IMG/VR virus record: IMGVR_UViG_2814123268_000002
Location: 12,973-76,972 of that record
Reading direction: 5' to 3' (one strand)
DNA from: a virus
Taxonomy: Duplodnaviria; Caudoviricetes
Length of the DNA: 64,000 nt
This document shows positions 1-64,000 of the stretch, in pieces. The notes under the pieces are model-generated. The model did not search any database. It was not told the origin of the DNA and worked only from the letters and a program-made list of their open reading frames with translations. Both the position numbers and the translations under genes were made by a program. Within the stretch, counting starts at the first letter, position 1, and each line of letters starts with the position of its first letter.

Positions 1-528
1 TGTCCCCTGCACCAAAATACGGCAACGGAGCTCCGCACAGAACTGCTGTGGCGTGAGGGCCCCCCCTCTCGCCGGACGCCTGCGGCCACGGCCGACGGCG
101 GTAACGTCGCCGAGCGACGGGCCCGTATTCAGCAACGTATTCCGGCGGCACAGCTGGAGATCACCCCGGAGGAGATCGACCTGCTGGCGCGCGGCTGCGT
201 GGTCCGCCTGGAGGATGGCCGTACCTACCGCGCCAGCCGCATCACGGGCGAACTGCTGCCGGTGACACACCCGCCACCGCTCAAGCGTATACCGGGACGT
301 ATCAGAGAGCAGCGCTGGCGCGCCAACCGCCGGGATCCCCGCACGCTGGCCCGGCAGTGCATCGAGCAATGGAAAGTCAAGCAGGCAGAACTGCAGGCGT
401 TGTCCACCCGGCAGGCAGAAGCAAGCTCCGAGACCCCGGATCCTGCCGAGCACACGACCACCGCCGAGCGGGCGGCCTCGCTTATTGAAAGGATGAAAAG
501 GGCAACGCGGGGAAATGGCAACGGTTAG
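1..528 (+). CDS. Replication endonuclease (P2 gpA-like), C-terminal part, 5' end outside window
   Basis: Frame is open from base 1 (CPLHQ...EIDLLARGCVVRLEDGRTY), resembles the gpA C-terminus; sits upstream of cargo and portal. Confidence 0.65.
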   Translation, partial: CPLHQNTATELRTELLWREGPPSRRTPAATADGGNVAERRARIQQRIPAAQLEITPEEIDLLARGCVVRLEDGRTYRASRITGELLPVTHPPPLKRIPGRIREQRWRANRRDPRTLARQCIEQWKVKQAELQALSTRQAEASSETPDPAEHTTTAERAASLIERMKRATRGNGNG

Positions 529-866
529 TGACTACCGTGATACGGTACGATTCAATATCGAGCTTGTATCGATGACTGCCCCGTTGAGCAAAAAGCACAT
601 AGACACGACGCATCCCTTACAATAGCCACTAGCTATTGATGATGTAGAGGTTGAAAGATAAGTCTTCTGTTAATAAATGTAAAATCAGCTAAAGCAAAAA
701 CTTCCCTATGAAATACATCATTTTGAATAAAAAGCTAGTAAAGCCATTCATGCGATAATCACATAAACTAAGCGCCATCAAAACCGACCAATTAATATCC
801 AAACTATTTAACCAGAGGATGCTAACTACATAGGCTAGCCAAAACAAACAGCCAGCCTATCAACTA

Positions 867-1523
867 CTATTGTCCCTTAACTCTAAAAATAGAGTCAGCC
901 AACCTAGTACCGGTTGATACAAGTTTAGATAACACTCGCAATTGTTCTTTACACGCGAAATTCTCAGTTGGGTGAGGGTAATTTATTGTATGATCAATCT
1001 CACCCCAAATTTCCTCAAAAAGAGTTCTCACCTGAATCTCACAACAAATATTTGAATCAGTCTTTGGCTTAATAACATAATGAATGCTTGTATAATAAGA
1101 CTCTTTGATTTTTGGCGTAAGACCTAACGACGTAAAGAAGTCACAACTTTCAGGATCCCATGAATACGCGATAGGACTTTCTCTGTAAAACCAATCACCA
1201 TCATCTACTTTTTTCTGTATTAATTCATGAATATTTTTTAGTTGATCTTGATAAAGATGTAATATGCGAACACCAGCAAGATCAGTTACCCGATAAAATA
1301 CATTCTCCTCAGAGATCGGGGCGTCACTGCTATTTTTTCTCTCAATCTTATCTCTTAAATGGTCAACATCCTTCAACCTGCTTTTTATAGTATGAATGAC
1401 AGGGTGATGATAATCATTTAAACTAGGGTCTAGTCTAAAAGTATCAACAACACCATTCATAAAATGTTCAAAAAGATGTCGATTTGAAACATACTTATTT
1501 AATATAGTGTCTACATTTTCCAT
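867..1523 (-). CDS. RelA/SpoT-domain small alarmone synthetase (SAS)
   Basis: SRLKDVDHLRDKIERK, DLAGVRI, YTSIHY, EIQVRTLFEEIWGEIDHTINY synthetase motifs; no hydrolase domain; AT-rich. Confidence 0.9.
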   Translation of the reverse strand: MENVDTILNKYVSNRHLFEHFMNGVVDTFRLDPSLNDYHHPVIHTIKSRLKDVDHLRDKIERKNSSDAPISEENVFYRVTDLAGVRILHLYQDQLKNIHELIQKKVDDGDWFYRESPIAYSWDPESCDFFTSLGLTPKIKESYYTSIHYVIKPKTDSNICCEIQVRTLFEEIWGEIDHTINYPHPTENFACKEQLRVLSKLVSTGTRLADSIFRVKGQ

Positions 1524-1525
1524 AA

Positions 1526-2635
1526 TTAATTACCGAGCATAGATATTCTTGCAATCAAATCTTTGGTAAAAGCTTCATAGCTTTTCTTGGTGGCAATGTA
1601 TTTTGACTTTGACCCTCTCAAAGTATTTGCATGCTCGCTTTCTATATTAGGATATTCAGGAACTAACCACATAGGCAGATTATAATACTGTGCCATTGAA
1701 GGAAATGTATTATGACTATACATTACTGCTGTATTACCAATAGGTTCAGCTAGGACTGAATTGTCAATGCTACCTCTTATTGAACTAATAATAAACTGAT
1801 CAATTGTATTAGGGATACGCTCAGCATAATTTAAATGCGCTTGAGCCAGATCCCATTTTCTTTTTCCATTTTCATATTTTCTTGCATTATAGATTGTATA
1901 ACCTAAAAATCTCACAAAATTTTCAGGGAATGAATGTCTTTTCTCTGATGATATAAGTTGATAGACTGCATCGAATTCCCTCTTCCAAGAGGAAAGAGAT
2001 TTTCCAATATTTTTAATTCCATAAAGGCTAAATAAATCAGGTAGTGCAGGTATAAAAAATCCATCTACTGTAGATATGATTACTTTATTCAAGGATCCTA
2101 AGCTAGGAGACGTATCAATTATAATGTAATCATAACCATAACGTTCATTATATTCTTCAGCTAATTTTCTTATTCTGGAAATGGTTCTAATTGCAAGAGG
2201 CTCTCCTCGATATAAATCATTCCACCTACTAGCAATCTTCTCCTCATACAAATGCAGCGTTAGCCTCCCAGGAATAATATCAAGATTATCCCTCAAGTTA
2301 ACAGGAGGAGGCAAAATCTTATGATCACCAGTACCTTCTTGCGTCGGTTGTAATATATAATGAAGGCTTCTTGGTTCATTTGATATGATGTTAAAGTCTT
2401 CTGCTGATAATTTCTTTTTTGCCGAGTCAAAGCCTGAGTCTATAAAATCATTCTCTACCTCCCATAGCCTCTGTATTTTTTCTTGCTTTAAAGAATAAAT
2501 AGTTAAATTACACTGAGGATCAGCATCAATCATTAATACCCTATATCCCATCTCGCACATGCTTTGCGCAATATGAAAAGTGAGCGTTGTTTTACCAACA
2601 CCACCCTTATTATTAAAGACAGATATTATCTTCAT
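1526..2635 (-). CDS. ParA/Soj-family ATPase, long defence-island type
   Basis: Deviant Walker A NNKGGVGKTT, IDADPQCNLT, YDYIIIDTSPSLG; 2-bp gap to the SAS gene; AT-rich. Confidence 0.9.
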   Translation of the reverse strand: MKIISVFNNKGGVGKTTLTFHIAQSMCEMGYRVLMIDADPQCNLTIYSLKQEKIQRLWEVENDFIDSGFDSAKKKLSAEDFNIISNEPRSLHYILQPTQEGTGDHKILPPPVNLRDNLDIIPGRLTLHLYEEKIASRWNDLYRGEPLAIRTISRIRKLAEEYNERYGYDYIIIDTSPSLGSLNKVIISTVDGFFIPALPDLFSLYGIKNIGKSLSSWKREFDAVYQLISSEKRHSFPENFVRFLGYTIYNARKYENGKRKWDLAQAHLNYAERIPNTIDQFIISSIRGSIDNSVLAEPIGNTAVMYSHNTFPSMAQYYNLPMWLVPEYPNIESEHANTLRGSKSKYIATKKSYEAFTKDLIARISMLGN

Positions 2636-2982
2636 ACATCACCTTATTATATCAATGATTATTTTCATTTATAAAACAATATTAACGATCATAATTTATA
2701 ATGGAAATTATCAAAACATAAACATTGAAGTTATAAAAGCCAAGTTATAGCGATTAGCTTAGCCTCAAAGACACAGAATAATCAATAATATTATGCGTGC
2801 CAACTTGATCGAATTAATTTTGATTTAAAGTCAAGAACAGACCATGTAAAAATCTAACACAATCAACCGTTTTTACTAGTTAATAAAAAATCAGAAATGA
2901 CACAAAACACATATGTTCATTATGTGAGATGGAGAGACTCCAAGCCTCCACAAGTATAGCCTTCCCTCAGCCGAACAATCAC

Positions 2983-3252
2983 CTACCCCCCCTGCAGCAA
3001 CTCCAGCGCCATCTGCTTTTCCTCTGGCCCCAGTCGCTCGATCAGCAGCTTCAGGACACCGCTTTGCAACCCACTCGGCACCAGGGTATGGGAATAGGTC
3101 AGGTTCATCACCCAGGTATGGCCACACTCCAGGCGCGTACAGCGGTAGTAGGCATCGGCAAAATCATAGTTGTCGGTCTTCCAGACCGTCTTTTGGATAA
3201 TCGCCGGCGCCCCGCAGCAGCGGCATTTAATTTTTTGTCTGCGCATATCCAC
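2983..3252 (-). CDS. Ogr/Delta-like zinc-finger late transcription activator
   Basis: CxxC...YYRCTRLECGHTW motif. Confidence 0.85.
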   Translation of the reverse strand: MDMRRQKIKCRCCGAPAIIQKTVWKTDNYDFADAYYRCTRLECGHTWVMNLTYSHTLVPSGLQSGVLKLLIERLGPEEKQMALELLQGG

Positions 3253-3310
3253 CCCTGCACACCGTGGCTGTCATGGCGAAATTTTACCCATTTTTTAACC
3301 ATGCCGCGAT

Positions 3311-4366
3311 TCACTGTGCTATCTGGGCATCATCGTCAAACGTCAGGCTGAATGTCACCCGCCCAAGCCCCCCGATATCGGGAGCGGCATTGACCCCTTC
3401 CATAATCAGGCGGCGCAGCGGGATCACCTCATCCCGGTAGTACGCCTCGCGCGCCTTCAGCGGGTCACCCAGTCCGCCAGCATTGCTGGGGATGATACCG
3501 GCGAGGCCGGGCGGAAAGCGGTGGGCCGTCAGCTGATCCTGCGCGCTGACGTTCTTGATATTCAGAAACTCATCCTTGGTGCCGGAGTCTCCGATGGGGA
3601 TGACTTTTACCCCTTCCTTATCACCGCCGGGGATGTTGATAAACATCGACTTAAAGTTGCCGGCCCCCTTGGATGCCTCAATCTTCTTGCGAAACAGCCC
3701 CTCAAGCTGCGGATCCATATCCGGGTCGGTGCTGTAGAGGATATAGCCCAGGTGAGCGCCGTTCTTGTAGTAGCGCCGGCGAAAACGGGTGGCATCGACG
3801 TTAAGCATGGCGGACTCCATGCCGTGGAGGTAGTCGGGAACGCCGTAGACCTGCTGCTGGGGATCGTACTGCGCGACAAAAATCACCTCGCCGCCGCCAT
3901 AGGTGAGATCGTTGATACCGCCCTGCACGATGACCGTCCTGCGATCGGCGGTGCGGCGCAGATAGAGGGAGGGTAAAACGTGCAGCCGGTTGATGCGCCC
4001 CAGCCGATTACGCACCTTCAGCAGCCCCATATCCCCGAAGATAAGCAGGTTGGTGACCGCGGCCGCCATATCGCTGTGGGTCAGTCCCCCGCCCCCCTGA
4101 AACCCGGCCATGACCATATTGACGCGGGCGCGCAGCACTGCACCGTGGTAAGGGGCGATGTTGGCCAGCACGGCGAGATCCATCCGTTCAATCGGCGGCA
4201 GGTAATAACCGTCGTACCCGCTCCACAGCACGCCGTTATAGCTCCCCCAGGCCGCGACCGGCTCGGGATCGCCAAACTCGATAAAGCTCCCCGGCGAACG
4301 GTGCCGCATAGCGCGCTGTCCCAGCTTGCCGCCGCGCGCCTTAGGCGGCGTTTTTGTTTTCTTCAT
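3311..4366 (-). CDS. Phage portal protein (PBSX / P2 gpQ family)
   Basis: YDPQQQVYGVPDY, RRRYYKNGAHLGYI, DEFLNIKNVSAQDQLTAHRFPPGL; ATG 4366 overlaps terminase end. Confidence 0.92.
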   Translation of the reverse strand: MKKTKTPPKARGGKLGQRAMRHRSPGSFIEFGDPEPVAAWGSYNGVLWSGYDGYYLPPIERMDLAVLANIAPYHGAVLRARVNMVMAGFQGGGGLTHSDMAAAVTNLLIFGDMGLLKVRNRLGRINRLHVLPSLYLRRTADRRTVIVQGGINDLTYGGGEVIFVAQYDPQQQVYGVPDYLHGMESAMLNVDATRFRRRYYKNGAHLGYILYSTDPDMDPQLEGLFRKKIEASKGAGNFKSMFINIPGGDKEGVKVIPIGDSGTKDEFLNIKNVSAQDQLTAHRFPPGLAGIIPSNAGGLGDPLKAREAYYRDEVIPLRRLIMEGVNAAPDIGGLGRVTFSLTFDDDAQIAQ

Positions 4367-6146
4367 CACCAAAAATCCAGGTTGACCTGCGTTTGTTCCT
4401 ATAGCCGATGGGCTCATTGGCCAGGGCGTGAGCGATGGCAAAGAAGATATCGGCGTGTCCGGTTTCATCGGTACGGTCGGCGGTAAAGGTCACCGCATTG
4501 CCGGAGGCGGTCGCGCTCTGCTTTATCGCCAGGAACGACGCGGGGATATCTCTGGCGTCTTCATCCCACTCGATACGATTGCTGTCGATGACATCCAGCA
4601 TTTTCAGCACCAGGCGATTTTTTGACTCGACGCTGTAGTGAATGGCCTTGGCCTCACGCCGTGCAAACCCCTGCACCAGTTCATAGACGCCATAGCCGAT
4701 GCCGGTCACATCGATGCCGATATGGGTCATGTTGTAGCGCGATTTGATCGTCCGAATCTGGTCGGCCATCCACTGGAATGACAGGCCGCGCCAGTGGTGC
4801 TTTTCCAGCACCCGGAACCGCTCCACCGCCAGCAATGGGACGGCGATGACGACAAAGGTCGCATTATCTCCGCTGCGCGCCGGGTCAAACCCGCCCCACA
4901 CCTCACGATTACCCAGCGGCGCCGCCTCGTCGGGATGAAAGTCCTGCCAGATATGCGGATCAACGCCACACCGCACCAGTTTGGCGAAGTCGAATACGCT
5001 GTCTTTGTCATCCACAAAAACGCACATATACAGCCGGTTAAAGGCGTTTTCGCCGTAACGCTCGCGCAGCTCCTCAATATCTGCCCGGTTAAATCCGTCG
5101 GCGATGGCATCCTCCATCGTCACCACGTAGCGCCACTGCTTATCCGGGCATTCACGGCCACCGTCACGCAGTTCGTCGAATGCCGGGAACACCACGCTCT
5201 TGCGCTCGGCGTTGCCACGCCGCCATTCGTCACCGCTCCAAAACGCATAGCCCTGGTGGTTTTTGGCGGAGGGAGTGGAGAAATAGGTCAAGCGCCAATG
5301 GCTCTGGGTCGCCATCCCGGAGGCCACCTCATTAAAGGTGGTAAATTTCGAGATCCACAGATACTCATCGATATACAAATGGCCGGAGTTCGACTGTGCC
5401 GTATTGGAGTTGGTGGCCAGAAAATGCAGCTCGGCCATATTGCTCAGCCTGATCGGATTCCCTTTTAACTGAATGCCGAATTCAACCTGTGCGATTTTCA
5501 GGATATAGGTGCGAAAGACTTCGGCCTGGCGCCGGGAGGCCGACAGGAAGATTTGGTTATCCCCCGTCAGCACCGCATCTTCGAATGCCTCAAAGGCAAA
5601 ATAGTAGGTGGCGCCAATCTGGCGCGCCTTGAGCAAATTACGCACGCGGCGAAATTTATTGTCACGCAGATGCAGCTGATACTTGAACAGGTTATCCAGA
5701 AACGGCGTGAAGCTCTCGGCGGTCAACTCAGAAATATCATTCTGTTTACGCCGTCCCTTGCGCCTCCCTTCCCCCTCGGCCGCCTCAGCCTCCCCCGTAG
5801 CAGCGACATAGTCAGCCCCGGTAGCACGCCGCTGTGCAATCTCGGCCATCCGCTCCGCATGCTTATTCTTCTGCGCCATCAACTTAACGTGATGGCCAAT
5901 AAGCCGATCCAGCTCGTCACATTCCACGTCGCTCTTATGCTCGCGGGCAGCAAGCAGGGTCAGGCGCTGGGCGATGGCATCCTCGATGCAATCGGTACTG
6001 AGCTGTGCATACCATTCATATTTGGTCGCCCAGTAATACACCACTCGCGGGCTGCTTAGCTTTAATTTGCGCTGTATTTCCTTTGGCGTGTGCCGCTTTA
6101 AGTAGAGCGCCTTAGCCGCAGCGATCACTTCTTCAGAATAGGCCAT
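4341..6146 (-). CDS. Terminase large (ATPase) subunit, P2 gpP-like
   Basis: LKARQIGATYYFA, LYIDEYLW, GFDPARSGD, HADIFFA. Confidence 0.95.
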   Translation of the reverse strand: MAYSEEVIAAAKALYLKRHTPKEIQRKLKLSSPRVVYYWATKYEWYAQLSTDCIEDAIAQRLTLLAAREHKSDVECDELDRLIGHHVKLMAQKNKHAERMAEIAQRRATGADYVAATGEAEAAEGEGRRKGRRKQNDISELTAESFTPFLDNLFKYQLHLRDNKFRRVRNLLKARQIGATYYFAFEAFEDAVLTGDNQIFLSASRRQAEVFRTYILKIAQVEFGIQLKGNPIRLSNMAELHFLATNSNTAQSNSGHLYIDEYLWISKFTTFNEVASGMATQSHWRLTYFSTPSAKNHQGYAFWSGDEWRRGNAERKSVVFPAFDELRDGGRECPDKQWRYVVTMEDAIADGFNRADIEELRERYGENAFNRLYMCVFVDDKDSVFDFAKLVRCGVDPHIWQDFHPDEAAPLGNREVWGGFDPARSGDNATFVVIAVPLLAVERFRVLEKHHWRGLSFQWMADQIRTIKSRYNMTHIGIDVTGIGYGVYELVQGFARREAKAIHYSVESKNRLVLKMLDVIDSNRIEWDEDARDIPASFLAIKQSATASGNAVTFTADRTDETGHADIFFAIAHALANEPIGYRNKRRSTWIFGDEENKNAA

Positions 6147-6217
6147 TACCTATCACCGCGTTGATTGTGTTCCGTCAATTCTCTGTGGGAACCCACGCGG
6201 CGGCGAGAGCGGGAAAG

Positions 6218-6257
6218 CGGATAGTTTCGGATACCCCGCCATAGCCGAAACTATCCG
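6218..6257. promoter_or_regulatory. 13-bp perfect inverted repeat between divergent late operons, putative Ogr-type activator site
   Basis: CGGATAGTTTCGG (6218-6230) / CCGAAACTATCCG (6245-6257). Confidence 0.5.
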
Positions 6258-6333
6258 TAACGGCCTGCATGACACCCGCGATTTTCACCGGTTAAATTTG
6301 GCTACTCCTCTTTAATCAGGTCGGTATCTTGAT

Positions 6334-7233
6334 ATGGCGCGCTTAAAAACAGACTGGATAGCCATCGCGACCGCCGGACCCACCATTGACGGCCGCCAGA
6401 TTGAGGCGCAATGGCTCACCGACGCCGCCAAATGCTATAACCGGGATGAGTATACCGCCATGATCTGGCCCTATCACGAAAGCCCCTATTGGCGCGCATT
6501 CGGCACCAACTTTGGCGAAGTCGACGAGTTAAAGACCGAAACGCGCGACGGTAAAATACAGTTAATGGCCCGCCTCATTCCCAATCAGTTTCTCATTGAG
6601 GCCAACAGGAGCGGGCAGAAACTGTTTACCTCTGTCGAGATCGTCGAGGACTACCTCGGCAGCGGGAAATACTTTCTCAAAGGGCTGGCGGTGACCGATA
6701 CACCGGCCAGCATCGGCACCACCCGCCTGCAGTTCAGCCAGGACAATCCCGGCGCCCATCACGGCAACGTGGAAGCGCTGATCCTGACGCTGCCGGGTGA
6801 CGACGCGGACAGTGCTGCTGAACAACAGGCCAGGCGGGGATTCTTTTCCCGCCTGTTCTCCCAGGAAACACCCGCCCCCAACGAAACAGCAAAGGCGACC
6901 CCTATGGACGAGAAGCAATTTAACCAGGTGATGGACGCCATCAACCTCATCGGTACGCGTGTTGAGACGATGGAGAAATCCTTCGCTGATGCCAGTCCCT
7001 CCGCAGCCACGGCGCCCACGCCGCCGCAAGGCGCCACATCCGACCCGGCAGGTAATGATGGGGGCGAGGGTCACTTTGCGAGCCAGGAACAGCTCGAGCA
7101 ACTGGCGACGGCTATCGAGAGCCTGTCTAAAAAGATGGATGACATCAGCCAGACCTTCGCCGACCTGCAGGGCGATAACACCCCACTGCCGAACGGAAAC
7201 CCGTCCGGTGACGAATCCATCAATCTGGTCTGA
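6334..7233 (+). CDS. Capsid scaffolding protein (GPO family)
   Basis: WIAIATAGPTIDGRQI, YFLKGLAVTDTPASIGT. Confidence 0.92.
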   Translation: MARLKTDWIAIATAGPTIDGRQIEAQWLTDAAKCYNRDEYTAMIWPYHESPYWRAFGTNFGEVDELKTETRDGKIQLMARLIPNQFLIEANRSGQKLFTSVEIVEDYLGSGKYFLKGLAVTDTPASIGTTRLQFSQDNPGAHHGNVEALILTLPGDDADSAAEQQARRGFFSRLFSQETPAPNETAKATPMDEKQFNQVMDAINLIGTRVETMEKSFADASPSAATAPTPPQGATSDPAGNDGGEGHFASQEQLEQLATAIESLSKKMDDISQTFADLQGDNTPLPNGNPSGDESINLV

Positions 7234-7247
7234 GGCAAATAAACACC

Positions 7248-8333
7248 ATGAGTATGATCACCCCCGAAGCCCAGAAGCTGACGCAGCTGTTCATCGCGAA
7301 ATTCTCCGATACGTTTAACGACTGCGGGCGCTCTGGCGATATGCAGTTCACCCTGACCGAGCCGCGCGCCATCGCGCTGCGCAAGGCACTGCTGGAAAGT
7401 ACCGAGTTTTTACGCCTGATCAATTTGATGGATGTACCACACCCGCAGGGGCAGGTCGTCACCGTGGGTGAGTCCACCCTGCGCACCGGCCGTGTCAAGG
7501 ATGGGCGCTTCACTAAGGGCAGCGGCATCAGCGGCAACGAGTTCAGGCTGGTCGAGACAGACTCCTGCTGCGTCATCACCTGGGCGCAGCTGGCCATCTG
7601 GGCAAATGCCGGCACGCCGGGCGAGTTTTTCAACCTGATGAATTCGACGGCAGTGATCAATTTTGCACTCGATATGCTGCGTATCGGCTTTAACGGTACC
7701 CACGCCGCCGAGAACTCTAACCCCACTGACTACCCCAGCGGTGAAGACATCAACATCGGTTGGCATCAGATTGCCAGGAACTGGGGGGACAACGAGGGAC
7801 GGGTTTCACGCATTCTCACGACGCCCGTGACCGTGGGAGAAGGGGGCGACTATATCAGTCTGGATGCGATGGCGTCAGACCTGATCCACGCCTCCATCCC
7901 GCCGCAGTACCACAACGACCCACGCCTGGTTGTCCTGGTCGGCGCTGATCTGATCGCCGCAGAAAGCCTACGCCTGTTCAACAAAGAGGATAAACCCTCT
8001 GAACAGGTTGCCGCGCGTCAGCTGGGTAAGGACATCGCCGGGCGCCGCGCCATCGTACCGCCGTTTATGCCCGGCAAGCGTATGGTCATTACCATGCTGC
8101 CCAATCTGCAGATCCTGACGCTGAAAGGCTCACGCCGCCGCAAGGCCGAGGATGCCGGCGAGCGCAAGCAGTTTGAAAACTCTTACTGGCGCTATGAGGG
8201 CTACGCCCTGGGTGATCCCGACCTGTACGCCGCGGTCGATGAGAGCGCAATCACTATCGCCGGTGAGAAGCCAACCAGCGAGGCAGCCCATGATAACTCC
8301 AATGCAGCGCCAGAGGGCACAGCAGCAGAATAA
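7248..8333 (+). CDS. Major capsid protein, P2 family
   Basis: FALDMLRIGFNG, DINIGWHQ, PPFMPGKRMVIT. Confidence 0.92.
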   Translation: MSMITPEAQKLTQLFIAKFSDTFNDCGRSGDMQFTLTEPRAIALRKALLESTEFLRLINLMDVPHPQGQVVTVGESTLRTGRVKDGRFTKGSGISGNEFRLVETDSCCVITWAQLAIWANAGTPGEFFNLMNSTAVINFALDMLRIGFNGTHAAENSNPTDYPSGEDINIGWHQIARNWGDNEGRVSRILTTPVTVGEGGDYISLDAMASDLIHASIPPQYHNDPRLVVLVGADLIAAESLRLFNKEDKPSEQVAARQLGKDIAGRRAIVPPFMPGKRMVITMLPNLQILTLKGSRRRKAEDAGERKQFENSYWRYEGYALGDPDLYAAVDESAITIAGEKPTSEAAHDNSNAAPEGTAAE

Positions 8334-8991
8334 GCTGCGCGCCGAACGCCTGGGGCATCCCGCAGCCGGGGCCACCGGGGAGAGCCAGCACATCAAGATG
8401 CTGGCGCTGGATAACGACGTGGCGCGACTGCGCGGCATCGAGCGCGTCGTTGACAAGGTGGAGATGAAGCGCAGCGAGCTACTGCCAAAATGGCTCCCAC
8501 ACGCCCAGGCCTATCTGGAGGGCGGACGCGTCTACCAAAACCCGATACTGGTCTACTGCATCATCTGGCTACTGGATACGCAGCAGTTTGAGCAGGCGCT
8601 GGACTGGGCGGATATTGCCATCCCCCAGGGCCAGGAGACGCCGGGCAACATCAAGTCGAAGCTGCCGACATTTGTTGCCAGCAACATCCTGGAATGGGCG
8701 GAGCGGGAGGCTGAGGCCGGGCACAGCGTGCAGCCCTACTTCTCCCGGGTGTTCGACCGGGTCAGGCATCAGTGGCAAATCAACGAGCGTCTGGGTGCGC
8801 GTTACCACAAATTTGCCGCCCTGCTGCTGCTGCGCAGCGGCGGGAGCGAGCAGCCCAGCGCTATCAGCTCTGTTGAGTTGCTGGAGCAGGCCGACGCCCT
8901 GCTGGAAAAGGCGGCACTACTGCATCCTAAAGTACAGGTGAAGACCCTGCGCCAGCGCATTGCCATGCGATTGCGGGCGCTGGAAGGTTAG
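8290..8991 (+). CDS. Terminase small (endonuclease) subunit, gpM-like
   Basis: MITPMQRQ start, KRSELLPKWLP, IIWLLD; follows capsid gene. Confidence 0.85.
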   Translation: MITPMQRQRAQQQNKLRAERLGHPAAGATGESQHIKMLALDNDVARLRGIERVVDKVEMKRSELLPKWLPHAQAYLEGGRVYQNPILVYCIIWLLDTQQFEQALDWADIAIPQGQETPGNIKSKLPTFVASNILEWAEREAEAGHSVQPYFSRVFDRVRHQWQINERLGARYHKFAALLLLRSGGSEQPSAISSVELLEQADALLEKAALLHPKVQVKTLRQRIAMRLRALEG

Positions 8992-9096
8992 TAAAACGAC
9001 TACCACAGGCCAAAGCGGGCGCGGTGGAGGGACACAGGCCAATCGGCCGGCGTGTACCGCGGAAACCGGTCTGCCCGCTTTTTTTAGGATTACGCC

Positions 9097-9579
9097 ATGT
9101 TTGACGGTAAAAGCATCGACTATCAGCAGACAACCCTCCAGAACGATGGATTCTGGCCGGACATTGACGCGGGTGATTTTGAGCGCGCCCGCACTATTCC
9201 GCCCGTCATCGATCACGGCGTGGTGATCAACGCCCTGCTGACGGCGATCGCCGAGTTGAACATGAGCCTGACCGCCACCCAGACACGCTATCGGGAGGCC
9301 GGATACAACACCGCTGATGCCGTGCCCGGCCCCGCCGCCATCGATGCCGTGCGGCGCGATGGGGCACCGCGCCGCACGCATCTGACGGCGCTGTATATCA
9401 AGGCGCTCTATGCCCGCGCAAAGGCCGACCTGCTGCCCGAGTTCGCCACCATTGGACGGCGCGACGCGCACCCCGGGCAGGAGGCGCCGGACGTACGCCG
9501 GGGACTGCTGGCTGAGTCTGCCATGGCACTGCGCGCCATCATGCAGCGCCCGCGCTGCTCTGTCAGCCTGATCGATTGA
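9097..9579 (+). CDS. Head completion/stabilization protein (gpL-like)
   Basis: NDGFWPDID, ALYARAKADLL. Confidence 0.85.
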   Translation: MFDGKSIDYQQTTLQNDGFWPDIDAGDFERARTIPPVIDHGVVINALLTAIAELNMSLTATQTRYREAGYNTADAVPGPAAIDAVRRDGAPRRTHLTALYIKALYARAKADLLPEFATIGRRDAHPGQEAPDVRRGLLAESAMALRAIMQRPRCSVSLID

Positions 9580-9588
9580 GGATACGCC

Positions 9589-10068
9589 ATGACGCAGCTG
9601 TCGGAACTGACCGCCTATATCCAGCACCACCTGCCGCCGCGGGCGAACACCCGCTTTTACAGCGAGATGGACAACATCACGCTACGCCGCGCCGCCAAGA
9701 GCCTGGGCAATGGCTGTCGGCGCATCCAGGTGCGCCAGTATGACGCGGTGCTGACGTGGGAGGCATGGCCCTACCGGCTGGCCAACCCCGACCTGCTTTT
9801 CGCCATCATCGACAGCTGGCTGACCACTCACGCCAACGGACTGCGCGATGAGCTGGAGCTGGCCGGACCGGGCATCGATGTGGATGTCGACGATCAGGGG
9901 AGTGCCTGGCTACAAATCACCCTTCCCCTGGCCGACCCGATTACGCTGGTCGAGGATATGCGCGGGGAGATCCCCTACGGCAACCAGCGCTATCGGCTGG
10001 ACGCGGCAGATATCTGGGTCGCAGAGCACTGCACCATCCATCCGGGCGCTGACGATGATCAGGGGTGA
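9589..10068 (+). CDS. Tail completion protein (gpR-like)
   Basis: Position and size as in HP1-like phages. Confidence 0.65.
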   Translation: MTQLSELTAYIQHHLPPRANTRFYSEMDNITLRRAAKSLGNGCRRIQVRQYDAVLTWEAWPYRLANPDLLFAIIDSWLTTHANGLRDELELAGPGIDVDVDDQGSAWLQITLPLADPITLVEDMRGEIPYGNQRYRLDAADIWVAEHCTIHPGADDDQG

Positions 10069-10789
10069 GGTTAACGCTGCGCAGCTCAAGCAGCTGCGCC
10101 AGGCGCTTAAACAGGCCGACATGTCGCCCGCCAAGCGTCAGCGCCTATTGTGGCGTATCGCCAGGCGTGGGCTTATCCCGCTGGCCAAGCGCCATGTTAG
10201 AGCACAGACCGCCCCGGATGGTTCGCCCTGGCCCAAGCGTCGGCGCGGCAAACGCAAGATGCTGACCGGACTGCCGAAGTTTTTGGGTGTACGCGAGAAC
10301 GGCGATGGCTCTGTCACGCTGCGCTTTGGACGCGGGAGCTACGAGAGCAACACGCACGCCGGTGCCATCGGCTACGTCAACCAGCACGGAGCTGATATCC
10401 AGATGTCCGCCGCCGCCCTGCGTCGCAGTGGCACCCAGCAGGCTGGTAAGTCAGCCACCCGAGCGCAGGCGCGCACGCTGGTATCGCTCGGCTATCAGGT
10501 CCCGGACACGCCAGACCGTGGGGCCGACGGACGCTACAAGGCACCGACAACACGCGGCAAAAAACGCCGGGTTAGCCAGGCGTGGATCTGCGCGAACCTG
10601 AGCATGGCTCAGGCGGGATTGATAATCCGGCAGCTCAAGGGTGAAGCGCCTAAAACGGCGTGGACTATCACCCTGCCGGCACGCGCATTTTTGGGTGCCA
10701 GTGATGACGAATTCGCCACCATTCTGGCGCGCGAACTGCGCGGGATCCAGTTTGGCTGGAATGTGAAAAAACAGGATATCAAGAGGTAA
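10055..10789 (+). CDS. Virion morphogenesis protein (gpS-like)
   Basis: QTAPDGSPWPKR, LPARAFLG. Confidence 0.8.
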   Translation: MIRGEVNAAQLKQLRQALKQADMSPAKRQRLLWRIARRGLIPLAKRHVRAQTAPDGSPWPKRRRGKRKMLTGLPKFLGVRENGDGSVTLRFGRGSYESNTHAGAIGYVNQHGADIQMSAAALRRSGTQQAGKSATRAQARTLVSLGYQVPDTPDRGADGRYKAPTTRGKKRRVSQAWICANLSMAQAGLIIRQLKGEAPKTAWTITLPARAFLGASDDEFATILARELRGIQFGWNVKKQDIKR

Positions 10790-10793
10790 GCCT

Positions 10794-11948
10794 ATGGTTT
10801 GGCCCAGTGTCACGATTACCCAGCTGAACACGTTCGGCGGCGTCACCAGGTCCATCGAGCGCACCGTGCTGTTTGTCGGGACTGCCAGTATGAACTATGA
10901 AGCGATCTTTCCCGTCATCGCCAGCAGCGATCTCGATGCCATGTTCGGCAGCGACGACTGTGTGCTGAAAGATGAGATCGCCGCGTTTTTCAAGAGCGCC
11001 GGGCCGGGCGCGTTTTGCTACGCGGCGGTTATATCAGATTTTATTCCTTTTCCCGCGCCGGGGGAGAAGCGTCAACCCATCTGGGCCAATACCGTTCGCC
11101 GCGCCATGGCGCGGGTATCGGTAGAGGGAGTCATCATCACTGAAACCATCAGCACTCAGGAGGAGATCCTGGCCGCCCAGGCGCTGCGCACCGAGCTCAA
11201 TAACACGCTGGGGCGCTGGCTGTGGTTTGCCCTGCCCGTCGCCGGTATCGATGTCAACAACGAGATTTGGGCGGAATACATCGAAAAACTGACCGCGCTG
11301 CAGCAGGGCATCGTCGCGCCACAGGTACAGCTGGTGCCGACGTTTTTTGGTAATGATATCGGCGTACTGGCCGGGCGCCTGTGTAATGCCGCGGTAACCG
11401 TAGCCGATAGCCCGGCACGCGTCGCAACAGGGCCGCTGCAGGGGCTCAAAAACCTGGACAGACCCGTTGATGTAGACGACAACCAGCTCGGTTTGGCCAC
11501 GCTGCAGGCGCTGGCCCGCGTGCGCTACAGCGTGCCGATGTGGTATGCCGATTACGAAGGCCTGTACTGGTCAGACGGCGTCACGCTGGAGGCCGAGGGC
11601 GGAGATTATGGCGTGATCGAAAACGTGCGCGTGGCTGACAAAGCCGCCCGGCGCATCCGTATCATGGCGATCCCCAAAATTGCCGATCGTACCCTGAACA
11701 GCACACCGGGCAGTATCGCTGCCCATGAGATGCTGTTTGGCAAGCCGCTGCGTGAGATGGCCAAGAGCGTGCAGATCAACGGTATCACCTTCCCCGGTGA
11801 GGTTCGCCCGCCGAAAGATGGCGATGTGACCATCACCTGGCCAGAGAACTCCCGCGTCAGTATCAATTTCATTATCCGCCCCTACAACTGCCCGAAGGAA
11901 ATCACCGTCGGGATTATGTTGGATACCGATCAGGAGAATAACGTATGA
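10794..11948 (+). CDS. Tail sheath protein (HP1-type, DUF2586-like)
   Basis: MVWPSVTI, GVLAGRLCN, ADSPARVATG, YSVPMWYADYEGLYWSDG. Confidence 0.85.
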   Translation: MVWPSVTITQLNTFGGVTRSIERTVLFVGTASMNYEAIFPVIASSDLDAMFGSDDCVLKDEIAAFFKSAGPGAFCYAAVISDFIPFPAPGEKRQPIWANTVRRAMARVSVEGVIITETISTQEEILAAQALRTELNNTLGRWLWFALPVAGIDVNNEIWAEYIEKLTALQQGIVAPQVQLVPTFFGNDIGVLAGRLCNAAVTVADSPARVATGPLQGLKNLDRPVDVDDNQLGLATLQALARVRYSVPMWYADYEGLYWSDGVTLEAEGGDYGVIENVRVADKAARRIRIMAIPKIADRTLNSTPGSIAAHEMLFGKPLREMAKSVQINGITFPGEVRPPKDGDVTITWPENSRVSINFIIRPYNCPKEITVGIMLDTDQENNV

Positions 11949-12400
11949 CCGCCCGCATCAGTGGTATGTCATTCGACGTCAACGTCGGCGGCATCGAGAT
12001 CCACATCAACACCGTTTCCCTGGATATCAGCGACGAGACCAGTGTCGCCAAGACGCGCGGCATCCCCGACGGTACCATCGACGGCGCCATCAGCGCCGAG
12101 GGGGAAATCGAGGTGGATAGCCGTAATTTTAATTTATTGGGCGAGGCAGCCAGCCAGGCCGGATCGTGGCGCGGCCTGCCGCCGATGGATTTTCTGTTTT
12201 TTGCCGACACCGGCGACGAAAGAATCGATGTGAAAGCCTTCGGCTGCAAGCTGTTGCTCTCTAACCTGCTGAATATCGACAGCAAGGGGGGGGAGCTCGC
12301 CATGCATAAGCTGAAGTACCTGGTCTCCAGCCCGGATTTTGTCCATATCAACGGCACGCGCGTACTGTCCGAGCACGACGTGCGCGGGCTGATGGGGTGA
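11945..12400 (+). CDS. Tail tube protein (HP1-type, DUF2597-like)
   Basis: RISGMSFD, SPDFVHING; follows sheath gene. Confidence 0.8.
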   Translation: MTARISGMSFDVNVGGIEIHINTVSLDISDETSVAKTRGIPDGTIDGAISAEGEIEVDSRNFNLLGEAASQAGSWRGLPPMDFLFFADTGDERIDVKAFGCKLLLSNLLNIDSKGGELAMHKLKYLVSSPDFVHINGTRVLSEHDVRGLMG

Positions 12401-12403
12401 CCT

Positions 12404-12694
12404 ATGTTCAACGAGCATGAGCGAACCCTGTTCACCCTGGCGCTGATCGGTGCCGGTTCCGCCATTGGCCGGGTCTTGCTGAGTGAGGAGCCCATCACCT
12501 GGAAGCTGTTCATCGGACGGACGCTGCTCGGCAGCGGGCTCTCCATGTCCGCCGCCGCCCTGCTGATCCAGTACCCCAGCCTCTCCCCGCTGGCCGTCGC
12601 TGGCGTCGGCGCCGCACTGGGGGTTGCCGGGTACCAGTGCATAGAAATCTATCTGCGCCGCTGGTTACGGCGGCGCGACCGGGATAAACGCTAA
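12404..12694 (+). CDS. Phage holin
   Basis: Three hydrophobic segments, basic C-terminus, precedes endolysin. Confidence 0.8.
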   Translation: MFNEHERTLFTLALIGAGSAIGRVLLSEEPITWKLFIGRTLLGSGLSMSAAALLIQYPSLSPLAVAGVGAALGVAGYQCIEIYLRRWLRRRDRDKR

Positions 12695-12710
12695 CCGTAC
12701 GAGGTATTTC

Positions 12711-13262
12711 ATGAACATTGATGCCATTTTCGATCAATTGCTGGGCAAAGAGGGGAATTATGTCGATCACCCCAGCGATAAGGGCGGTCCCACCAACTGG
12801 GGTATCACCGAAAAAACCGCCCGCGCGCATGGCTACACCGGTGATATGCGTTACCTGACCCGCGGGCAGGCCCTGGAGATCTACCGTGCCGACTATTGGC
12901 GCGCGCCCCGCTTCGATCAGGTCTATGCCCTGAGCCCCCCGCTGGCCGAGGAGTTACTGGATACGGGGGTCAACATGGGGCCGTCCGTCCCCTCTGCCTG
13001 GCTACAACGCTGGCTTAACGCCTTCAACCAGCGCGGAAAACTGTATCCGGATTTACAGGCCGATGGCAGCATCGGTCCCCGTACCCTCTCCGCTCTGCAG
13101 GCTTACCTGAACGCCCGCGGCGACGAGGGCGCCACGGTTTTGCTCTCTGCGCTGAACTGCAGCCAGGGAGCCCGCTACCTTGAGATCACCGAGCGGGATC
13201 AAGCCCAGGAAGACTTTACCTATGGCTGGATGCGGGCACGGGTGGCCACGCCCCAAACCTAA
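12711..13262 (+). CDS. Endolysin, glycoside hydrolase family 108 with peptidoglycan-binding domain
   Basis: EGNYVDHPSDKGGPTNWGIT, DTGVNMG, DGSIGPRT. Confidence 0.92.
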   Translation: MNIDAIFDQLLGKEGNYVDHPSDKGGPTNWGITEKTARAHGYTGDMRYLTRGQALEIYRADYWRAPRFDQVYALSPPLAEELLDTGVNMGPSVPSAWLQRWLNAFNQRGKLYPDLQADGSIGPRTLSALQAYLNARGDEGATVLLSALNCSQGARYLEITERDQAQEDFTYGWMRARVATPQT

Positions 13263-13292
13263 TAACGCCACCGATTATCCCAGGAGTCTCCT

Positions 13293-13580
13293 ATGACGGA
13301 AAAAACGCAGTACAACGATGCACCCGGCCTGATCACCCTGCAGATCGGTGAGCAGGAGCTGACCTTCGCCCCAACGCCGCAGGCCTACGACACCCTGCAA
13401 AACGACTTTATGCCGAACAACAAAGTCGCGCCGCTGAAAAACTACCTGCGCCGCATCGTCATCAAGGATCATCGCCAGGCGCTGGATACGCTGCTGCAAA
13501 AACCCGGGATGCCGGCGGCGATAGCAAGCGCGGTAAATGACGAGTACGCCCCGAACATCGAGATCATCGTAAAAAAATAG
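13293..13580 (+). CDS. Tail assembly chaperone
   Basis: Upstream of tape measure; ends in slippery GTA AAA AAA TAG. Confidence 0.75.
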   Translation: MTEKTQYNDAPGLITLQIGEQELTFAPTPQAYDTLQNDFMPNNKVAPLKNYLRRIVIKDHRQALDTLLQKPGMPAAIASAVNDEYAPNIEIIVKK

Positions 13581-13765
13581 CGGCGCAGGTTGAGGCTATC
13601 AGGCATAACCCGTTTTCGCAGCTGCTGGCCCTGCGCCGCCACTATCTGCCGGGTGAGGATGACGGGCCGCAGAGTCTCGCCATGGCCGCCTGGCTGGATA
13701 ACCACTACTGGGAGAGCCTGTGCGCCGCCGTCAATAACGGCATCGTGAAAGCCTTTAAGGGGTAA
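13571..13765 (+). CDS. -1 frameshift extension of the tail assembly chaperone
   Basis: A7 run 13571-13577; -1 frame IAAQVEAIRHNPFSQLLALRRHYLPGEDDG...KAFKG open to TAA 13765, 3 bp before the TMP start. Confidence 0.7.
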   Translation, partial: KKIAAQVEAIRHNPFSQLLALRRHYLPGEDDGPQSLAMAAWLDNHYWESLCAAVNNGIVKAFKG

Positions 13766-13768
13766 GAC

Positions 13769-15964
13769 ATGCAACGCCTGGAGCTGCTGCTTTCGCTCAA
13801 TAACAAGCTGACCCGACCGCTGCGTGCGGCCGGCAGTCAGGTACAGGCGTTTGCCGCCACCAGTCGTGCCGCATTCGGCCAAATCGCTATCGGCGGCGCG
13901 GCATTGTGGGGGGTGGGTCATGCCATCAAAGGGGCGCTGCAGCCCGCCATCGAAATGGACAGGGCGCTGGGTGAGGTCAGGTCACTGGGGGTGGCGGAGA
14001 GCGGACTGCGTAAACTGCAGCGCGCCTCCCTCGACTTCACCATGGCCTATGGTGGCAATGCCGCGGAGTTTGTACGCTCCTCCTACGATATCCAGTCCGC
14101 CATCGCGGGTCTGACCGATAACGAGCTGTCCCGATTTACGGCGGCCTCCGCCACCCTGGCCAGAGCCACCAAGTCGAGCAGTGCGACAATCACCGCCTAC
14201 ATGGGCACGATGTACGGCATTTTCGAGCAGCAGGCCAACGCCATGGGCAGGGGCGCCTGGGTGGAGCAAATCGCCGGCCAGACGGCGACGGCGGTGCAGA
14301 TGTTCAAAACCACCGGCGATCAGATGTCTGCCGCATTCACCTCGCTGGGCGCCAGCGCCACCGCTGCCGGCGTCGATGTCGCCGAACAGTTCGCCGTGCT
14401 CGGCCAGCTGCAGGCCACCATGAGCGGCAGCGAGGCCGGAACAAAGTACCGGGCGTTCCTGGCCGGCATCGGCGGTGCGCAGACAACCCTGGGGCTGAAT
14501 TTCACCCGCCGTGACGGCACCATGAAGGGCATCACCGAAATCATGCGCCTGATCCAGGGTAAATTTGGCGATCTGTCCAAAGTTACCGACAGTGACCTAC
14601 TGGCAAAGGCCTTTGGCTCCAAGCAGGCCGTCGCGATGGTCAAGTTGCTCAATGCCAATATCGGTAATCTGGAAAAGAACATTACCACCCTGGGAAACAG
14701 CAGGGGGATGGGTAAGGCCGCCGAGATGGCCGGGGCGATGGCCGATCCTTGGAAACAGAGTCTGGCCGTCATCAATGCCATGCGCATTGAGATCGGCACC
14801 CAGTTGCTGCCGGTGCTCTATCCGTTTATCGATCAGGCCGTCAGCGGTGGCCGCGAGTTCATCAAATGGCTGCAGCTCTACCCCAACATTACCCGCGCCA
14901 TCGGGCTGATGGCCGTCGCCATGCTGGCGCTGGCCGCCGCGGGTGCCGTCGTCAATATCACGCTGGGTGTCATGCGATTTGTCGGTAGTGGCCTGAAAGC
15001 GGCCTTTACCGTGCTCGCCTGGGCATTTCGCCTTAATGCCATCGGCACCCTGATTTCCGCCAGCGCCACAAAAGTTTATGCCATGGCTCTGCGCCACCTG
15101 CGCGCCGGCATGCTTGCCTCGAGTATCGCCGGCCGGGGACTGGCAGTCTCTATCGCCATGGTCACCTGGCCGATACTGCTGATCGGCGCCGCCATCGCAG
15201 GCGTCGTGCTGCTGGTCTACAAATTTTGGCAGCCCATCAGGGCCTTTTTCTCGGGCTTCATTCAGGGATTTTCTGACGCCTGGGTCGAGCTATCCAAGGG
15301 ATCCCCCCTGTTCACCATAATGGCCAGGGGGATTGCCTGGGTGTGGTCCGGTGTAAAAACCCTCTTCGGTTGGCTGTCAGGCCTGTTCACTCCCATCGCG
15401 CTGACCGGCGAACAGTTCAGCCGCGTCAGCCAGGCGGGCGCCTCATTTGGCCGCATCGCTGCCGCTGCCGTCAGCGCCATTCTGGCACCGCTGGAGATGA
15501 TAACCAACGCACTCGGATTGGTGTGGGATGCCATTGTCATCATTGGCCAGGGATGGATAGACATCTGGGAGGCCATCGATATCGAAAACCCCCTGCAGTC
15601 AATGAAGCGTATCGCCGCAGGGATCCTGAACATTTTTGGCAACCTGTGGGCGCTGGTGAAATCCTCATTTTCCAGCGCCTATAACTGGATCATCGAAAAA
15701 CTGAACCTGATCCCCGGCGTCAGCATAGAGATGCAGCCCATCCCCACACCCGACGCGCTGAATGGCAATGCCGGCGACGAGGCCACCCCACTGCTGACCG
15801 CAGGACAGGTGCAGAGCGCGGGGCCCGGCGGCATCGGCCAGCAGATCCGCAACAGCAACAACAGCAAAACCGACATCGATCAGTCGGTTCGCACCACCAC
15901 GTTTAACATCGCCAGTGCGTCTGCCGGCGACATCAGGGAGCTTCAGGAACTCTATGCACGATAG
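13769..15964 (+). CDS. Tail tape measure protein (TP901 family)
   Basis: 731 aa, Ala/Gly-rich, SSYDIQSAIAGL, MSGSEAGTKYRAF. Confidence 0.92.
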   Translation: MQRLELLLSLNNKLTRPLRAAGSQVQAFAATSRAAFGQIAIGGAALWGVGHAIKGALQPAIEMDRALGEVRSLGVAESGLRKLQRASLDFTMAYGGNAAEFVRSSYDIQSAIAGLTDNELSRFTAASATLARATKSSSATITAYMGTMYGIFEQQANAMGRGAWVEQIAGQTATAVQMFKTTGDQMSAAFTSLGASATAAGVDVAEQFAVLGQLQATMSGSEAGTKYRAFLAGIGGAQTTLGLNFTRRDGTMKGITEIMRLIQGKFGDLSKVTDSDLLAKAFGSKQAVAMVKLLNANIGNLEKNITTLGNSRGMGKAAEMAGAMADPWKQSLAVINAMRIEIGTQLLPVLYPFIDQAVSGGREFIKWLQLYPNITRAIGLMAVAMLALAAAGAVVNITLGVMRFVGSGLKAAFTVLAWAFRLNAIGTLISASATKVYAMALRHLRAGMLASSIAGRGLAVSIAMVTWPILLIGAAIAGVVLLVYKFWQPIRAFFSGFIQGFSDAWVELSKGSPLFTIMARGIAWVWSGVKTLFGWLSGLFTPIALTGEQFSRVSQAGASFGRIAAAAVSAILAPLEMITNALGLVWDAIVIIGQGWIDIWEAIDIENPLQSMKRIAAGILNIFGNLWALVKSSFSSAYNWIIEKLNLIPGVSIEMQPIPTPDALNGNAGDEATPLLTAGQVQSAGPGGIGQQIRNSNNSKTDIDQSVRTTTFNIASASAGDIRELQELYAR

Positions 15965-16307
15965 TCCAGCGCGCTATATCGACCTGCTGATCACCGACCG
16001 CAATTTCACCCTGAACAGCGGCCGGGAACCGGTGCTGTGCGATAACCTGCGCAGCATTGCCCAAGACTGCCAGCACGCCATTATCGAGAGCGGGCTGGCG
16101 ACACGCATGCTGGCGGAGAAAAGCCCCACCCTGCGCGCTGACCTGATGATGCAGATGATGCTGCTGGTCGAAGATGACGATCGCATCGTTCCGGGCACGG
16201 TCAGCGTAACCGAAGAGACGCCGCTTTCCGGCCGGCTGCTTATCCTGGCCGCAACCGAAGATTTTCGCCATGAACCGCTGAGATTTGAGGTGACACTGAA
16301 TGATTAA
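15954..16307 (+). CDS. Baseplate protein (DUF2590-like)
   Basis: YIDLLIT, SIAQDCQHAIIESGL, VEDDDRIVPGT. Confidence 0.75.
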   Translation: MHDSPARYIDLLITDRNFTLNSGREPVLCDNLRSIAQDCQHAIIESGLATRMLAEKSPTLRADLMMQMMLLVEDDDRIVPGTVSVTEETPLSGRLLILAATEDFRHEPLRFEVTLND

Positions 16308-17484
16308 TGGCAAGCCGAAGGTCGATTACGAGAAAATTTTGGCGGAGCAGGGCATGCCCACCACTCCCGCGCAGGCGCGAGCCCGGTTTGACGCCATCGT
16401 CAAAGCAGAGGGGTTGATCACCAATGCGTCGCGCATGTCGCCCTTCTGGAAGTTGATCACCGCCATCGTCACAACGCCGGTGATGTGGCTCAAGGATGCG
16501 CTGGTCAACGTGGTGATGAAAAACCTGTTTTTGGCGACAGCCAGCGGCGTCTTCGTCGATATCATGGCCTGGGCGGTCAACCTGCCCCGTAAGCCTGCCA
16601 CTGCCGCCCGGGGGGTCATCCTGTTTACCAAGGCCGATGCCGCCCGGCTCATCACCGTACCTGCTGGCACCCAGATCCAGACAGAGCGCATCAATGGCGT
16701 CATCTACTCGCTGACCACCACCGCCGACGCCGTCATTCCGGAAGGGGTAGCGCAGCTGCGCCTGAAGGTCACCGCTGACGCTCCCGGTGCCGGTTTCAAT
16801 CTGGCCCCGGGCTATTACCGCATTCTGCCTACCGCCATCGACGGTATCGAGCGCGTCGAAAACCCCGAGGACTGGCTGCTCTCCCCCGGTGCCGATGCCG
16901 AGCGCGACGATGAGCTGCGCGATCGGGTGCGCAATCAGTTCAATCTGGCCGGTGCCTACCACACCGATGCCGTATACCGTGGCCTGATCTCCAGCGTTGC
17001 CGGTATCAGCGCCGAGCGCATCTACTTTGTACACGACGCGCCGCGCGGTCCGGGCACCGCCAACGCCTATATTCTGCTGGACAGCGGGATCCCCGCCCAG
17101 CCGTTCATCGACACCATCAATGACCATATCATGGACCGGGGGCATCACGGCCACGGCGACGATCTGCGTACATTCGCGATGCCCGAAACACGCCACGACC
17201 TGACTGTTACCCTGTACCTCGATGCCAGCCTTGGGCTGACCGGACAGGCGATCGATGTACTGCGGCGCGATGTCGGCAACCTGGTGCGCTGCGCGTTCCG
17301 TGAAAATACCGAATATGACGTACAGAAGACCTGGCCCTACAGCCGCTTTAGCATGTCGCGTCTGAGTGAGGAGATTCACCAGCACTTTGCCGAAATCGAA
17401 TCGGTCATACTCTCGCTGACAGATATCGAAAGCGGCCTGGCCGTGCCGCGCCTGCGTGCCCTGTCCATCGAGGTACCCGTATGA
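16300..17484 (+). CDS. Baseplate J/gp47 family protein
   Basis: SPFWKLI, PGADAERDDELRDR, APRGPGTANAY. Confidence 0.88.
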   Translation: MINGKPKVDYEKILAEQGMPTTPAQARARFDAIVKAEGLITNASRMSPFWKLITAIVTTPVMWLKDALVNVVMKNLFLATASGVFVDIMAWAVNLPRKPATAARGVILFTKADAARLITVPAGTQIQTERINGVIYSLTTTADAVIPEGVAQLRLKVTADAPGAGFNLAPGYYRILPTAIDGIERVENPEDWLLSPGADAERDDELRDRVRNQFNLAGAYHTDAVYRGLISSVAGISAERIYFVHDAPRGPGTANAYILLDSGIPAQPFIDTINDHIMDRGHHGHGDDLRTFAMPETRHDLTVTLYLDASLGLTGQAIDVLRRDVGNLVRCAFRENTEYDVQKTWPYSRFSMSRLSEEIHQHFAEIESVILSLTDIESGLAVPRLRALSIEVPV

Positions 17485-18050
17485 ATCTGCCAAAACTGCC
17501 TGACATCGCCCTGCCCGGCTGGATGAGCCTGGGCGAGCCGCTGACGCTGGCACACGCCTCAAAACGCTACTGGGAGATAGTCTATGGCTGGCTGACATGG
17601 CCTCTGGCACAAATCGATGTGGACAGCTGTGCGGTACCACTGCTTAACCTGCTGGCCTACCAGCGCAGCATCACCCGTTTTAACGGTGAACCGCTGAGGC
17701 TGTTCCGCCTGCGCGTAAAGCACGCCTTTATCAACGCCCAAGACGCCGGCGAGCAGCGCGGCTTTGAGCGTATTTTTCAGCGGTTGGAGATAGGTGACGT
17801 ACAAACGCTGCAACGCCAGTCACGGCTCGACTGGGATCAGATCATGCTGCGTATCAACGATCTCCAGCTCAGCGAGAACAACGCGTTAATGATGAGCCTG
17901 GTGCGCCAGTATGGCCGAACCTGCCGCCGCTATTTTTTCCAGATCATCAATAACCGCACCCTGCATATCACCGGCGCAACCTTTGACGGCGACTACCGCT
18001 ATTTACACGCCAAAATTCCCCGGGTCACCAATGAGGGCACACACCCATGA
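17481..18050 (+). CDS. Baseplate/tail protein (gpI-like)
   Basis: LLNLLAYQRSITRFNGEP, QYGRTCRRY. Confidence 0.8.
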   Translation: MNLPKLPDIALPGWMSLGEPLTLAHASKRYWEIVYGWLTWPLAQIDVDSCAVPLLNLLAYQRSITRFNGEPLRLFRLRVKHAFINAQDAGEQRGFERIFQRLEIGDVQTLQRQSRLDWDQIMLRINDLQLSENNALMMSLVRQYGRTCRRYFFQIINNRTLHITGATFDGDYRYLHAKIPRVTNEGTHP

Positions 18051-19945
18051 GCACTGTGATCACCCAACACTACCAGCAGTGGTGTGCCAGCCAGATGTCA
18101 CATGACCTGCCTGCCCGCCCGGATACCGTCATTTTTGCCTATATCCCCGGGCAAGACGAAAATGCAGAGATAGACCACACCGAGCCGTTGCCAGCGGATA
18201 CGTTCATCCGCCACCGTATGCCCGTAATGCAATACGGACTGCTCAACCCGAACGTCGTGGCATTCTCCGTTATCCTGGACACCACCGTAGGCAATTTTGA
18301 CTATAACTGGATAGGTCTGCTGCACGCAGAGAGCAACACCCTGTGCATGATCTCCCACGTTCCCCGTCAGCAAAAAATCAAAGCCGCAGACGGTATACAG
18401 GGCAATAACCTGACGCGCACTTTCGCCATGGAGTTCGACGGTGCCGCCGCCGCCATGCAGGTGACCGTTACCGCAGAGGTTTGGCAGATAGATTTCACCG
18501 CCCGCCTGGCTGGCATGGATGAGATCCGCCGCCTGATAGCCCGTGACCATTACGGACCCGCGGCCTTTCTGGACGATGGCTGGCGCGTCACGCCGCAAGA
18601 GGGGGCAGCGCACATCGCGCCAGGCATCGGCTACGTTCAGGGGCTGCGTGTGGTGCTACCCTCGGCCACCACATTGCCCGTGCAACCCGGACAGACAATC
18701 TGGCTTGATGCCAGCTGGCAAGGCACCGCGACCGGTGCCTGGCAGACCGCTATCCAACTGTTCGCCGATAACAGGCAGGCCATTGATGACTACACCGACG
18801 CGGCGGGGTTTTGTCACTACCTGGCCCCACTGGCCACCGTTGCGACGGATGGTGCCACTGACCTGCGCCCTGCTACGCCGGGCGATCGGCAGCAAGATGC
18901 ACTCAGAGCCCATGAGGCATCACGCAACCACCCTACTGCCACCTTAGATGAAGTAGGTTTCGTACGCCTTAACGACAGCACCGACAGCGACAGCACCACC
19001 CAGGCAGCGACGCCCAATGCGGTAAAGCGTACTTATGAGGAGGCCACCCGCGCCGCCAGCACCAGCCAGGCCGGACAGGTCCTGCTTGAAGACAGTATCA
19101 GCAGCTACAGCACCACAAATGCAGCGACGGCCAATGCAGTAAGGTACGCCTATGAGAATGCAGTGCGTCCCGCGACTACCAGCCAGGCCGGACAGGTCCT
19201 GCTTGAAGACAGCGTCAGCAGCACCAGCACCACAAATGCGCCGACGGCCAATGCAGTAAGGTACGCCTATGAGAATGCAGTGCGTCCCGCGACTACCAGC
19301 CAGGCCGGACAGGTCCTGCTTGAAGACAGCGTCAGCAGCACCAGCACCACAAATGCGCCGACGTCCTCTGCGTTAAAACGCACCTATGACAGGGCGAACA
19401 GTGCCTATGACAGGGCGAACAGTGCCTATGACAGGGCGAGCAGTGCCTATAGTTACGCCGGCTCAATCTACGATAAGGCCTATGATGCATATGACATTGC
19501 CCGTCGGGCACCCCCAGTAGGCACACCTCAACCCTGGCCCAACACCTCCATTCCATCGGGGTGGATCAAATGTGCGGGGCAATCGTTCTCAACCTCAAGC
19601 TATCCCGAGCTGGCAAAAGCCTATCCCAATGGCCGATTGCCTGATTTACGCGGCGAGTTTATCCGTGGGTATGATGATTACGGTGGTACTGACAGCCAGC
19701 GACAGATATTAAGCTGGCAGGGTGATGCAATGCGAAATATCACGGGGACTTTTGGTGTTGATGATCAGACGATAGAACAAGTAACAGGTGTCTTTAGGGA
19801 ATATGGGAGGTTCAGCTACGACGCTCGTTCTGAAAGAAACGGCGCGGGACGTATTATTTACTTTGATGCATCCCAGGTAGTGCCGACGGCAAATGAAAAC
19901 CGACCACGTAATATCGCATTTCTGTACATCGTGAGGGCACAATAA
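18047..19945 (+). CDS. Tail fibre protein with 39-aa repeats and tail-collar domain
   Basis: GNFDYNWIGL N-terminus; repeats ATTSQAGQVLLEDSVSS; PSGWIKCAGQ, LPDLRGEFIRG, ENRPRNIAF. Confidence 0.92.
   Translation: MSTVITQHYQQWCASQMSHDLPARPDTVIFAYIPGQDENAEIDHTEPLPADTFIRHRMPVMQYGLLNPNVVAFSVILDTTVGNFDYNWIGLLHAESNTLCMISHVPRQQKIKAADGIQGNNLTRTFAMEFDGAAAAMQVTVTAEVWQIDFTARLAGMDEIRRLIARDHYGPAAFLDDGWRVTPQEGAAHIAPGIGYVQGLRVVLPSATTLPVQPGQTIWLDASWQGTATGAWQTAIQLFADNRQAIDDYTDAAGFCHYLAPLATVATDGATDLRPATPGDRQQDALRAHEASRNHPTATLDEVGFVRLNDSTDSDSTTQAATPNAVKRTYEEATRAASTSQAGQVLLEDSISSYSTTNAATANAVRYAYENAVRPATTSQAGQVLLEDSVSSTSTTNAPTANAVRYAYENAVRPATTSQAGQVLLEDSVSSTSTTNAPTSSALKRTYDRANSAYDRANSAYDRASSAYSYAGSIYDKAYDAYDIARRAPPVGTPQPWPNTSIPSGWIKCAGQSFSTSSYPELAKAYPNGRLPDLRGEFIRGYDDYGGTDSQRQILSWQGDAMRNITGTFGVDDQTIEQVTGVFREYGRFSYDARSERNGAGRIIYFDASQVVPTANENRPRNIAFLYIVRAQ
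19040..19385 (+). repeat. Tandem 117-bp (39-aa) tail-fibre repeats
   Basis: GCTTGAAGACAGCGTCAGCAGC recurs at 19201 and 19318; a more diverged copy lies upstream. Confidence 0.9.
19383..19450 (+). repeat. 3x 21-bp tandem repeat encoding YDRANSA heptads
   Basis: CCTATGACAGGGCGAACAGTG at 19383, 19404, 19425 (third copy has one mismatch). Confidence 0.95.
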
Positions 19946-20565
19946 TGAAATATCCCTTAACTCCTGAAGTTGCCGAACTTGGCAAAAACCGACTGGCTAA
20001 AAAAGCAGGCTGGCTGACGGTATATCATACGGATGAAGCAACCGGCGAATATACAGGTGCCAGTTATGAATTTATTCTGGAGGATACCGGCCTGCCGGCC
20101 AACGCATATACCGATGCACCGACAGAGCCTGCCGCCGGTTACGCCATTGTCCGCAGCCCGGATCGCAAAACGTGGCAGCATGTGCCGGATCACCGGGGAG
20201 AAACCGTGTTTGATACCCGTACAGGGAAACCAGTGACGGTAAGTATGCCGGGGAATTATCCGCAATACACCACGCCGTTACAACCTGACACACCCTATGA
20301 TGTGTGGAACGGAGAGAAATGGGTGACAGATACCCGGCAGCAGCAACAGCACATCACCGCCAACCATTTGCGGAAAAAAAATGCGCTGCTGGAAACGGCC
20401 ACCCAGCGCATTGAGATCCTGATGGATAAAATCAGTCTGACTGCCACTGATACACCCACCCAGACCATTCAGGAGCGCTTACTGGCATGGCGGAAATACC
20501 GTGCGCAGGTGGATGACATCTCTGCGGACACACCCCATATTGACTGGCCCGCTATGCCGGAGTAA
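19945..20565 (+). CDS. Tail fibre assembly protein (Tfa)
   Basis: TGLPANAYTDAP, WQHVPDHRGE, WNGEKWVTD, LAWRKYR, IDWPAMPE. Confidence 0.9.
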   Translation: MKYPLTPEVAELGKNRLAKKAGWLTVYHTDEATGEYTGASYEFILEDTGLPANAYTDAPTEPAAGYAIVRSPDRKTWQHVPDHRGETVFDTRTGKPVTVSMPGNYPQYTTPLQPDTPYDVWNGEKWVTDTRQQQQHITANHLRKKNALLETATQRIEILMDKISLTATDTPTQTIQERLLAWRKYRAQVDDISADTPHIDWPAMPE

Positions 20566-20570
20566 TCACC

Positions 20571-21293
20571 ATGCCCTGGCAACGCGTCCATCTCACCCTG
20601 CCGGATGAATTACCGCCAATAACCTGTTCTGTCCTGGCTGTCCATCCGTGGACCCATGGTGCCGGGCTGCGCACAGACTCCGGCTGTTACTTAAGCCCGG
20701 AAAATGCGATTGCTTTTCTGGCTGACCGAATCGGAGCCATTTCAGATACACAGGATTTTTTGCTGTTTCTGGTATGTGCCGGGGCTGCGGATGACTTTGC
20801 CCGCCGTCTGACCGAACTCGCCGGGGTTCTCCCCCTGCCGGAAATCGCGCGACTGCGCCGTCTGGTTGATGCCGGGCAGATCCTTGCAGAAAGCCGCATG
20901 CAAATTCCGGCCCGTCCACGCCCCGGAATTCCCGCACCGACCCGCCTGTCCCTTTCCAATCTCCGTCAACTCCATGCCGCCGGACAGGCAACTACGGCCA
21001 TGATGCCCATGGCAGGCAGTCTGACTGAACTGTCACAGGTACTGCAGCGGTTTCACCGCCAGCGCAACGAACACCTGAATACCCTGCGTGAGCACACGCA
21101 ACGTCTGCAACAGACCAGTTGCGAACTGTGGCAATTCAGCCCGGCGCAGAATACCCGGGATGTCCGCCAGCCTCTGCAATGGAATATTCCACAGCCTGAG
21201 GCAAGTTTCTCGCTGGGTCTGTTGTTTGTCGGCGATGACCTGTCAACACTGCGAGCCTGTATATATGAACCAGATAATCGTCCTCGCCCTTGA
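20571..21293 (+). CDS. Conserved HP1-like tail-region hypothetical protein
   Basis: AVHPWTHG, YLSPENAI; position after Tfa. Confidence 0.6.
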   Translation: MPWQRVHLTLPDELPPITCSVLAVHPWTHGAGLRTDSGCYLSPENAIAFLADRIGAISDTQDFLLFLVCAGAADDFARRLTELAGVLPLPEIARLRRLVDAGQILAESRMQIPARPRPGIPAPTRLSLSNLRQLHAAGQATTAMMPMAGSLTELSQVLQRFHRQRNEHLNTLREHTQRLQQTSCELWQFSPAQNTRDVRQPLQWNIPQPEASFSLGLLFVGDDLSTLRACIYEPDNRPRP

Positions 21294-21849
21294 TGGCGAA
21301 TCTATCCTGCTGCAGAACATCAATATCAGCATCACCCTGCGCCTGCCGGATAAAGACATGTCCGGACAGGCCAGCAGCACAGCCAGCGCCGAACAGGGTG
21401 ACAAGGCCAAGGAGCTGCGCGTGTCCGGCATCATCAGCTTTGCCGATGAGCGACATCTGACGCGCATTTTTCAGCTGGCCGAAGCCCGCGATGCCAATGG
21501 TGCAAAACAATGCTATCGCATCGCCAACGCTACCGCCGCCGCCGTCAACATGCGCCAGGGGGTGTTTTCAGGCGCTATCGATGCCACCGAGCAACGCGAT
21601 ACCATGGCATGGCAGATAACGTTCACCCTGCGTGAAAAAATGAGCGTGCCGGAAAAAGTCGCCGCCCGCAGTAACATCACCACCGGTGCGGGCGGTAACG
21701 TCACGGTAAAGCAGCAGACACAGGACGGCACCGAACCAGCCACCAATGAAAATCAGCAAAGCGCGCTCTGGGCAAATATCAACAGAATTGCAGGCGATAC
21801 CCTGGATTGGGCAGGCATTGGCGCAGTGAAAGACGGGGGCCGCAAATGA
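21265..21849 (+). CDS. Baseplate complex protein (HP1-like)
   Basis: DKDMSGQASST, AEQGDKAKELRVSG, WQITFTLRE. Confidence 0.65.
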   Translation: MNQIIVLALDGESILLQNINISITLRLPDKDMSGQASSTASAEQGDKAKELRVSGIISFADERHLTRIFQLAEARDANGAKQCYRIANATAAAVNMRQGVFSGAIDATEQRDTMAWQITFTLREKMSVPEKVAARSNITTGAGGNVTVKQQTQDGTEPATNENQQSALWANINRIAGDTLDWAGIGAVKDGGRK

Positions 21850-23594
21850 AACCGATTCAACTCTGCACCGTTGCCGGCAAAGCCTATCAGCCAGCAAGCA
21901 TGGAGCTTGTCCTGGTGCTAAACGGTGTCGGCAGGGGCTTTATCACGATCACCCCGGAAGAGGCCACCACTGGCCTGGCTGGCGCCATGGTGCAAATCGA
22001 CCTGGGTGAGGGAACCGAGGCATGGCGCTATTTTACCGGCTACGTCGAACGTGATCAGCCGGCAGAGAACGGCGCCCGCCGGCTGTTTGTGCGTGAGGCT
22101 GCAGGCCTGCTGGACTTTGAGTTACCCTGCTCCCATCAGCACCCGACGCTAAAAACCGTCCTGGACACCCTCAGCCAGCAGAGCGGTCTGACTATCTACG
22201 CGCCGACGGATGAGAGCTACAGCACCACCAGGATCCCACACCTGACCCATGCAGGCAGCGGCACGCAGCTGCTCACCCAACTGGGGCGCTGTTTTGCGAT
22301 CCCGGATTACGTCTGGCACCCCATGCCTGACGGCAGCGTCTACGTCGGCAGCGCCAAACAGTCGCGCTTTGCCAGCCTCGCGCTGCCCGAACTGCCGCCG
22401 CAGTACCTCATCAGCCAGAGCGCTGGCAACAGCGCCACGCTGATGCCGATCCCCACGCTACGCCCCGGCGTTAATCTGCCGAACGGGCGCATCACCGATG
22501 TCGCCGTCAAAGACAGCGCCATGACACTGACCTGGGCGCGCCTGGATGCCAGCGGCAAACCGCTATCGAAAAGCCCAACGCGCCGGTTGATCGAGGGAGA
22601 GTTTCCCGAGTTGGCCAGCGGCGCGCTGCGCACCCGGCTGGCCCGCGTCGTATCCCCAACAGAAAGCGCCAGCCTGGGCGACGTGGCTGATCCGTTCCGG
22701 CCAAAATACGCCGTTGATCTGCAGCTACTCGACGAACAGGGTAATGACCTGCCGGATACCCCGGTTTATGCTGCGGTTCCCCTCCCCGTTCCCATGGCAG
22801 GACCGGAGGCCGGACTGCTGGCCTACCCGCCCGAGGGAACGCTGGTTGAGGTCGCATTTGTCGAAGGCCGCCCAGACAAACCCATGGTGCGCCAGCTCAT
22901 CCCACAGGGACATAGCCTGCCCGACATCAAGCCAGGCGAGCAGCTGCAGCAGCAGCGCGCGGAGGTATTCCAGCGCGTCGGGCAGGATGGCAGCTGGCAC
23001 CGAGAAACCGATCAGGTTATCCGTGAGGCCTCGGCGCAGCGCGACATCACCAGCGACAGCGAGAGCAGAACGACAACCACGCGCGAAACCCTGGTGCAGG
23101 CCAACGACACAACCACCGTACTCGGTACCGCCAGACTACTGGCAGGCCATGTCATCCAGATAGCGGACGGCGACTACAGCATCGCCGCCGGCAACCAGCT
23201 GCTGGTGAAAGCCAGGGCGCTACTGGCGGAGCTGGAGCGCGCCGAGCTGACCATCAACGGCCCACTCACGGAAACCGTCACCGGCAATGTCGAACGCACC
23301 ACCGGCGGCAACCACACCGAGACCACTACCGGCCAGCACAGCATCGAGGCAGCCCAGATGGACATCACGACCGGTCGTGTGTTTATGGGCAGAGGTAGCT
23401 CGCATCAGAGCACCGATCGCCTGAACCTGCTAACGCTGCTGCTTGATATCCTCGACCTGGTCAATCAGCTGGCGCAGCACACCGCTGCACACACCCACAG
23501 CAACACCGGCAGCCCCACCAACAGCGGCAGCCTGTCCGGCGACGCCACCCAGGCCACCAACCTGAAAGCCAGATACCGCGATCTCATCGCCTGA
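21846..23594 (+). CDS. Baseplate hub/spike-like tail protein (last late gene of HP1-like phages)
   Basis: DPFRPKYAVDLQLLD, GTLVEVAFVEGRPDKP, C-terminal HTH(S) spike motif. Confidence 0.65.
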   Translation: MKPIQLCTVAGKAYQPASMELVLVLNGVGRGFITITPEEATTGLAGAMVQIDLGEGTEAWRYFTGYVERDQPAENGARRLFVREAAGLLDFELPCSHQHPTLKTVLDTLSQQSGLTIYAPTDESYSTTRIPHLTHAGSGTQLLTQLGRCFAIPDYVWHPMPDGSVYVGSAKQSRFASLALPELPPQYLISQSAGNSATLMPIPTLRPGVNLPNGRITDVAVKDSAMTLTWARLDASGKPLSKSPTRRLIEGEFPELASGALRTRLARVVSPTESASLGDVADPFRPKYAVDLQLLDEQGNDLPDTPVYAAVPLPVPMAGPEAGLLAYPPEGTLVEVAFVEGRPDKPMVRQLIPQGHSLPDIKPGEQLQQQRAEVFQRVGQDGSWHRETDQVIREASAQRDITSDSESRTTTTRETLVQANDTTTVLGTARLLAGHVIQIADGDYSIAAGNQLLVKARALLAELERAELTINGPLTETVTGNVERTTGGNHTETTTGQHSIEAAQMDITTGRVFMGRGSSHQSTDRLNLLTLLLDILDLVNQLAQHTAAHTHSNTGSPTNSGSLSGDATQATNLKARYRDLIA

Positions 23595-24382
23595 TCTGCG
23601 GCCACCCGGCCGCATCCCCCACCAATACCCCATGTAAAACGCACAAGAGCCACCCTGCGAGCCCGCACAACTAAGCTATCGCACACCCCGATGAAACACA
23701 TGGCGCGCCGCACAGGCTGCAGATGACGTAATCCGCGCCACGGAATCCTTACGCCACGTAAACCGCACTACTCCCCCCTGCCCGCGGGTTGTGCGTTGAG
23801 AATTTTTTTCAGTTTTATTTTTCGCAAAAACACCCGCTAGCCCGCGCCGGTACTGGGGGCTGGGAAAGATCCAAAATCGCACGCTTTTCAGTTTTTTGCA
23901 GTTTTAAACGATCGCGTGCAGTGCGCAGACAAGGAAAAAAAACAAAAAACAGTTGATATAAAAGGGGTTTATATACTTTACGTGAGCATCAAAAACGATC
24001 GCGTTAGGATCAGGCGGCAAGAGACTAAAAAGCACAAAGCCTTGCAGGGCGCGGCCTGAGCAGTTTTTGGGGTGCTTAGAAAATTGCAAAAATGATCACA
24101 GGACGATCGCGCAGAACGACCGTGAGGGCAAAGCGGCATCAGGTGCGAAACTCACGTGAAATCGGCCGTGGACTACGCGGCAGCAGGATGAGCAGCGGTG
24201 ATTATTTGCGCAGAATAGCGAAAGGCGATAGATTAGCCGCGGGTGCCTTGGACTTGTCTGTCCGGGCAACCGGCAGGCAAAGAAAAAGCCCCACCTGACG
24301 ATAAATCAAAGTGGAGCCTCTCTTATGCATGACAACATGATAGTAGCCCACTTACTCGCCAAATGGCAAGGAGAAGTCGGCT

Positions 24383-24535
24383 ATGGAGCCACACAAACCA
24401 GCGCTCATCGCGCTAATCGTTATCAGCATCACCCTATTAGGTGTACTGCTGCTGACAAAACAAAATCTCTGCGACGTTAGCTTCCGAAGCGGCAAAGTGG
24501 AGATAGTGGCTCACATGGCCTACGAATCCGAGTAA
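24383..24535 (+). CDS. Hok/Gef-family type I toxin (50 aa, below the ORF-track cutoff)
   Basis: MEPHKPALIALIVISITLLGVLLLTKQNLCDVSFRSGKVEIVAHMAYESE; AGGAG RBS; overlapping mok-like ORF 24325-24480. Confidence 0.9.
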   Translation: MEPHKPALIALIVISITLLGVLLLTKQNLCDVSFRSGKVEIVAHMAYESE

Positions 24536-24613
24536 GTGAGCGACAGGGGCGGTTCGCCGCCCCGATCGCATTGTCGAACGCATGGCCCCAAGGCACCCAA
24601 ACCTCAGTAATAC

Positions 24614-24646
24614 AAAAAGCCCGCAGGGAAACCCGCGGGCTTTTCT
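24614..24646. terminator. Bidirectional intrinsic terminator-like hairpin
   Basis: AAAAGCCCGCAGGG-AAA-CCCGCGGGCTTTT. Confidence 0.6.
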
Positions 24647-24735
24647 GTTTATACGTAGCATGGCACGTCGCCACCCTCTCGCGATGGGAGAAATCGCGGG
24701 TAAAAAACATGGAGAAAGCGGGGCGCTATTTTCTC

Positions 24736-24767
24736 TGCTGCCACTCTGCTGCCATTTTGCTGCCACT
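24736..24767. repeat. Integrase arm-type sites, 3x TGCTGCCA(C/T)T with 11-bp period
   Basis: Copies at 24736, 24747, 24758, about 85 bp from the tRNA-Leu 3' end. Confidence 0.7.
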
Positions 24768-24850
24768 GGACAAATTTAAGACACAAAAAAACCACCTTGC
24801 GGTGGCTTAATAACAAAACATATCTTTTTGATTTTTATACCATTTTGTCA

Positions 24851-24937
24851 TGGTGCCCGGAGCGGGACTTGAACCCGCACAGCGCGAACGCCGAGGGATT
24901 TTAAATCCCTTGTGTCTACCGATTCCACCATCCGGGC
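24851..24937 (-). tRNA. leuZ: tRNA-Leu(TAA); prophage 1 integration target
   Basis: GCCCGGATGGTGGAATCGGTAGACAC...TTAAAA...GGGCACCA; long variable arm; glyW-cysT-leuZ order. Confidence 0.95.
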
Positions 24938-24951
24938 GGCGACAAATAAAT

Positions 24952-25025
24952 TGGAGGCGCGTTCCGGAGTCGAACCGGACTAGACGGATTTGCAATCCGC
25001 TACATAACCGCTTTGTTAACGCGCC
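24952..25025 (-). tRNA. cysT: tRNA-Cys(GCA)
   Basis: GGCGCGTTAACAAAGCGG...TTGCAAAT...GCCTCCA. Confidence 0.95.
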
Positions 25026-25064
25026 TAAATGATTGTTCCCGCCGTAGGGCGAGAGCTTAAAATT

Positions 25065-25140
<76 letters not shown>

Positions 25141-25277
25141 ATAATCAACTTATTTATCTGTATCTTCTGGCTTTTCATTATTGCCGTCTGATGCGATGCA
25201 TTCTACTTATCTGACCGGCGGCGTCAACTCTCTTTTTTGCATCGGCCACCCGTTTGCCGTTTTTTAACGCAGCATCA

Positions 25278-25826
25278 TCAGGAGTCCAGCAGATCGCTGC
25301 GGGCGGCGCTCAGGTATTGGAACATGGACCAGAAAGTCAGCACCGCGGCAATATACAGCGCAACGATCCCGGCAACGGTGATATAGATATCCGGACGCCA
25401 CAGCAGGCCGACCAACGCCATCATCTGCGCGGTAGTTTTTACCTTGCCGATCCAAGAGACGGCGACGCTGCTACGCTTGCCGATCTCCGCCATCCACTCT
25501 CGCAGGGCAGAGATGATAATTTCGCGGGCGATCATGGTGGCAGCCGGCAGGGTAACCCACCAGACGTGGTAATACTCCGTGACCAACACCAGCGCCGTCG
25601 CCACCATCACTTTATCGGCCACCGGATCAAGGAAGGCACCAAAGCGGGTGGTCTGCTTCAGGCGGCGGGCGAGATAGCCGTCAAACCAGTCGGTCACCGC
25701 CGCCACCACAAAGATCAGCGCGCAGACGAAGGGGGCCCAGGCAAACGGAAGATAGAACGCCAGAACAAAAAACGGAATCAATATAACGCGAAACAGCGTT
25801 AATAACGTGGGGATATTTAATCGCAT
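25278..25826 (-). CDS. pgsA: CDP-diacylglycerol--glycerol-3-phosphate 3-phosphatidyltransferase
   Basis: [30 protein letters not shown]; uvrC-pgsA-tRNA synteny. Confidence 0.97.
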
Positions 25827-25881
25827 AGTACTGTGACGATCTTCCTTTCGTGGATACTGCGTTTATGTTGCTACAACGCCC

Positions 25882-27714
25882 TCATTGTTTCAATGCATAG
25901 TGGATCTTTTCCGCCAATGCGGCTGAAATACCGGGCACTTTTGCAATCTCATCAATACTGGCATCGCGCAGCGGTTGCATTCCGCCCATATATTTGAGCA
26001 GCAACTGGCGCCGCTTGGGCCCAATGCCTTCAATAGACTCAAGCGCGCTGGTGCTGCGTACCTTAGCCCTTCTCTTCCGATGGCCGGCGATCGCATGGTT
26101 GTGCGACTCATCGCGGATATGCTGGATCAAATGTAGCGCCGGTGAGTCTGGCGGCAGGGAGAATCCCTCCCCCTGCGCCTCAAAGAACAGCGTCTCCAAC
26201 CCCGCCTTGCGATCGCTCCCTTTGGCAATTCCCAGCAGCAGCGGGCGATGTGTATCCCAAGGCACCTCCAGTTCAGCAAACACCTGCTTAGCCTGCCCCA
26301 GCTGCCCCTTGCCGCCGTCGATAAAAATAATGTCGGGGATCTTCTCTTCGTTCAGTGCCTTGTCATAGCGACGACGCAGCACCTGGTCCATGGCGGCATA
26401 GTCATCTCCCGGGGTGATACCCTTGATATTATAGCGCCGGTATTCACTGCGCAGCGGTCCATTGCGATCGAATACCACGCAGGAGGCCACTGTCTCCTCC
26501 CCCATGGTATGACTGATATCAAAACACTCCATGCGTTGAATATCCGCCCGTTGCAGCACCTGCTCCAGCTGCACCAGACGCTGCAGAATGGTCGACTGCT
26601 GGGAGAGCTTGCTGTTCAGGGCCGTTACTGCGTTGGTACGCGCCAGCTTAAGGTAACGGGCACGATCGCCGCGCGGCTGTGACTGAATAGGGATCCTCCG
26701 CCCGGCCAGTTCGCTGATAGAGTCCGCCAGCAGCTTGCGATCCGGCAGGAGAAAGTCGATCAGGATCTCCCCCGGCAGCGTACGTATCTGGCTGCCCTGC
26801 AGGTAAAACTGGCCGACAAAGGTCTGCAGTACCTCAGCCAGCGTCGTACCGGCGGGAACCCGTGGAAAGTAGCTACGGCTGCCCAGCACCTGCCCATGAC
26901 GAATAAACAGCACATGGATACAGGCCATCCCCGCCTCAAAGGCGACGCCGATCACGTCGATATCCTCGTGATCGCCGGAGATAAACTGGCGCTCGGTCAC
27001 CCTCCGCACCGCCTGGATCTGATCGCGCAGCCGCGCGGCCTCCTCAAAGCGCAGCGCCCGGCTGGCCTCCTCCATTCTGGCCACCAGCGCGTCGATCACC
27101 TGGCTGTCCTTCCCGGAGAGGAACAGCCGCACATACTCCACCTGACGGGCATACTCCCCATCGTTGACCAGCCCGGTGACGCAGGGCCCCAGACAGCGCT
27201 GGATCTGGTATTGCAGGCAGGGACGTGAACGATTGCGGTAGACGCTGTCTTCACACTGGCGAATGGGGAATAGCTTCTGCAGCAGGGCCAGCGTCTCACG
27301 CACCGCGTTCGCGTTGGGAAAGGGGCCAAAATAGTCACCACGGGCGCGCCTAGCGCCGCGGTGTACCGCCAAACGCGGGTGGCGATCGGCGCTGAGAAAG
27401 ATCAGAGGGTAGGATTTGTCGTCACGCAGCAGCACGTTATAGCGGGGTTGGTAACGCTTGATGTAATTGTGCTCCAGCAGCAGCGCCTCTGTTTCCGTGT
27501 GGGTCACGGTCACGTCGATCTGGGCTATCTGACGTACAAGAGCTTCGGTTTTGCGACTGGCAAGCTGGCAGCGGAAGTAGCTGGAGAGGCGTTTTTTGAG
27601 ATCTTTCGCCTTGCCGACATAAATAACCTCTGCCCCGGCATCGTACATCCGGTATACACCCGGTTGGTTGGTCACCGTCTTTAGAAAGGCGACCGCATCA
27701 AAGCGCTCACTCAC
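25882..27714 (-). CDS. uvrC: Excinuclease ABC subunit C
   Basis: [37 protein letters not shown], HhH C-terminus. Confidence 0.98.
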
Positions 27715-28363
27715 TGCTCAAGATTTTCTCTGCGTTGCACAGCCCGTGACGGATAGCCAGGTGGGTTAACTCGACATCCCCGCTGATGTTCAGCTTGCTG
27801 AACATGCGGTAACGATAGCTGTTTACTGTTTTTGGACTCAGATTCAGCTGCTCAGAAATCTCTGTCACCTTGCTGCCTTTAGTGATCATCAGCATAATTT
27901 GCAACTCGCGCTCGGACAGAGATCCAAACGGGGAATCTCCCTGCGGCGTCAGCTGGCTCAGCGCCATCTGCTGAGCAATATCAGAAGCGATATAGCGCTG
28001 ACCGGCGTATACCGCCCGGATCGCGCTGATCATCTCCTGTGGCGCAGCCCCTTTGCTCAGATAGCCGAACGCACCGGCCTGCATCACCTTCGCCGGCAGC
28101 GGATTTTCCGTATGAATGGTCAGCATGATGACTTTTATATCCGATTTTACCCGCAGGATCTTACGTGTAGCCTCCAGCCCGCCGATGCCCGGCATGTTCA
28201 TGTCCATCAATATGATATCTGCACAGTTATTACGGCACCACTTCACTGCATCTTCGCCGCACTGCGCCTCGCCTACCACTTTAATCCCTTTGATATCTTC
28301 AAGAATGCGTCGGATCCCTGCGCGCACCAGTTCGTGGTCATCAACAAGAAGAACGCTGATCAA
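27707..28363 (-). CDS. uvrY: UvrY/SirA/GacA response regulator
   Basis: [20 protein letters not shown], Lux[16 protein letters not shown]. Confidence 0.97.
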
Positions 28364-28928
28364 AGATGAATCTCCCAGCTAGAGGAAACAACAGCATACT
28401 TTTATACTAAACAGACTAAGTCTACTGTTTTTCGCCAAAAGAATGAATAGTGTAAATGTTATTTAATGCGGAAATCTTGATAAGGCGATTGACCATACTG
28501 ATATCCTAGCGCACCGCCGTTGGATAACAACATTTTTTAAAACCAATGAGTTACATAAAAATCGTTTAAAAACACTCCATTAAATCATAAACAGCCGCAC
28601 AGAAAAACGTGGTTTTGATGCAGCCATATAATACGCTGAATATAATCAGCGTATTGAGAAAATATACGACAAAAATGACTTAATGCTGCCATAGATAAAT
28701 TGCGCGCCTGTCATCATGGTGTATACAAAAACGACACTTTTCTGTGTATATAAAGTAAAAAAATAAACAACGCTATAATTGAATCAATACCAGTAACGTT
28801 ACCGCGCAATAAACCAGGTTTTGTGATATACTCCGCTACCGATTTTGCTCTGCGTAATCGTTATTGCCCCCCAATGAACAGCCGTGTGCCACAGGCGAGC
28901 GGTATATTATCTGAACAAAAGGTAACTT

Positions 28929-29153
28929 ATGAGTAACGTTGATTTTTCTACCGAAGCGACCATTGAAGCCTTAACGCACGAAGTCACCTGCCTGAAAGCG
29001 ACCCTGACCGAGATGCTCAAGGCGATGGGCCAGGCTGACGCCGGTAAAGTGATCATCAACATGGAAAAATACGCCGCCCGCATCGAGGATCAGGAGCAAT
29101 CTGACGCCTTTAAGAAAACCATGGCGCAGATCAAGCACGTCTATCGTCAGTAA
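28929..29153 (+). CDS. yecF: DUF2594 family protein
   Basis: EVTCLKATLTEMLKAMGQADAGKVIINMEK; divergent from uvrY. Confidence 0.8.
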   Translation: MSNVDFSTEATIEALTHEVTCLKATLTEMLKAMGQADAGKVIINMEKYAARIEDQEQSDAFKKTMAQIKHVYRQ

Positions 29154-29264
29154 CCGATTCCCGCCGATAACCGGGCGGAGCTCCCCGGCACTGCGGGTAT
29201 CGTTGTCAATGACGCGCCCTGTTCAGGGGGATTCTCCGCCCCCCCCGCAAAGGAGTGCCGCGCA

Positions 29265-29580
29265 ATGGGACTCACCCTCAAAGCGCCGATCGGCGCACTG
29301 GCAGTAGCTTTCGCGCAGCAAAAGCTACTATCTGGCAAGACTGGTGCCCATGTTCCCCACCTTCGCGCTGATCGCACACTACATCGTAGATCATGAACAC
29401 AGCCTTGACACCCTGCGCCGCACGATCCTGTTCGGCATCTGGACCACCATTCCCTATCTTGTCTACCTGCTCTCGCTGTACCTGCTGCTTCCCCATATTC
29501 GTCTCTCCCTGGCACTGCTGGGCGCCATCGTCGCCTAGGGGATCGCCGCCACGCTGCTGATCCTGCGGTGAGTGCATTGA
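29265..29580 (+). pseudogene. GlpM/YdgC-family membrane protein pseudogene
   Basis: MGLTLKA... then PMFPTFALIAHYIV...TIPYLVYLLSL in another frame; premature TAG 29536-29538. Confidence 0.7.
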
Positions 29581-29599
29581 GCCACGCTCCCATCAGAAA

Positions 29600-30060
29600 C
29601 GCGACGCGGCAGGCGCCATATGCGATCTTGATGTACCTGCCCCGAAATTGCCGTATTGGCCAGGGTCATGCCCATCGCCTGTAGCTGCTCTCCGAAAAAC
29701 CACGGCAGCTCGCCCGGCATATAGCCGATCGCTGACGTTTACCGGTCGGCGCTATCGGGGAAGCCGCAAGGACATCTCTCCGCTGCGGGCTATCCCCCTG
29801 AGCAAGAGTGAGAATCACCTCTGGACCATGACAAATGGCGATCAGATAGCGATCGCGGCGCATGGTCCAGCGGATCGTCTCCGCCACATCGACGTCAGAA
29901 GGCTGGCTGAGAAGCGTGCCGGGAATAAATACGCCGACGTAATCCTGCTCTTCCGCCGTCAACACTGGCAGAACATCCCACAGACGATGCAGGCGATGAA
30001 ACTGAGGCTGATAACGCTGATACAGCACCTGAATCGACGTGGCCCCTGCCCCAAAGCCCG
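29600..30060 (-). pseudogene. HchA (Hsp31, DJ-1/PfpI) remnant
   Basis: DYVGVFIPG (GHG missing)...[30 protein letters not shown] fragments across frames. Confidence 0.6.
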
Positions 30061-30231
30061 GTACCGATCAAAAAGCCACATATAGTGCTTCTATACTGAA
30101 CAAACCACTAGAGACCTACCTCCTCACAGGGCTCGAAGTTCAACATTATGCTCTTGGACTACATCATTAAGACTGAAGAAAATGCCAAAATCATGAGCAA
30201 AAAACACAAAAAAATGATTATTTTTTGTACG

Positions 30232-30266
30232 GTTTTGAGGAAGAGTTTTGGGGAAGTTTTGGGGAA
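30232..30266. repeat. 3x GTTTTG(A/G)GGAA arm-type repeats; a further copy at 30617-30627
   Basis: Copies at 30232, 30245, 30256 and 30617 flank the icd fragment. Confidence 0.65.
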
Positions 30267-30333
30267 AGATGTGCAGATCAAAAAGCCAACATAAAATTAA
30301 CAATTTATGTTGGCCATATGTTAACAGAAAAAA

Positions 30334-30500
30334 TCACATATTGTCGATGATCGCGTCGCCAAACTCAGAGCATTTCAGCAACTTAGCGCCATCCATCAGA
30401 CGTTCGAAGTCATAGGTCACGGTCTTATTGGCGATCGCCCCTTCCATACCTTTAACAATCAGGTCCGCCGCTTCCGTCCAGCCCATGTGACGCAGCAGTA
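30334..30500 (-). pseudogene. icd: Duplicated 3' end of isocitrate dehydrogenase (icd'), att scar of prophage 2
   Basis: [54 protein letters not shown]; same arrangement as e14 / phage 21 insertions. Confidence 0.92.
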
Positions 30501-30682
30501 TATGAATCAAATCATGTTAATCAACTGAAATTAAAATAGTTTTTCCATCATTTAGGCCCAAAAATCGGTAAAGTCCCATGATCACAAATCGCAGCAATTA
30601 CATATAGTTAGATTCGGTTTTGGGGAATAGAATTTCCCCGATCTGAGCCGGGGATGTGTTGTGTACATTGCCTGTATACCGC

Positions 30683-31261
30683 TTACATAATGCGTGGCCT
30701 TTGGCCTGGCAGTAGCCGCTCATTAAGCGATCGTTCAACGTATGACAGGAAAGCGGCGCCATCGATAAATCTGTCGTACAGCCTTCCGGCAATCGGTGAC
30801 TCCAGCTGGCGCAGGGCGGGATATATCCGCTCCCTCCATGCTGAGAAAATCTCCCGATAATGCAGGCTCAGTGCATTGATGTTGTAGGCGTCGATCTCTT
30901 CCCGGCTGATGGCCTTTTTTATAACGGTTGATTTTTTAATCAACCGTCTCTCGCAATCGATAAAATAGCGGCGGATCTGACGGCCCCTCTCGTTACGTTC
31001 AACCATCGCAAGCTCTTTAGCGGTGTCGAGAGTAAGGTGATAATCAGTAGTTGGGCGACCTCGTTTTATTATTTCCCGATTTTGGGAAATAATAATATAG
31101 TCTTGATTTTCAACAAATTCATACTCTGCAATGCGTTCGGTCACCCATGAGGCAAAGCGTTTGCCCACACCGAGAAACTTGTGCAGATCACGAGCGTTGC
31201 AAAGTAATGTGGATTCGTTAGAAATGGTTCCGTTAAAAACGGGGATGAGCTGAGTAGTCAT
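30683..31261 (-). CDS. AntA/AntB antirepressor family protein
   Basis: CNARDLHKFLGV, DYHLTLDTAKELAMVERNERGRQIRRYFI. Confidence 0.9.
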   Translation of the reverse strand: MTTQLIPVFNGTISNESTLLCNARDLHKFLGVGKRFASWVTERIAEYEFVENQDYIIISQNREIIKRGRPTTDYHLTLDTAKELAMVERNERGRQIRRYFIDCERRLIKKSTVIKKAISREEIDAYNINALSLHYREIFSAWRERIYPALRQLESPIAGRLYDRFIDGAAFLSYVERSLNERLLPGQRPRIM

Positions 31262-31495
31262 GACGACCTCGTGAATTTCTTTGAGATAACCACTTTTGAG
31301 GGTGGTGCCGGGAGGCTCAAAACGGCTTCACGAAACCGCGGACTTATTCCCCATAAGGGTGTTGTATTCGTCGCCCTCCCGACATTGATCGGGGTGTGAC
31401 CGCGCATAGCGCCATCACTAAACAACAGGCATAAAAAATCCAACACTGACGGGGTTGGTCTTAGCCGCGTGAAAAGAGGTTTTGAGTCCTCATGG
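31262..31495 (-). ncRNA. c4/P4-CI-like structured leader upstream of the AntA gene
   Basis: GAGGCTCAAAACGGCTTCACG is complementary to CGCGTGAA...GGTTTTGAGTCCT; terminator-like element between them. Confidence 0.5.
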
Positions 31496-31708
31496 TGGAG
31501 TATAGTCAGTATTGGATTACAGAGTCAACCATGCATATGCCCGATACCCTCTTTGAACGCGGCAGCACGCTTACCGGTGAAACCCATGACCAGAAAGACG
31601 AAGCCGTCTTTGGTCATTTCGTAGTATTTGGAGTCCCGGTTTACCGCGCCAGCCTGGATGTTTTTCACGTGGGCTGAAAATTCAGCCGACGCAAATTCCG
31701 GGGAGCAA

Positions 31709-33023
31709 GAGCCTGTACATAAATTTGTGTAATTGCCTGATTTTGATATGTTCAATCCAACATCAAAAGCAGGTTACTTTATGAACGAAAAACAGTTGCA
31801 GGCTCTGGCTAACGAACTGGCCAAAAATCTCAAAACCCCTGACGATCTCAGTCAGTTCGATCGCCTGCTGAAGAAAATCAGCGTTGAGGCGGCTCTCAAC
31901 GCCGAAATGTCCCACCATCTGGGCTACGATAAAAATCAGCCTAAACCGGGTGCCAACTCCCGCAATGGCTATTCCACAAAGACCGTTACCACCGGTGATG
32001 GCCCTCTGGAACTACGCACGCCGCGTGATCGTGATGGCTCTTTCGAACCGCAACTGGTGAAGAAAAACCAGACCCGGATCACCGGTATGGATAACCAGAT
32101 TTTATCGTTGTACGCCAAAGGGATGACCACCCGCGAGATAGCGGCCGCGTTCAAAGAGCTGTATGACGCTGATGTCTCACCGGCGCTGGTCTCGAAGGTC
32201 ACCGACGCCGTAATGGAGCAGGTTACCGAATGGCAGAATCGTCCACTGGATGCAGTCTATCCCATTGTTTACCTTGACTGTATCGTCCTGAAGGTCCGGC
32301 AGGACAGTCGCGTCATTAATAAATCCGTGTTCCTTGCCCTGGGTATCAACCTCGAAGGCCAGAAAGAACTGCTGGGTATGTGGCTGGCCGAAAACGAAGG
32401 CGCGAAGTTCTGGCTCAATGTGCTGACAGAGCTGAAGAATCGCGGCCTGAACGATATCCTCATCGCCTGTGTCGATGGTCTGAAAGGCTTCCCGGACGCG
32501 ATCAATACGGTGTATCCGGAAGCCCGCATCCAGCTGTGCATCGTGCATATGGTGCGTAACAGCCTGCGGTTCGTCTCCTGGAAGGACTACAAAGCCGTCA
32601 CCCGCGACCTGAAAGCCATTTATCAGGCCCCCACGGAAGACGCAGGGCAGCAGGCGCTGGAAGCGTTCGCCAGCGCATGGGACAACCGCTACCCGCAGAT
32701 AAGCCGTAGCTGGCAGACAAACTGGGCTAACCTGGCGACGTTCTTCGCTTACCCGGCAGACATCCGCAAGGTGATCTACACAACGAATGCTATCGAGTCG
32801 CTGAACAGCGTGATCCGGCATGCCATCAAAAAGCGTAAGGTGTTCCCGACGGACGAAGCAGTGAAAAAGGTGGTGTGGTTAGCGATCCAGGCGGCATCAC
32901 AGAAATGGACCATGCCGCTGAGGGACTGGCGTATGGCAATGAGCCGCTTTATTATCGAGTTCGGTGATCGTCTGGACGGTCACTTCTGAGAAAAGGCATT
33001 TACACAGAATCGTGTACAGGGTC
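31709..33023 (+). mobile_element. IS256-family element (IS285-like, 1315 bp), copy 1
   Basis: IRs GAGCCTGTACATAAATTTGTGTAA / TTACACAGAATCGTGTACAGGGTC; 8-bp TSD GGGAGCAA. Confidence 0.95.
31781..32989 (+). CDS. IS256-family transposase
   Basis: PRDRDGSFEP, IVYLDC, DGLKGF, YTTNAIES. Confidence 0.95.
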   Translation: MNEKQLQALANELAKNLKTPDDLSQFDRLLKKISVEAALNAEMSHHLGYDKNQPKPGANSRNGYSTKTVTTGDGPLELRTPRDRDGSFEPQLVKKNQTRITGMDNQILSLYAKGMTTREIAAAFKELYDADVSPALVSKVTDAVMEQVTEWQNRPLDAVYPIVYLDCIVLKVRQDSRVINKSVFLALGINLEGQKELLGMWLAENEGAKFWLNVLTELKNRGLNDILIACVDGLKGFPDAINTVYPEARIQLCIVHMVRNSLRFVSWKDYKAVTRDLKAIYQAPTEDAGQQALEAFASAWDNRYPQISRSWQTNWANLATFFAYPADIRKVIYTTNAIESLNSVIRHAIKKRKVFPTDEAVKKVVWLAIQAASQKWTMPLRDWRMAMSRFIIEFGDRLDGHF

Positions 33024-33165
33024 GGGAGCAATCCAGCGTTTCAATCTTCTGGATAACGTTCTTGTGCTGCTTGCCAAAGAACTCAGCCACCGCAGTGGAC
33101 GTGGTGATGGGGCGGTGGTTTCGGATGATGACACTGGGGGTATGTACAGAAAGCTGATGGGTCAT

Positions 33166-33395
33166 TTTTCTGTGTCCTTTGTATTTGTTCAGATTTTCCC
33201 TGTGTTCAGCAGGGCGGTCGGGTACTTGAACACCGTACAAAGATCGGCCAGCAGTTTTCCCCTTGCGGGTGTTGTATGGTCTGCTCGCTACCCGGCCATA
33301 TCTGAAAGTATGGACACAAAAAATCCGCATGGCTGTCGGGTGCGGAGGCCGCTTTGTAAGGTGTGTTCAGCACCTGAGCGGACTATACCCCCGGC
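33166..33395 (-). ncRNA. c4/CI-like structured leader upstream of the Rha gene
   Basis: TGAACACCGTACAAAG...CGGCC is complementary to GGCCGCTTTGTAAGGTGTGTTCA. Confidence 0.5.
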
Positions 33396-33429
33396 ATCGC
33401 GGATAAAACTAATTCCGATTTATGATACT

Positions 33430-33978
33430 TTACTTATAAATCATAGAAGTGCAATAACTCTTCCAGCCCTGACCACACAGAGCCCCATTTGGCCCGCCAC
33501 GCTCGATTAGCCTAATCCGCCCCGGCCGCAACGAAAAGCTTTCCGCTGCTGCAACTCGACTCTGCATCTGTTGAATTGTCATGTCCGTTAACCCGGAGAA
33601 ATCCAACAGATTAATATCCTTGCTCCCCTCCAGCTCTGTCATATGGTCAAACACCTGGGCCTGCAGCTCGTAGCTATAGCTCATGGCCATCAGGCAAGCC
33701 TCACGCTTGGGAAAGCTATAAACCTGGCGCGTAGCCTGAGCCCCGTTGCCCGCAACGTAGGTATCATCAGCCAAAAATTTGGCCGATGTTTCCCCTAGGA
33801 CTTTAGGGACCTTGGCGAGGAAATGCTTATGCTGCAGCTTGCGATACTTCTTGCTAGGGAACGAAACACCATCAGCCCGAGCTTTTGATCTCCGATCAGC
33901 ATTAATGTAATCGACCATCTCTAAACTGCTCATGGTCGGGGTTTCGCTATTGGGTAATGTGACTACAGATTTATTCAT
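33430..33978 (-). CDS. Rha-like DNA-binding / antirepressor protein
   Basis: TMSSLEMVDYIN, HKHFLAKVPKVLG, YSFPKREACLMAMSYSYELQA. Confidence 0.75.
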   Translation of the reverse strand: MNKSVVTLPNSETPTMSSLEMVDYINADRRSKARADGVSFPSKKYRKLQHKHFLAKVPKVLGETSAKFLADDTYVAGNGAQATRQVYSFPKREACLMAMSYSYELQAQVFDHMTELEGSKDINLLDFSGLTDMTIQQMQSRVAAAESFSLRPGRIRLIERGGPNGALCGQGWKSYCTSMIYK

Positions 33979-33990
33979 ATCGATAGTTAC

Positions 33991-34165
33991 CTTATAGAAA
34001 CAAGCCTCGTTGCCCAGAAACGCCGCCCACAGAGAGGTCGCCACCTATAACGGCGGTTCTCCGAGGCCTGTTTCTATAAGGCTCTGTGTGATTGTTTGCG
34101 CCGGACATGGCGCAGATATAAAAAAACCACCAACGCGGTAAGCGTCAGTGGCTTATTGATACTGT
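33991..34165 (-). ncRNA. Structured leader RNA, copy A (near-duplicate of 44921-45085)
   Basis: 19-bp closing stem 33991-34009 / 34062-34080, inner hairpins, upstream terminator. Confidence 0.65.
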
Positions 34166-34244
34166 CTCCATTGATGACTGCTCCCCGCTCTGAAGACCGA
34201 GGTTTCCCGGGGGCATTCTGATGATCACTCAGTCTATCTTCAGA

Positions 34245-35261
34245 CTACTTAATAGGGGCCGTTGCCTCAATAGACATCCGGTATCCGCCTGAGCGTGTTC
34301 CTCTGGCCACCACACGATCGATGGACATCGCACCCGCCATACCATTCGGAAACGACTCATCCAGCGTGATGGGGCTTTCTGCCGCCAGATACGGATCACC
34401 CGGGACATCCAGAGTGATCCGCCTTTTTTCCCTCACGTTCTTTCGACTGTATCCCGCCAGTGCCTGCCGTGCCTGCTGCTCATTGATATACAGGGCAGGC
34501 AGACGTCGGTAGGGTGAGCGCCCTGACTTCACTTCATGCACCGTGCCAGTTGCATCATCCTGCCATCGGGCAATCATGCCGCCAGCGCTGTGTCGCTGAG
34601 GCATATCCAGCTCGCAGTTAATAAAACGCGGGGTGCCGGGACGATTATCCGGAGGAACCCGCAGCGTCACCGGCTCCATCTCTTTGCCACTGATCGTCGT
34701 CGTCCGCCCACGTAAGGCCAGCACATACAGACCATCCATCGGCTTTGCCACGGCATCGAACTCCTTGGCCAGGCGTGTCAGGAAAGCAGCATCCGTTTCA
34801 TCGGTCTGATCGACATGCCCCAATGGGATGGCATCAAGTTCGGGATCAACACGCGGCGTCATGTCATGCGCCTGCACCACCTCCCGGAACAACTGCCCTA
34901 ACGTCGGGGAATCCCAGCTGCGAGTGCGCCGCTCCTTAAAGCCTGTCTCATCTTTTCCGGTGAAAGGAGCCGACGTGGCGACGATGGTTAACCTGCGCGG
35001 AAACAGTCGTGGCGTGATACGGGTGATCGTAAAGTCCCCGATGCGTACCGCCCCTATCTCCTGATACCCCTCAAACCACGTCAGCCGCTGCCCCTCCTCT
35101 GGGAGTCCATCAACGCCTTCGACGTTAACCACCAGTGTCAGCTGGTCACTCTGATGACCGGAAGCATCGACACGATCAAATGACTCCAAGCGGGCATTGA
35201 TCATCTTACTCCCCGGCCCCTCACAGTAATGCACCGGTGTGGTACCCAGTCTCAGCTCCAT
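34245..35261 (-). CDS. Late control / baseplate hub protein (P2 gpD-like)
   Basis: SDQLTL, HVDQTDETDAAFLTRLA. Confidence 0.85.
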   Translation of the reverse strand: MELRLGTTPVHYCEGPGSKMINARLESFDRVDASGHQSDQLTLVVNVEGVDGLPEEGQRLTWFEGYQEIGAVRIGDFTITRITPRLFPRRLTIVATSAPFTGKDETGFKERRTRSWDSPTLGQLFREVVQAHDMTPRVDPELDAIPLGHVDQTDETDAAFLTRLAKEFDAVAKPMDGLYVLALRGRTTTISGKEMEPVTLRVPPDNRPGTPRFINCELDMPQRHSAGGMIARWQDDATGTVHEVKSGRSPYRRLPALYINEQQARQALAGYSRKNVREKRRITLDVPGDPYLAAESPITLDESFPNGMAGAMSIDRVVARGTRSGGYRMSIEATAPIK

Positions 35262-35458
35262 ACCCCCTCCCTTTCCTTCGGCGCACTGGGTGGCGCCTCC
35301 GGCATCGTAATCACCACCCCGGCGGGCAGTATCAGGCCATAGTCATGCAGGTGTGGATTCAGCCTGTAGACTCTCTCCTCAATGGCATCATCATCCCGGC
35401 CAAGCAAGCGCCAGGTCAGCAGCCCTACCGTATCGCCATCTGCTGTCCGGACTCTCAT
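35252..35458 (-). CDS. Tail protein X (LysM-like)
   Basis: RTADGDTV, LNPHL, LPAGVVITMP. Confidence 0.88.
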   Translation of the reverse strand: MRVRTADGDTVGLLTWRLLGRDDDAIEERVYRLNPHLHDYGLILPAGVVITMPEAPPSAPKEREGVWS

Positions 35459-35928
35459 CGGCGCTGACTCCCCAGTGATGGATTGGCAAACTCACACAGC
35501 GAGATCGTAATATCCTGCACCACACAGGTTCCGTTATGGATCATCTGCTCCCCCTTCACCTCAAACGTCCGCAGGACATACTGTCCATAGCTTGAGCCAT
35601 CCCCACGAACCAGAGTGCGGGGCCTGGCCTCATCACGGATCTTTTTCAGGTTTTCGATCTGCATCTCGCCATCGGTTGAGTACCAACGGCCTGTGAATGT
35701 GACCGTATCCAGCTTACGCCCTGTCTGTTGCAAGAGAGGCAGCTCATTTAACAGCGGGACCTCCACCCAGCCGCCATCCAGGCTACGGGAAATACCGCTA
35801 AGCGGGTTGCCTCCGGACATAGAGAAGTTATAGTCACCCCAGCTAAACTGCTTATCTGGTTTGGCCATCGCTTGGTTTAAAAATAAACCGGCGCCCAGAT
35901 TGGCCAGAAATGAGGTTGAAATGGCCAT
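35455..35928 (-). CDS. Tail protein (P2 gpU-like)
   Basis: LQQTG, LVRGDGSSYGQY; between TMP and X. Confidence 0.8.
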   Translation of the reverse strand: MAISTSFLANLGAGLFLNQAMAKPDKQFSWGDYNFSMSGGNPLSGISRSLDGGWVEVPLLNELPLLQQTGRKLDTVTFTGRWYSTDGEMQIENLKKIRDEARPRTLVRGDGSSYGQYVLRTFEVKGEQMIHNGTCVVQDITISLCEFANPSLGSQRR

Positions 35929-38726
35929 CAGTCACTCCCTAACCCAGCCAGGCTGGCATCCGTGCGGGTATGCAGCGATAGGCTGCTGGACATCAGCGAT
36001 GGCAAAAGGGTAGACAATTGGGCCTTGATTTTTTCCACCAGCGCGTTGTCCTGTTCCGGATCACCACTGGCTCTGACGTCAAAGCGCAGATCAAACTTAT
36101 TGGAGATATCTGTCTGATTGGTCTCCTGCTTGATGACCTCTTTAACGGGATCCGCACCGTTGGCCAGCGCAGTTTTATCCTTGGAAAACCACTGTCCGAC
36201 CTTATCTCCGATAATATTACCGAGTTCCCCGCCGCCCCAGGAGCCAAGCACGCCGCCGATAGCAGCCCCAATAGCGGTGCCAATAACAGGAACCAGCGAA
36301 CCAATAGCGGCTCCAGCTGCTGCTCCCGCCCAGCCACCAGCCACACCGCCAACGATATCACCGGCAGCCCCGCCAATGGCTGCAGTGTTACCCGTATTAG
36401 CAGCTCCATAAAGCTCACTGCCTGCTGAGATAAGACCGAGAGGCCGTATCACCTTCCCTGCCACCCGGCCTGCCGATTTACCGCCAGACACCAATAGCGA
36501 GGCTGCACCACCACCGACATCAGCCACATCCTGAACAGCCGCAGATGCTTGCGCCTGCTTTGGCAGCATCATCAATCCGGCACCTACGCCAAGCAGTCCC
36601 GCACCACGCCCCCATCGCCCAAGCCTACGACGACGATGAGAACCGGCATTCGCAATCCGCTCTTCAGCCTCACGTAGCCGACCGAGGCGCGATCGGCCAC
36701 GCCCACGGCGCCCGCCGCGTCCCCCGACACCGGGTAGCCCACCGGCACCACTCATGCGATCCAGTTGCCTATTAACAGCAGCCAGCGCGCGCGCTGCAGC
36801 CGAACCTGAGCGGGTAGTGTGGTCAGTCTGCCCACCCAGCTTGGCCCTCATGATCCGGCCTGCCTGGAATAAATCACTGAAAATGGACTTCACGCCCTTA
36901 AAGACGATCATACCCGCCTTTAAGGCAACCAAACCGGCACCCGCTTTAACCAGCCAGCCGGCCGTTTCTCTGGCTGCCGATGAGGTCTCCATCAGCTTTG
37001 CGCCGGACGCGGCCAAATCAGACAGCGGCTGTACGACCCCATCCATCAACGGCAGGAATAAATCACCAATATTAATAACAAGCCGATCAAAATTGGCACC
37101 GGCACGATCCAGCATCGCCTGGCGTGTTTTGGCTTTATTCTGGTACTCCAGCTCCATAGAGCCGGCATACGCGACCTGATCACCGGCCAGTTTCATCGCC
37201 TTACGCAGCAACTCGGTATTGGCCGTCAGCTTGCTGACCGCGCCGACCACCTCCTCCCCAAACAATTGGCTGATGACCGCCGCCTGCTTATCCTTATCCT
37301 GCCTGCCGATTTTCCCCAGCACGCTGAACAGGGTACCGCCCGCATCACGCTGCATATCCTTGGCTAAGGCAATCGGATCAAAGCCCAGCATTGCCAGTGT
37401 TTCTTTCTGTGCTTTGGTGGTGGCAAATGACTTATTCAGGCGTCCGGTGATATTTTTCATCGCCGTGGCGGTCCTTTCCTCCCCCTCACCACCCGCGATC
37501 AATGATGCTGCCAAGGCCGCTGCCTGACGGTCAGTAAAACCGGCCTTCATGGTGGTGGCACCCTGGCGCAGCATTACCCGCGCGACTTCGGCAGGCTTGG
37601 CCGCCATTTCGTTGGAGATGGCATTGGAATAGTCAGCCAGGCGCATCGCCTGATCCTGATCCAATCCCATTGATGAGCGCCACTTGGCCAGCGTACTGCC
37701 CGCCTCTTCGGCGCTCATATCCATGGCAACGGACATCTTCGCCGCATCACCGGCAAAACGCAGGAGTTGCTTAACATCTGTGGTACCGTCAGCCCGCTTA
37801 CCGATCCCTGCCTCACCCGCTGCAGCGACGATATTGGTCATCCCGACCTGATCGATACCCAACTTCCCGGCCAACCCCATCATCCCGGTCCGGGTAGCAC
37901 TTTTCTCCTGCTCATTCCGGAAGTTAACCACCTTGGTTACCCCGGCAAAGGCACTTTCATAATCGACCGCTTTCTTGGCCGCATAAATCGCCGGTGCACT
38001 GGCCGCAGCCAGCCCCAAGAGGTCACCAGCCATATCCCGGCGCGTCTGCTTATTGGCCGCCATCCTGGCCTGTGCATCAGATATCGTGCTCAGGCGCTTC
38101 TGCTGGCGATCCATCGCTGCTGTGGCCAGCTCAGTATCACGCTTCAGACGCAGCTGCTCTGCTCCGAGGGCTTTTGTATTGAGTCCGGCCTGGCTCAAAT
38201 CCCTGGCCAGTGAACCGAGACGGCGCCCCTGTCCCCCCAGAGCGTCGGTCAGCCTTTTAGCCTCGCCACCTGCGGTCTTCTGTACCCGCCCGGCGGATTT
38301 AATCTCCTTGCCTACGCGGCTATAAGCCTGCGTTAACTCAGCCACCTTTTTCGTTGTGGCGGCCAGCGCTTCCTGCTGGGCGGGTGTCGTCGGGCCGATA
38401 AAGCCCTTCATCCTCTCCAGCTGGCGTTCTGCTGCCTGCAGCTCTTTTTTATAGCCAGCCTGTTTTTCGGTCAGGGCCTTAATCGTATTCGCCGCGGTTA
38501 CCGCTTCACTCCTGGCACCCGCCAGTGCGCTTTTGGTCCCCTCCATTTCCTTACGTAGTGAGCCAAAATCACTCGCACGCTTGCTGGTACTGCCCAGCGC
38601 CTTTATCTGACGGTTGGTCCTCTCTATCTCTTTACCCAGCCGATCAGCTGCCGTACCGGCAGAGGCAAATGCCGTACTCATCTGCTCCCGGGCAGACAGG
38701 GTTACCGAGAATTTTTTATCAGCCAT
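35928..38726 (-). CDS. Tail tape measure protein (TP901 family)
   Basis: AVDYESAFAGVTKVVNF, 932 aa, Gly/Ala-rich C-terminus. Confidence 0.92.
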   Translation of the reverse strand: MADKKFSVTLSAREQMSTAFASAGTAADRLGKEIERTNRQIKALGSTSKRASDFGSLRKEMEGTKSALAGARSEAVTAANTIKALTEKQAGYKKELQAAERQLERMKGFIGPTTPAQQEALAATTKKVAELTQAYSRVGKEIKSAGRVQKTAGGEAKRLTDALGGQGRRLGSLARDLSQAGLNTKALGAEQLRLKRDTELATAAMDRQQKRLSTISDAQARMAANKQTRRDMAGDLLGLAAASAPAIYAAKKAVDYESAFAGVTKVVNFRNEQEKSATRTGMMGLAGKLGIDQVGMTNIVAAAGEAGIGKRADGTTDVKQLLRFAGDAAKMSVAMDMSAEEAGSTLAKWRSSMGLDQDQAMRLADYSNAISNEMAAKPAEVARVMLRQGATTMKAGFTDRQAAALAASLIAGGEGEERTATAMKNITGRLNKSFATTKAQKETLAMLGFDPIALAKDMQRDAGGTLFSVLGKIGRQDKDKQAAVISQLFGEEVVGAVSKLTANTELLRKAMKLAGDQVAYAGSMELEYQNKAKTRQAMLDRAGANFDRLVINIGDLFLPLMDGVVQPLSDLAASGAKLMETSSAARETAGWLVKAGAGLVALKAGMIVFKGVKSIFSDLFQAGRIMRAKLGGQTDHTTRSGSAAARALAAVNRQLDRMSGAGGLPGVGGRGGRRGRGRSRLGRLREAEERIANAGSHRRRRLGRWGRGAGLLGVGAGLMMLPKQAQASAAVQDVADVGGGAASLLVSGGKSAGRVAGKVIRPLGLISAGSELYGAANTGNTAAIGGAAGDIVGGVAGGWAGAAAGAAIGSLVPVIGTAIGAAIGGVLGSWGGGELGNIIGDKVGQWFSKDKTALANGADPVKEVIKQETNQTDISNKFDLRFDVRASGDPEQDNALVEKIKAQLSTLLPSLMSSSLSLHTRTDASLAGLGSD

Positions 38727-38892
38727 GTTGCTTTACCCCGAGTCTGGCCAGCGCCAGCTCATAACGGCGCAGGGCGGCGGGAACCCGCCAGCCCATAATC
38801 TCCTGCGTTGATACTGAGTACACCAGCGGAACCACATCGATCAGCCGTTCGACGTCACTTGGGGAAAGTAGTCCGCTGTTTCTGTCAAAAAA
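38719..38892 (-). CDS. gpE'-like -1 frameshift extension of the tail chaperone
   Basis: TTTTTTG slippery site (38892-38886); -1 frame FDRNSGLLSPSDVERLIDVVPLVY...LGVKQHG ends in TGA overlapping the TMP start. Confidence 0.65.
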   Translation of the reverse strand, partial: FFDRNSGLLSPSDVERLIDVVPLVYSVSTQEIMGWRVPAALRRYELALARLGVKQHG

Positions 38893-39428
38893 TCGGACAG
38901 TCTCTGTTGCAGTGCCAGCCAGTCAGGCATATGCAGTTTATCCACGGTCTCCGGCATCACGCCCGTACAGGTGGCAACCAGCTCGCGCTCCCGCTCAAAA
39001 CCTGCCAGCTCCCGCACGGAGTCTGTCAGGCGGACAGTGGGTGGCATCATATGAAGATGTGTGATGGGCCCCTGCCGCATCGCATCGGTAACAGGTACCA
39101 GCAGGGGGAAGGTGTCTGGAGACTCTCCCCGGGCGTTTGCCGACAGCTGATCACTGGGTGTCATAACCAGCTCATGGATCAGCAGCGTAATGGAGGTGAG
39201 ATCCGGATGAGCCAGCTCGCCACGCTGCGCATCGCTCAACTCGGTATGCAACATAAATACCGCAGCAGAAAAGCCATGCCTGTCTTGTTTCGCTTCATCC
39301 GGGTCATCCATGCAAAATCGCTTTCGCAAGGCGCGCATCTCACCGATGGTATGTGTGCTCACAGTAACAACAGCGATACCCTCAATGGGCCAGCGCAGGG
39401 TATGCTGATGGGTAAACGGCGTCGTCAT
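38841..39428 (-). CDS. Tail assembly chaperone (gpE-like)
   Basis: Between tube and TMP; LHMPDWLALQQRLSDFL. Confidence 0.75.
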   Translation of the reverse strand: MTTPFTHQHTLRWPIEGIAVVTVSTHTIGEMRALRKRFCMDDPDEAKQDRHGFSAAVFMLHTELSDAQRGELAHPDLTSITLLIHELVMTPSDQLSANARGESPDTFPLLVPVTDAMRQGPITHLHMMPPTVRLTDSVRELAGFERERELVATCTGVMPETVDKLHMPDWLALQQRLSDFLTETADYFPQVTSNG

Positions 39429-39490
39429 GGGCAATCCTCAATAAAAAACCCCGCAATGCAGGGCCGGGGGTAAAACAGGAAAGGGTGGCG

Positions 39491-39994
39491 TTAAAACATG
39501 CCAACGTTGCTGCGATGATCGGCCAACAGGTCGCCGTCACCCAAATCGCAAATGGATGCCTTACGGCTGACATGCCACTCCTGGATGCCGTTTACCACCC
39601 GGCGTGATTCATCCAGGCTTAAATTCAGCGTATCCTCCGGCAGCTCACTCACGACACTGCTGGCGCGCTCACGGCTGGAAATACGCCCTGTCCAGAACTC
39701 CTGCACTGCTGTTGTGATCCCCTCCTCATCCTCCCATGACTCATTGACAATAACCGTAACCAGCTGACCCGCCCGACGTCCCGTCATCTTCAGGATATAG
39801 GAGGTAATCCCCTTGCCGACGATTTTGGCCGTCATCTTTTCAATGCCGGTACGGATATCTCCACCAATGAAGCTGCCACCGATATCACCCGCCTTTTCTT
39901 TCGGCGGCGTAGACTCCCACGACGTAACCTCACGCTGCAGCGGGATCCCGTCAACGATGATCCTCAGCATCATACGCACATTTTGACCAGCCAT
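39491..39994 (-). CDS. Major tail tube protein (FII-like)
   Basis: 167 aa after sheath; GDLLADHRSNVG C-terminus. Confidence 0.75.
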   Translation of the reverse strand: MAGQNVRMMLRIIVDGIPLQREVTSWESTPPKEKAGDIGGSFIGGDIRTGIEKMTAKIVGKGITSYILKMTGRRAGQLVTVIVNESWEDEEGITTAVQEFWTGRISSRERASSVVSELPEDTLNLSLDESRRVVNGIQEWHVSRKASICDLGDGDLLADHRSNVGMF

Positions 39995-41448
39995 TATTGC
40001 AACACTCCATTCAGGAAAGATTCGACAATTCCCACATCCTCTCGCAGGTGATAAACCATGTGCTCGTTCGGGCTATACCCTGCATAGCCAATAACAATGT
40101 GCCACTCACCGTTGCGGTAGTTGTCCGGCGTATTGAGCGTGGGATGCAGATAAACCCTGGCACCGATCAGTTTGCCGGCTGCCGCCTCGCCATCCAGCCA
40201 GTTTTGCAGTGACGCCACTTTCGACTGCATAAACTCTTTGCTGAGGAGCTCAGCCATCCCCGGCTCTGTCGTAGCAATCAGCTTGCGGATAATGGCCAGC
40301 TCAAGGCGCACTAGGTTGATAAACCGGCCATCCAGCGTACGGTTCCCCAGCAGCGAGAAGCCGCCCCGGCTGGTTCGTCCAAAGTAGGCCACGCCGTATT
40401 TGTTCAATCGGTCACCGGCACTGGTTTTATCCAGCAGGTTATAATCAATGGTGCGCTGACACCCGTCGATATAGACATTCATCCGCCCCTTGCCGGGAGC
40501 CTCATGCACATCCACCCGCGCCACACAGCCGAGATAATGGGCAACGCCGGACATGTAGACATACCCTTTGGCCGCGTTTGACCACACTTTGACAAACGGA
40601 TCGACCAGTACGGCATCACCATAACCCGTGCCCGCCGTTCCCAATGACTGGGACAGGGATATCACCGCGTCATCAGTTGTGCTGGTGCCCTCCAACGCCG
40701 CAGCGGCGAACAGGCGTTTACCCATTTTGGCCAATGCATCATGCACCGCCGGATGGTTGAAGCCGGCAGCAGCAATATCTGTCAGGGTTTCCGGAATATC
40801 TGCCGCCAACGCCTCAATCCCGGTACGGCGGCCAGTCAAGGGATCTACACCGCCAACAACATTGGCAATGGTCCCTGATGCCGCCAGTTCTTTCCCATGG
40901 ATGACAACCGTGGCCTGCGCCGTCAGATCTTCCAGCCTGATGCCCCCGTCGCTCTTCAGCGTCAGGACATTGCTTTCCCCCGGAACGTAGCTCACCATCT
41001 CTGTCGTTTTGCCACCGATCTCCACGCTCCAGCTGACAGCTTGGGCACCAACCACGGCATCCAGAAGGGTTGGATTGGTCAAGATAACCGTCATCACCCC
41101 GCTATCAAGGACGGCGGCACTTATAATCACCCCCTCATAATCCCTGTCGGCAGGCAGTACCTGGTTATCCTCATCCACGATGACTGCATAAATAGAGCAC
41201 TGCGCTGCATCCAGCATGGCATTGCACACACGCCATAAGGTACCCCGCTCCAGCCCTGCAATATCCAGCCTGGCCAGGGCGGCTTTGTTATTGACCCAGT
41301 AGGCCTTATTGCGCGGGATATCCGGATGGGCATCCGGGGCCGTTCCGACCAGACCAAATACTGCACGACCTAGCGGCCCCATCGGAGACGGAGCAGGCTC
41401 TCGGATAATGGAGGCCCCGTTATGCACGAAATTTTCAATAATGGGCAT
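39994..41448 (-). CDS. Tail sheath protein (FI-like)
   Basis: FVHNG, GLVGTAPDA, GFSLLGNRT, LNTPDNYRNG. Confidence 0.88.
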   Translation of the reverse strand: MPIIENFVHNGASIIREPAPSPMGPLGRAVFGLVGTAPDAHPDIPRNKAYWVNNKAALARLDIAGLERGTLWRVCNAMLDAAQCSIYAVIVDEDNQVLPADRDYEGVIISAAVLDSGVMTVILTNPTLLDAVVGAQAVSWSVEIGGKTTEMVSYVPGESNVLTLKSDGGIRLEDLTAQATVVIHGKELAASGTIANVVGGVDPLTGRRTGIEALAADIPETLTDIAAAGFNHPAVHDALAKMGKRLFAAAALEGTSTTDDAVISLSQSLGTAGTGYGDAVLVDPFVKVWSNAAKGYVYMSGVAHYLGCVARVDVHEAPGKGRMNVYIDGCQRTIDYNLLDKTSAGDRLNKYGVAYFGRTSRGGFSLLGNRTLDGRFINLVRLELAIIRKLIATTEPGMAELLSKEFMQSKVASLQNWLDGEAAAGKLIGARVYLHPTLNTPDNYRNGEWHIVIGYAGYSPNEHMVYHLREDVGIVESFLNGVLQ

Positions 41449-41451
41449 GGG

Positions 41452-41610
41452 TTACTTCCTCTTTGTAACAGGCCTGGCAATGAGATAGCCACTGAGAACC
41501 AACTGGGTGGCCTCACTCTCACTCATCTCAACAACAGTGCCCGCCTTCTGCCAATGGCCGGAGTTGGGATGCTCGAAGCCGAGCAGCACCAGATACGCTT
41601 TTTTTTCCAT
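41452..41610 (-). CDS. Small tail-region hypothetical protein
   Basis: GGAG RBS; lies directly upstream of sheath. Confidence 0.5.
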   Translation of the reverse strand: MEKKAYLVLLGFEHPNSGHWQKAGTVVEMSESEATQLVLSGYLIARPVTKRK

Positions 41611-41673
41611 AAATGGCTCCTGGACTGGACAATAAAAAACCGCCAAAACGTGTTTACATTATCTGGTGCGCCG

Positions 41674-41892
41674 TCAAACCTCCTTTTTCAGTTCGGGGGA
41701 AGATGTCAAATGAGTCTCTTGCGGCTCAACAAACCCCATGCGTTTCGCATCAAATACTTTTTTTTGCAAACTAAAATCATCCTCAACATTAATTACATGG
41801 TAATTATCCAAATCCAATGGCACGGGAAAATCAATATAGCCATCTGGATTTTTCTTTGGAATATATATTGTTTTCATAACAAAACCACTCAT
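41674..41892 (-). CDS. Small putative tail fibre chaperone
   Basis: Coupled to the fibre stop codon; AT-rich like the fibre tip. Confidence 0.5.
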   Translation of the reverse strand: MSGFVMKTIYIPKKNPDGYIDFPVPLDLDNYHVINVEDDFSLQKKVFDAKRMGFVEPQETHLTSSPELKKEV

Positions 41893-43073
41893 TATGTGTA
41901 ATTGACGCCATATATTAGCAGGATACGAGAACTTTCAGAGCTGACTTCCCATAATGTCGAAAGGAATGTCCGTGTTATAATTGACCAGTGCGTCCCATCC
42001 ATTGAGCGAATGCTAATAGAGCTCGCCAAGCTTCTATTAACAATTTCAGTAATCAACCATATTGGCTTAATATCGATTGCAGCATGCCAACTGTTATCAT
42101 CAGTAGAGAAAATAATAATTTCATCAAAATTTGATGGGCTTTGTGACAGCGGGATATTACCATTCCCAATATTACCGCTAAAAAGCAGCGTCTTGTGCCC
42201 CACTGCTGCCTTGTTAACTCTCTCGTTGACTTTTTTTAGCGCATAGGCCGTCGGCGCCCGTGTGGTACTGGTACTGCTGACGCTGTCTTCAAGCTGGACC
42301 TGTCCGGGTCGGGTGGTAGTTGCGGCACGGGTTGCATCTCGATAGGTTTTCTTCATCACGGAGGCCGTCGCCGCCTCCACGTTGCTGTCGTTATTGATAC
42401 TGTCGCTGAGCACGACCTGTCCGGGACGGCCAATTGCGGCGCGACGGGTTGCCTCGTCATAGGTTCGCTTTAGCGCAGAGCATGTCGGCGCATTTCTGGT
42501 GCTGGTACTGCTGACGCTGTCTTCAAGCTGGACCTGTCCGGCCTGGCCGGTACTCGCGCGACGGGTTGCCTCGTCATAGGTTCGCTTTAGCGCAGAGCAT
42601 GTCGGCACCCGTGCGGTACTGGTACTGCTGACGCTGTCTTCAAGCTGGACCTGTCCGGGTCGGGTGGTAGTTGCGGCACGGGTTGCCTCGTTATAGACAT
42701 CCCTTAGCGCACCGCATGTCGGCACATTTGTGGTGCTGGTGCTGTTGATGTTATTTTCAATCTGGACCTGTCCGGGCTGGGTGGCAGTCGCGCGACGGGT
42801 TGCATGCTCATAGACACGCTTTAGCGCATTGGATGTAGGCGCATTTGCGAGGCTGGTGCTGTCTATGTTGTCTTGAAGCTGGACCTGTCCGGGAGTGCCG
42901 GTACTCGCGCGACGGGTTGCCTCGTCATAGACACGCTTTAGCGCAGAGCATGTCGGCGCATTTGTGGTGCTGGTGCTGTTGATGTTGTTTTCAAGCTGGA
43001 CCTGTCCGGGCTGGGTGGTAGTCGCGCGACGGGTTGCAATCTGATAGGTGTACCTTACTGCATTGGCCGTCGC
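41892..43073 (-). pseudogene. Tail fibre protein, N-terminus removed by IS256; about seven 39-aa repeats plus AT-rich tip
   Basis: ATTTQPGQVQLE.S..STST..APTCSALKR.YDEATRR repeats; ORF start lies inside the IS end. Confidence 0.85.
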
Positions 43074-44388
43074 GAGCCTGTACATAAATTTGTGTAATTG
43101 CCTGATTTTGATATGTTCAATCCAACATCAAAAGCAGGTTACTTTATGAACGAAAAACAGTTGCAGGCTCTGGCTAACGAACTGGCCAAAAATCTCAAAA
43201 CCCCTGACGATCTCAGTCAGTTCGATCGCCTGCTGAAGAAAATCAGCGTTGAGGCGGCTCTCAACGCCGAAATGTCCCACCATCTGGGCTACGATAAAAA
43301 TCAGCCTAAACCGGGTGCCAACTCCCGCAATGGCTATTCCACAAAGACCGTTACCACCGGTGATGGCCCTCTGGAACTACGCACGCCGCGTGATCGTGAT
43401 GGCTCTTTCGAACCGCAACTGGTGAAGAAAAACCAGACCCGGATCACCGGTATGGATAACCAGATTTTATCGTTGTACGCCAAAGGGATGACCACCCGCG
43501 AGATAGCGGCCGCGTTCAAAGAGCTGTATGACGCTGATGTCTCACCGGCGCTGGTCTCGAAGGTCACCGACGCCGTAATGGAGCAGGTTACCGAATGGCA
43601 GAATCGTCCACTGGATGCAGTCTATCCCATTGTTTACCTTGACTGTATCGTCCTGAAGGTCCGGCAGGACAGTCGCGTCATTAATAAATCCGTGTTCCTT
43701 GCCCTGGGTATCAACCTCGAAGGCCAGAAAGAACTGCTGGGTATGTGGCTGGCCGAAAACGAAGGCGCGAAGTTCTGGCTCAATGTGCTGACAGAGCTGA
43801 AGAATCGCGGCCTGAACGATATCCTCATCGCCTGTGTCGATGGTCTGAAAGGCTTCCCGGACGCGATCAATACGGTGTATCCGGAAGCCCGCATCCAGCT
43901 GTGCATCGTGCATATGGTGCGTAACAGCCTGCGGTTCGTCTCCTGGAAGGACTACAAAGCCGTCACCCGCGACCTGAAAGCCATTTATCAGGCCCCCACG
44001 GAAGACGCAGGGCAGCAGGCGCTGGAAGCGTTCGCCAGCGCATGGGACAACCGCTACCCGCAGATAAGCCGTAGCTGGCAGACAAACTGGGCTAACCTGG
44101 CGACGTTCTTCGCTTACCCGGCAGACATCCGCAAGGTGATCTACACAACGAATGCTATCGAGTCGCTGAACAGCGTGATCCGGCATGCCATCAAAAAGCG
44201 TAAGGTGTTCCCGACGGACGAAGCAGTGAAAAAGGTGGTGTGGTTAGCGATCCAGGCGGCATCACAGAAATGGACCATGCCGCTGAGGGACTGGCGTATG
44301 GCAATGAGCCGCTTTATTATCGAGTTCGGTGATCGTCTGGACGGTCACTTCTGAGAAAAGGCATTTACACAGAATCGTGTACAGGGTC
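43074..44388 (+). mobile_element. IS256-family element, copy 2 (no TSD, deletion junction)
   Basis: Same IRs as copy 1; flanks GCCGTCGC and CCGGCAAA do not match. Confidence 0.95.
43146..44354 (+). CDS. IS256-family transposase
   Basis: Protein identical to copy 1. Confidence 0.95.
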   Translation: MNEKQLQALANELAKNLKTPDDLSQFDRLLKKISVEAALNAEMSHHLGYDKNQPKPGANSRNGYSTKTVTTGDGPLELRTPRDRDGSFEPQLVKKNQTRITGMDNQILSLYAKGMTTREIAAAFKELYDADVSPALVSKVTDAVMEQVTEWQNRPLDAVYPIVYLDCIVLKVRQDSRVINKSVFLALGINLEGQKELLGMWLAENEGAKFWLNVLTELKNRGLNDILIACVDGLKGFPDAINTVYPEARIQLCIVHMVRNSLRFVSWKDYKAVTRDLKAIYQAPTEDAGQQALEAFASAWDNRYPQISRSWQTNWANLATFFAYPADIRKVIYTTNAIESLNSVIRHAIKKRKVFPTDEAVKKVVWLAIQAASQKWTMPLRDWRMAMSRFIIEFGDRLDGHF

Positions 44389-44905
44389 CCGGCAAACACA
44401 TCTGCACTTCATCCACGATCCTTTCTCTGGCCGTGTGCAATAATCGCTTACGCCCACCCACTCCCCATCTAGCCATTCGACTTGCGCACTGGCTGATATC
44501 CTTTGTTTCAGTCTTAATGACAAGATCGAGCTTATTCAACCGAGTCATGGCGTCAAACCCTTTCCTGACAAAAGACTGAAAGGTTTGATACACACGGATC
44601 TCAAACTCAGCGCTCAGCCATGCCGCGTAGCGTATGGCAACAATCTCCTCTGCCCATACACCTTGATTAAACCCGCCATTAATTACAATAACTGGCTGAT
44701 TTTGTTCCAGAATGCATTTCTGCATTCTGGTCAAGGTTTCAACAAATGCTTTTACCTTCTTAGTTCGAAGGAACTGGCTCGGGCCCTGATTTTCTTTGGC
44801 TTGTCCACAAGCTACCGCAGACATGTGGAGATCGTTCAGGCTATAACGCCCCGCTTCATCAACGCGAACGGACACACCGTTTACCAACACGGTTGGATAT
44901 TTCAT
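44389..44905 (-). CDS. KilA-N domain protein, extreme C-terminus clipped by IS
   Basis: VRVDEAGRYSLNDLH, AIRYAAWLSAEFEIRVYQTF; AGGAG RBS. Confidence 0.85.
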
Positions 44906-44920
44906 TGAGCGTACTCCTAT

Positions 44921-45085
44921 AGAAATGAGCCTTGTTGCCCAGAAACGCCGCCCGCAGAGAGGTCGCCACCTATAACGACGGTTCTCCAAGGCTCATTTCT
45001 GTAAGGCTCTGCGATTTACATGCGCCGGGCATGGCGCAGATATAAAAAAACCACCAACGCGGTAAGCGTCAGTGGCTTATTGATA
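44921..45085 (-). ncRNA. Structured leader RNA, copy B
   Basis: 14-bp stem AGAAATGAGCCTTG / CAAGGCTCATTTCT; near-identical to 33991-34165. Confidence 0.65.
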
Positions 45086-45401
45086 CAGCCTCAAATTAAT
45101 TGCCAGCACCGAGGTACCCACCCACAGAAGTTTCCCCTCGTTTTGGGGTGAGCTGGTCAACATTTGCGCTACCCAGTTTTGGGGAGCTCAAACGTTCAAC
45201 GATGATGCTGCAGATGCGTTCATACCGGCTTTACCTTTTAGTGATGAGTCTTGTTCGCACAGGAAGACGGCCCCAAGAACGCTCCGACAGCCAGCCGGTT
45301 CCTCAAGGCTCATCCTGAAAGGTTCTTGGTGATATGCGTTATGATACGCAGATACGACAAAGCCCCGGCATAGACCGGGGCCTATCATTCTCAGATCGGG
45401 C

Positions 45402-45671
45402 TTACGCCAGCCCTCTCATGAGAGCCTGGCGAGCACTCGCATCCCCTCGACAAATACATCTGACCGTATCACCCGTTAACGTGGTGATATACGCCTCATC
45501 ACTCTTTGCGATAGAAATGCTCGGTGTGTTACCGCGCCGAAAATACTCAATACTGGCAGCCTGTTTCGGGTCTTTCGGATGAAACTCAACCCGGTACATG
45601 CTTCCCAAAACGTGCACCTCTTCAACACATCGACCGTCGTTTGTTACCGTGATTTTCTTTAGTGCGTACAT
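45402..45671 (-). CDS. Conserved phage hypothetical protein
   Basis: AGGAG RBS; MYALK...EAYITTLTGDTV. Confidence 0.6.
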   Translation of the reverse strand: MYALKKITVTNDGRCVEEVHVLGSMYRVEFHPKDPKQAASIEYFRRGNTPSISIAKSDEAYITTLTGDTVRCICRGDASARQALMRGLA

Positions 45672-45744
45672 ATAGATCTCCTTTCGTCAGTAATAAAAAA
45701 GTCGCCTAAGCGACCTGTTAATTCTGGCTTCACATCAAAGACGA

Positions 45745-46296
45745 TCAGGACAGCGCCACCCGCTCCCGTACCCAGCCATACAGAAATGACTCGTTCTGCA
45801 CCCGCTGCTCGGCCAGCGCCAGATAACGATCGCCCTGACTGCAGTTCAGCGCCCGCAGCAGCACCTGCTCCCCCTCTGCACCCCGGGCATCCAGATAGGC
45901 ACGCAGCGCAGAGAGCGTACGTGGCCCAATCACCCCGTCGGCGCTGATATCCGGGTACAGACGTCCGCCATCGTTAAAGGCAGTCAGCCAGCGCTGCAGC
46001 CACTTGCCGGGAACCGATGGCCCCATATTCACCCCGGTATCCAGCAGCTCGGCGGCCACCAGCTCGGAATAGTCTGCCACCAGGTCAAAGCGGGGCCCTG
46101 ACCAATAGTCGCTCTCATAGATTTCCAGCGCCTGCGCCCGCGTCAGGTTGCGCATATCGCCGGTGTAGCCGTGAGCACGGGCCACCTTCTCGGTGATCCC
46201 CCAGTTGGTTGGCCCGCCCTTGTCGTTGGGGTGATCGACGTATCCTCCTTCACGCCCCAGCAGGGCATCGAAGATTTGATCCTTGGTGAGTGCCAT
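45745..46296 (-). CDS. Endolysin, glycoside hydrolase family 108
   Basis: EGGYVDHPNDKGGPTNWGIT, DTGVNMG; start at MALTKDQ. Confidence 0.92.
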   Translation of the reverse strand: MALTKDQIFDALLGREGGYVDHPNDKGGPTNWGITEKVARAHGYTGDMRNLTRAQALEIYESDYWSGPRFDLVADYSELVAAELLDTGVNMGPSVPGKWLQRWLTAFNDGGRLYPDISADGVIGPRTLSALRAYLDARGAEGEQVLLRALNCSQGDRYLALAEQRVQNESFLYGWVRERVALS

Positions 46297-46298
46297 AA

Positions 46299-46646
46299 TT
46301 ACCGCTCCTTGTCTGTCGGCATCCCCAGCTTGCGCTGCAGGATATACATCGCAAAACGCTGGATCTGCTGCACGCCGATAAAACCTATCGCACCGCCGAT
46401 GGCCGGGGTCAGCGACTTCGGCAGGCTGAAATAGTCCAGCGTCGCCACCACGGTCAGCGTCAGCGCGCCGCACAGCACCCCCTCTAACGCCGTTTGCTTC
46501 CACCCACCTCCCTGATACGTCACCCGGACAGCCGCCGTCATAGCCGCCAGCAGAACACCGCCTACCGGTGTGTCGCCCTGCCACCAGCTCTGTAACAGCT
46601 CTTTCCAGTCCAGCCAGGTTTCCGGGTTATGGTGCATAGTCGCCAT
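46299..46646 (-). CDS. Phage holin, lambda family
   Basis: LEGVLCGALTL, IGGAIGFIGVQQI. Confidence 0.88.
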   Translation of the reverse strand: MATMHHNPETWLDWKELLQSWWQGDTPVGGVLLAAMTAAVRVTYQGGGWKQTALEGVLCGALTLTVVATLDYFSLPKSLTPAIGGAIGFIGVQQIQRFAMYILQRKLGMPTDKER

Positions 46647-46721
46647 CTCGTTATCCCCTCTATGGGGTTCAGATATAAAAAAACCCGGCGTTTGCCAGGG
46701 TTCACGATTAAGGGTAACTGA

Positions 46722-46937
46722 CTAATTTTGATATGTATCTTCCCTGAAAAAATCCTGTCCACGTTCAAATAAAAACAGCGAAATAGCCAACAGACCAACA
46801 TCATGATTTTTATCTACAATATCAACCAGTTGTTTCTCTATCGTATTTATTGCATGCCGCTTATCTTCTGGAAGAGAACGAACCATTGACAAAATATAAA
46901 TATATAAATTATAACTTTCATCATTGTTTTTTATCAT
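46722..46937 (-). CDS. AT-rich small hypothetical moron
   Basis: GGAG RBS, 71 aa, followed by a terminator-like hairpin at ~46678-46705. Confidence 0.5.
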   Translation of the reverse strand: MIKNNDESYNLYIYILSMVRSLPEDKRHAINTIEKQLVDIVDKNHDVGLLAISLFLFERGQDFFREDTYQN

Positions 46938-47129
46938 ACATCTCCGTCAGGGGATGGTTAGGCATATCACTAATATCGTTCGATTTGAAATAGATTCAAT
47001 ACCATAATATTATGATGCGAACTATATTCATACTGCATATGTAATCAAAATGAGCCCAGAACTCGACAACAAGCACATAACTGCCTGAGCACTCCAACAT
47101 CCACCAGTCCCCTCAAGGAAGCAGATTTC

Positions 47130-47210
47130 GATGATTAAGCGGTGTGACGTAGCAACCACTCTTAACACACTACACAACAAAATGCGGACCGCGTTAGTGA
47201 TTTTTTTGTG
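47130..47210 (-). promoter_or_regulatory. Q-dependent late promoter pR' / qut region
   Basis: TAACGCGGTCCGCATTTT...TAGTGTGTTAAGAGTGG resembles pR' regions of 21/933W-type Q phages; upstream of lysis genes. Confidence 0.55.
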
Positions 47211-47254
47211 CTTATCCGGTACGTTCTACATATTGGGAAAAGAAGATTCTATCA

Positions 47255-47698
47255 ATGATTAAGGCCATCACTAAACGCGCCATTTCTGCAGGCCATATAA
47301 AAGTATCTGACCACCTTCGCTTCAGCCTGAAAGCTGATGCAGTCAACTGCTTCGGCCGTGAAATAAAATCGCTGCAATGTGGGGGAACATTTACCGGACG
47401 ACATGATTTCTGGGTATGGTTTCCCGATACGGATAACCAAGAGTGGTCAAATGAAATCAGCAAATGCGGCACAAAAATATACGAACGTAAAAAAGGTGAT
47501 GCAGCGGAAGCTAAAGCCTATCTGAAAAAACAAATTTCAGACAATAAAAAGCATCATGTGTTTTTAAGAAGTAAAGTAGGAAACTCAACATACTATACCT
47601 ATCGAGGCACCTTCCAATTATCAATAGAATGCTCTCTCGCTGAAAAGCGCGCTGTATGGACTCGCTATGATACTCAGGCAGAAACGTATGCCGTATAA
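47255..47698 (+). CDS. Stand-alone SRA-like domain of the PvuRts1I/AbaSI family (putative 5hmC/5ghmC reader)
   Basis: GHIKV...RF...DAVNCFG...Q.GG...VWFP...EWSNEISKCGTKIYE...VF.R.K...Y.Y.G...AVWTR...TY matches the recalled C-terminal half of PvuRts1I/AbaSI. Confidence 0.65.
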   Translation: MIKAITKRAISAGHIKVSDHLRFSLKADAVNCFGREIKSLQCGGTFTGRHDFWVWFPDTDNQEWSNEISKCGTKIYERKKGDAAEAKAYLKKQISDNKKHHVFLRSKVGNSTYYTYRGTFQLSIECSLAEKRAVWTRYDTQAETYAV

Positions 47699-47750
47699 CT
47701 GATAACCACAAGCCAGCCCCCCAGCCCAACGGGGGGGAGTTTTAAATATT

Positions 47751-48122
47751 TTATACTATCCCATCCATTTCTAAGCAAACATCCAGCATAGACAAACACC
47801 CATCAATAAACCCCTCAGCCATCTGTATTTCGATGCGAATCAGCTTTTCATCTTTTTTACGCACCTTGGCAATCTTCCGTTTTGAAATGCCATAAAGGTA
47901 ATGTGCCACCAGCAAAGAATGCTCATATGGCTTTCGTTTCTTTAACTGGGCCAGACATCCCTCAATGATAAGGCCATCATCATCCGTACATGACAGCCTC
48001 ATTTTCCCCGATTGAGGTAACAGCCCTTTGAATCCGGCAGCAATGTGAGAATAGTCTACCCCGGCGTGATCAGAAGCAGCCCACCCACCCCAACGCTCCA
48101 ATACTTTCGACATATCACGCAT
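47751..48122 (-). CDS. Antitermination protein Q
   Basis: VLERWGGWA, DYSHIAAGFKGLLP, CTDDDG, AEGFIDGCL. Confidence 0.92.
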   Translation of the reverse strand: MRDMSKVLERWGGWAASDHAGVDYSHIAAGFKGLLPQSGKMRLSCTDDDGLIIEGCLAQLKKRKPYEHSLLVAHYLYGISKRKIAKVRKKDEKLIRIEIQMAEGFIDGCLSMLDVCLEMDGIV

Positions 48123-48138
48123 CCACACCCTCCACACA

Positions 48139-48500
48139 TTACGCCTTCACTATGGCACCTATCCCCAACGCCCGATTCAGGAATTGCACCAACAACACCA
48201 ACTGGCTGCCGTTCCTCTGCTCCCAGCCACCCACATCACGATGTAGTTCGTCATGGCACCGCCGGCACAGCGGTATCACGAACAAATCATGCGTTTTAGT
48301 TCCTATGCCACCCAATCCCAATCCCGAATTGATGATGTGATGTGGGTCATCGGCAGGGTTTCCGCACCCGCAGCACGGCTGTGTCTTCACCCAGCGCGTG
48401 TATTTACCACTCTCCCAGCGCAGAAGCTTGGGCCGCAGCATAAACCCCGCCGCCGGTGCCTCATCTGCCGCCAGCGTGATCACCGGCTGTGGGATAACGG
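48139..48500 (-). pseudogene. DUF968 protein, C-terminal fragment
   Basis: KYTRWVKTQPCCGCGNPADDPHH, HDLFVIPLCRRCHDELH; N-terminal part absent. Confidence 0.75.
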
Positions 48501-48517
48501 CCGCCCCCCTGCTTGAT

Positions 48518-48766
48518 TTAAGGCTCACAGGACTCCCCCACGCAGCTCTCATAGTCCATACGCGGATCACCGCTGACACGCTGAGCACAACGCACATGGC
48601 GCGATAGTTCGTTACGGCGCACCACAACCCTGCTTATCTGCGCCGCATCGGCAAATTCCGCCGCCCTGGTCAGCTCAGTAAGCGCCCGGCGATACAGCCC
48701 GCGGGAGACCAACGCTTCTGCCCGCCGGCAATGTGCATCGGCCATAGCCGAATTCTCTCTGCTCAT
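48518..48766 (-). CDS. PerC-family transcriptional regulator
   Basis: RAEALVSRGLYRRA motif; follows P. Confidence 0.6.
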   Translation of the reverse strand: MSRENSAMADAHCRRAEALVSRGLYRRALTELTRAAEFADAAQISRVVVRRNELSRHVRCAQRVSGDPRMDYESCVGESCEP

Positions 48767-49497
48767 ACCGCCCCCTCCCCTGAACTCCCCCGCAGTTTCT
48801 GGCGGATAGCTGCCAACGCAGCGACCCCGACCGATTGGTAATGCTCCGCGTTCCCTGCCAGCTCCGCCGCCGTCTTGGGCCTGCGGCAATCGGCAATTCG
48901 GGCCACCGGCTGTGGGATCACTTTTCCGGCCGCCATCTCCTTGGCCCACTGCTTCATCTGCGCCTTGATCGCCCGCAGCACCTCGGCCTCGGTGTAGTTG
49001 TACCGGTACATCAGCTGGCGTACATCCAGCACCACCCAGTACATCACCGGGTGTGCCCAGTCGAACGCCTCCGGCGTGGCAACTCGGTGTTTATCGCGGG
49101 CATAGCGGTGGAACTCAGCCAGCACCTCATCGTCAGAGGGCAATCCACCCGCACCCCGCGCACCCTCACGGCACCACGCCATGAAGCGCCCGCAGGAGGG
49201 CCAGAAATCTCCACCGTGTTGGCGGGCCATGCTGACACCGGCCTTGACCTGCTCCAGCGTCGTAATCCCCCCTTCGGCGAATGCTGTAATCCACTGGCGC
49301 TTCATCGCCGCCACCTCATCCGGCGCGCCAAACACCGTATTGCGCGCCGCCGGGAACAGCAGCAGCAGATTTTCAAACAGCACATCCACCAGCTTTTCAG
49401 CGTTGCCGTTCACCACCCGCGCCTGCAGGGGCTGACCAGCCATGCGGGACAGTGCGGCTGCATCCCGGCGCTGTACGGCAGAAACCAGATTTTTCAT
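48763..49497 (-). CDS. Replication protein P (lambda P family)
   Basis: KRQWITAFAEGGITTLEQVKAG, FWPSCGRFMAWC. Confidence 0.88.
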   Translation of the reverse strand: MKNLVSAVQRRDAAALSRMAGQPLQARVVNGNAEKLVDVLFENLLLLFPAARNTVFGAPDEVAAMKRQWITAFAEGGITTLEQVKAGVSMARQHGGDFWPSCGRFMAWCREGARGAGGLPSDDEVLAEFHRYARDKHRVATPEAFDWAHPVMYWVVLDVRQLMYRYNYTEAEVLRAIKAQMKQWAKEMAAGKVIPQPVARIADCRRPKTAAELAGNAEHYQSVGVAALAAIRQKLRGSSGEGAV

Positions 49498-50492
49498 AGC
49501 ACGTCCTCCCATCCCTGCGCCGTGTTCCACTCCGCCCCCAGCAGGGTTTTCAGTGAGCGATCCTGAACACCCGCTTCCGGTGCCCCCAGACGGATCACCA
49601 GCTCATCCCATTTCTCACGCAACTTCGCCGGGCTCAGGACATTGCGGCACCAGAACGGATCACGGTTTACCCGGCCAAACAGCTCGCAAATCTGCCGGTG
49701 AGTGCGCCCATCCAGCTCGCACATCAGGCGCACCTCGTTAGCCCAGGCTATCCAGTTGGGTGCCTTGGGCCTGACCATCTCCCCATCGTATTCAGCGGCT
49801 TGTTCGTGCAGTCGAAGGATGCGCCCCCATATCCATTCGGCGCAGGTCAGATCCTCCTGCCCGCCCCACAGGCGCTTTTTGGCACTGAACACCACCGCAT
49901 CCGGATGACGGGCCAAAAATTCATGATCGCGGTCAGACTCGTCCGGTTGCGCAGCGTCCGGACAAGAAGATCTTTTTACTGACGGATCTGTTTTAACTGA
50001 CGGATCGGGGTCAACCATTGACCCCTTAACGGGGGTGTTTTTACCAATGGTTGACCCCTCAACGATTGGGGGGTCAATATTTGGGGGGTCAACCGTTAAC
50101 CCCTCAACCGTTGGGGGGTCAATATTTGAGGGGTCAATCATTGGGGGGGTAACGCGCCCACCCCGCTTTTTGGACTTGTTGGCCATGCGGGCCGCCGCTG
50201 CCGCCTCCTCCAGCTTATCGACATTGATCTGGTAAACATTGCTCAGATCACGCCCACCAGACTTACGGGCAGTCTTAGTCAGCCAGCCATCACGCGCCAG
50301 CTCATCTATCGCCGCCGAAACGGTGGTCTTGCTCCTGGCACCTATCTGACGCTGGATAGTCTCCACCGCCGGCCACGACAGCCCCTCATCGTTGCTGTAA
50401 TCCGCCAGCCGTGCCATCACAGCCACGCGGGAAAGGATCAGACCAGCATGGGCACACCCTTCCCATACCAGACCATGCAATTTGCTACTCAT
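49494..50492 (-). CDS. Replication initiator (O-like, N-terminal HTH) containing the origin
   Basis: RLADYSNDEGLSWPAVETI, FWCRNVLSPAKLREKWD. Confidence 0.88.
   Translation of the reverse strand: MSSKLHGLVWEGCAHAGLILSRVAVMARLADYSNDEGLSWPAVETIQRQIGARSKTTVSAAIDELARDGWLTKTARKSGGRDLSNVYQINVDKLEEAAAAARMANKSKKRGGRVTPPMIDPSNIDPPTVEGLTVDPPNIDPPIVEGSTIGKNTPVKGSMVDPDPSVKTDPSVKRSSCPDAAQPDESDRDHEFLARHPDAVVFSAKKRLWGGQEDLTCAEWIWGRILRLHEQAAEYDGEMVRPKAPNWIAWANEVRLMCELDGRTHRQICELFGRVNRDPFWCRNVLSPAKLREKWDELVIRLGAPEAGVQDRSLKTLLGAEWNTAQGWEDVL
50007..50150. repeat. Origin iterons, ~15-bp period GGG(G)TCAA repeats
   Basis: GGGGGGTCAATATTT / GGGGGGTCAACCGTT / ACCCCTCAACCGTT array encoding IDPPxxx repeats. Confidence 0.8.
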
Positions 50493-51036
50493 GGCATACC
50501 TCCTTGTTGCTGTTCAGCGAACGATCGACAAGCGCTGAGGCGAAAAGACCATCGTTGATGTAGTCATGCAGGCTATGAGCCAAGGGAGACTGGGAAGCCA
50601 CCAGCATGGGGCGCAGGTGAGCCATCCACACCCGGTGGATCTCTGTCATGTAGAGATATACAGCGTGCGCATTGTGTGCGGGGCCCGGTAGCGCTGGTGC
50701 GCCGTTTAGGGCCCTTTCCATCTGGCTAAAGGCGGTGATGTAGGCTTCTTTGAACCGGGCCGCCCGCTTGCCGGTAAAGCCCATCGCCAGGAACGCGAAA
50801 CCATCGCGGGTGATTTGGTAGTAGGGTTGAGGTTTGCCGTTCTGTAACGCACTGTTTTTACGGCAAACCGCAAAATTGCGGGCATGAAAACCGGGGGAAC
50901 ATTCGAGAGTGCGGATCTTCTTTAGAACGTCATCGTGACGCTTAAGGAAATAGTCAGCAATAGCGACAGAAGAAGTAACAACCTGGCCGTTGATAACGGT
51001 GATTTCAGGGTGATCGGGGACGGGGATCGTAGCCAT
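50485..51036 (-). CDS. Rha-family antirepressor, in frame with an upstream Ash-like segment
   Basis: VTSSVAIADYFLKRHDDVLKKI, YYQITRDGFAFLAMGFTGKRAARFKEAYI. Confidence 0.88.
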   Translation of the reverse strand: MATIPVPDHPEITVINGQVVTSSVAIADYFLKRHDDVLKKIRTLECSPGFHARNFAVCRKNSALQNGKPQPYYQITRDGFAFLAMGFTGKRAARFKEAYITAFSQMERALNGAPALPGPAHNAHAVYLYMTEIHRVWMAHLRPMLVASQSPLAHSLHDYINDGLFASALVDRSLNSNKEVCHE

Positions 51037-51300
51037 GATGGCAGCCTCTGTGGTCAGTTTTTTCAACTCACCACTAGAGGTGCAAATCTCATGGGTGGTG
51101 AGACGTGCAGGGTTTGCACTACCGGTGACCACAGAAACCGGCCAGTCCGAAGACTGCCCTGCACGCCCCACCATAAACTGGATGTAGCCGTGCATCGCAC
51201 ACAAAAAAACCGCTAAAGCGCGGTCGTGCGCTGTGATCAATTCCGGGGTGCAAATCCCGGCAACGGATTTTGCCGTTGCCTTTCTAGCATACCCCCCTGA
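51037..51300 (-). ncRNA. Ash / CI-RNA-like structured immunity leader
   Basis: Encodes MVGRAGQSSDWPVSVVTGSANP (Ash motif); GGGTTTGCACTACCGG..CACAG is complementary to CTGTG..CCGGGGTGCAAATCCC. Confidence 0.55.
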
Positions 51301-51381
51301 GCTCAGACAATCAACTGATGACATCGTTGACATCACCAAAAGGGTGATGTTATGGTTGACATCAGTACAGGAGGTAACACC

Positions 51382-51666
51382 GTGCCAGCTCAACTGATCT
51401 ACAAAAAGCGCGAAGTGCTGAAAGGCGAAAATGAATTTGCCGACATCGTGGTCTGGGCTGTAGCCCCCTCTGTTCTGGGGAGCTATCACGGCTACAAATA
51501 CCGACTGGCTTATGTCGTTAACGGCGTCTGCGTAATGCGCTACGACAACGAGGCCGGCAAAGGCGATCACAAACATATCGGCGGCAGCGAGCTCCCCGTC
51601 ACGTTCTCTGATTTGACCGACCTGATTGAACAGTTTTACGCCGATATACAGGCTCTGAGGAGTTAA
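51382..51666 (+). CDS. DUF6516 (TumE-like) toxin
   Basis: HGYKYRLAYV...RYDNEAGKGDHKH; GGAGGT RBS before GTG. Confidence 0.75.
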   Translation: MPAQLIYKKREVLKGENEFADIVVWAVAPSVLGSYHGYKYRLAYVVNGVCVMRYDNEAGKGDHKHIGGSELPVTFSDLTDLIEQFYADIQALRS

Positions 51667-51670
51667 CATC

Positions 51671-52039
51671 ATGAATACATTGGTTGTCAGAGTTATGACA
51701 GCAAAACAGTCACAGGAAGACACCAAGAGATCATTTGCCGCGGCAATGTCTGGCGAGCCGGTAGAAACACCGTTCTCCATCTCATTCCCCGACGTTGAAT
51801 CACTGGCAAAAGTGATGCTGGCCCCAGGACGCCTGAACATTGTCAACGAGATGACCAACGCCGGATCAATGTCAATCCGTGAGCTGGCCAGGCGGTTGGG
51901 GCGCGATTTCAGGGCGGTGCACCGCGACGTGGACATGCTGCTAAAAGCGGGTGTCATCGACCACGATACTGATGGAAAAATCGTTTTCCCGTTCAGCGCC
52001 GTGCATTTCGATTTTACGCTTGAGCATGAAGCGGCCTGA
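51671..52039 (+). CDS. Winged-helix putative antitoxin (HVO_A0114-like)
   Basis: SMSIRELARRLGRDFRAVHRDVDMLLKAGV. Confidence 0.75.
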   Translation: MNTLVVRVMTAKQSQEDTKRSFAAAMSGEPVETPFSISFPDVESLAKVMLAPGRLNIVNEMTNAGSMSIRELARRLGRDFRAVHRDVDMLLKAGVIDHDTDGKIVFPFSAVHFDFTLEHEAA

Positions 52040-52124
52040 CCCACCATGGCGCATGGTAATGAGTTGCTCCTGACTGATGCAGCACCGGTTGGGCTGGATT
52101 GGGCGATTAACCGTTGCTCAATCC

Positions 52125-52304
52125 TCATGCGCACCTCCTGAAATAGGCGTTGAACACAACCAAGGCCGCGTTAATCCGCCAGCCACAGCCCGGTTCAGTT
52201 CGCAGATAGGTAACCTGTTGCCTCTCTGCGCACGTCGCAACCACACGCACGGTATGCCCATACACGTCTTGGTACAGATGGCCGACTCGCGGATACTTAG
52301 CCAT
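52125..52304 (-). CDS. DUF4222-like small phage protein (59 aa, below ORF-track cutoff)
   Basis: YQDVYGHTVRVV...QQVTYLR...FNAYFRR; GGAGGGGG RBS. Confidence 0.65.
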   Translation of the reverse strand: MAKYPRVGHLYQDVYGHTVRVVATCAERQQVTYLRTEPGCGWRINAALVVFNAYFRRCA

Positions 52305-52497
52305 GATCCCCCCCTCCCGTAAAACGCCCCCCAGGCGATACCCACCGCCTCGCGGCTGACTACTAATCCCCGGCGCACTTGGTTGTTGCCAGGTGTCCCC
52401 TGCCCCGCTACGATTTGCTCATAGCTCAGACGGCCACCGGCGATCCGGCACCGAAATTGCGCCCGGGGGCGGTTTGGGCTTAGAATGTCCATGCGTC

Positions 52498-53040
52498 TTA
52501 ATCTCCACACGAGTTATGCGCAGGCGCACTGGGACGGCATTCCCGGTGCGCCACCCTTTCTTGGGCACAAAAGATTCGGAATACGAGTGTCGAATGCTCC
52601 TGTAGCTTCGTTATCGTCAGATACAACTCATCAGTAATCGCCTCTCGCTCCAATGGATCGATGACCCCATCCTCAATGGATTTTTTAATCTTTCGCGAGT
52701 AACAAGCTATCTGCTCAAAAGCTTCAATGAGCCTCTGATTAATGTCCGCGTTATCGACCTCTTCTAGCTCCGCCATCGGTACGAATACGCCACCTGAAGC
52801 CTTTGCCACTGCATCAGCGATGTGATGGTTTCCACTAGCGCGTTGCAGCACCAATGCCCATCCAAGAGGAAATATCTGATCTCCATTGGTACGCAGGCGG
52901 TTAAACAATGCGTTATCTGTTACCCCCAACCACTCAGCTGCCTCGTTATACCCGTCAGGCAACCCGGCGATCGTCTTTTTGATTGCTGCTACCAACCAGG
53001 CAGGCTGGCGTTCTACCTTCCACAACGGTTCGTTACCCAC
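52498..53040 (-). CDS. YmfL-family (CII-like) regulatory protein
   Basis: QPAWLVAAIKKTI, ALFNRLR..GDQIFPLGWA. Confidence 0.85.
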   Translation of the reverse strand: MGNEPLWKVERQPAWLVAAIKKTIAGLPDGYNEAAEWLGVTDNALFNRLRTNGDQIFPLGWALVLQRASGNHHIADAVAKASGGVFVPMAELEEVDNADINQRLIEAFEQIACYSRKIKKSIEDGVIDPLEREAITDELYLTITKLQEHSTLVFRIFCAQERVAHRECRPSAPAHNSCGD

Positions 53041-53084
53041 GGTTTACCTCCTACGCCTGTGGTTACTTGGATAGAGATCAGACG

Positions 53085-53315
53085 CTAGACTGCGAGCAAT
53101 TCAGGCCAGATGCTGGCCCACTTCTCAGGATGAAGGTGCTGGCGGGTTACTACTCCCCCGCTTTCTTTTTCGATTAGTACTGACAGTTCAGCCCCCAACG
53201 TCTGATTAGTGCTGATTGCCTTCCGGAGATACCCGATTGAGGTTCCACAGCGGCTAACAAAGCTGGCTTGGTCAATCTGAGATAGTCCGTTCAAATAAAT
53301 ACGAAGCTCATTCAT
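53085..53315 (-). CDS. Cro-like HTH regulator
   Basis: RCGTSIGYLRKAIS, IEKESGGVVTRQHLHP..W..IWPEL; divergent from cI. Confidence 0.85.
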   Translation of the reverse strand: MNELRIYLNGLSQIDQASFVSRCGTSIGYLRKAISTNQTLGAELSVLIEKESGGVVTRQHLHPEKWASIWPELLAV

Positions 53316-53343
53316 GTCTATCTCCCGTTACGATGAAATCAGC

Positions 53344-53397
53344 TTACCCATAGGTAAATAACCAGTCAATACCCGCAGGTTATTTACCTCTTGGTAT
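53344..53397. promoter_or_regulatory. OR operators (TACC-N4-GGTA type palindromes)
   Basis: TTACCCATAGGTAA, ATACCCGCAGGTTA, TTACCTCTTGGTAT. Confidence 0.7.
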
Positions 53398-53416
53398 TTG
53401 GAGGTAAACTTTAAAA

Positions 53417-54088
53417 ATGGATAAATACGAGATAAGAAGGCTTCAGCTGATCAAGCTGAGGGACGAAATGTGTGGAGGGAAAGCTGTTGATTTAGCAAGA
53501 AAAATCAGCAGGGAGCCGTCATACATTTCAAGAATGCTTTATCCTGAAGGGAAAAAGCAGAAGAAGCGAATAGCTGATGATATGGTCGAGGTGATCGAGT
53601 CTGCTTTTGGCCTTCCCCGCGGCTGGATGGATAGAATTAATGATGGTTATCATGATGAAAAATCCATCTCATCAATAAATAAATACCCTCTATTCACTAC
53701 TGTTCAGGCAGGGGCATTCACCTCTACCCCTGAGTCATACGCGGAGAAAGATGCCAAGGCCTGGATAGAGACGTCCAAAAAGGCTGGTTCTCGTTCGTTC
53801 TGGCTTGAGGTTGACGGCGCATCGATGACGGCGCCGGCGGGAAACCGCCCCAGCTTTCCCGAAGGGATGCTGATCTTGGTCGACCCTGATCAGGATGTTG
53901 AAGTGAACGACTTCTGCATTGCACGCGTGAACGGCAACGAATTCACTTTTAAGAAACTGATCCGCGATAGCGGGATCAATTACTTACAGCCGCTCAACCC
54001 ACAGTTTCCCCTCCTAACGTGTAGTGATGGCTGCACGTTCGTGGGGAAAGTGATCATGTCGCAGTGGCCGGAAGAGATGTTTGGCTGA
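53417..54088 (+). CDS. CI-like repressor (HTH + S24 peptidase)
   Basis: VQAG cleavage site, [38 protein letters not shown]. Confidence 0.93.
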
Positions 54089-54218
54089 GTCGCTAGAAGT
54101 TATGGGTTACGCCTAGCTCGTAATGGTATCAGACTGGTGTAACGCCATGTATGTATGGACATGGCTCATGCATCAATCTGCCACCATTTTTAGATATTAC
54201 AGTCATGGAAAGTAGATT

Positions 54219-54956
54219 TTGCAAAATAATTATCTTCCTGTAACGGCCTATACAAGACGAATGAATGGTGGAATAACCAACCCCTTTCTTTGTACTTGCC
54301 AAGATGGTCTTGCATACGTAGTGAAAGGAAGACCAAAGTTACGGCAGTACGAACTTGTCGCAGAATTCATCTCCGCTCACCTTGCGCAGCAGATAGGACT
54401 ATCTTGTCCCGATTTTTGCATCGTCGACGTTGGCGAGGAACTCATTGAATTTATGCCAGACCTAAGCCACGAACTCTTTCCTGGCCCCGCCTTTGCCACT
54501 CGATTTGTTGAAAACGCTTCAATAATTAACATCCAGCAGGCACGTAACTCCTTAACGATTCAAGAAAAAAAGAAGATTTTCTTCTTTGACCGATGGATCA
54601 ACAACTCAGATAGGACGCTTACCGACTTCGGAGGGAATGTAAATATTATTTTTGATGCGGTTAATGATAGGTATTACCTGATTGATCATAACCTAGCATT
54701 CGCACACGATATAACTGACGATGGATATGATGTACATGTATACTCACCTAGAGGCGGGAACTGGGTGTATGACATACTTGACGAGCCAGAGCTTGTAGAG
54801 CTTGCAACTAAGGCTATCGGTACATTGGAGTTGGCTTTTGCTCAACTTCCTGACGAGTGGTTTTCATCAGATGATGAGCGCAAACGTATGTTAAGCGACA
54901 TCACGACCCGCCTAAACAGAGTTGGAAGTAAAGAATTTTGGAGTAGCATCGTATGA
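54219..54956 (+). CDS. HipA-like Ser/Thr kinase
   Basis: GGITNPF..YVVKG, FFDRWINNSDRT..GNVN, LIDHNLAF. Confidence 0.85.
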   Translation: MQNNYLPVTAYTRRMNGGITNPFLCTCQDGLAYVVKGRPKLRQYELVAEFISAHLAQQIGLSCPDFCIVDVGEELIEFMPDLSHELFPGPAFATRFVENASIINIQQARNSLTIQEKKKIFFFDRWINNSDRTLTDFGGNVNIIFDAVNDRYYLIDHNLAFAHDITDDGYDVHVYSPRGGNWVYDILDEPELVELATKAIGTLELAFAQLPDEWFSSDDERKRMLSDITTRLNRVGSKEFWSSIV

Positions 54957-55771
54957 CCACGCCATGCCTATACAGCATAATTAGATATGCGCCGTATGCA
55001 GAAACCGAAGAGTTTGCAAACATCGGTGTGGTTCTTTGTGCTCCAAAATTGGGGCAATTTCACTATCTCCTCACCAAAGGCAACAACGCGAGAGTAAAAA
55101 ACTTTTTTCAAGACGAGATCATCTTCCCGCGAGCCAAAGAGGCGATTGACATAGAGTTGAAATTTGCCCAGGAACAGAGTTGTAGATTTCAAAAACCAGA
55201 AAAATTAGCTAATTTTTTCAATTACTTAATTGAAAGAAAAGAATCAATTATTCACTTTAGCCCAGCCAGAGTGGTTATGGCGGAGCATCCGCAGGAAGTG
55301 ATATTGGAACTTTATAACAAATTTGTTAATCGTTCTGAAGTCACAAAAGAATCACGTGAAACCATTCTAACAAGAGAGCTAAAACACCGATTCTTACATT
55401 ATAACGATCTTAAAAATGTATTTAAAAAAGAAATGCTTGGTGGTGAGCTGACGAGGTTTTCTATCCCGCTTGTTGCTCGGCAGAATGATAAGATTTTATG
55501 CGCCATCAAACCATTGGCATTTACTCAAGACAAACCAGAAAGGATGATGGAACATTGCGACTCATGGACAGCCAAGATTTTGAGGGCTGCTAGTGAGAGA
55601 ATCCTATCGTTATCGAATGTGCTGTTCACCATTGATCCCCCACCCCAGCCAACAGCTCTGGAGGTAAAGGCGATGCGTGAGATCCGTAAAACATTTGATG
55701 AGAAAGGAATTAATCACATTGAGCATAGCGATGAATCATCAATAATCACTTTTGCCAGACAAGCAATTTAG
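54953..55771 (+). CDS. DUF3037-domain protein
   Basis: YSIIRYAPYAETEEFANIGVVL; ATGA overlap with the kinase gene. Confidence 0.8.
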   Translation: MTTPCLYSIIRYAPYAETEEFANIGVVLCAPKLGQFHYLLTKGNNARVKNFFQDEIIFPRAKEAIDIELKFAQEQSCRFQKPEKLANFFNYLIERKESIIHFSPARVVMAEHPQEVILELYNKFVNRSEVTKESRETILTRELKHRFLHYNDLKNVFKKEMLGGELTRFSIPLVARQNDKILCAIKPLAFTQDKPERMMEHCDSWTAKILRAASERILSLSNVLFTIDPPPQPTALEVKAMREIRKTFDEKGINHIEHSDESSIITFARQAI

Positions 55772-55807
55772 TCCGACTACCTTAGTCAACTTGATTTTCT
55801 CACCTCT

Positions 55808-55832
55808 GAACCGGCCTCGTGCCGGTTTTTTG
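55808..55832 (+). terminator. Intrinsic terminator of cI-kinase-DUF3037
   Basis: AACCGGC-CTCGT-GCCGGTTTTTT. Confidence 0.7.
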
Positions 55833-55923
55833 TGACCAAAATCCCATCGCCCTACCGCCAACACCCTCCCGCAAAAAATAAAAACCATTGAATATCAAAT
55901 GAGTGTGAAATCCCATCAAAAAA

Positions 55924-55963
55924 TTACCTTTTGGTATTGCTAATTACAATTACCCATGGGTAT
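55924..55963. promoter_or_regulatory. OL operators / pL
   Basis: TTACCTTTTGGTAT and TTACCCATGGGTAT match the OR consensus. Confidence 0.7.
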
Positions 55964-56134
55964 ATTTATATCGCTGAGACGGAACACTGCAACTTGATGG
56001 CCACTTCGACTCACAGCCTGATATCAGCAGATGTGACGAGTGCGAGGGGTTAAACACATGTGAAAACATGGGGGTGATCAGGCTGTTTCCGCATAGGCAT
56101 TTGTGAGTACCTATAAGCGCCCTACCGGACGCTC

Positions 56135-56146
56135 CGCTCTTTAACA
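56135..56146 (+). promoter_or_regulatory. boxA antitermination element (nutL-like)
   Basis: CGCTCTTTAACA consensus downstream of pL. Confidence 0.65.
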
Positions 56147-56649
56147 ATCAAAACAATGCACTCGGCGTTGCGCGAAGAGATTCGCATAACTCAGTTCCCA
56201 GGCATCCCCAAGCATCACGGTGCCATGGCATCCCTGGCCAGCAGCGGACAATGTCGAGTGCAATTAACTGTCACTAGGGACAACTCAATGTCAGCTAAGA
56301 GCGAAAAGCGGAAGTTTAGGCCCTATTATGAAAAAAGTGACGCTTTAGCAAAGCCTCGCAAAAGACTTAACTCACTAAAACAATCGACCACCCGGCGGCC
56401 GTCTCGTTTTTGTCGAATGCAAAGCCCCTGGCGAACCACCCCACGCATAGACCAGCAGCGCGAGCACGGACGGCTGCGCACGCTGAGCTTTGCCGTAGTG
56501 GTGCTGGATAGCAAAAATCTGGAGGAAATATTGTGAGTTGCGAAGAAAAGAACAAGCAATTTGCAACATCGTCAATAATCTAAATGATGTTAAATCAACC
56601 AATTAGGGATAGAATAGATAAAAGTTACGTAATCGAGGAGAATTTCAAA

Positions 56650-58014
56650 ATGTCGATAAATGCTATGAGTAATCATGACTTTTATACCTTGTTAAATCAA
56701 GTCGTACGTCCGGCGGCACCCGTATCTACTTTTGAACTTCTCTTCGGTAGAGAAAAACAACTTGGCGCAATCGAGTCGGTTTTATATTCTGATGGTCGAA
56801 GCGTATTTATTTATGGGGATCGCGGCGTTGGCAAAACATCTTTAGCACATACAATTGCGTATAAGCTACAAGAAGAAAACGAACCTATTTTTGTAGGTTG
56901 CGAACCATCTTCAACTTTAGCATCAATAATTAATGATATTGTAGTAAAAACAAAGCCATGCAAAAACTATAAAAATGAGAGATCCATATCCGCCGGAATA
57001 AATCTACTTGGATTCAAACTAGATACAACCGTAAAAAAAACAGATGAAAGATCCCAATTAAATATCAATTCAATATCTTCAGCAGTCCTAGCCTTGGAAG
57101 ACCTGACAAAAATACACTCTCAAAAACCTTTCATTGTGATTGATGAGTTTGACCAGATAGAATCACAACATGAAAAGCAAAATTTCGGACGACTAGTAAA
57201 AGCATTAGGTGATCAGAACATCAATGTGAAATTAATATTTACTGGAATTAGTGATTCATTACACTCCCTGATTGGCGGGCACCTTTCCAGTGAAAGACAA
57301 ATTCATCAAACTCATTTAGAAGCATTACCTTGGAATGGAAGATTTAAAATAATAGATAATGCTTTCGGTGCTTTTGAATTGAAAGTAGATGATAACATAA
57401 GACATAAAATAGCGGGATTGAGTGATGGGTTCCCCCATTACGTACATTTATTATGTGAAAAAATTCTAACCTGTGCTCATGCAAAAAGTGAAAATATTGA
57501 AATAATTGATCACGACATTTTTTGGGAAGGTTTAAATGATGCTGTTGATTCAATATCTGAGACATTAAAGCATGACTATGTTCTTGCTACACTAGGGAGG
57601 CAAGAATACTTTCACCATTTGCTATGGGCTATGGCTGATGCTGAGGACTTACAGCGCGAGAAAAAGACAATAAAGCATTCATATAGTGAAATATGCAACC
57701 AAAAGCAATTAAATGCACTTTCTGAAAGCCAATTTGACAGGCAATTTAATAAACTAAAATCCCCCGAATTTGGAGAAGTGATAGTAAATGCTTTCGAGGG
57801 ACGGAAGGGTTGGTTTAAATTCAAAGAAAACATGATTAGAGGGTATGTTCGCATGCTCGCTGAAAATAATGGTGTATCTCTTGACTTCCAAAGACGCTTC
57901 ACCGCTAGGGAGCCAACTGCCCGACACGTTGGGGTAAAGACTTCAACATACAAGCCATTAACTACTGTTGAAGAAAGGGCATATAGAATACAAAGAACAA
58001 AAAAGAAAAATTAA
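56650..58014 (+). CDS. AAA+/STAND-like ATPase with probable C-terminal winged helix
   Basis: LFGREKQL, YGDRGVGKTSLA, IVIDEFD, GFPHYVHLL; GAGGAG RBS; AT-rich. Confidence 0.82.
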   Translation: MSINAMSNHDFYTLLNQVVRPAAPVSTFELLFGREKQLGAIESVLYSDGRSVFIYGDRGVGKTSLAHTIAYKLQEENEPIFVGCEPSSTLASIINDIVVKTKPCKNYKNERSISAGINLLGFKLDTTVKKTDERSQLNINSISSAVLALEDLTKIHSQKPFIVIDEFDQIESQHEKQNFGRLVKALGDQNINVKLIFTGISDSLHSLIGGHLSSERQIHQTHLEALPWNGRFKIIDNAFGAFELKVDDNIRHKIAGLSDGFPHYVHLLCEKILTCAHAKSENIEIIDHDIFWEGLNDAVDSISETLKHDYVLATLGRQEYFHHLLWAMADAEDLQREKKTIKHSYSEICNQKQLNALSESQFDRQFNKLKSPEFGEVIVNAFEGRKGWFKFKENMIRGYVRMLAENNGVSLDFQRRFTAREPTARHVGVKTSTYKPLTTVEERAYRIQRTKKKN

Positions 58015-58176
58015 ACAACATTTCCGTATTTAGTGAATAACTGATTAGCTGTTAAATACCTCTAATCAGTAAAGCCTAGTACAAGACTGAATAGCTGCAC
58101 TTACTTGACCATCTCCCCATAAATAAACAAAAGCTGATGATAGCAATGTCCGCTTCTGGCACAAAGCCGACTGTCA

Positions 58177-59491
58177 GACCCTGTACACGATTCTGTGTAA
58201 ATGCCTTTTCTCAGAAGTGACCGTCCAGACGATCACCGAACTCGATAATAAAGCGGCTCATTGCCATACGCCAGTCCCTCAGCGGCATGGTCCATTTCTG
58301 TGATGCCGCCTGGATCGCTAACCACACCACCTTTTTCACTGCTTCGTCCGTCGGGAACACCTTACGCTTTTTGATGGCATGCCGGATCACGCTGTTCAGC
58401 GACTCGATAGCATTCGTTGTGTAGATCACCTTGCGGATGTCTGCCGGGTAAGCGAAGAACGTCGCCAGGTTAGCCCAGTTTGTCTGCCAGCTACGGCTTA
58501 TCTGCGGGTAGCGGTTGTCCCATGCGCTGGCGAACGCTTCCAGCGCATGCTGCCCTGCGTCTTCCGTGGGGGCCTGATAAATGGCTTTCAGGTCGCGGGT
58601 GACGGCTTTGTAGTCCTTCCAGGAGACGAACCGCAGGCTGTTACGCACCATATGCACGATGCACAGCTGGATGCGGGCTTCCGGATACACCGTATTGATC
58701 GCGTCCGGGAAGCCTTTCAGACCATCGACACAGGCGATGAGGATATCGTTCAGGCCGCGATTCTTCAGCTCTGTCAGCACATTGAGCCAGAACTTCGCGC
58801 CTTCGTTTTCGGCCAGCCACATACCCAGCAGTTCTTTCTGGCCTTCGAGGTTGATACCCAGGGCAAGGAACACGGATTTATTAATGACGCGACTGTCCTG
58901 CCGGACCTTCAGGACGATACAGTCAAGGTAAACAATGGGATAGACTGCATCCAGTGGACGATTTTGCCATTCGGTAACCTGCTCCATTACGGCGTCGGTG
59001 ACCTTCGAGACCAGCGCCGGTGAGACATCAGCGTCATACAGCTCTTTGAACGCGGCCGCTATCTCGCGGGTGGTCATCCCTTTGGCGTACAACGATAAAA
59101 TCTGGTTATCCATACCGGTGATCCGGGTCTGGTTTTTCTTCACCAGTTGCGGTTCGAAAGAGCCATCACGATCACGCGGCGTGCGTAGTTCCAGAGGGCC
59201 ATCACCGGTGGTAACGGTCTTTGTGGAATAGCCATTGCGGGAGTTGGCACCCGGTTTAGGCTGATTTTTATCGTAGCCCAGATGGTGGGACATTTCGGCG
59301 TTGAGAGCCGCCTCAACGCTGATTTTCTTCAGCAGGCGATCGAACTGACTGAGATCGTCAGGGGTTTTGAGATTTTTGGCCAGTTCGTTAGCCAGAGCCT
59401 GCAACTGTTTTTCGTTCATAAAGTAACCTGCTTTTGATGTTGGATTGAACATATCAAAATCAGGCAATTACACAAATTTATGTACAGGCTC
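58177..59491 (-). mobile_element. IS256-family element, copy 3
   Basis: Same IRs; 8-bp TSD GACTGTCA; Q-to-H substitution relative to copies 1 and 2. Confidence 0.95.
58211..59419 (-). CDS. IS256-family transposase
   Basis: Near-identical to the other copies. Confidence 0.95.
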   Translation of the reverse strand: MNEKQLQALANELAKNLKTPDDLSQFDRLLKKISVEAALNAEMSHHLGYDKNQPKPGANSRNGYSTKTVTTGDGPLELRTPRDRDGSFEPQLVKKNQTRITGMDNQILSLYAKGMTTREIAAAFKELYDADVSPALVSKVTDAVMEQVTEWQNRPLDAVYPIVYLDCIVLKVRQDSRVINKSVFLALGINLEGQKELLGMWLAENEGAKFWLNVLTELKNRGLNDILIACVDGLKGFPDAINTVYPEARIQLCIVHMVRNSLRFVSWKDYKAVTRDLKAIYQAPTEDAGQHALEAFASAWDNRYPQISRSWQTNWANLATFFAYPADIRKVIYTTNAIESLNSVIRHAIKKRKVFPTDEAVKKVVWLAIQAASQKWTMPLRDWRMAMSRFIIEFGDRLDGHF

Positions 59492-59589
59492 GACTGTCAG
59501 TATAATTACGCCATGCAATCAACTATTCAGAATAGCATATAATGAGCAACACTATGATTCTAAATGGAAATAATCATACCCACCTGCAG

Positions 59590-59900
59590 TCTGTACTGTC
59601 ATTACGGGCGTCATGGCAGTGAGTCACAGACCGCAGCAGGAAGTGCAACTTCGCCAGTACCAGTTTTTGTTGATGGTGAGCGTTTAGGGCGACGGCTATG
59701 GCTTTCCAAACCAGCAATGCCCTGAGCCAGATATCTGCGCCACCATTTACGCAATGTGGGCCGAGAAATGCCACAGCGACGGCATACGAATCCCGCATCA
59801 CCAGACGTTTCATAGAGTTTTACCCACTGCAGTCTCTGCTGAATTTCTCTGTTCATAGTGAGGTATTATAGTGAAACGATGTCTATGAATCACACACATG
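59590..59900 (-). pseudogene. IS481-family transposase N-terminal remnant
   Basis: VCRRCGISRPTLRKWWRRY...GLESHSRRPKRSP; no catalytic domain. Confidence 0.7.
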
Positions 59901-59944
59901 AGACAATGGTTAAAGCTCTACAAATAGAAATTAATAAGTTACAA

Positions 59945-60012
59945 AAAATCGGCGTTGAGGCCGTTCTCAACGCCGAGATGCCCCACCATTTGAGCTACGA
60001 TAAAAATTAGTC
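59945..60012 (+). pseudogene. Diverged IS256 transposase fragment
   Basis: AAAATCGGCGTTGAGGCCGTTCTCAACGCCGAGATG aligns with AAAATCAGCGTTGAGGCGGCTCTCAACGCCGAAATG of the intact IS. Confidence 0.75.
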
Positions 60013-60079
60013 TGACACATAAATCATTTTTATCGAACCAAACAATTCAATATTGATTTGTTTGTGCTATAAACATATA

Positions 60080-60946
60080 TCATGCAGCAACACTCTCAGT
60101 GCAATATAAACCACTTATAGAATAAATCCCATATTCTTCTGAGATGCTGCGCGTTGGAGATGGAAACCCAACCTCATTACCACCTTTATTAAAATCAAAA
60201 ACGCCTAATACGTTTCCATGTTGGTTTTTTGCATTTACTACCCTTGCATAAATGTTTCCATCTTCTGCTGTTATTTCTATTTTCACTGCCTTTGTTTTTT
60301 CTTTGTCAAAAAACTCTGCCCAAAAAGATAATATTTCTAATTGCTTTCCTTTTACCGGCCTCTCAAAACCCCATAAATGGGTTACTAGATCAGGTTTACC
60401 TGTTAAGAAACCACCTATATTGATTCTTAATTTAGTTGGGTCTAGATTAAGAACACTAACAGTTCCATTGTTTTCATATAAGCTTCTTTTTCCAGTGCTA
60501 ATAACACTATTTGTTCTAATTAGAAACATATTTCTACCTGATACAGCGGATATAAATGATATACCATATCCGTTATCAGTCTCTGAATATGCGACATTAG
60601 ATTTTGTGCCAAAATTATTAAAGTCATATGTTTGTAACTCATCTATTGAAGCTTTAGCATGCTTCGCATCAATTACTTTGACCAGTAAACCATCATTGCT
60701 TTCTGTTAATAAAACCTGCACAGCTTTAATTGTGTCACCCTGATATATTTTTGCCCAAAACAAAATGCTAGACTCACTCCTTTTAACATCCCAAATAATA
60801 GATGGGGTTCTTTCCTCTTCTTTATTAACCGAAGCACCACCTAAAAAAATAGTCATCCTAGTAGGATCTATACTATTTACAGTCACATCCCTATTAAAAT
60901 TTTTACCTTGACTGGGAATGAAGTGATCTATTGCATATCTTTTCAT
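60080..60946 (-). CDS. AT-rich hypothetical protein with two tandem ~140-aa domains
   Basis: DPT...GG...FWA...KAV...AK...DFN..G...YGI..IS occurs twice; AAGGA RBS. Confidence 0.7.
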   Translation of the reverse strand: MKRYAIDHFIPSQGKNFNRDVTVNSIDPTRMTIFLGGASVNKEEERTPSIIWDVKRSESSILFWAKIYQGDTIKAVQVLLTESNDGLLVKVIDAKHAKASIDELQTYDFNNFGTKSNVAYSETDNGYGISFISAVSGRNMFLIRTNSVISTGKRSLYENNGTVSVLNLDPTKLRINIGGFLTGKPDLVTHLWGFERPVKGKQLEILSFWAEFFDKEKTKAVKIEITAEDGNIYARVVNAKNQHGNVLGVFDFNKGGNEVGFPSPTRSISEEYGIYSISGLYCTESVAA

Positions 60947-61286
60947 AAGTATCCTTGTTTTAGTTAGTTGCTAATGGTAGTAAATACTCTGGCTTTATAA
61001 TGGATAGAAATTGATATAACAAGTTACCTATAGAGTACTAAACGGACTATCAACGAATACTTAGAAGCCATCAAAAAAAATAATTTCCATTAATAAATGA
61101 TGTTATTTTCATCCCAGAAAACAAAACAAGTCACCTAATCTGAGATAAATAGTAAACGCATTGATAATCACGCTGCAGCGCTGCTTTCAGCGGGTTCAAG
61201 GTACATCGCAGGAGAGAAGAAAGAAAGAAAGAATGCATAGCTGGATATGTAGCACACAAGTGCAATGTTAATGATAGGAGAATAAC

Positions 61287-61640
61287 GTGAAACAGAACTC
61301 AGCCGAAGTAAAAGGAATGAGTAGGATGGCGCAGCGCCTCCTGGATAAAATTGACCGACTGGAGCATGCCGTTAAGCATAGAGTCGAATTAAACAGGAAT
61401 CCAATACCAGGTACCTCGTCTGAAAAAATGCTCTCTCTGGCGCAATGCGAATGGATATTGAAGGATTGCGCCATGTTTCGTCGCTGGATTAGCAATGCTG
61501 ACATCGTCGAATCGCAGCCATGGGTAAACGCCTCACGATCGGAGGTAAGTATCGACAATATAGGAGTCCCCTTGCCTCCAGGATGGGACTTGATAAAAAT
61601 CCCGGTCATATGTCCTATTTGTGGCTTTACCTCAGAATAA
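61287..61640 (+). CDS. Phage hypothetical protein (C-terminal CPxC)
   Basis: AGGAG RBS, GTG start. Confidence 0.45.
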   Translation: MKQNSAEVKGMSRMAQRLLDKIDRLEHAVKHRVELNRNPIPGTSSEKMLSLAQCEWILKDCAMFRRWISNADIVESQPWVNASRSEVSIDNIGVPLPPGWDLIKIPVICPICGFTSE

Positions 61641-61669
61641 TTTATTAACACCAATAATGAATTGGTAAA

Positions 61670-62140
61670 TTATTCATCTTTTGGAAGGTCACCTGAAAAC
61701 CAGGCCGCGACCTTCTCTGACATATTCAGCTTAATAGCCGCAGACTCTGATGAACGGCCAAGAGAGATAAGCACCCTTTTATAAGCAGGGTCTCGTAACA
61801 TCCCAAGCGTTGGGTTATCGCCCTCTTCCGCTTTAACGTAAGCAGCATGGAGATCAGCGTCTGAGACGCTATCCGACATCGTTATCAGCGCCTTCATTTG
61901 TTTCGCTTGAATCTCATGTAGCATAGCCGTTTTACCCGGTTGCCATACAAAACTGGCGATAGATATTGCGGCAATAACGGCACCAAAAAGAGGAGCGCTA
62001 CCATAGGTGGCAAATATTGCTGACCCGAGCGTAATTTGAATAAACGTCAGTATGCGATCCAATCTGGCGTATAAGATCGCATGCATTGTTTCTATATAAA
62101 ATGAATATCGAATACTAAAAAGCAATTCATCCCGGGTCAT
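61670..62140 (-). CDS. Two-TM SLATT-like membrane protein
   Basis: Helix, two adjacent hydrophobic segments, then P.K.A..H helix; GAGG RBS. Confidence 0.6.
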   Translation of the reverse strand: MTRDELLFSIRYSFYIETMHAILYARLDRILTFIQITLGSAIFATYGSAPLFGAVIAAISIASFVWQPGKTAMLHEIQAKQMKALITMSDSVSDADLHAAYVKAEEGDNPTLGMLRDPAYKRVLISLGRSSESAAIKLNMSEKVAAWFSGDLPKDE

Positions 62141-62149
62141 TTGGCACCT

Positions 62150-62242
62150 CTATTTTTTCGGCTTTGGCGCAGGCGTCGGCCTGTACGTTACTTGCCCATC
62201 AGGTCTTGGACGTTCTGTACCACCAAATTGATTAATACGCAT
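62150..62242 (-). CDS. 30-aa Pro/Lys-rich micropeptide
   Basis: MRINQFGGTERPRPDGQVTYRPTPAPKPKK; GGAGG RBS; stop adjoins the next RBS. Confidence 0.5.
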   Translation of the reverse strand: MRINQFGGTERPRPDGQVTYRPTPAPKPKK

Positions 62243-62386
62243 TTTACCCTCCATTGGGTGGAGTTAATGGAGAACCTCCATATGGTGATGGAGTTCGTGC
62301 GCCGGACACGGGTAAGAATCCGGCTTAAATAAAATACTACCCCCGCTTATACGCAGCGAGCAATGAAGAAATAAAGGGAGTGTGAG

Positions 62387-62638
62387 ATGAAGGTATTAAG
62401 AATTAAAGGGGAGAGCGCCGGGGATGTACTGCAGGAGGATCTGAAGCGGGCGAAAGCCCAGGGGAAAAAGAAAGTCACCCGCAGCATCACTGGCGGCCAG
62501 TTTAGCGCGACACGCGCCCGCCGGCTGGTTGAGCTGCTCAGCGATGCCGAAATAGACGAGGATGGACGGACGCTGGTCCTACGGGAAGGTATCGGAGAGG
62601 AAGTAATGCGGATTATCAACGAATACAGCGGAGCATGA
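62387..62638 (+). CDS. Phage hypothetical protein
   Basis: GGGAG RBS; directly upstream of xis. Confidence 0.5.
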   Translation: MKVLRIKGESAGDVLQEDLKRAKAQGKKKVTRSITGGQFSATRARRLVELLSDAEIDEDGRTLVLREGIGEEVMRIINEYSGA

Positions 62639-62640
62639 AC

Positions 62641-62928
62641 ATGGCCAGAATGGTGAGTTTAAAGGAATGGGCTGAAGATGAATTTGGCAGTTTAGCTCCA
62701 AGCCTTCACACATTAACGAAATATGCCAAAGGTCACATGATGGCGCCACCGGCCAGAAAAGTTGGCAGAAAGTGGATGATTGATCGTGACGCCCGATTTA
62801 TCGGCATTTTAGCTGAACCCAAAATCGCACCGACAGCAAACCCCGCGTTGAAGAGGATTATTGCAGATGGCTGCCAGACCACGAACCCACAAAATAACCA
62901 TCCCCAATCTGTACTCAAAGTTAGATAA
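62641..62928 (+). CDS. xis: Excisionase
   Basis: LKEWAEDEFGSLAPS..TL.KYAK..M.APPARKVGRKWMI. Confidence 0.85.
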   Translation: MARMVSLKEWAEDEFGSLAPSLHTLTKYAKGHMMAPPARKVGRKWMIDRDARFIGILAEPKIAPTANPALKRIIADGCQTTNPQNNHPQSVLKVR

Positions 62929-64000
62929 GCGTACCGGACGCGTATATTGGCAATACAAGCACCCCGTAACGGGTAATTTTCACAGCCTGGGTACCAATAC
63001 AGAGGAAGCCAAACAGGTCGCCAGTGAGGCAAACGACATTATCGCAGAGCAGCGTACCCGGCAGATCCTCAGCGTTAACGAAAAAATCGCCCGTATGCGT
63101 GAGTCCAGAGAGTTTATCACCGTCACAACATGGCTAGATCGTTACCTTGAAATCCAGCAAGAACGGCTTGAATCAGGCGAAATAAAAATCAACTCCGTTA
63201 AGCAAAAGAAGAAGCCTGTCGAATTATTGCGCCAATGTTCTGGGATGCTTTATCTGAAAGATGTTACTGCGTTGGAAGTAGCAGAAATCATTGATGCCGT
63301 GAAAGCACAGGGACATAGCCGTATGGCTCAGGTCGTCAGGATGGCTATCATTGACGTTTTTAAAGAGGCGCAACACGCGGGGCACGTACCGCCAGGCTAT
63401 AACCCGGCACAGGCAACAAAACAACCCCGGAACAGAGTGATGCGCCAGCGCTTATCGCTTGATGAGTGGAAAACCATTTATTCTGCGGCTGAACGACATC
63501 CCCCCTACCTCCAGTGTGCCATGTTGTTGGCTTTGGTGACTGGCCAGCGGATCGGTGACATTTCTAATATGAAGTTTTCTGATATTTGGGACGACATGTT
63601 GCACGTCACCCAAGAGAAAACAGGGGCACGTCTGGCTATCCCACTGGCTCTTACCTGCGTGGCGCTCAATATTTCACTGAGGGACGTCGTGACTCAATGT
63701 AGAGATGCGGTACTGAGCCAGTATCTGGTGCATTTTCGGCACACCACATCACAAGCAACGCGGGGGGATAGGGTTTCACCTAATGCCATCACAACCACCT
63801 TTAAAAAAGCCAGGAACCGCAGCGGTATAACCTGGCCGGAGGGAACCGCGCCCACTTTCCATGAACAACGCTCTCTGTCTGAACGACTCTACCGGGAGCA
63901 GGGACTGGAGACACAAAAACTGCTGGGACATAAGTCACAGAAAATGACGGATAAATATAACGATGACCGAGGGAAAGAATGGATGGTTATTGCCGTTTAG
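62867..64000 (+). CDS. int: Tyrosine integrase (lambda / phage 21-type with arm-binding domain)
   Basis: MAARPR..IPNLY, VTGQRIGDI, PTFHEQRSLSER, LLGHKSQKMTDKYND. Confidence 0.95.
   Translation: MAARPRTHKITIPNLYSKLDKRTGRVYWQYKHPVTGNFHSLGTNTEEAKQVASEANDIIAEQRTRQILSVNEKIARMRESREFITVTTWLDRYLEIQQERLESGEIKINSVKQKKKPVELLRQCSGMLYLKDVTALEVAEIIDAVKAQGHSRMAQVVRMAIIDVFKEAQHAGHVPPGYNPAQATKQPRNRVMRQRLSLDEWKTIYSAAERHPPYLQCAMLLALVTGQRIGDISNMKFSDIWDDMLHVTQEKTGARLAIPLALTCVALNISLRDVVTQCRDAVLSQYLVHFRHTTSQATRGDRVSPNAITTTFKKARNRSGITWPEGTAPTFHEQRSLSERLYREQGLETQKLLGHKSQKMTDKYNDDRGKEWMVIAV

Follow-up and report, generated by a model that had tools for sequence, protein, structure and literature searches.

A ParA-like ATPase and a small alarmone synthetase form a co-inherited gene pair, a candidate anti-phage system in the cargo slot of P2-like prophages

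Introduction

What is a gene for a ParA-type ATPase doing directly ahead of a gene for a small alarmone synthetase (SAS) in a P2-like prophage? Alarmone synthetases are known as defence effectors, as in CapRel, Phrann gp29 and PANGU. The two genes lie in a 64,000-nucleotide stretch of viral DNA (IMG/VR record IMGVR_UViG_2814123268_000002, positions 12,973 to 76,972), here called the window, and an initial annotation of that stretch had proposed them as a new anti-phage system. Here we describe the locus, its two products and their relatives in genomes, viral contigs and metagenomes, and weigh what the pair may do for the cell that carries it.

An AT-rich operon inside a P2-like prophage

Both genes are on the minus strand, and only bases 1524-1525 separate them in the list of open reading frames (ORFs). 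The first gene of the operon (1526..2635) encodes a ParA-like deviant Walker A ATPase of 369 aa, recognised by its ORF, Pfam, AlphaFold2 (AF2) and Foldseek; the second (867..1523) encodes a 218-aa SAS with a single RelA/SpoT synthetase domain. GC content is 0.31-0.38 at 900-2700, versus 0.68-0.69 at 1-450 and 0.55-0.67 past 3300. An AT-rich spacer from the SAS stop codon to the gpA stop codon (529..866) forms the far edge of the inserted cargo, with GC dropping from 0.60 to 0.36 over 301-900. Beyond it lies one boundary of the hotspot, the gene for the P2 replication endonuclease gpA, whose 3′ end (1..528, plus strand) belongs to an 868-aa ORF (L145:10894-13500; Phage_GPA, E 9e-112) that matches the window up to 528. 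As this ORF is on the plus strand and ends at 528, the ParA-SAS pair is convergent on gpA. The other boundary is a gene for an ogr-like zinc-finger late activator (2983..3252, minus strand; Pfam Ogr_Delta, 1.6e-09), next to that for the P2-type portal protein (3311..4468, minus strand; Pfam Phage_portal, 8.8e-12). These matches bear out the initial description of two AT-rich genes, 2 bp apart and convergent on the replication gene, between that gene and ogr/portal.

The pair had also been credited with an AT-rich upstream region of its own, and this is found at 2636..2982 (minus strand; GC 0.29-0.35), 5′ of the ATPase gene, where it is the likely promoter region. The ATG of the ATPase gene is preceded at 5 nt by AAGGTGA. 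Promoter-like sites occur at 2675->2646 (10/12, TG-extended) and 2803->2775, in a scan that as a whole did not exceed shuffled sequence (16 sites versus 10.2 ± 3.8). A scan of the minus strand at 529-866, after the SAS gene, returned no terminator-like site. Direct repeats were absent from 500-3000, and the only inverted repeat there was one intragenic 14-nt pair.

Two probable enzymes

The SAS has RelA_SpoT as its sole Pfam match (E 7e-18) and thus no hydrolase domain. RSH synthetases are marked by the motifs RxK...K..RK, D-x-x-G, Y-x-S-x-H and E-x-Q-x-R-T, and the SAS translation contains SRLKDVDHLRDKIERK, TDLAGVR, YYTSIHY and EIQVRT. No substitution occurs across 52 homologues at R49, K51, K59, R62, K63, R86, Y144, S146, H148, E162, Q164 or R166, and conservation is at least 90% at D81 and G84. 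The protein is a synthetase-only RSH, with the domain, all catalytic motifs and no HD hydrolase, just as had been read from its translation at the outset. Its AF2 model (pLDDT 89) ends in one helix after the synthetase core, and across the family conservation is very strong in the C-terminal helix (aa 189-217). The median pI of the family is 6.2, and in PHROGs the SAS matches families of unknown function.

RelP and RelQ are stand-alone core genes of Firmicutes, and they head the Foldseek matches of the SAS (RelP 6fgj/6ewz, TM 0.70, E 2e-10; RelQ 5ded). As the best matches of the SAS in sequence (E 1e-9) and in fold (TM 0.70), 6ewz, 6fgj and 5ded share about 22% identity with it and their motifs align, but RelP and RelQ stand alone, whereas the SAS family of the window is accessory, mobile and coupled to a ParA-like gene. 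The fold of CapRel (PDB 7ztb) is a weaker match (TM 0.59, E 1e-6), and CapRel gave no sequence-level match to the SAS at E ≤ 1. Going by likeness of fold to RelP/RelQ alone, the SAS is predicted to make (p)ppGpp or (p)ppApp from ATP. Since its closest relatives are housekeeping enzymes, a regulatory, non-suicidal role for the SAS is possible.

The ATPase matches Pfam AAA_31 (E 5e-31), CbiA (6e-16) and ParA-type models. It carries KGGVGKT, a deviant Walker A motif, and all 52 sequences compared share K10, K15, D37, D39 and D174. At about aa 47-110 it has a family-specific insertion, and at about aa 250-369 a C-terminal extension; AF2 models the protein with a pLDDT of 90. The top Foldseek match is 3pg5, the uncharacterised DIP2308, which has the long form in common with the ATPase (361 aa) and also matches it in sequence (E 1.5e-26); Soj/ParA proteins come next. 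In PHROGs the ATPase matches phrog_164 ('ParA-like partition protein'), and in the protein atlas it falls only in generic 'ParA family protein' clusters. With their catalytic residues invariant or nearly so, both proteins are probably active enzymes.

A fixed, co-inherited pair

The ParA-like ATPase and the synthetase are a fixed, co-inherited pair. A ParA homologue lies immediately upstream of the SAS gene on the same strand in all 59 species-level genome loci, at a distance of -26 to +57 bases in 57 of the 59 and with a 4-base overlap in 11. In viral contigs, counting loci with a SAS of 38% identity or more, ParA is upstream in 29/29 (27 full-length, two cut by contig ends). The 80 metagenome loci comprise 59 with a full ParA, 15 with a partial one, four with no room for the gene and two without it, so that 74 of the 76 informative loci have ParA upstream. 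Even at L148, where the ParA is only 33% identical (hhalign E 2e-41), it still stands ahead of a SAS. Such recurrence of gene order across related loci puts the pairing beyond chance. The initial annotation had made co-occurrence of ParA and RelA_SpoT genes elsewhere a test of its proposal, and all three collections show it.

When 710 neighbouring ORFs from 57 loci were clustered, ParA was present in 57 loci and the SAS in 56, and the next cluster in five; as these two alone recur, a third gene is not conserved. Pairwise distances of ParA and SAS are correlated (Mantel r 0.856; none of 2000 permutations as high), which reflects a shared history of the two proteins rather than physical contact. 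ParA is frameshifted beside an intact SAS in 2/88 loci (L040 and L045, both metagenome-assembled genomes, MAGs), and the SAS is broken beside an intact ParA in 3/88 (L015, L059 and L083, two of them MAGs). Larger SAS forms also exist, with the core fused to TPR repeats in P0308 (by inspection of its sequence) and P0261 (by Pfam), and L229 has a long SAS form without ParA. A ParA-type domain was fused to the SAS in none of 33 longer SAS proteins, and the 619-aa P0308 gave no match to the ParA profile.

One cargo of the P2 slot, and other homes

In the sense of the gpA-gpQ hotspot, the pair demonstrably sits in a slot of P2-like prophages whose cargo varies. Among 51 related prophage loci found with the portal of this prophage, an ogr match sits just downstream of that to the portal in 46 and the pair itself is carried by none; the ogr-gpA interval ranges from 673 to 4368 bases in the 35 that could be measured. 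The slot of L144, whose ogr is 96% identical, holds SIR2 (7e-155) and HerA (3e-253). Other slots hold a CBASS cyclase (L109; 3e-142), an ApeA-like gene (L128) and a ParM/StbA-like gene (L095). P2 prophages of E. coli have a 67%-identical pair between gpA/DinI and portal, in reverse orientation, in 7/5426 genomes, and this copy is an independent insertion. In viral loci, P2-type portal or terminase genes adjoin the pair in 9/31. The view that the interval is a hotspot for anti-phage genes is upheld by the SIR2-HerA, CBASS and ApeA-like cargo and by the second insertion in E. coli. The available text of Rousset 2022 likewise describes the gpA-portal interval as a hotspot with differing cargo in related P2-like phages. 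By the same account, about one in four E. coli P2-like phages carries a putative partition system in this interval, so the cargo of this hotspot includes genes outside defence.

The module is not confined to the P2 slot: P2-like portal, terminase, ogr and gpA genes are absent within 8 kb from 58 of the 59 species-level loci. The pair is spread over many bacterial phyla, yet patchily: class-level sampling found the SAS in 4/401 genomes and ParA in 2/401, or about 1%. The family is large, with 376 clusters (50% identity, E ≤ 1e-30) among 1.84 billion representatives. The 102 upstream neighbours include defence genes (AriA/AAA_21 three times, mad3 three times, also a type I REase and patatin) and housekeeping genes (tRNA synthetases, ThiC, G6PD). 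The two genes are a self-contained operon that is horizontally mobile.

Ordinary metabolic genes thus surround many loci, and this setting, with the likeness of the SAS to housekeeping RelP/RelQ in sequence and fold, would suit a physiological 'moron'. Such an element would tune host alarmones for stress tolerance, persistence or lysogeny control, ParA serving as a regulator that depends on ATP or DNA, and would have no part in immunity. We regard this as improbable. The pair occurs in about one sampled genome in a hundred, is AT-rich relative to its host, is spread across phyla, recurs in the P2 slot alongside known defence cargo, and has a parallel in related ATPases paired with SIR2. Patchiness, AT-richness, spread across phyla, the P2 slot and the SIR2 pairing all fit conflict systems better than housekeeping.

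Relatives of the ATPase

Distant ParA-like loci were collected from viral contigs. In 11 of 47, a SIR2_2/ThsA-like gene lies immediately 3′ of the ATPase gene, overlapping it by 4 bases in 8 of these 11; one locus has PglZ. A quick tree resolves SIR2-linked and SAS-linked ATPases as separate supported clades, the latter on a long branch. In some distant relatives the next gene encodes a small protein (63-95 aa), an arrangement known from type Ib partition systems.

Could the ATPase then be a true partition protein that maintains the prophage, or some other element, as an episome, with the SAS as an unrelated or regulatory passenger? It has the deviant Walker A fold of ParA/Soj partition ATPases with the motif intact, partition genes are common in the P2 gpA-portal slot according to the available text of Rousset 2022, a ParM-like gene sits in the slot of one relative, and the small downstream proteins just mentioned recall type Ib systems. 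Nonetheless, this reading is very improbable. Unlike ParA/Soj partition ATPases, that of the window comes without ParB, parS-like repeats or plasmid association: no ParB-like or small centromere-binding gene is conserved among the neighbouring ORFs of 57 loci, 500-3000 contains no parS-like repeats, and a SAS with 50% identity or more occurs in only 1/72,556 plasmid records. The initial annotation had seen neither ParB nor parS, and these results agree with it. Of the hallmarks of ParABS, the pair has the Walker A ATPase and lacks both the ParB/parS partner and a plasmid or origin location; it sits within an integrated P2-like prophage rather than in a plasmid or chromosomal origin setting. 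Moreover, the constant partner of the ATPase, across phyla and in chromosomal settings, is the SAS, and the SAS-linked ATPases are a clade of their own on a long branch.

Comparison with known defence and toxin-antitoxin systems

No system in PADLOC-DB v2.0.0 is matched full-length by both proteins. The SAS has only a partial match to PDC-S33 (6e-06), and the ATPase has P-loop-only matches, PDC-M28B at 2.7e-06 across 36 residues among them. All NCBIfam matches of the pair fall far under the cut-off. In the openly searchable literature we found no defence system that couples a ParA-type ATPase to a SAS or to SIR2; no such system figures in the main text of Rousset 2022 or in that of the NAR 2026 P2/P4 paper, nor in PMC13069673 or PMC12691689. 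A match to an already named system had been set as a second test of the proposal, and these searches returned none. A ParA-type ATPase as the obligate partner of a SAS is likewise not found in searchable sources.

CapRel carries its C-terminal sensor/antitoxin in the same chain and modifies tRNA. It resembles the SAS in its RelA/SpoT synthetase fold and in being prophage-borne, although for the SAS an anti-phage effector role is a candidate one. CapRel is one polypeptide and the ParA-SAS system two genes; the SAS is also acidic (pI about 6) and nearer to RelP/RelQ.

Other toxSAS systems offer a closer match in architecture. Conserved bicistronic SAS operons mark toxSAS toxin-antitoxin modules in the available text of Jimmy et al. 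2020 (PMC7229694), and FaRel, FaRel2, PhRel, PhRel2 and CapRel as described there share with the present pair a two-gene operon around a single-domain SAS, although none of the six antitoxins in the available text is a ParA-type ATPase. The pair, too, is a conserved bicistronic SAS operon. It could therefore be a classical toxin-antitoxin pair, in which the SAS is constitutively toxic, ParA neutralises it stoichiometrically, and stabilisation of the element is the main outcome, with defence at most a side effect. The tight and often overlapping operon with the putative neutraliser first, and the co-inheritance of the two proteins, agree with this. We nevertheless judge it unlikely. A 369-aa ATPase with conserved catalytic residues exceeds what a plug-type antitoxin needs. 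The SAS is intact beside a frameshifted ParA in L040 and L045, and the long SAS of L229 has no ParA at all; the SAS is also nearer to the non-toxic RelP/RelQ than to CapRel.

The closest analogue of the pair is PANGU, in which a YejK-like nucleoid protein is coupled to a GRel synthetase. In the available account (10.64898/2026.04.06.716658), the YejK-like protein activates GRel to make pppGpp after phage-induced genome degradation, and GRel, a SAS with a bicistronic partner, is non-toxic alone, which also argues against constitutive toxicity here. As outlined there, PANGU type I (Pag1A and Pag1B) resembles ParA-SAS in being bicistronic, with a SAS effector (putative here) and a DNA- or nucleoid-type partner (predicted here). 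The PANGU partner family also joins lysozymes, TM proteins and others in that account; here, SIR2 occurs with a related ATPase clade. The partners themselves differ, being YejK in PANGU as there reported and a ParA/AAA_31 P-loop ATPase here, matched only by AAA_31, CbiA and ParA models. Judged by its published description, GRel has a C-terminal DNA-mimic domain, which the 218-aa SAS lacks. A further difference is that the switch in ParA-SAS may involve ATP hydrolysis.

A proposed mechanism

We favour, with moderate confidence, an abortive-infection module: the ATPase would sense infection, and the synthetase would act as its effector. Recurrence as a unit across phyla and in the P2 cargo slot makes the pair a good candidate for a new anti-phage suicide system. 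The ATPase would be the sensor or switch. The ATP-bound dimer of ParA/Soj usually binds the nucleoid, and the ATPase should, like other ParA/Soj proteins, alternate between this dimer and a free form. Signs of infection such as breakdown of host DNA or a phage protein would shift this cycle and so change the ATPase's hold on the synthetase. ParA would either hold the SAS off, antitoxin-like, or turn it on, as YejK does in the available account of PANGU; we lean slightly towards such licensing. Once on, the SAS would transfer pyrophosphate from ATP to a purine nucleotide, giving (p)ppGpp-type alarmones. These are likelier products than modified tRNA because the SAS resembles RelP/RelQ and is not basic. 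Alarmone production would drain NTPs and arrest growth of the infected cell.

A broader and more tentative idea is that long 'DPQCN' ParA-type ATPases are an unrecognised class of infection sensors, which may license interchangeable suicide effectors, a SAS in the present family and a SIR2 NADase in a separate clade. They would read nucleoid state or the ATP pool. The parallel ParA-SIR2 modules suggest that the same design serves other effectors. If so, 'DPQCN' ATPases would be a second, ATP-driven counterpart of YejK-based PANGU across phyla and prophages.

Outlook

With just two genes, and with a native version in E. coli P2 prophages, the system lends itself to direct tests. Should the ATPase detect infection by way of its ATP/DNA cycle, it would bring a new trigger logic to bacterial immunity and a role outside segregation for one of the best-studied bacterial ATPase families. 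Resolving the function of the family would annotate thousands of genes now labelled 'ParA family protein' and 'GTP pyrophosphokinase'.

Two-gene operon in a P2-like prophage

The window belongs to an IMG/VR provirus record, and an Edwardsiella ictaluri ATCC 33202 contig is identical to it over the locus discussed here. Two minus-strand open reading frames lie there, with two bases between them. The first encodes a 369-aa ParA-like ATPase (1526-2635) with a deviant Walker A motif, KGGVGKT, and hits to AAA_31 (5e-31) and further models of the ParA/MinD type. The second encodes a 218-aa small alarmone synthetase (SAS; 867-1523) whose sole match is the RelA_SpoT synthetase domain (7e-18). The pair has a GC content of 0.31-0.38 and the 350 bases upstream one of 0.29-0.35, against 0.55-0.69 in the flanks. 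On one side, the tail of the gene for P2 gpA, an 868-aa replication protein (Phage_GPA, 9e-112), ends at 528 on the plus strand. On the other side, ogr (2983-3252), the portal gene (3311-4468) and, beyond them, the large terminase gene all lie on the pair's own minus strand. The initial annotation had described these ORFs, the 2-bp gap, the AT-richness, the domains and the flanking replication gene and ogr/portal, and every element was upheld. Upstream of the window, the provirus record (L145:1181-5152) holds two integrase genes (2751-3761, plus strand; 4016-5152, minus strand) and an SNF2-helicase fragment, left of the P2-like early region. Because of these genes, the 77-kb record may contain more than one element.

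Conserved features of the two proteins

Catalytic residues are intact in both proteins. Residues R49, K51, K59, R62, K63, R86, Y144, S146, H148, E162, Q164 and R166 are invariant in 52 SAS homologues, and conservation reaches at least 90% at D81 and G84. The AF2 model of the SAS is confident (pLDDT 89) and best matches RelP and RelQ (TM 0.70, E about 2e-10), with CapRel a weaker match (TM 0.59, E 1e-6). Sequence searches returned RelP/RelQ-type chains alone at E <= 1e-5; the remaining match at E <= 1 was a de novo designed claudin (E 0.066). The final SAS helix (aa 189-217) is near-invariant across phyla and is a candidate interface. The SAS family is not basic (median pI 6.2). For PANGU, a YejK-like nucleoid protein plus GRel synthetase system, the available preprint text takes a missing positive tRNA pocket to indicate nucleotide substrates (10.64898/2026.04.06.716658). 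By analogy, the non-basic SAS family may act on nucleotides rather than tRNA, which is a lead and not a test.

In the ATPase, K10, K15, D37, D39 and D174 are invariant, as are many residues of the C-terminal extension. Its model (pLDDT 90) matched DIP2308 (3pg5) first and Soj/ParA next. DIP2308, an uncharacterised 361-aa structural-genomics protein from Corynebacterium diphtheriae, is the closest solved structure and shares the long ParA form with the ATPase (E 1.5e-26 by sequence).

Linkage and distribution

A pattern scan for SAS relatives, limited to one genome per species, yielded 59 loci from Proteobacteria, Bacteroidota, Firmicutes, Cyanobacteria, Nitrospinales and others. The co-occurrence of ParA and RelA_SpoT genes, which the initial annotation had put forward for a neighbourhood check, was borne out. 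A ParA homologue lies immediately 5′ of the SAS on the same strand in 59/59 species-level loci, at gaps of -26 to +57 bases in 57 of them (a four-base overlap in 11); the other two have a frameshifted ParA (L045) or a gap that was not measurable (L040). Among 31 IMG/VR loci, the SAS is at least 38% identical in 29, and ParA is upstream in 29/29 (27 full-length, two cut by contig ends); the two without an upstream ParA have an SAS only 33-35% identical. The 80 metagenomic SAS loci include 59 with a full ParA, 13 with a ParA cut by a contig end and four without room for one. Two more carry a ParA lacking its first ~110 residues although room is present, and two (L229, L287) have no close ParA.

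The pair is a fixed two-gene operon. ParA and SAS are the sole recurrent proteins among 710 ORFs within 8 kb at 57 loci, the next cluster occurring in five. Pairwise distances in one protein track those in the other (Mantel r 0.856; 0/2000 permutations as high), and the means are similar (0.418 and 0.426). Because of this agreement, the comparison shows, at the level of sequence, co-inheritance without partner swapping: a shared history, not physical contact. In L148, too, an SAS is preceded by an ATPase, one that is far more remote in sequence (33% identity, hhalign E 2e-41). That locus (L148:3342-5628) encodes a divergent 323-aa ParA and a 235-aa SAS. A 201-aa ORF with no Pfam match precedes this ParA, overlaps its start by four bases and may be a third gene in the branch.

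A profile search of 1.84 billion representatives gave 376 clusters (50% identity) at E <= 1e-30, whereas of 401 genomes sampled from the host's class only four gave an SAS match and only two an ATPase match. The family is thus large yet patchily distributed, like accessory mobile genes.

The P2 hotspot

The pair is absent from 51/51 IMG/VR loci retrieved with the window's portal, 46 of which have an ogr match just 3′ of the portal match. The ogr-to-gpA interval spans 673-4368 bases in 35 loci with both ends located, lengths that are somewhat overestimated since gpA matches end near residue 700. Cargo was surveyed through ten proteins from seven of the 51 loci. The closest relative (L144, ogr 96% identical) carries SIR2 (7e-155) and HerA (3e-253) in this slot (L144:1781-5238). 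Other slots hold a CBASS cyclase (3e-142) with a PDC-S15/FRG protein (L109:8499-11861), ApeA-like and HEPN/RES-NTD proteins (L128:8476-11083), an HNH protein (L129) and a ParM/StbA-like actin-type segregation protein (L095:9506-10465). L098, L105 and L116 have ORFs of the same length as the L095 cargo protein (319 aa).

In its available text, Rousset et al. 2022 defines the gpA-gpQ locus as a hotspot, places defence systems there and reports putative partition systems at the locus in about a quarter of phages. Because the hotspot also holds putative partition systems, slot location alone is no proof of defence. Thus, the initial annotation's anti-phage hotspot stands as a variable slot with SIR2-HerA and CBASS cargo, but one that takes non-defence cargo too.

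A pair copy about 67% identical occurs in 7/5426 complete E. coli genomes, in the gpA/DinI-to-portal interval of a P2-like prophage and in the opposite orientation. P2-type portal/terminase genes adjoin the pair in 9/31 viral loci. Because these genes are only 32-45% identical to the window's, different P2-like lineages must have acquired the module at the slot. P2 markers are absent within 8 kb at 58/59 species-level loci. The pair is mobile and recurs among defence cargo.

Partition and known systems

ParA/Soj ATPases dimerize with ATP and bind a surface, usually the nucleoid, until partner-stimulated hydrolysis releases them. A ParA-like gene in this slot could belong to a partition system. 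This reading was rejected: no gene for a ParB-like or small DNA-binding protein recurs beside the pair across 57 loci, extending the earlier remark that no ParB was visible, and the ATPase's partner is the SAS every time. No repeats were found around the pair. Among 72,556 plasmid records, one has an SAS at least 50% identical, a 1.68-Mb Caballeronia replicon.

No PADLOC v2 model covers the ParA-SAS pair, and no description of it was found in the searchable literature, which excludes supplements and subscription journals; the initial annotation likewise gave no named system with this pairing. By their defining features the pair is not CapRel, ParABS or PANGU, though by analogy it plausibly works like the last.

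Other partners and other effectors

When viral contigs were searched with the ATPase profile, 47 distant relatives (25-36% identity) emerged. A gene for a ~289-aa protein lies directly 3′ of a ~330-aa ParA-like ATPase gene in 11 of these, with a four-base overlap in eight (IMG/VR contigs L206, L208, L210, L212, L213, L220, L222, L223, L224, L226 and L228; for example, L210:4001-5874). Five of the ~289-aa proteins were scanned and have a SIR2_2 domain; two scanned against PADLOC are ThsA-like. PADLOC v2 models match the SIR2-linked ATPase over the P-loop only, and none describes the ATPase-SIR2 pair, which appears to be another ATPase-plus-effector module, as yet unnamed. Eleven near-identical loci of the 47 encode a 95-aa protein 3′ of the ATPase, and in several others small proteins follow, resembling true partition systems. 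At L195:4001-7293, the gene for a full-length PglZ (PDLC02566, 1.9e-281) shares its first four bases with a ParA-like ATPase gene, so that a ParA-type gene lies within or next to a locus resembling BREX. A quick tree, whose long branches call for caution, grouped 22 SAS-linked ATPases (viral contigs plus the window) in one clade and the SIR2-linked ones in another; the L148 ATPase fell outside the main SAS-linked clade on a long branch.

The SAS core also occurs in longer proteins. P0241-P0249 (410-528 aa) have C-terminal domains of no assigned family, P0308 (619 aa) has a tail resembling TPR repeats by eye, P0261 (813 aa) is fused to Pfam-annotated TPR domains and P0250 (474 aa) to a methyltransferase domain. 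No ParA gene lies within 4 kb of the sole long form with context (L229:4001-5269), as though its C-terminal extension had taken ParA's place. An effector that stays the same while its partners change, together with a partner family whose effectors can be exchanged, is the usual architecture of abortive-infection systems.

Proposed mechanism

ParA is frameshifted beside an intact SAS in 2/88 loci (L040, L045; both MAGs), and the reverse, an intact ParA next to a broken SAS, occurs in 3/88 (L015, L059, L083; two of three MAGs). These counts lean weakly against a constitutively lethal SAS toxin. The available PANGU text describes a nucleoid protein coupled to a synthetase that is inert alone and becomes active once bound by its partner, which phage-induced DNA breakdown sets free (10.64898/2026.04.06.716658). 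PANGU is a direct precedent for the mechanism proposed here. The ATP-dependent dimerization and surface-binding cycle of the ATPase would act as an infection sensor, and the SAS would be the effector, causing an alarmone flood and draining NTPs. On balance, we somewhat favour the view that the pair is a sensor plus alarmone-synthetase abortive-infection system.
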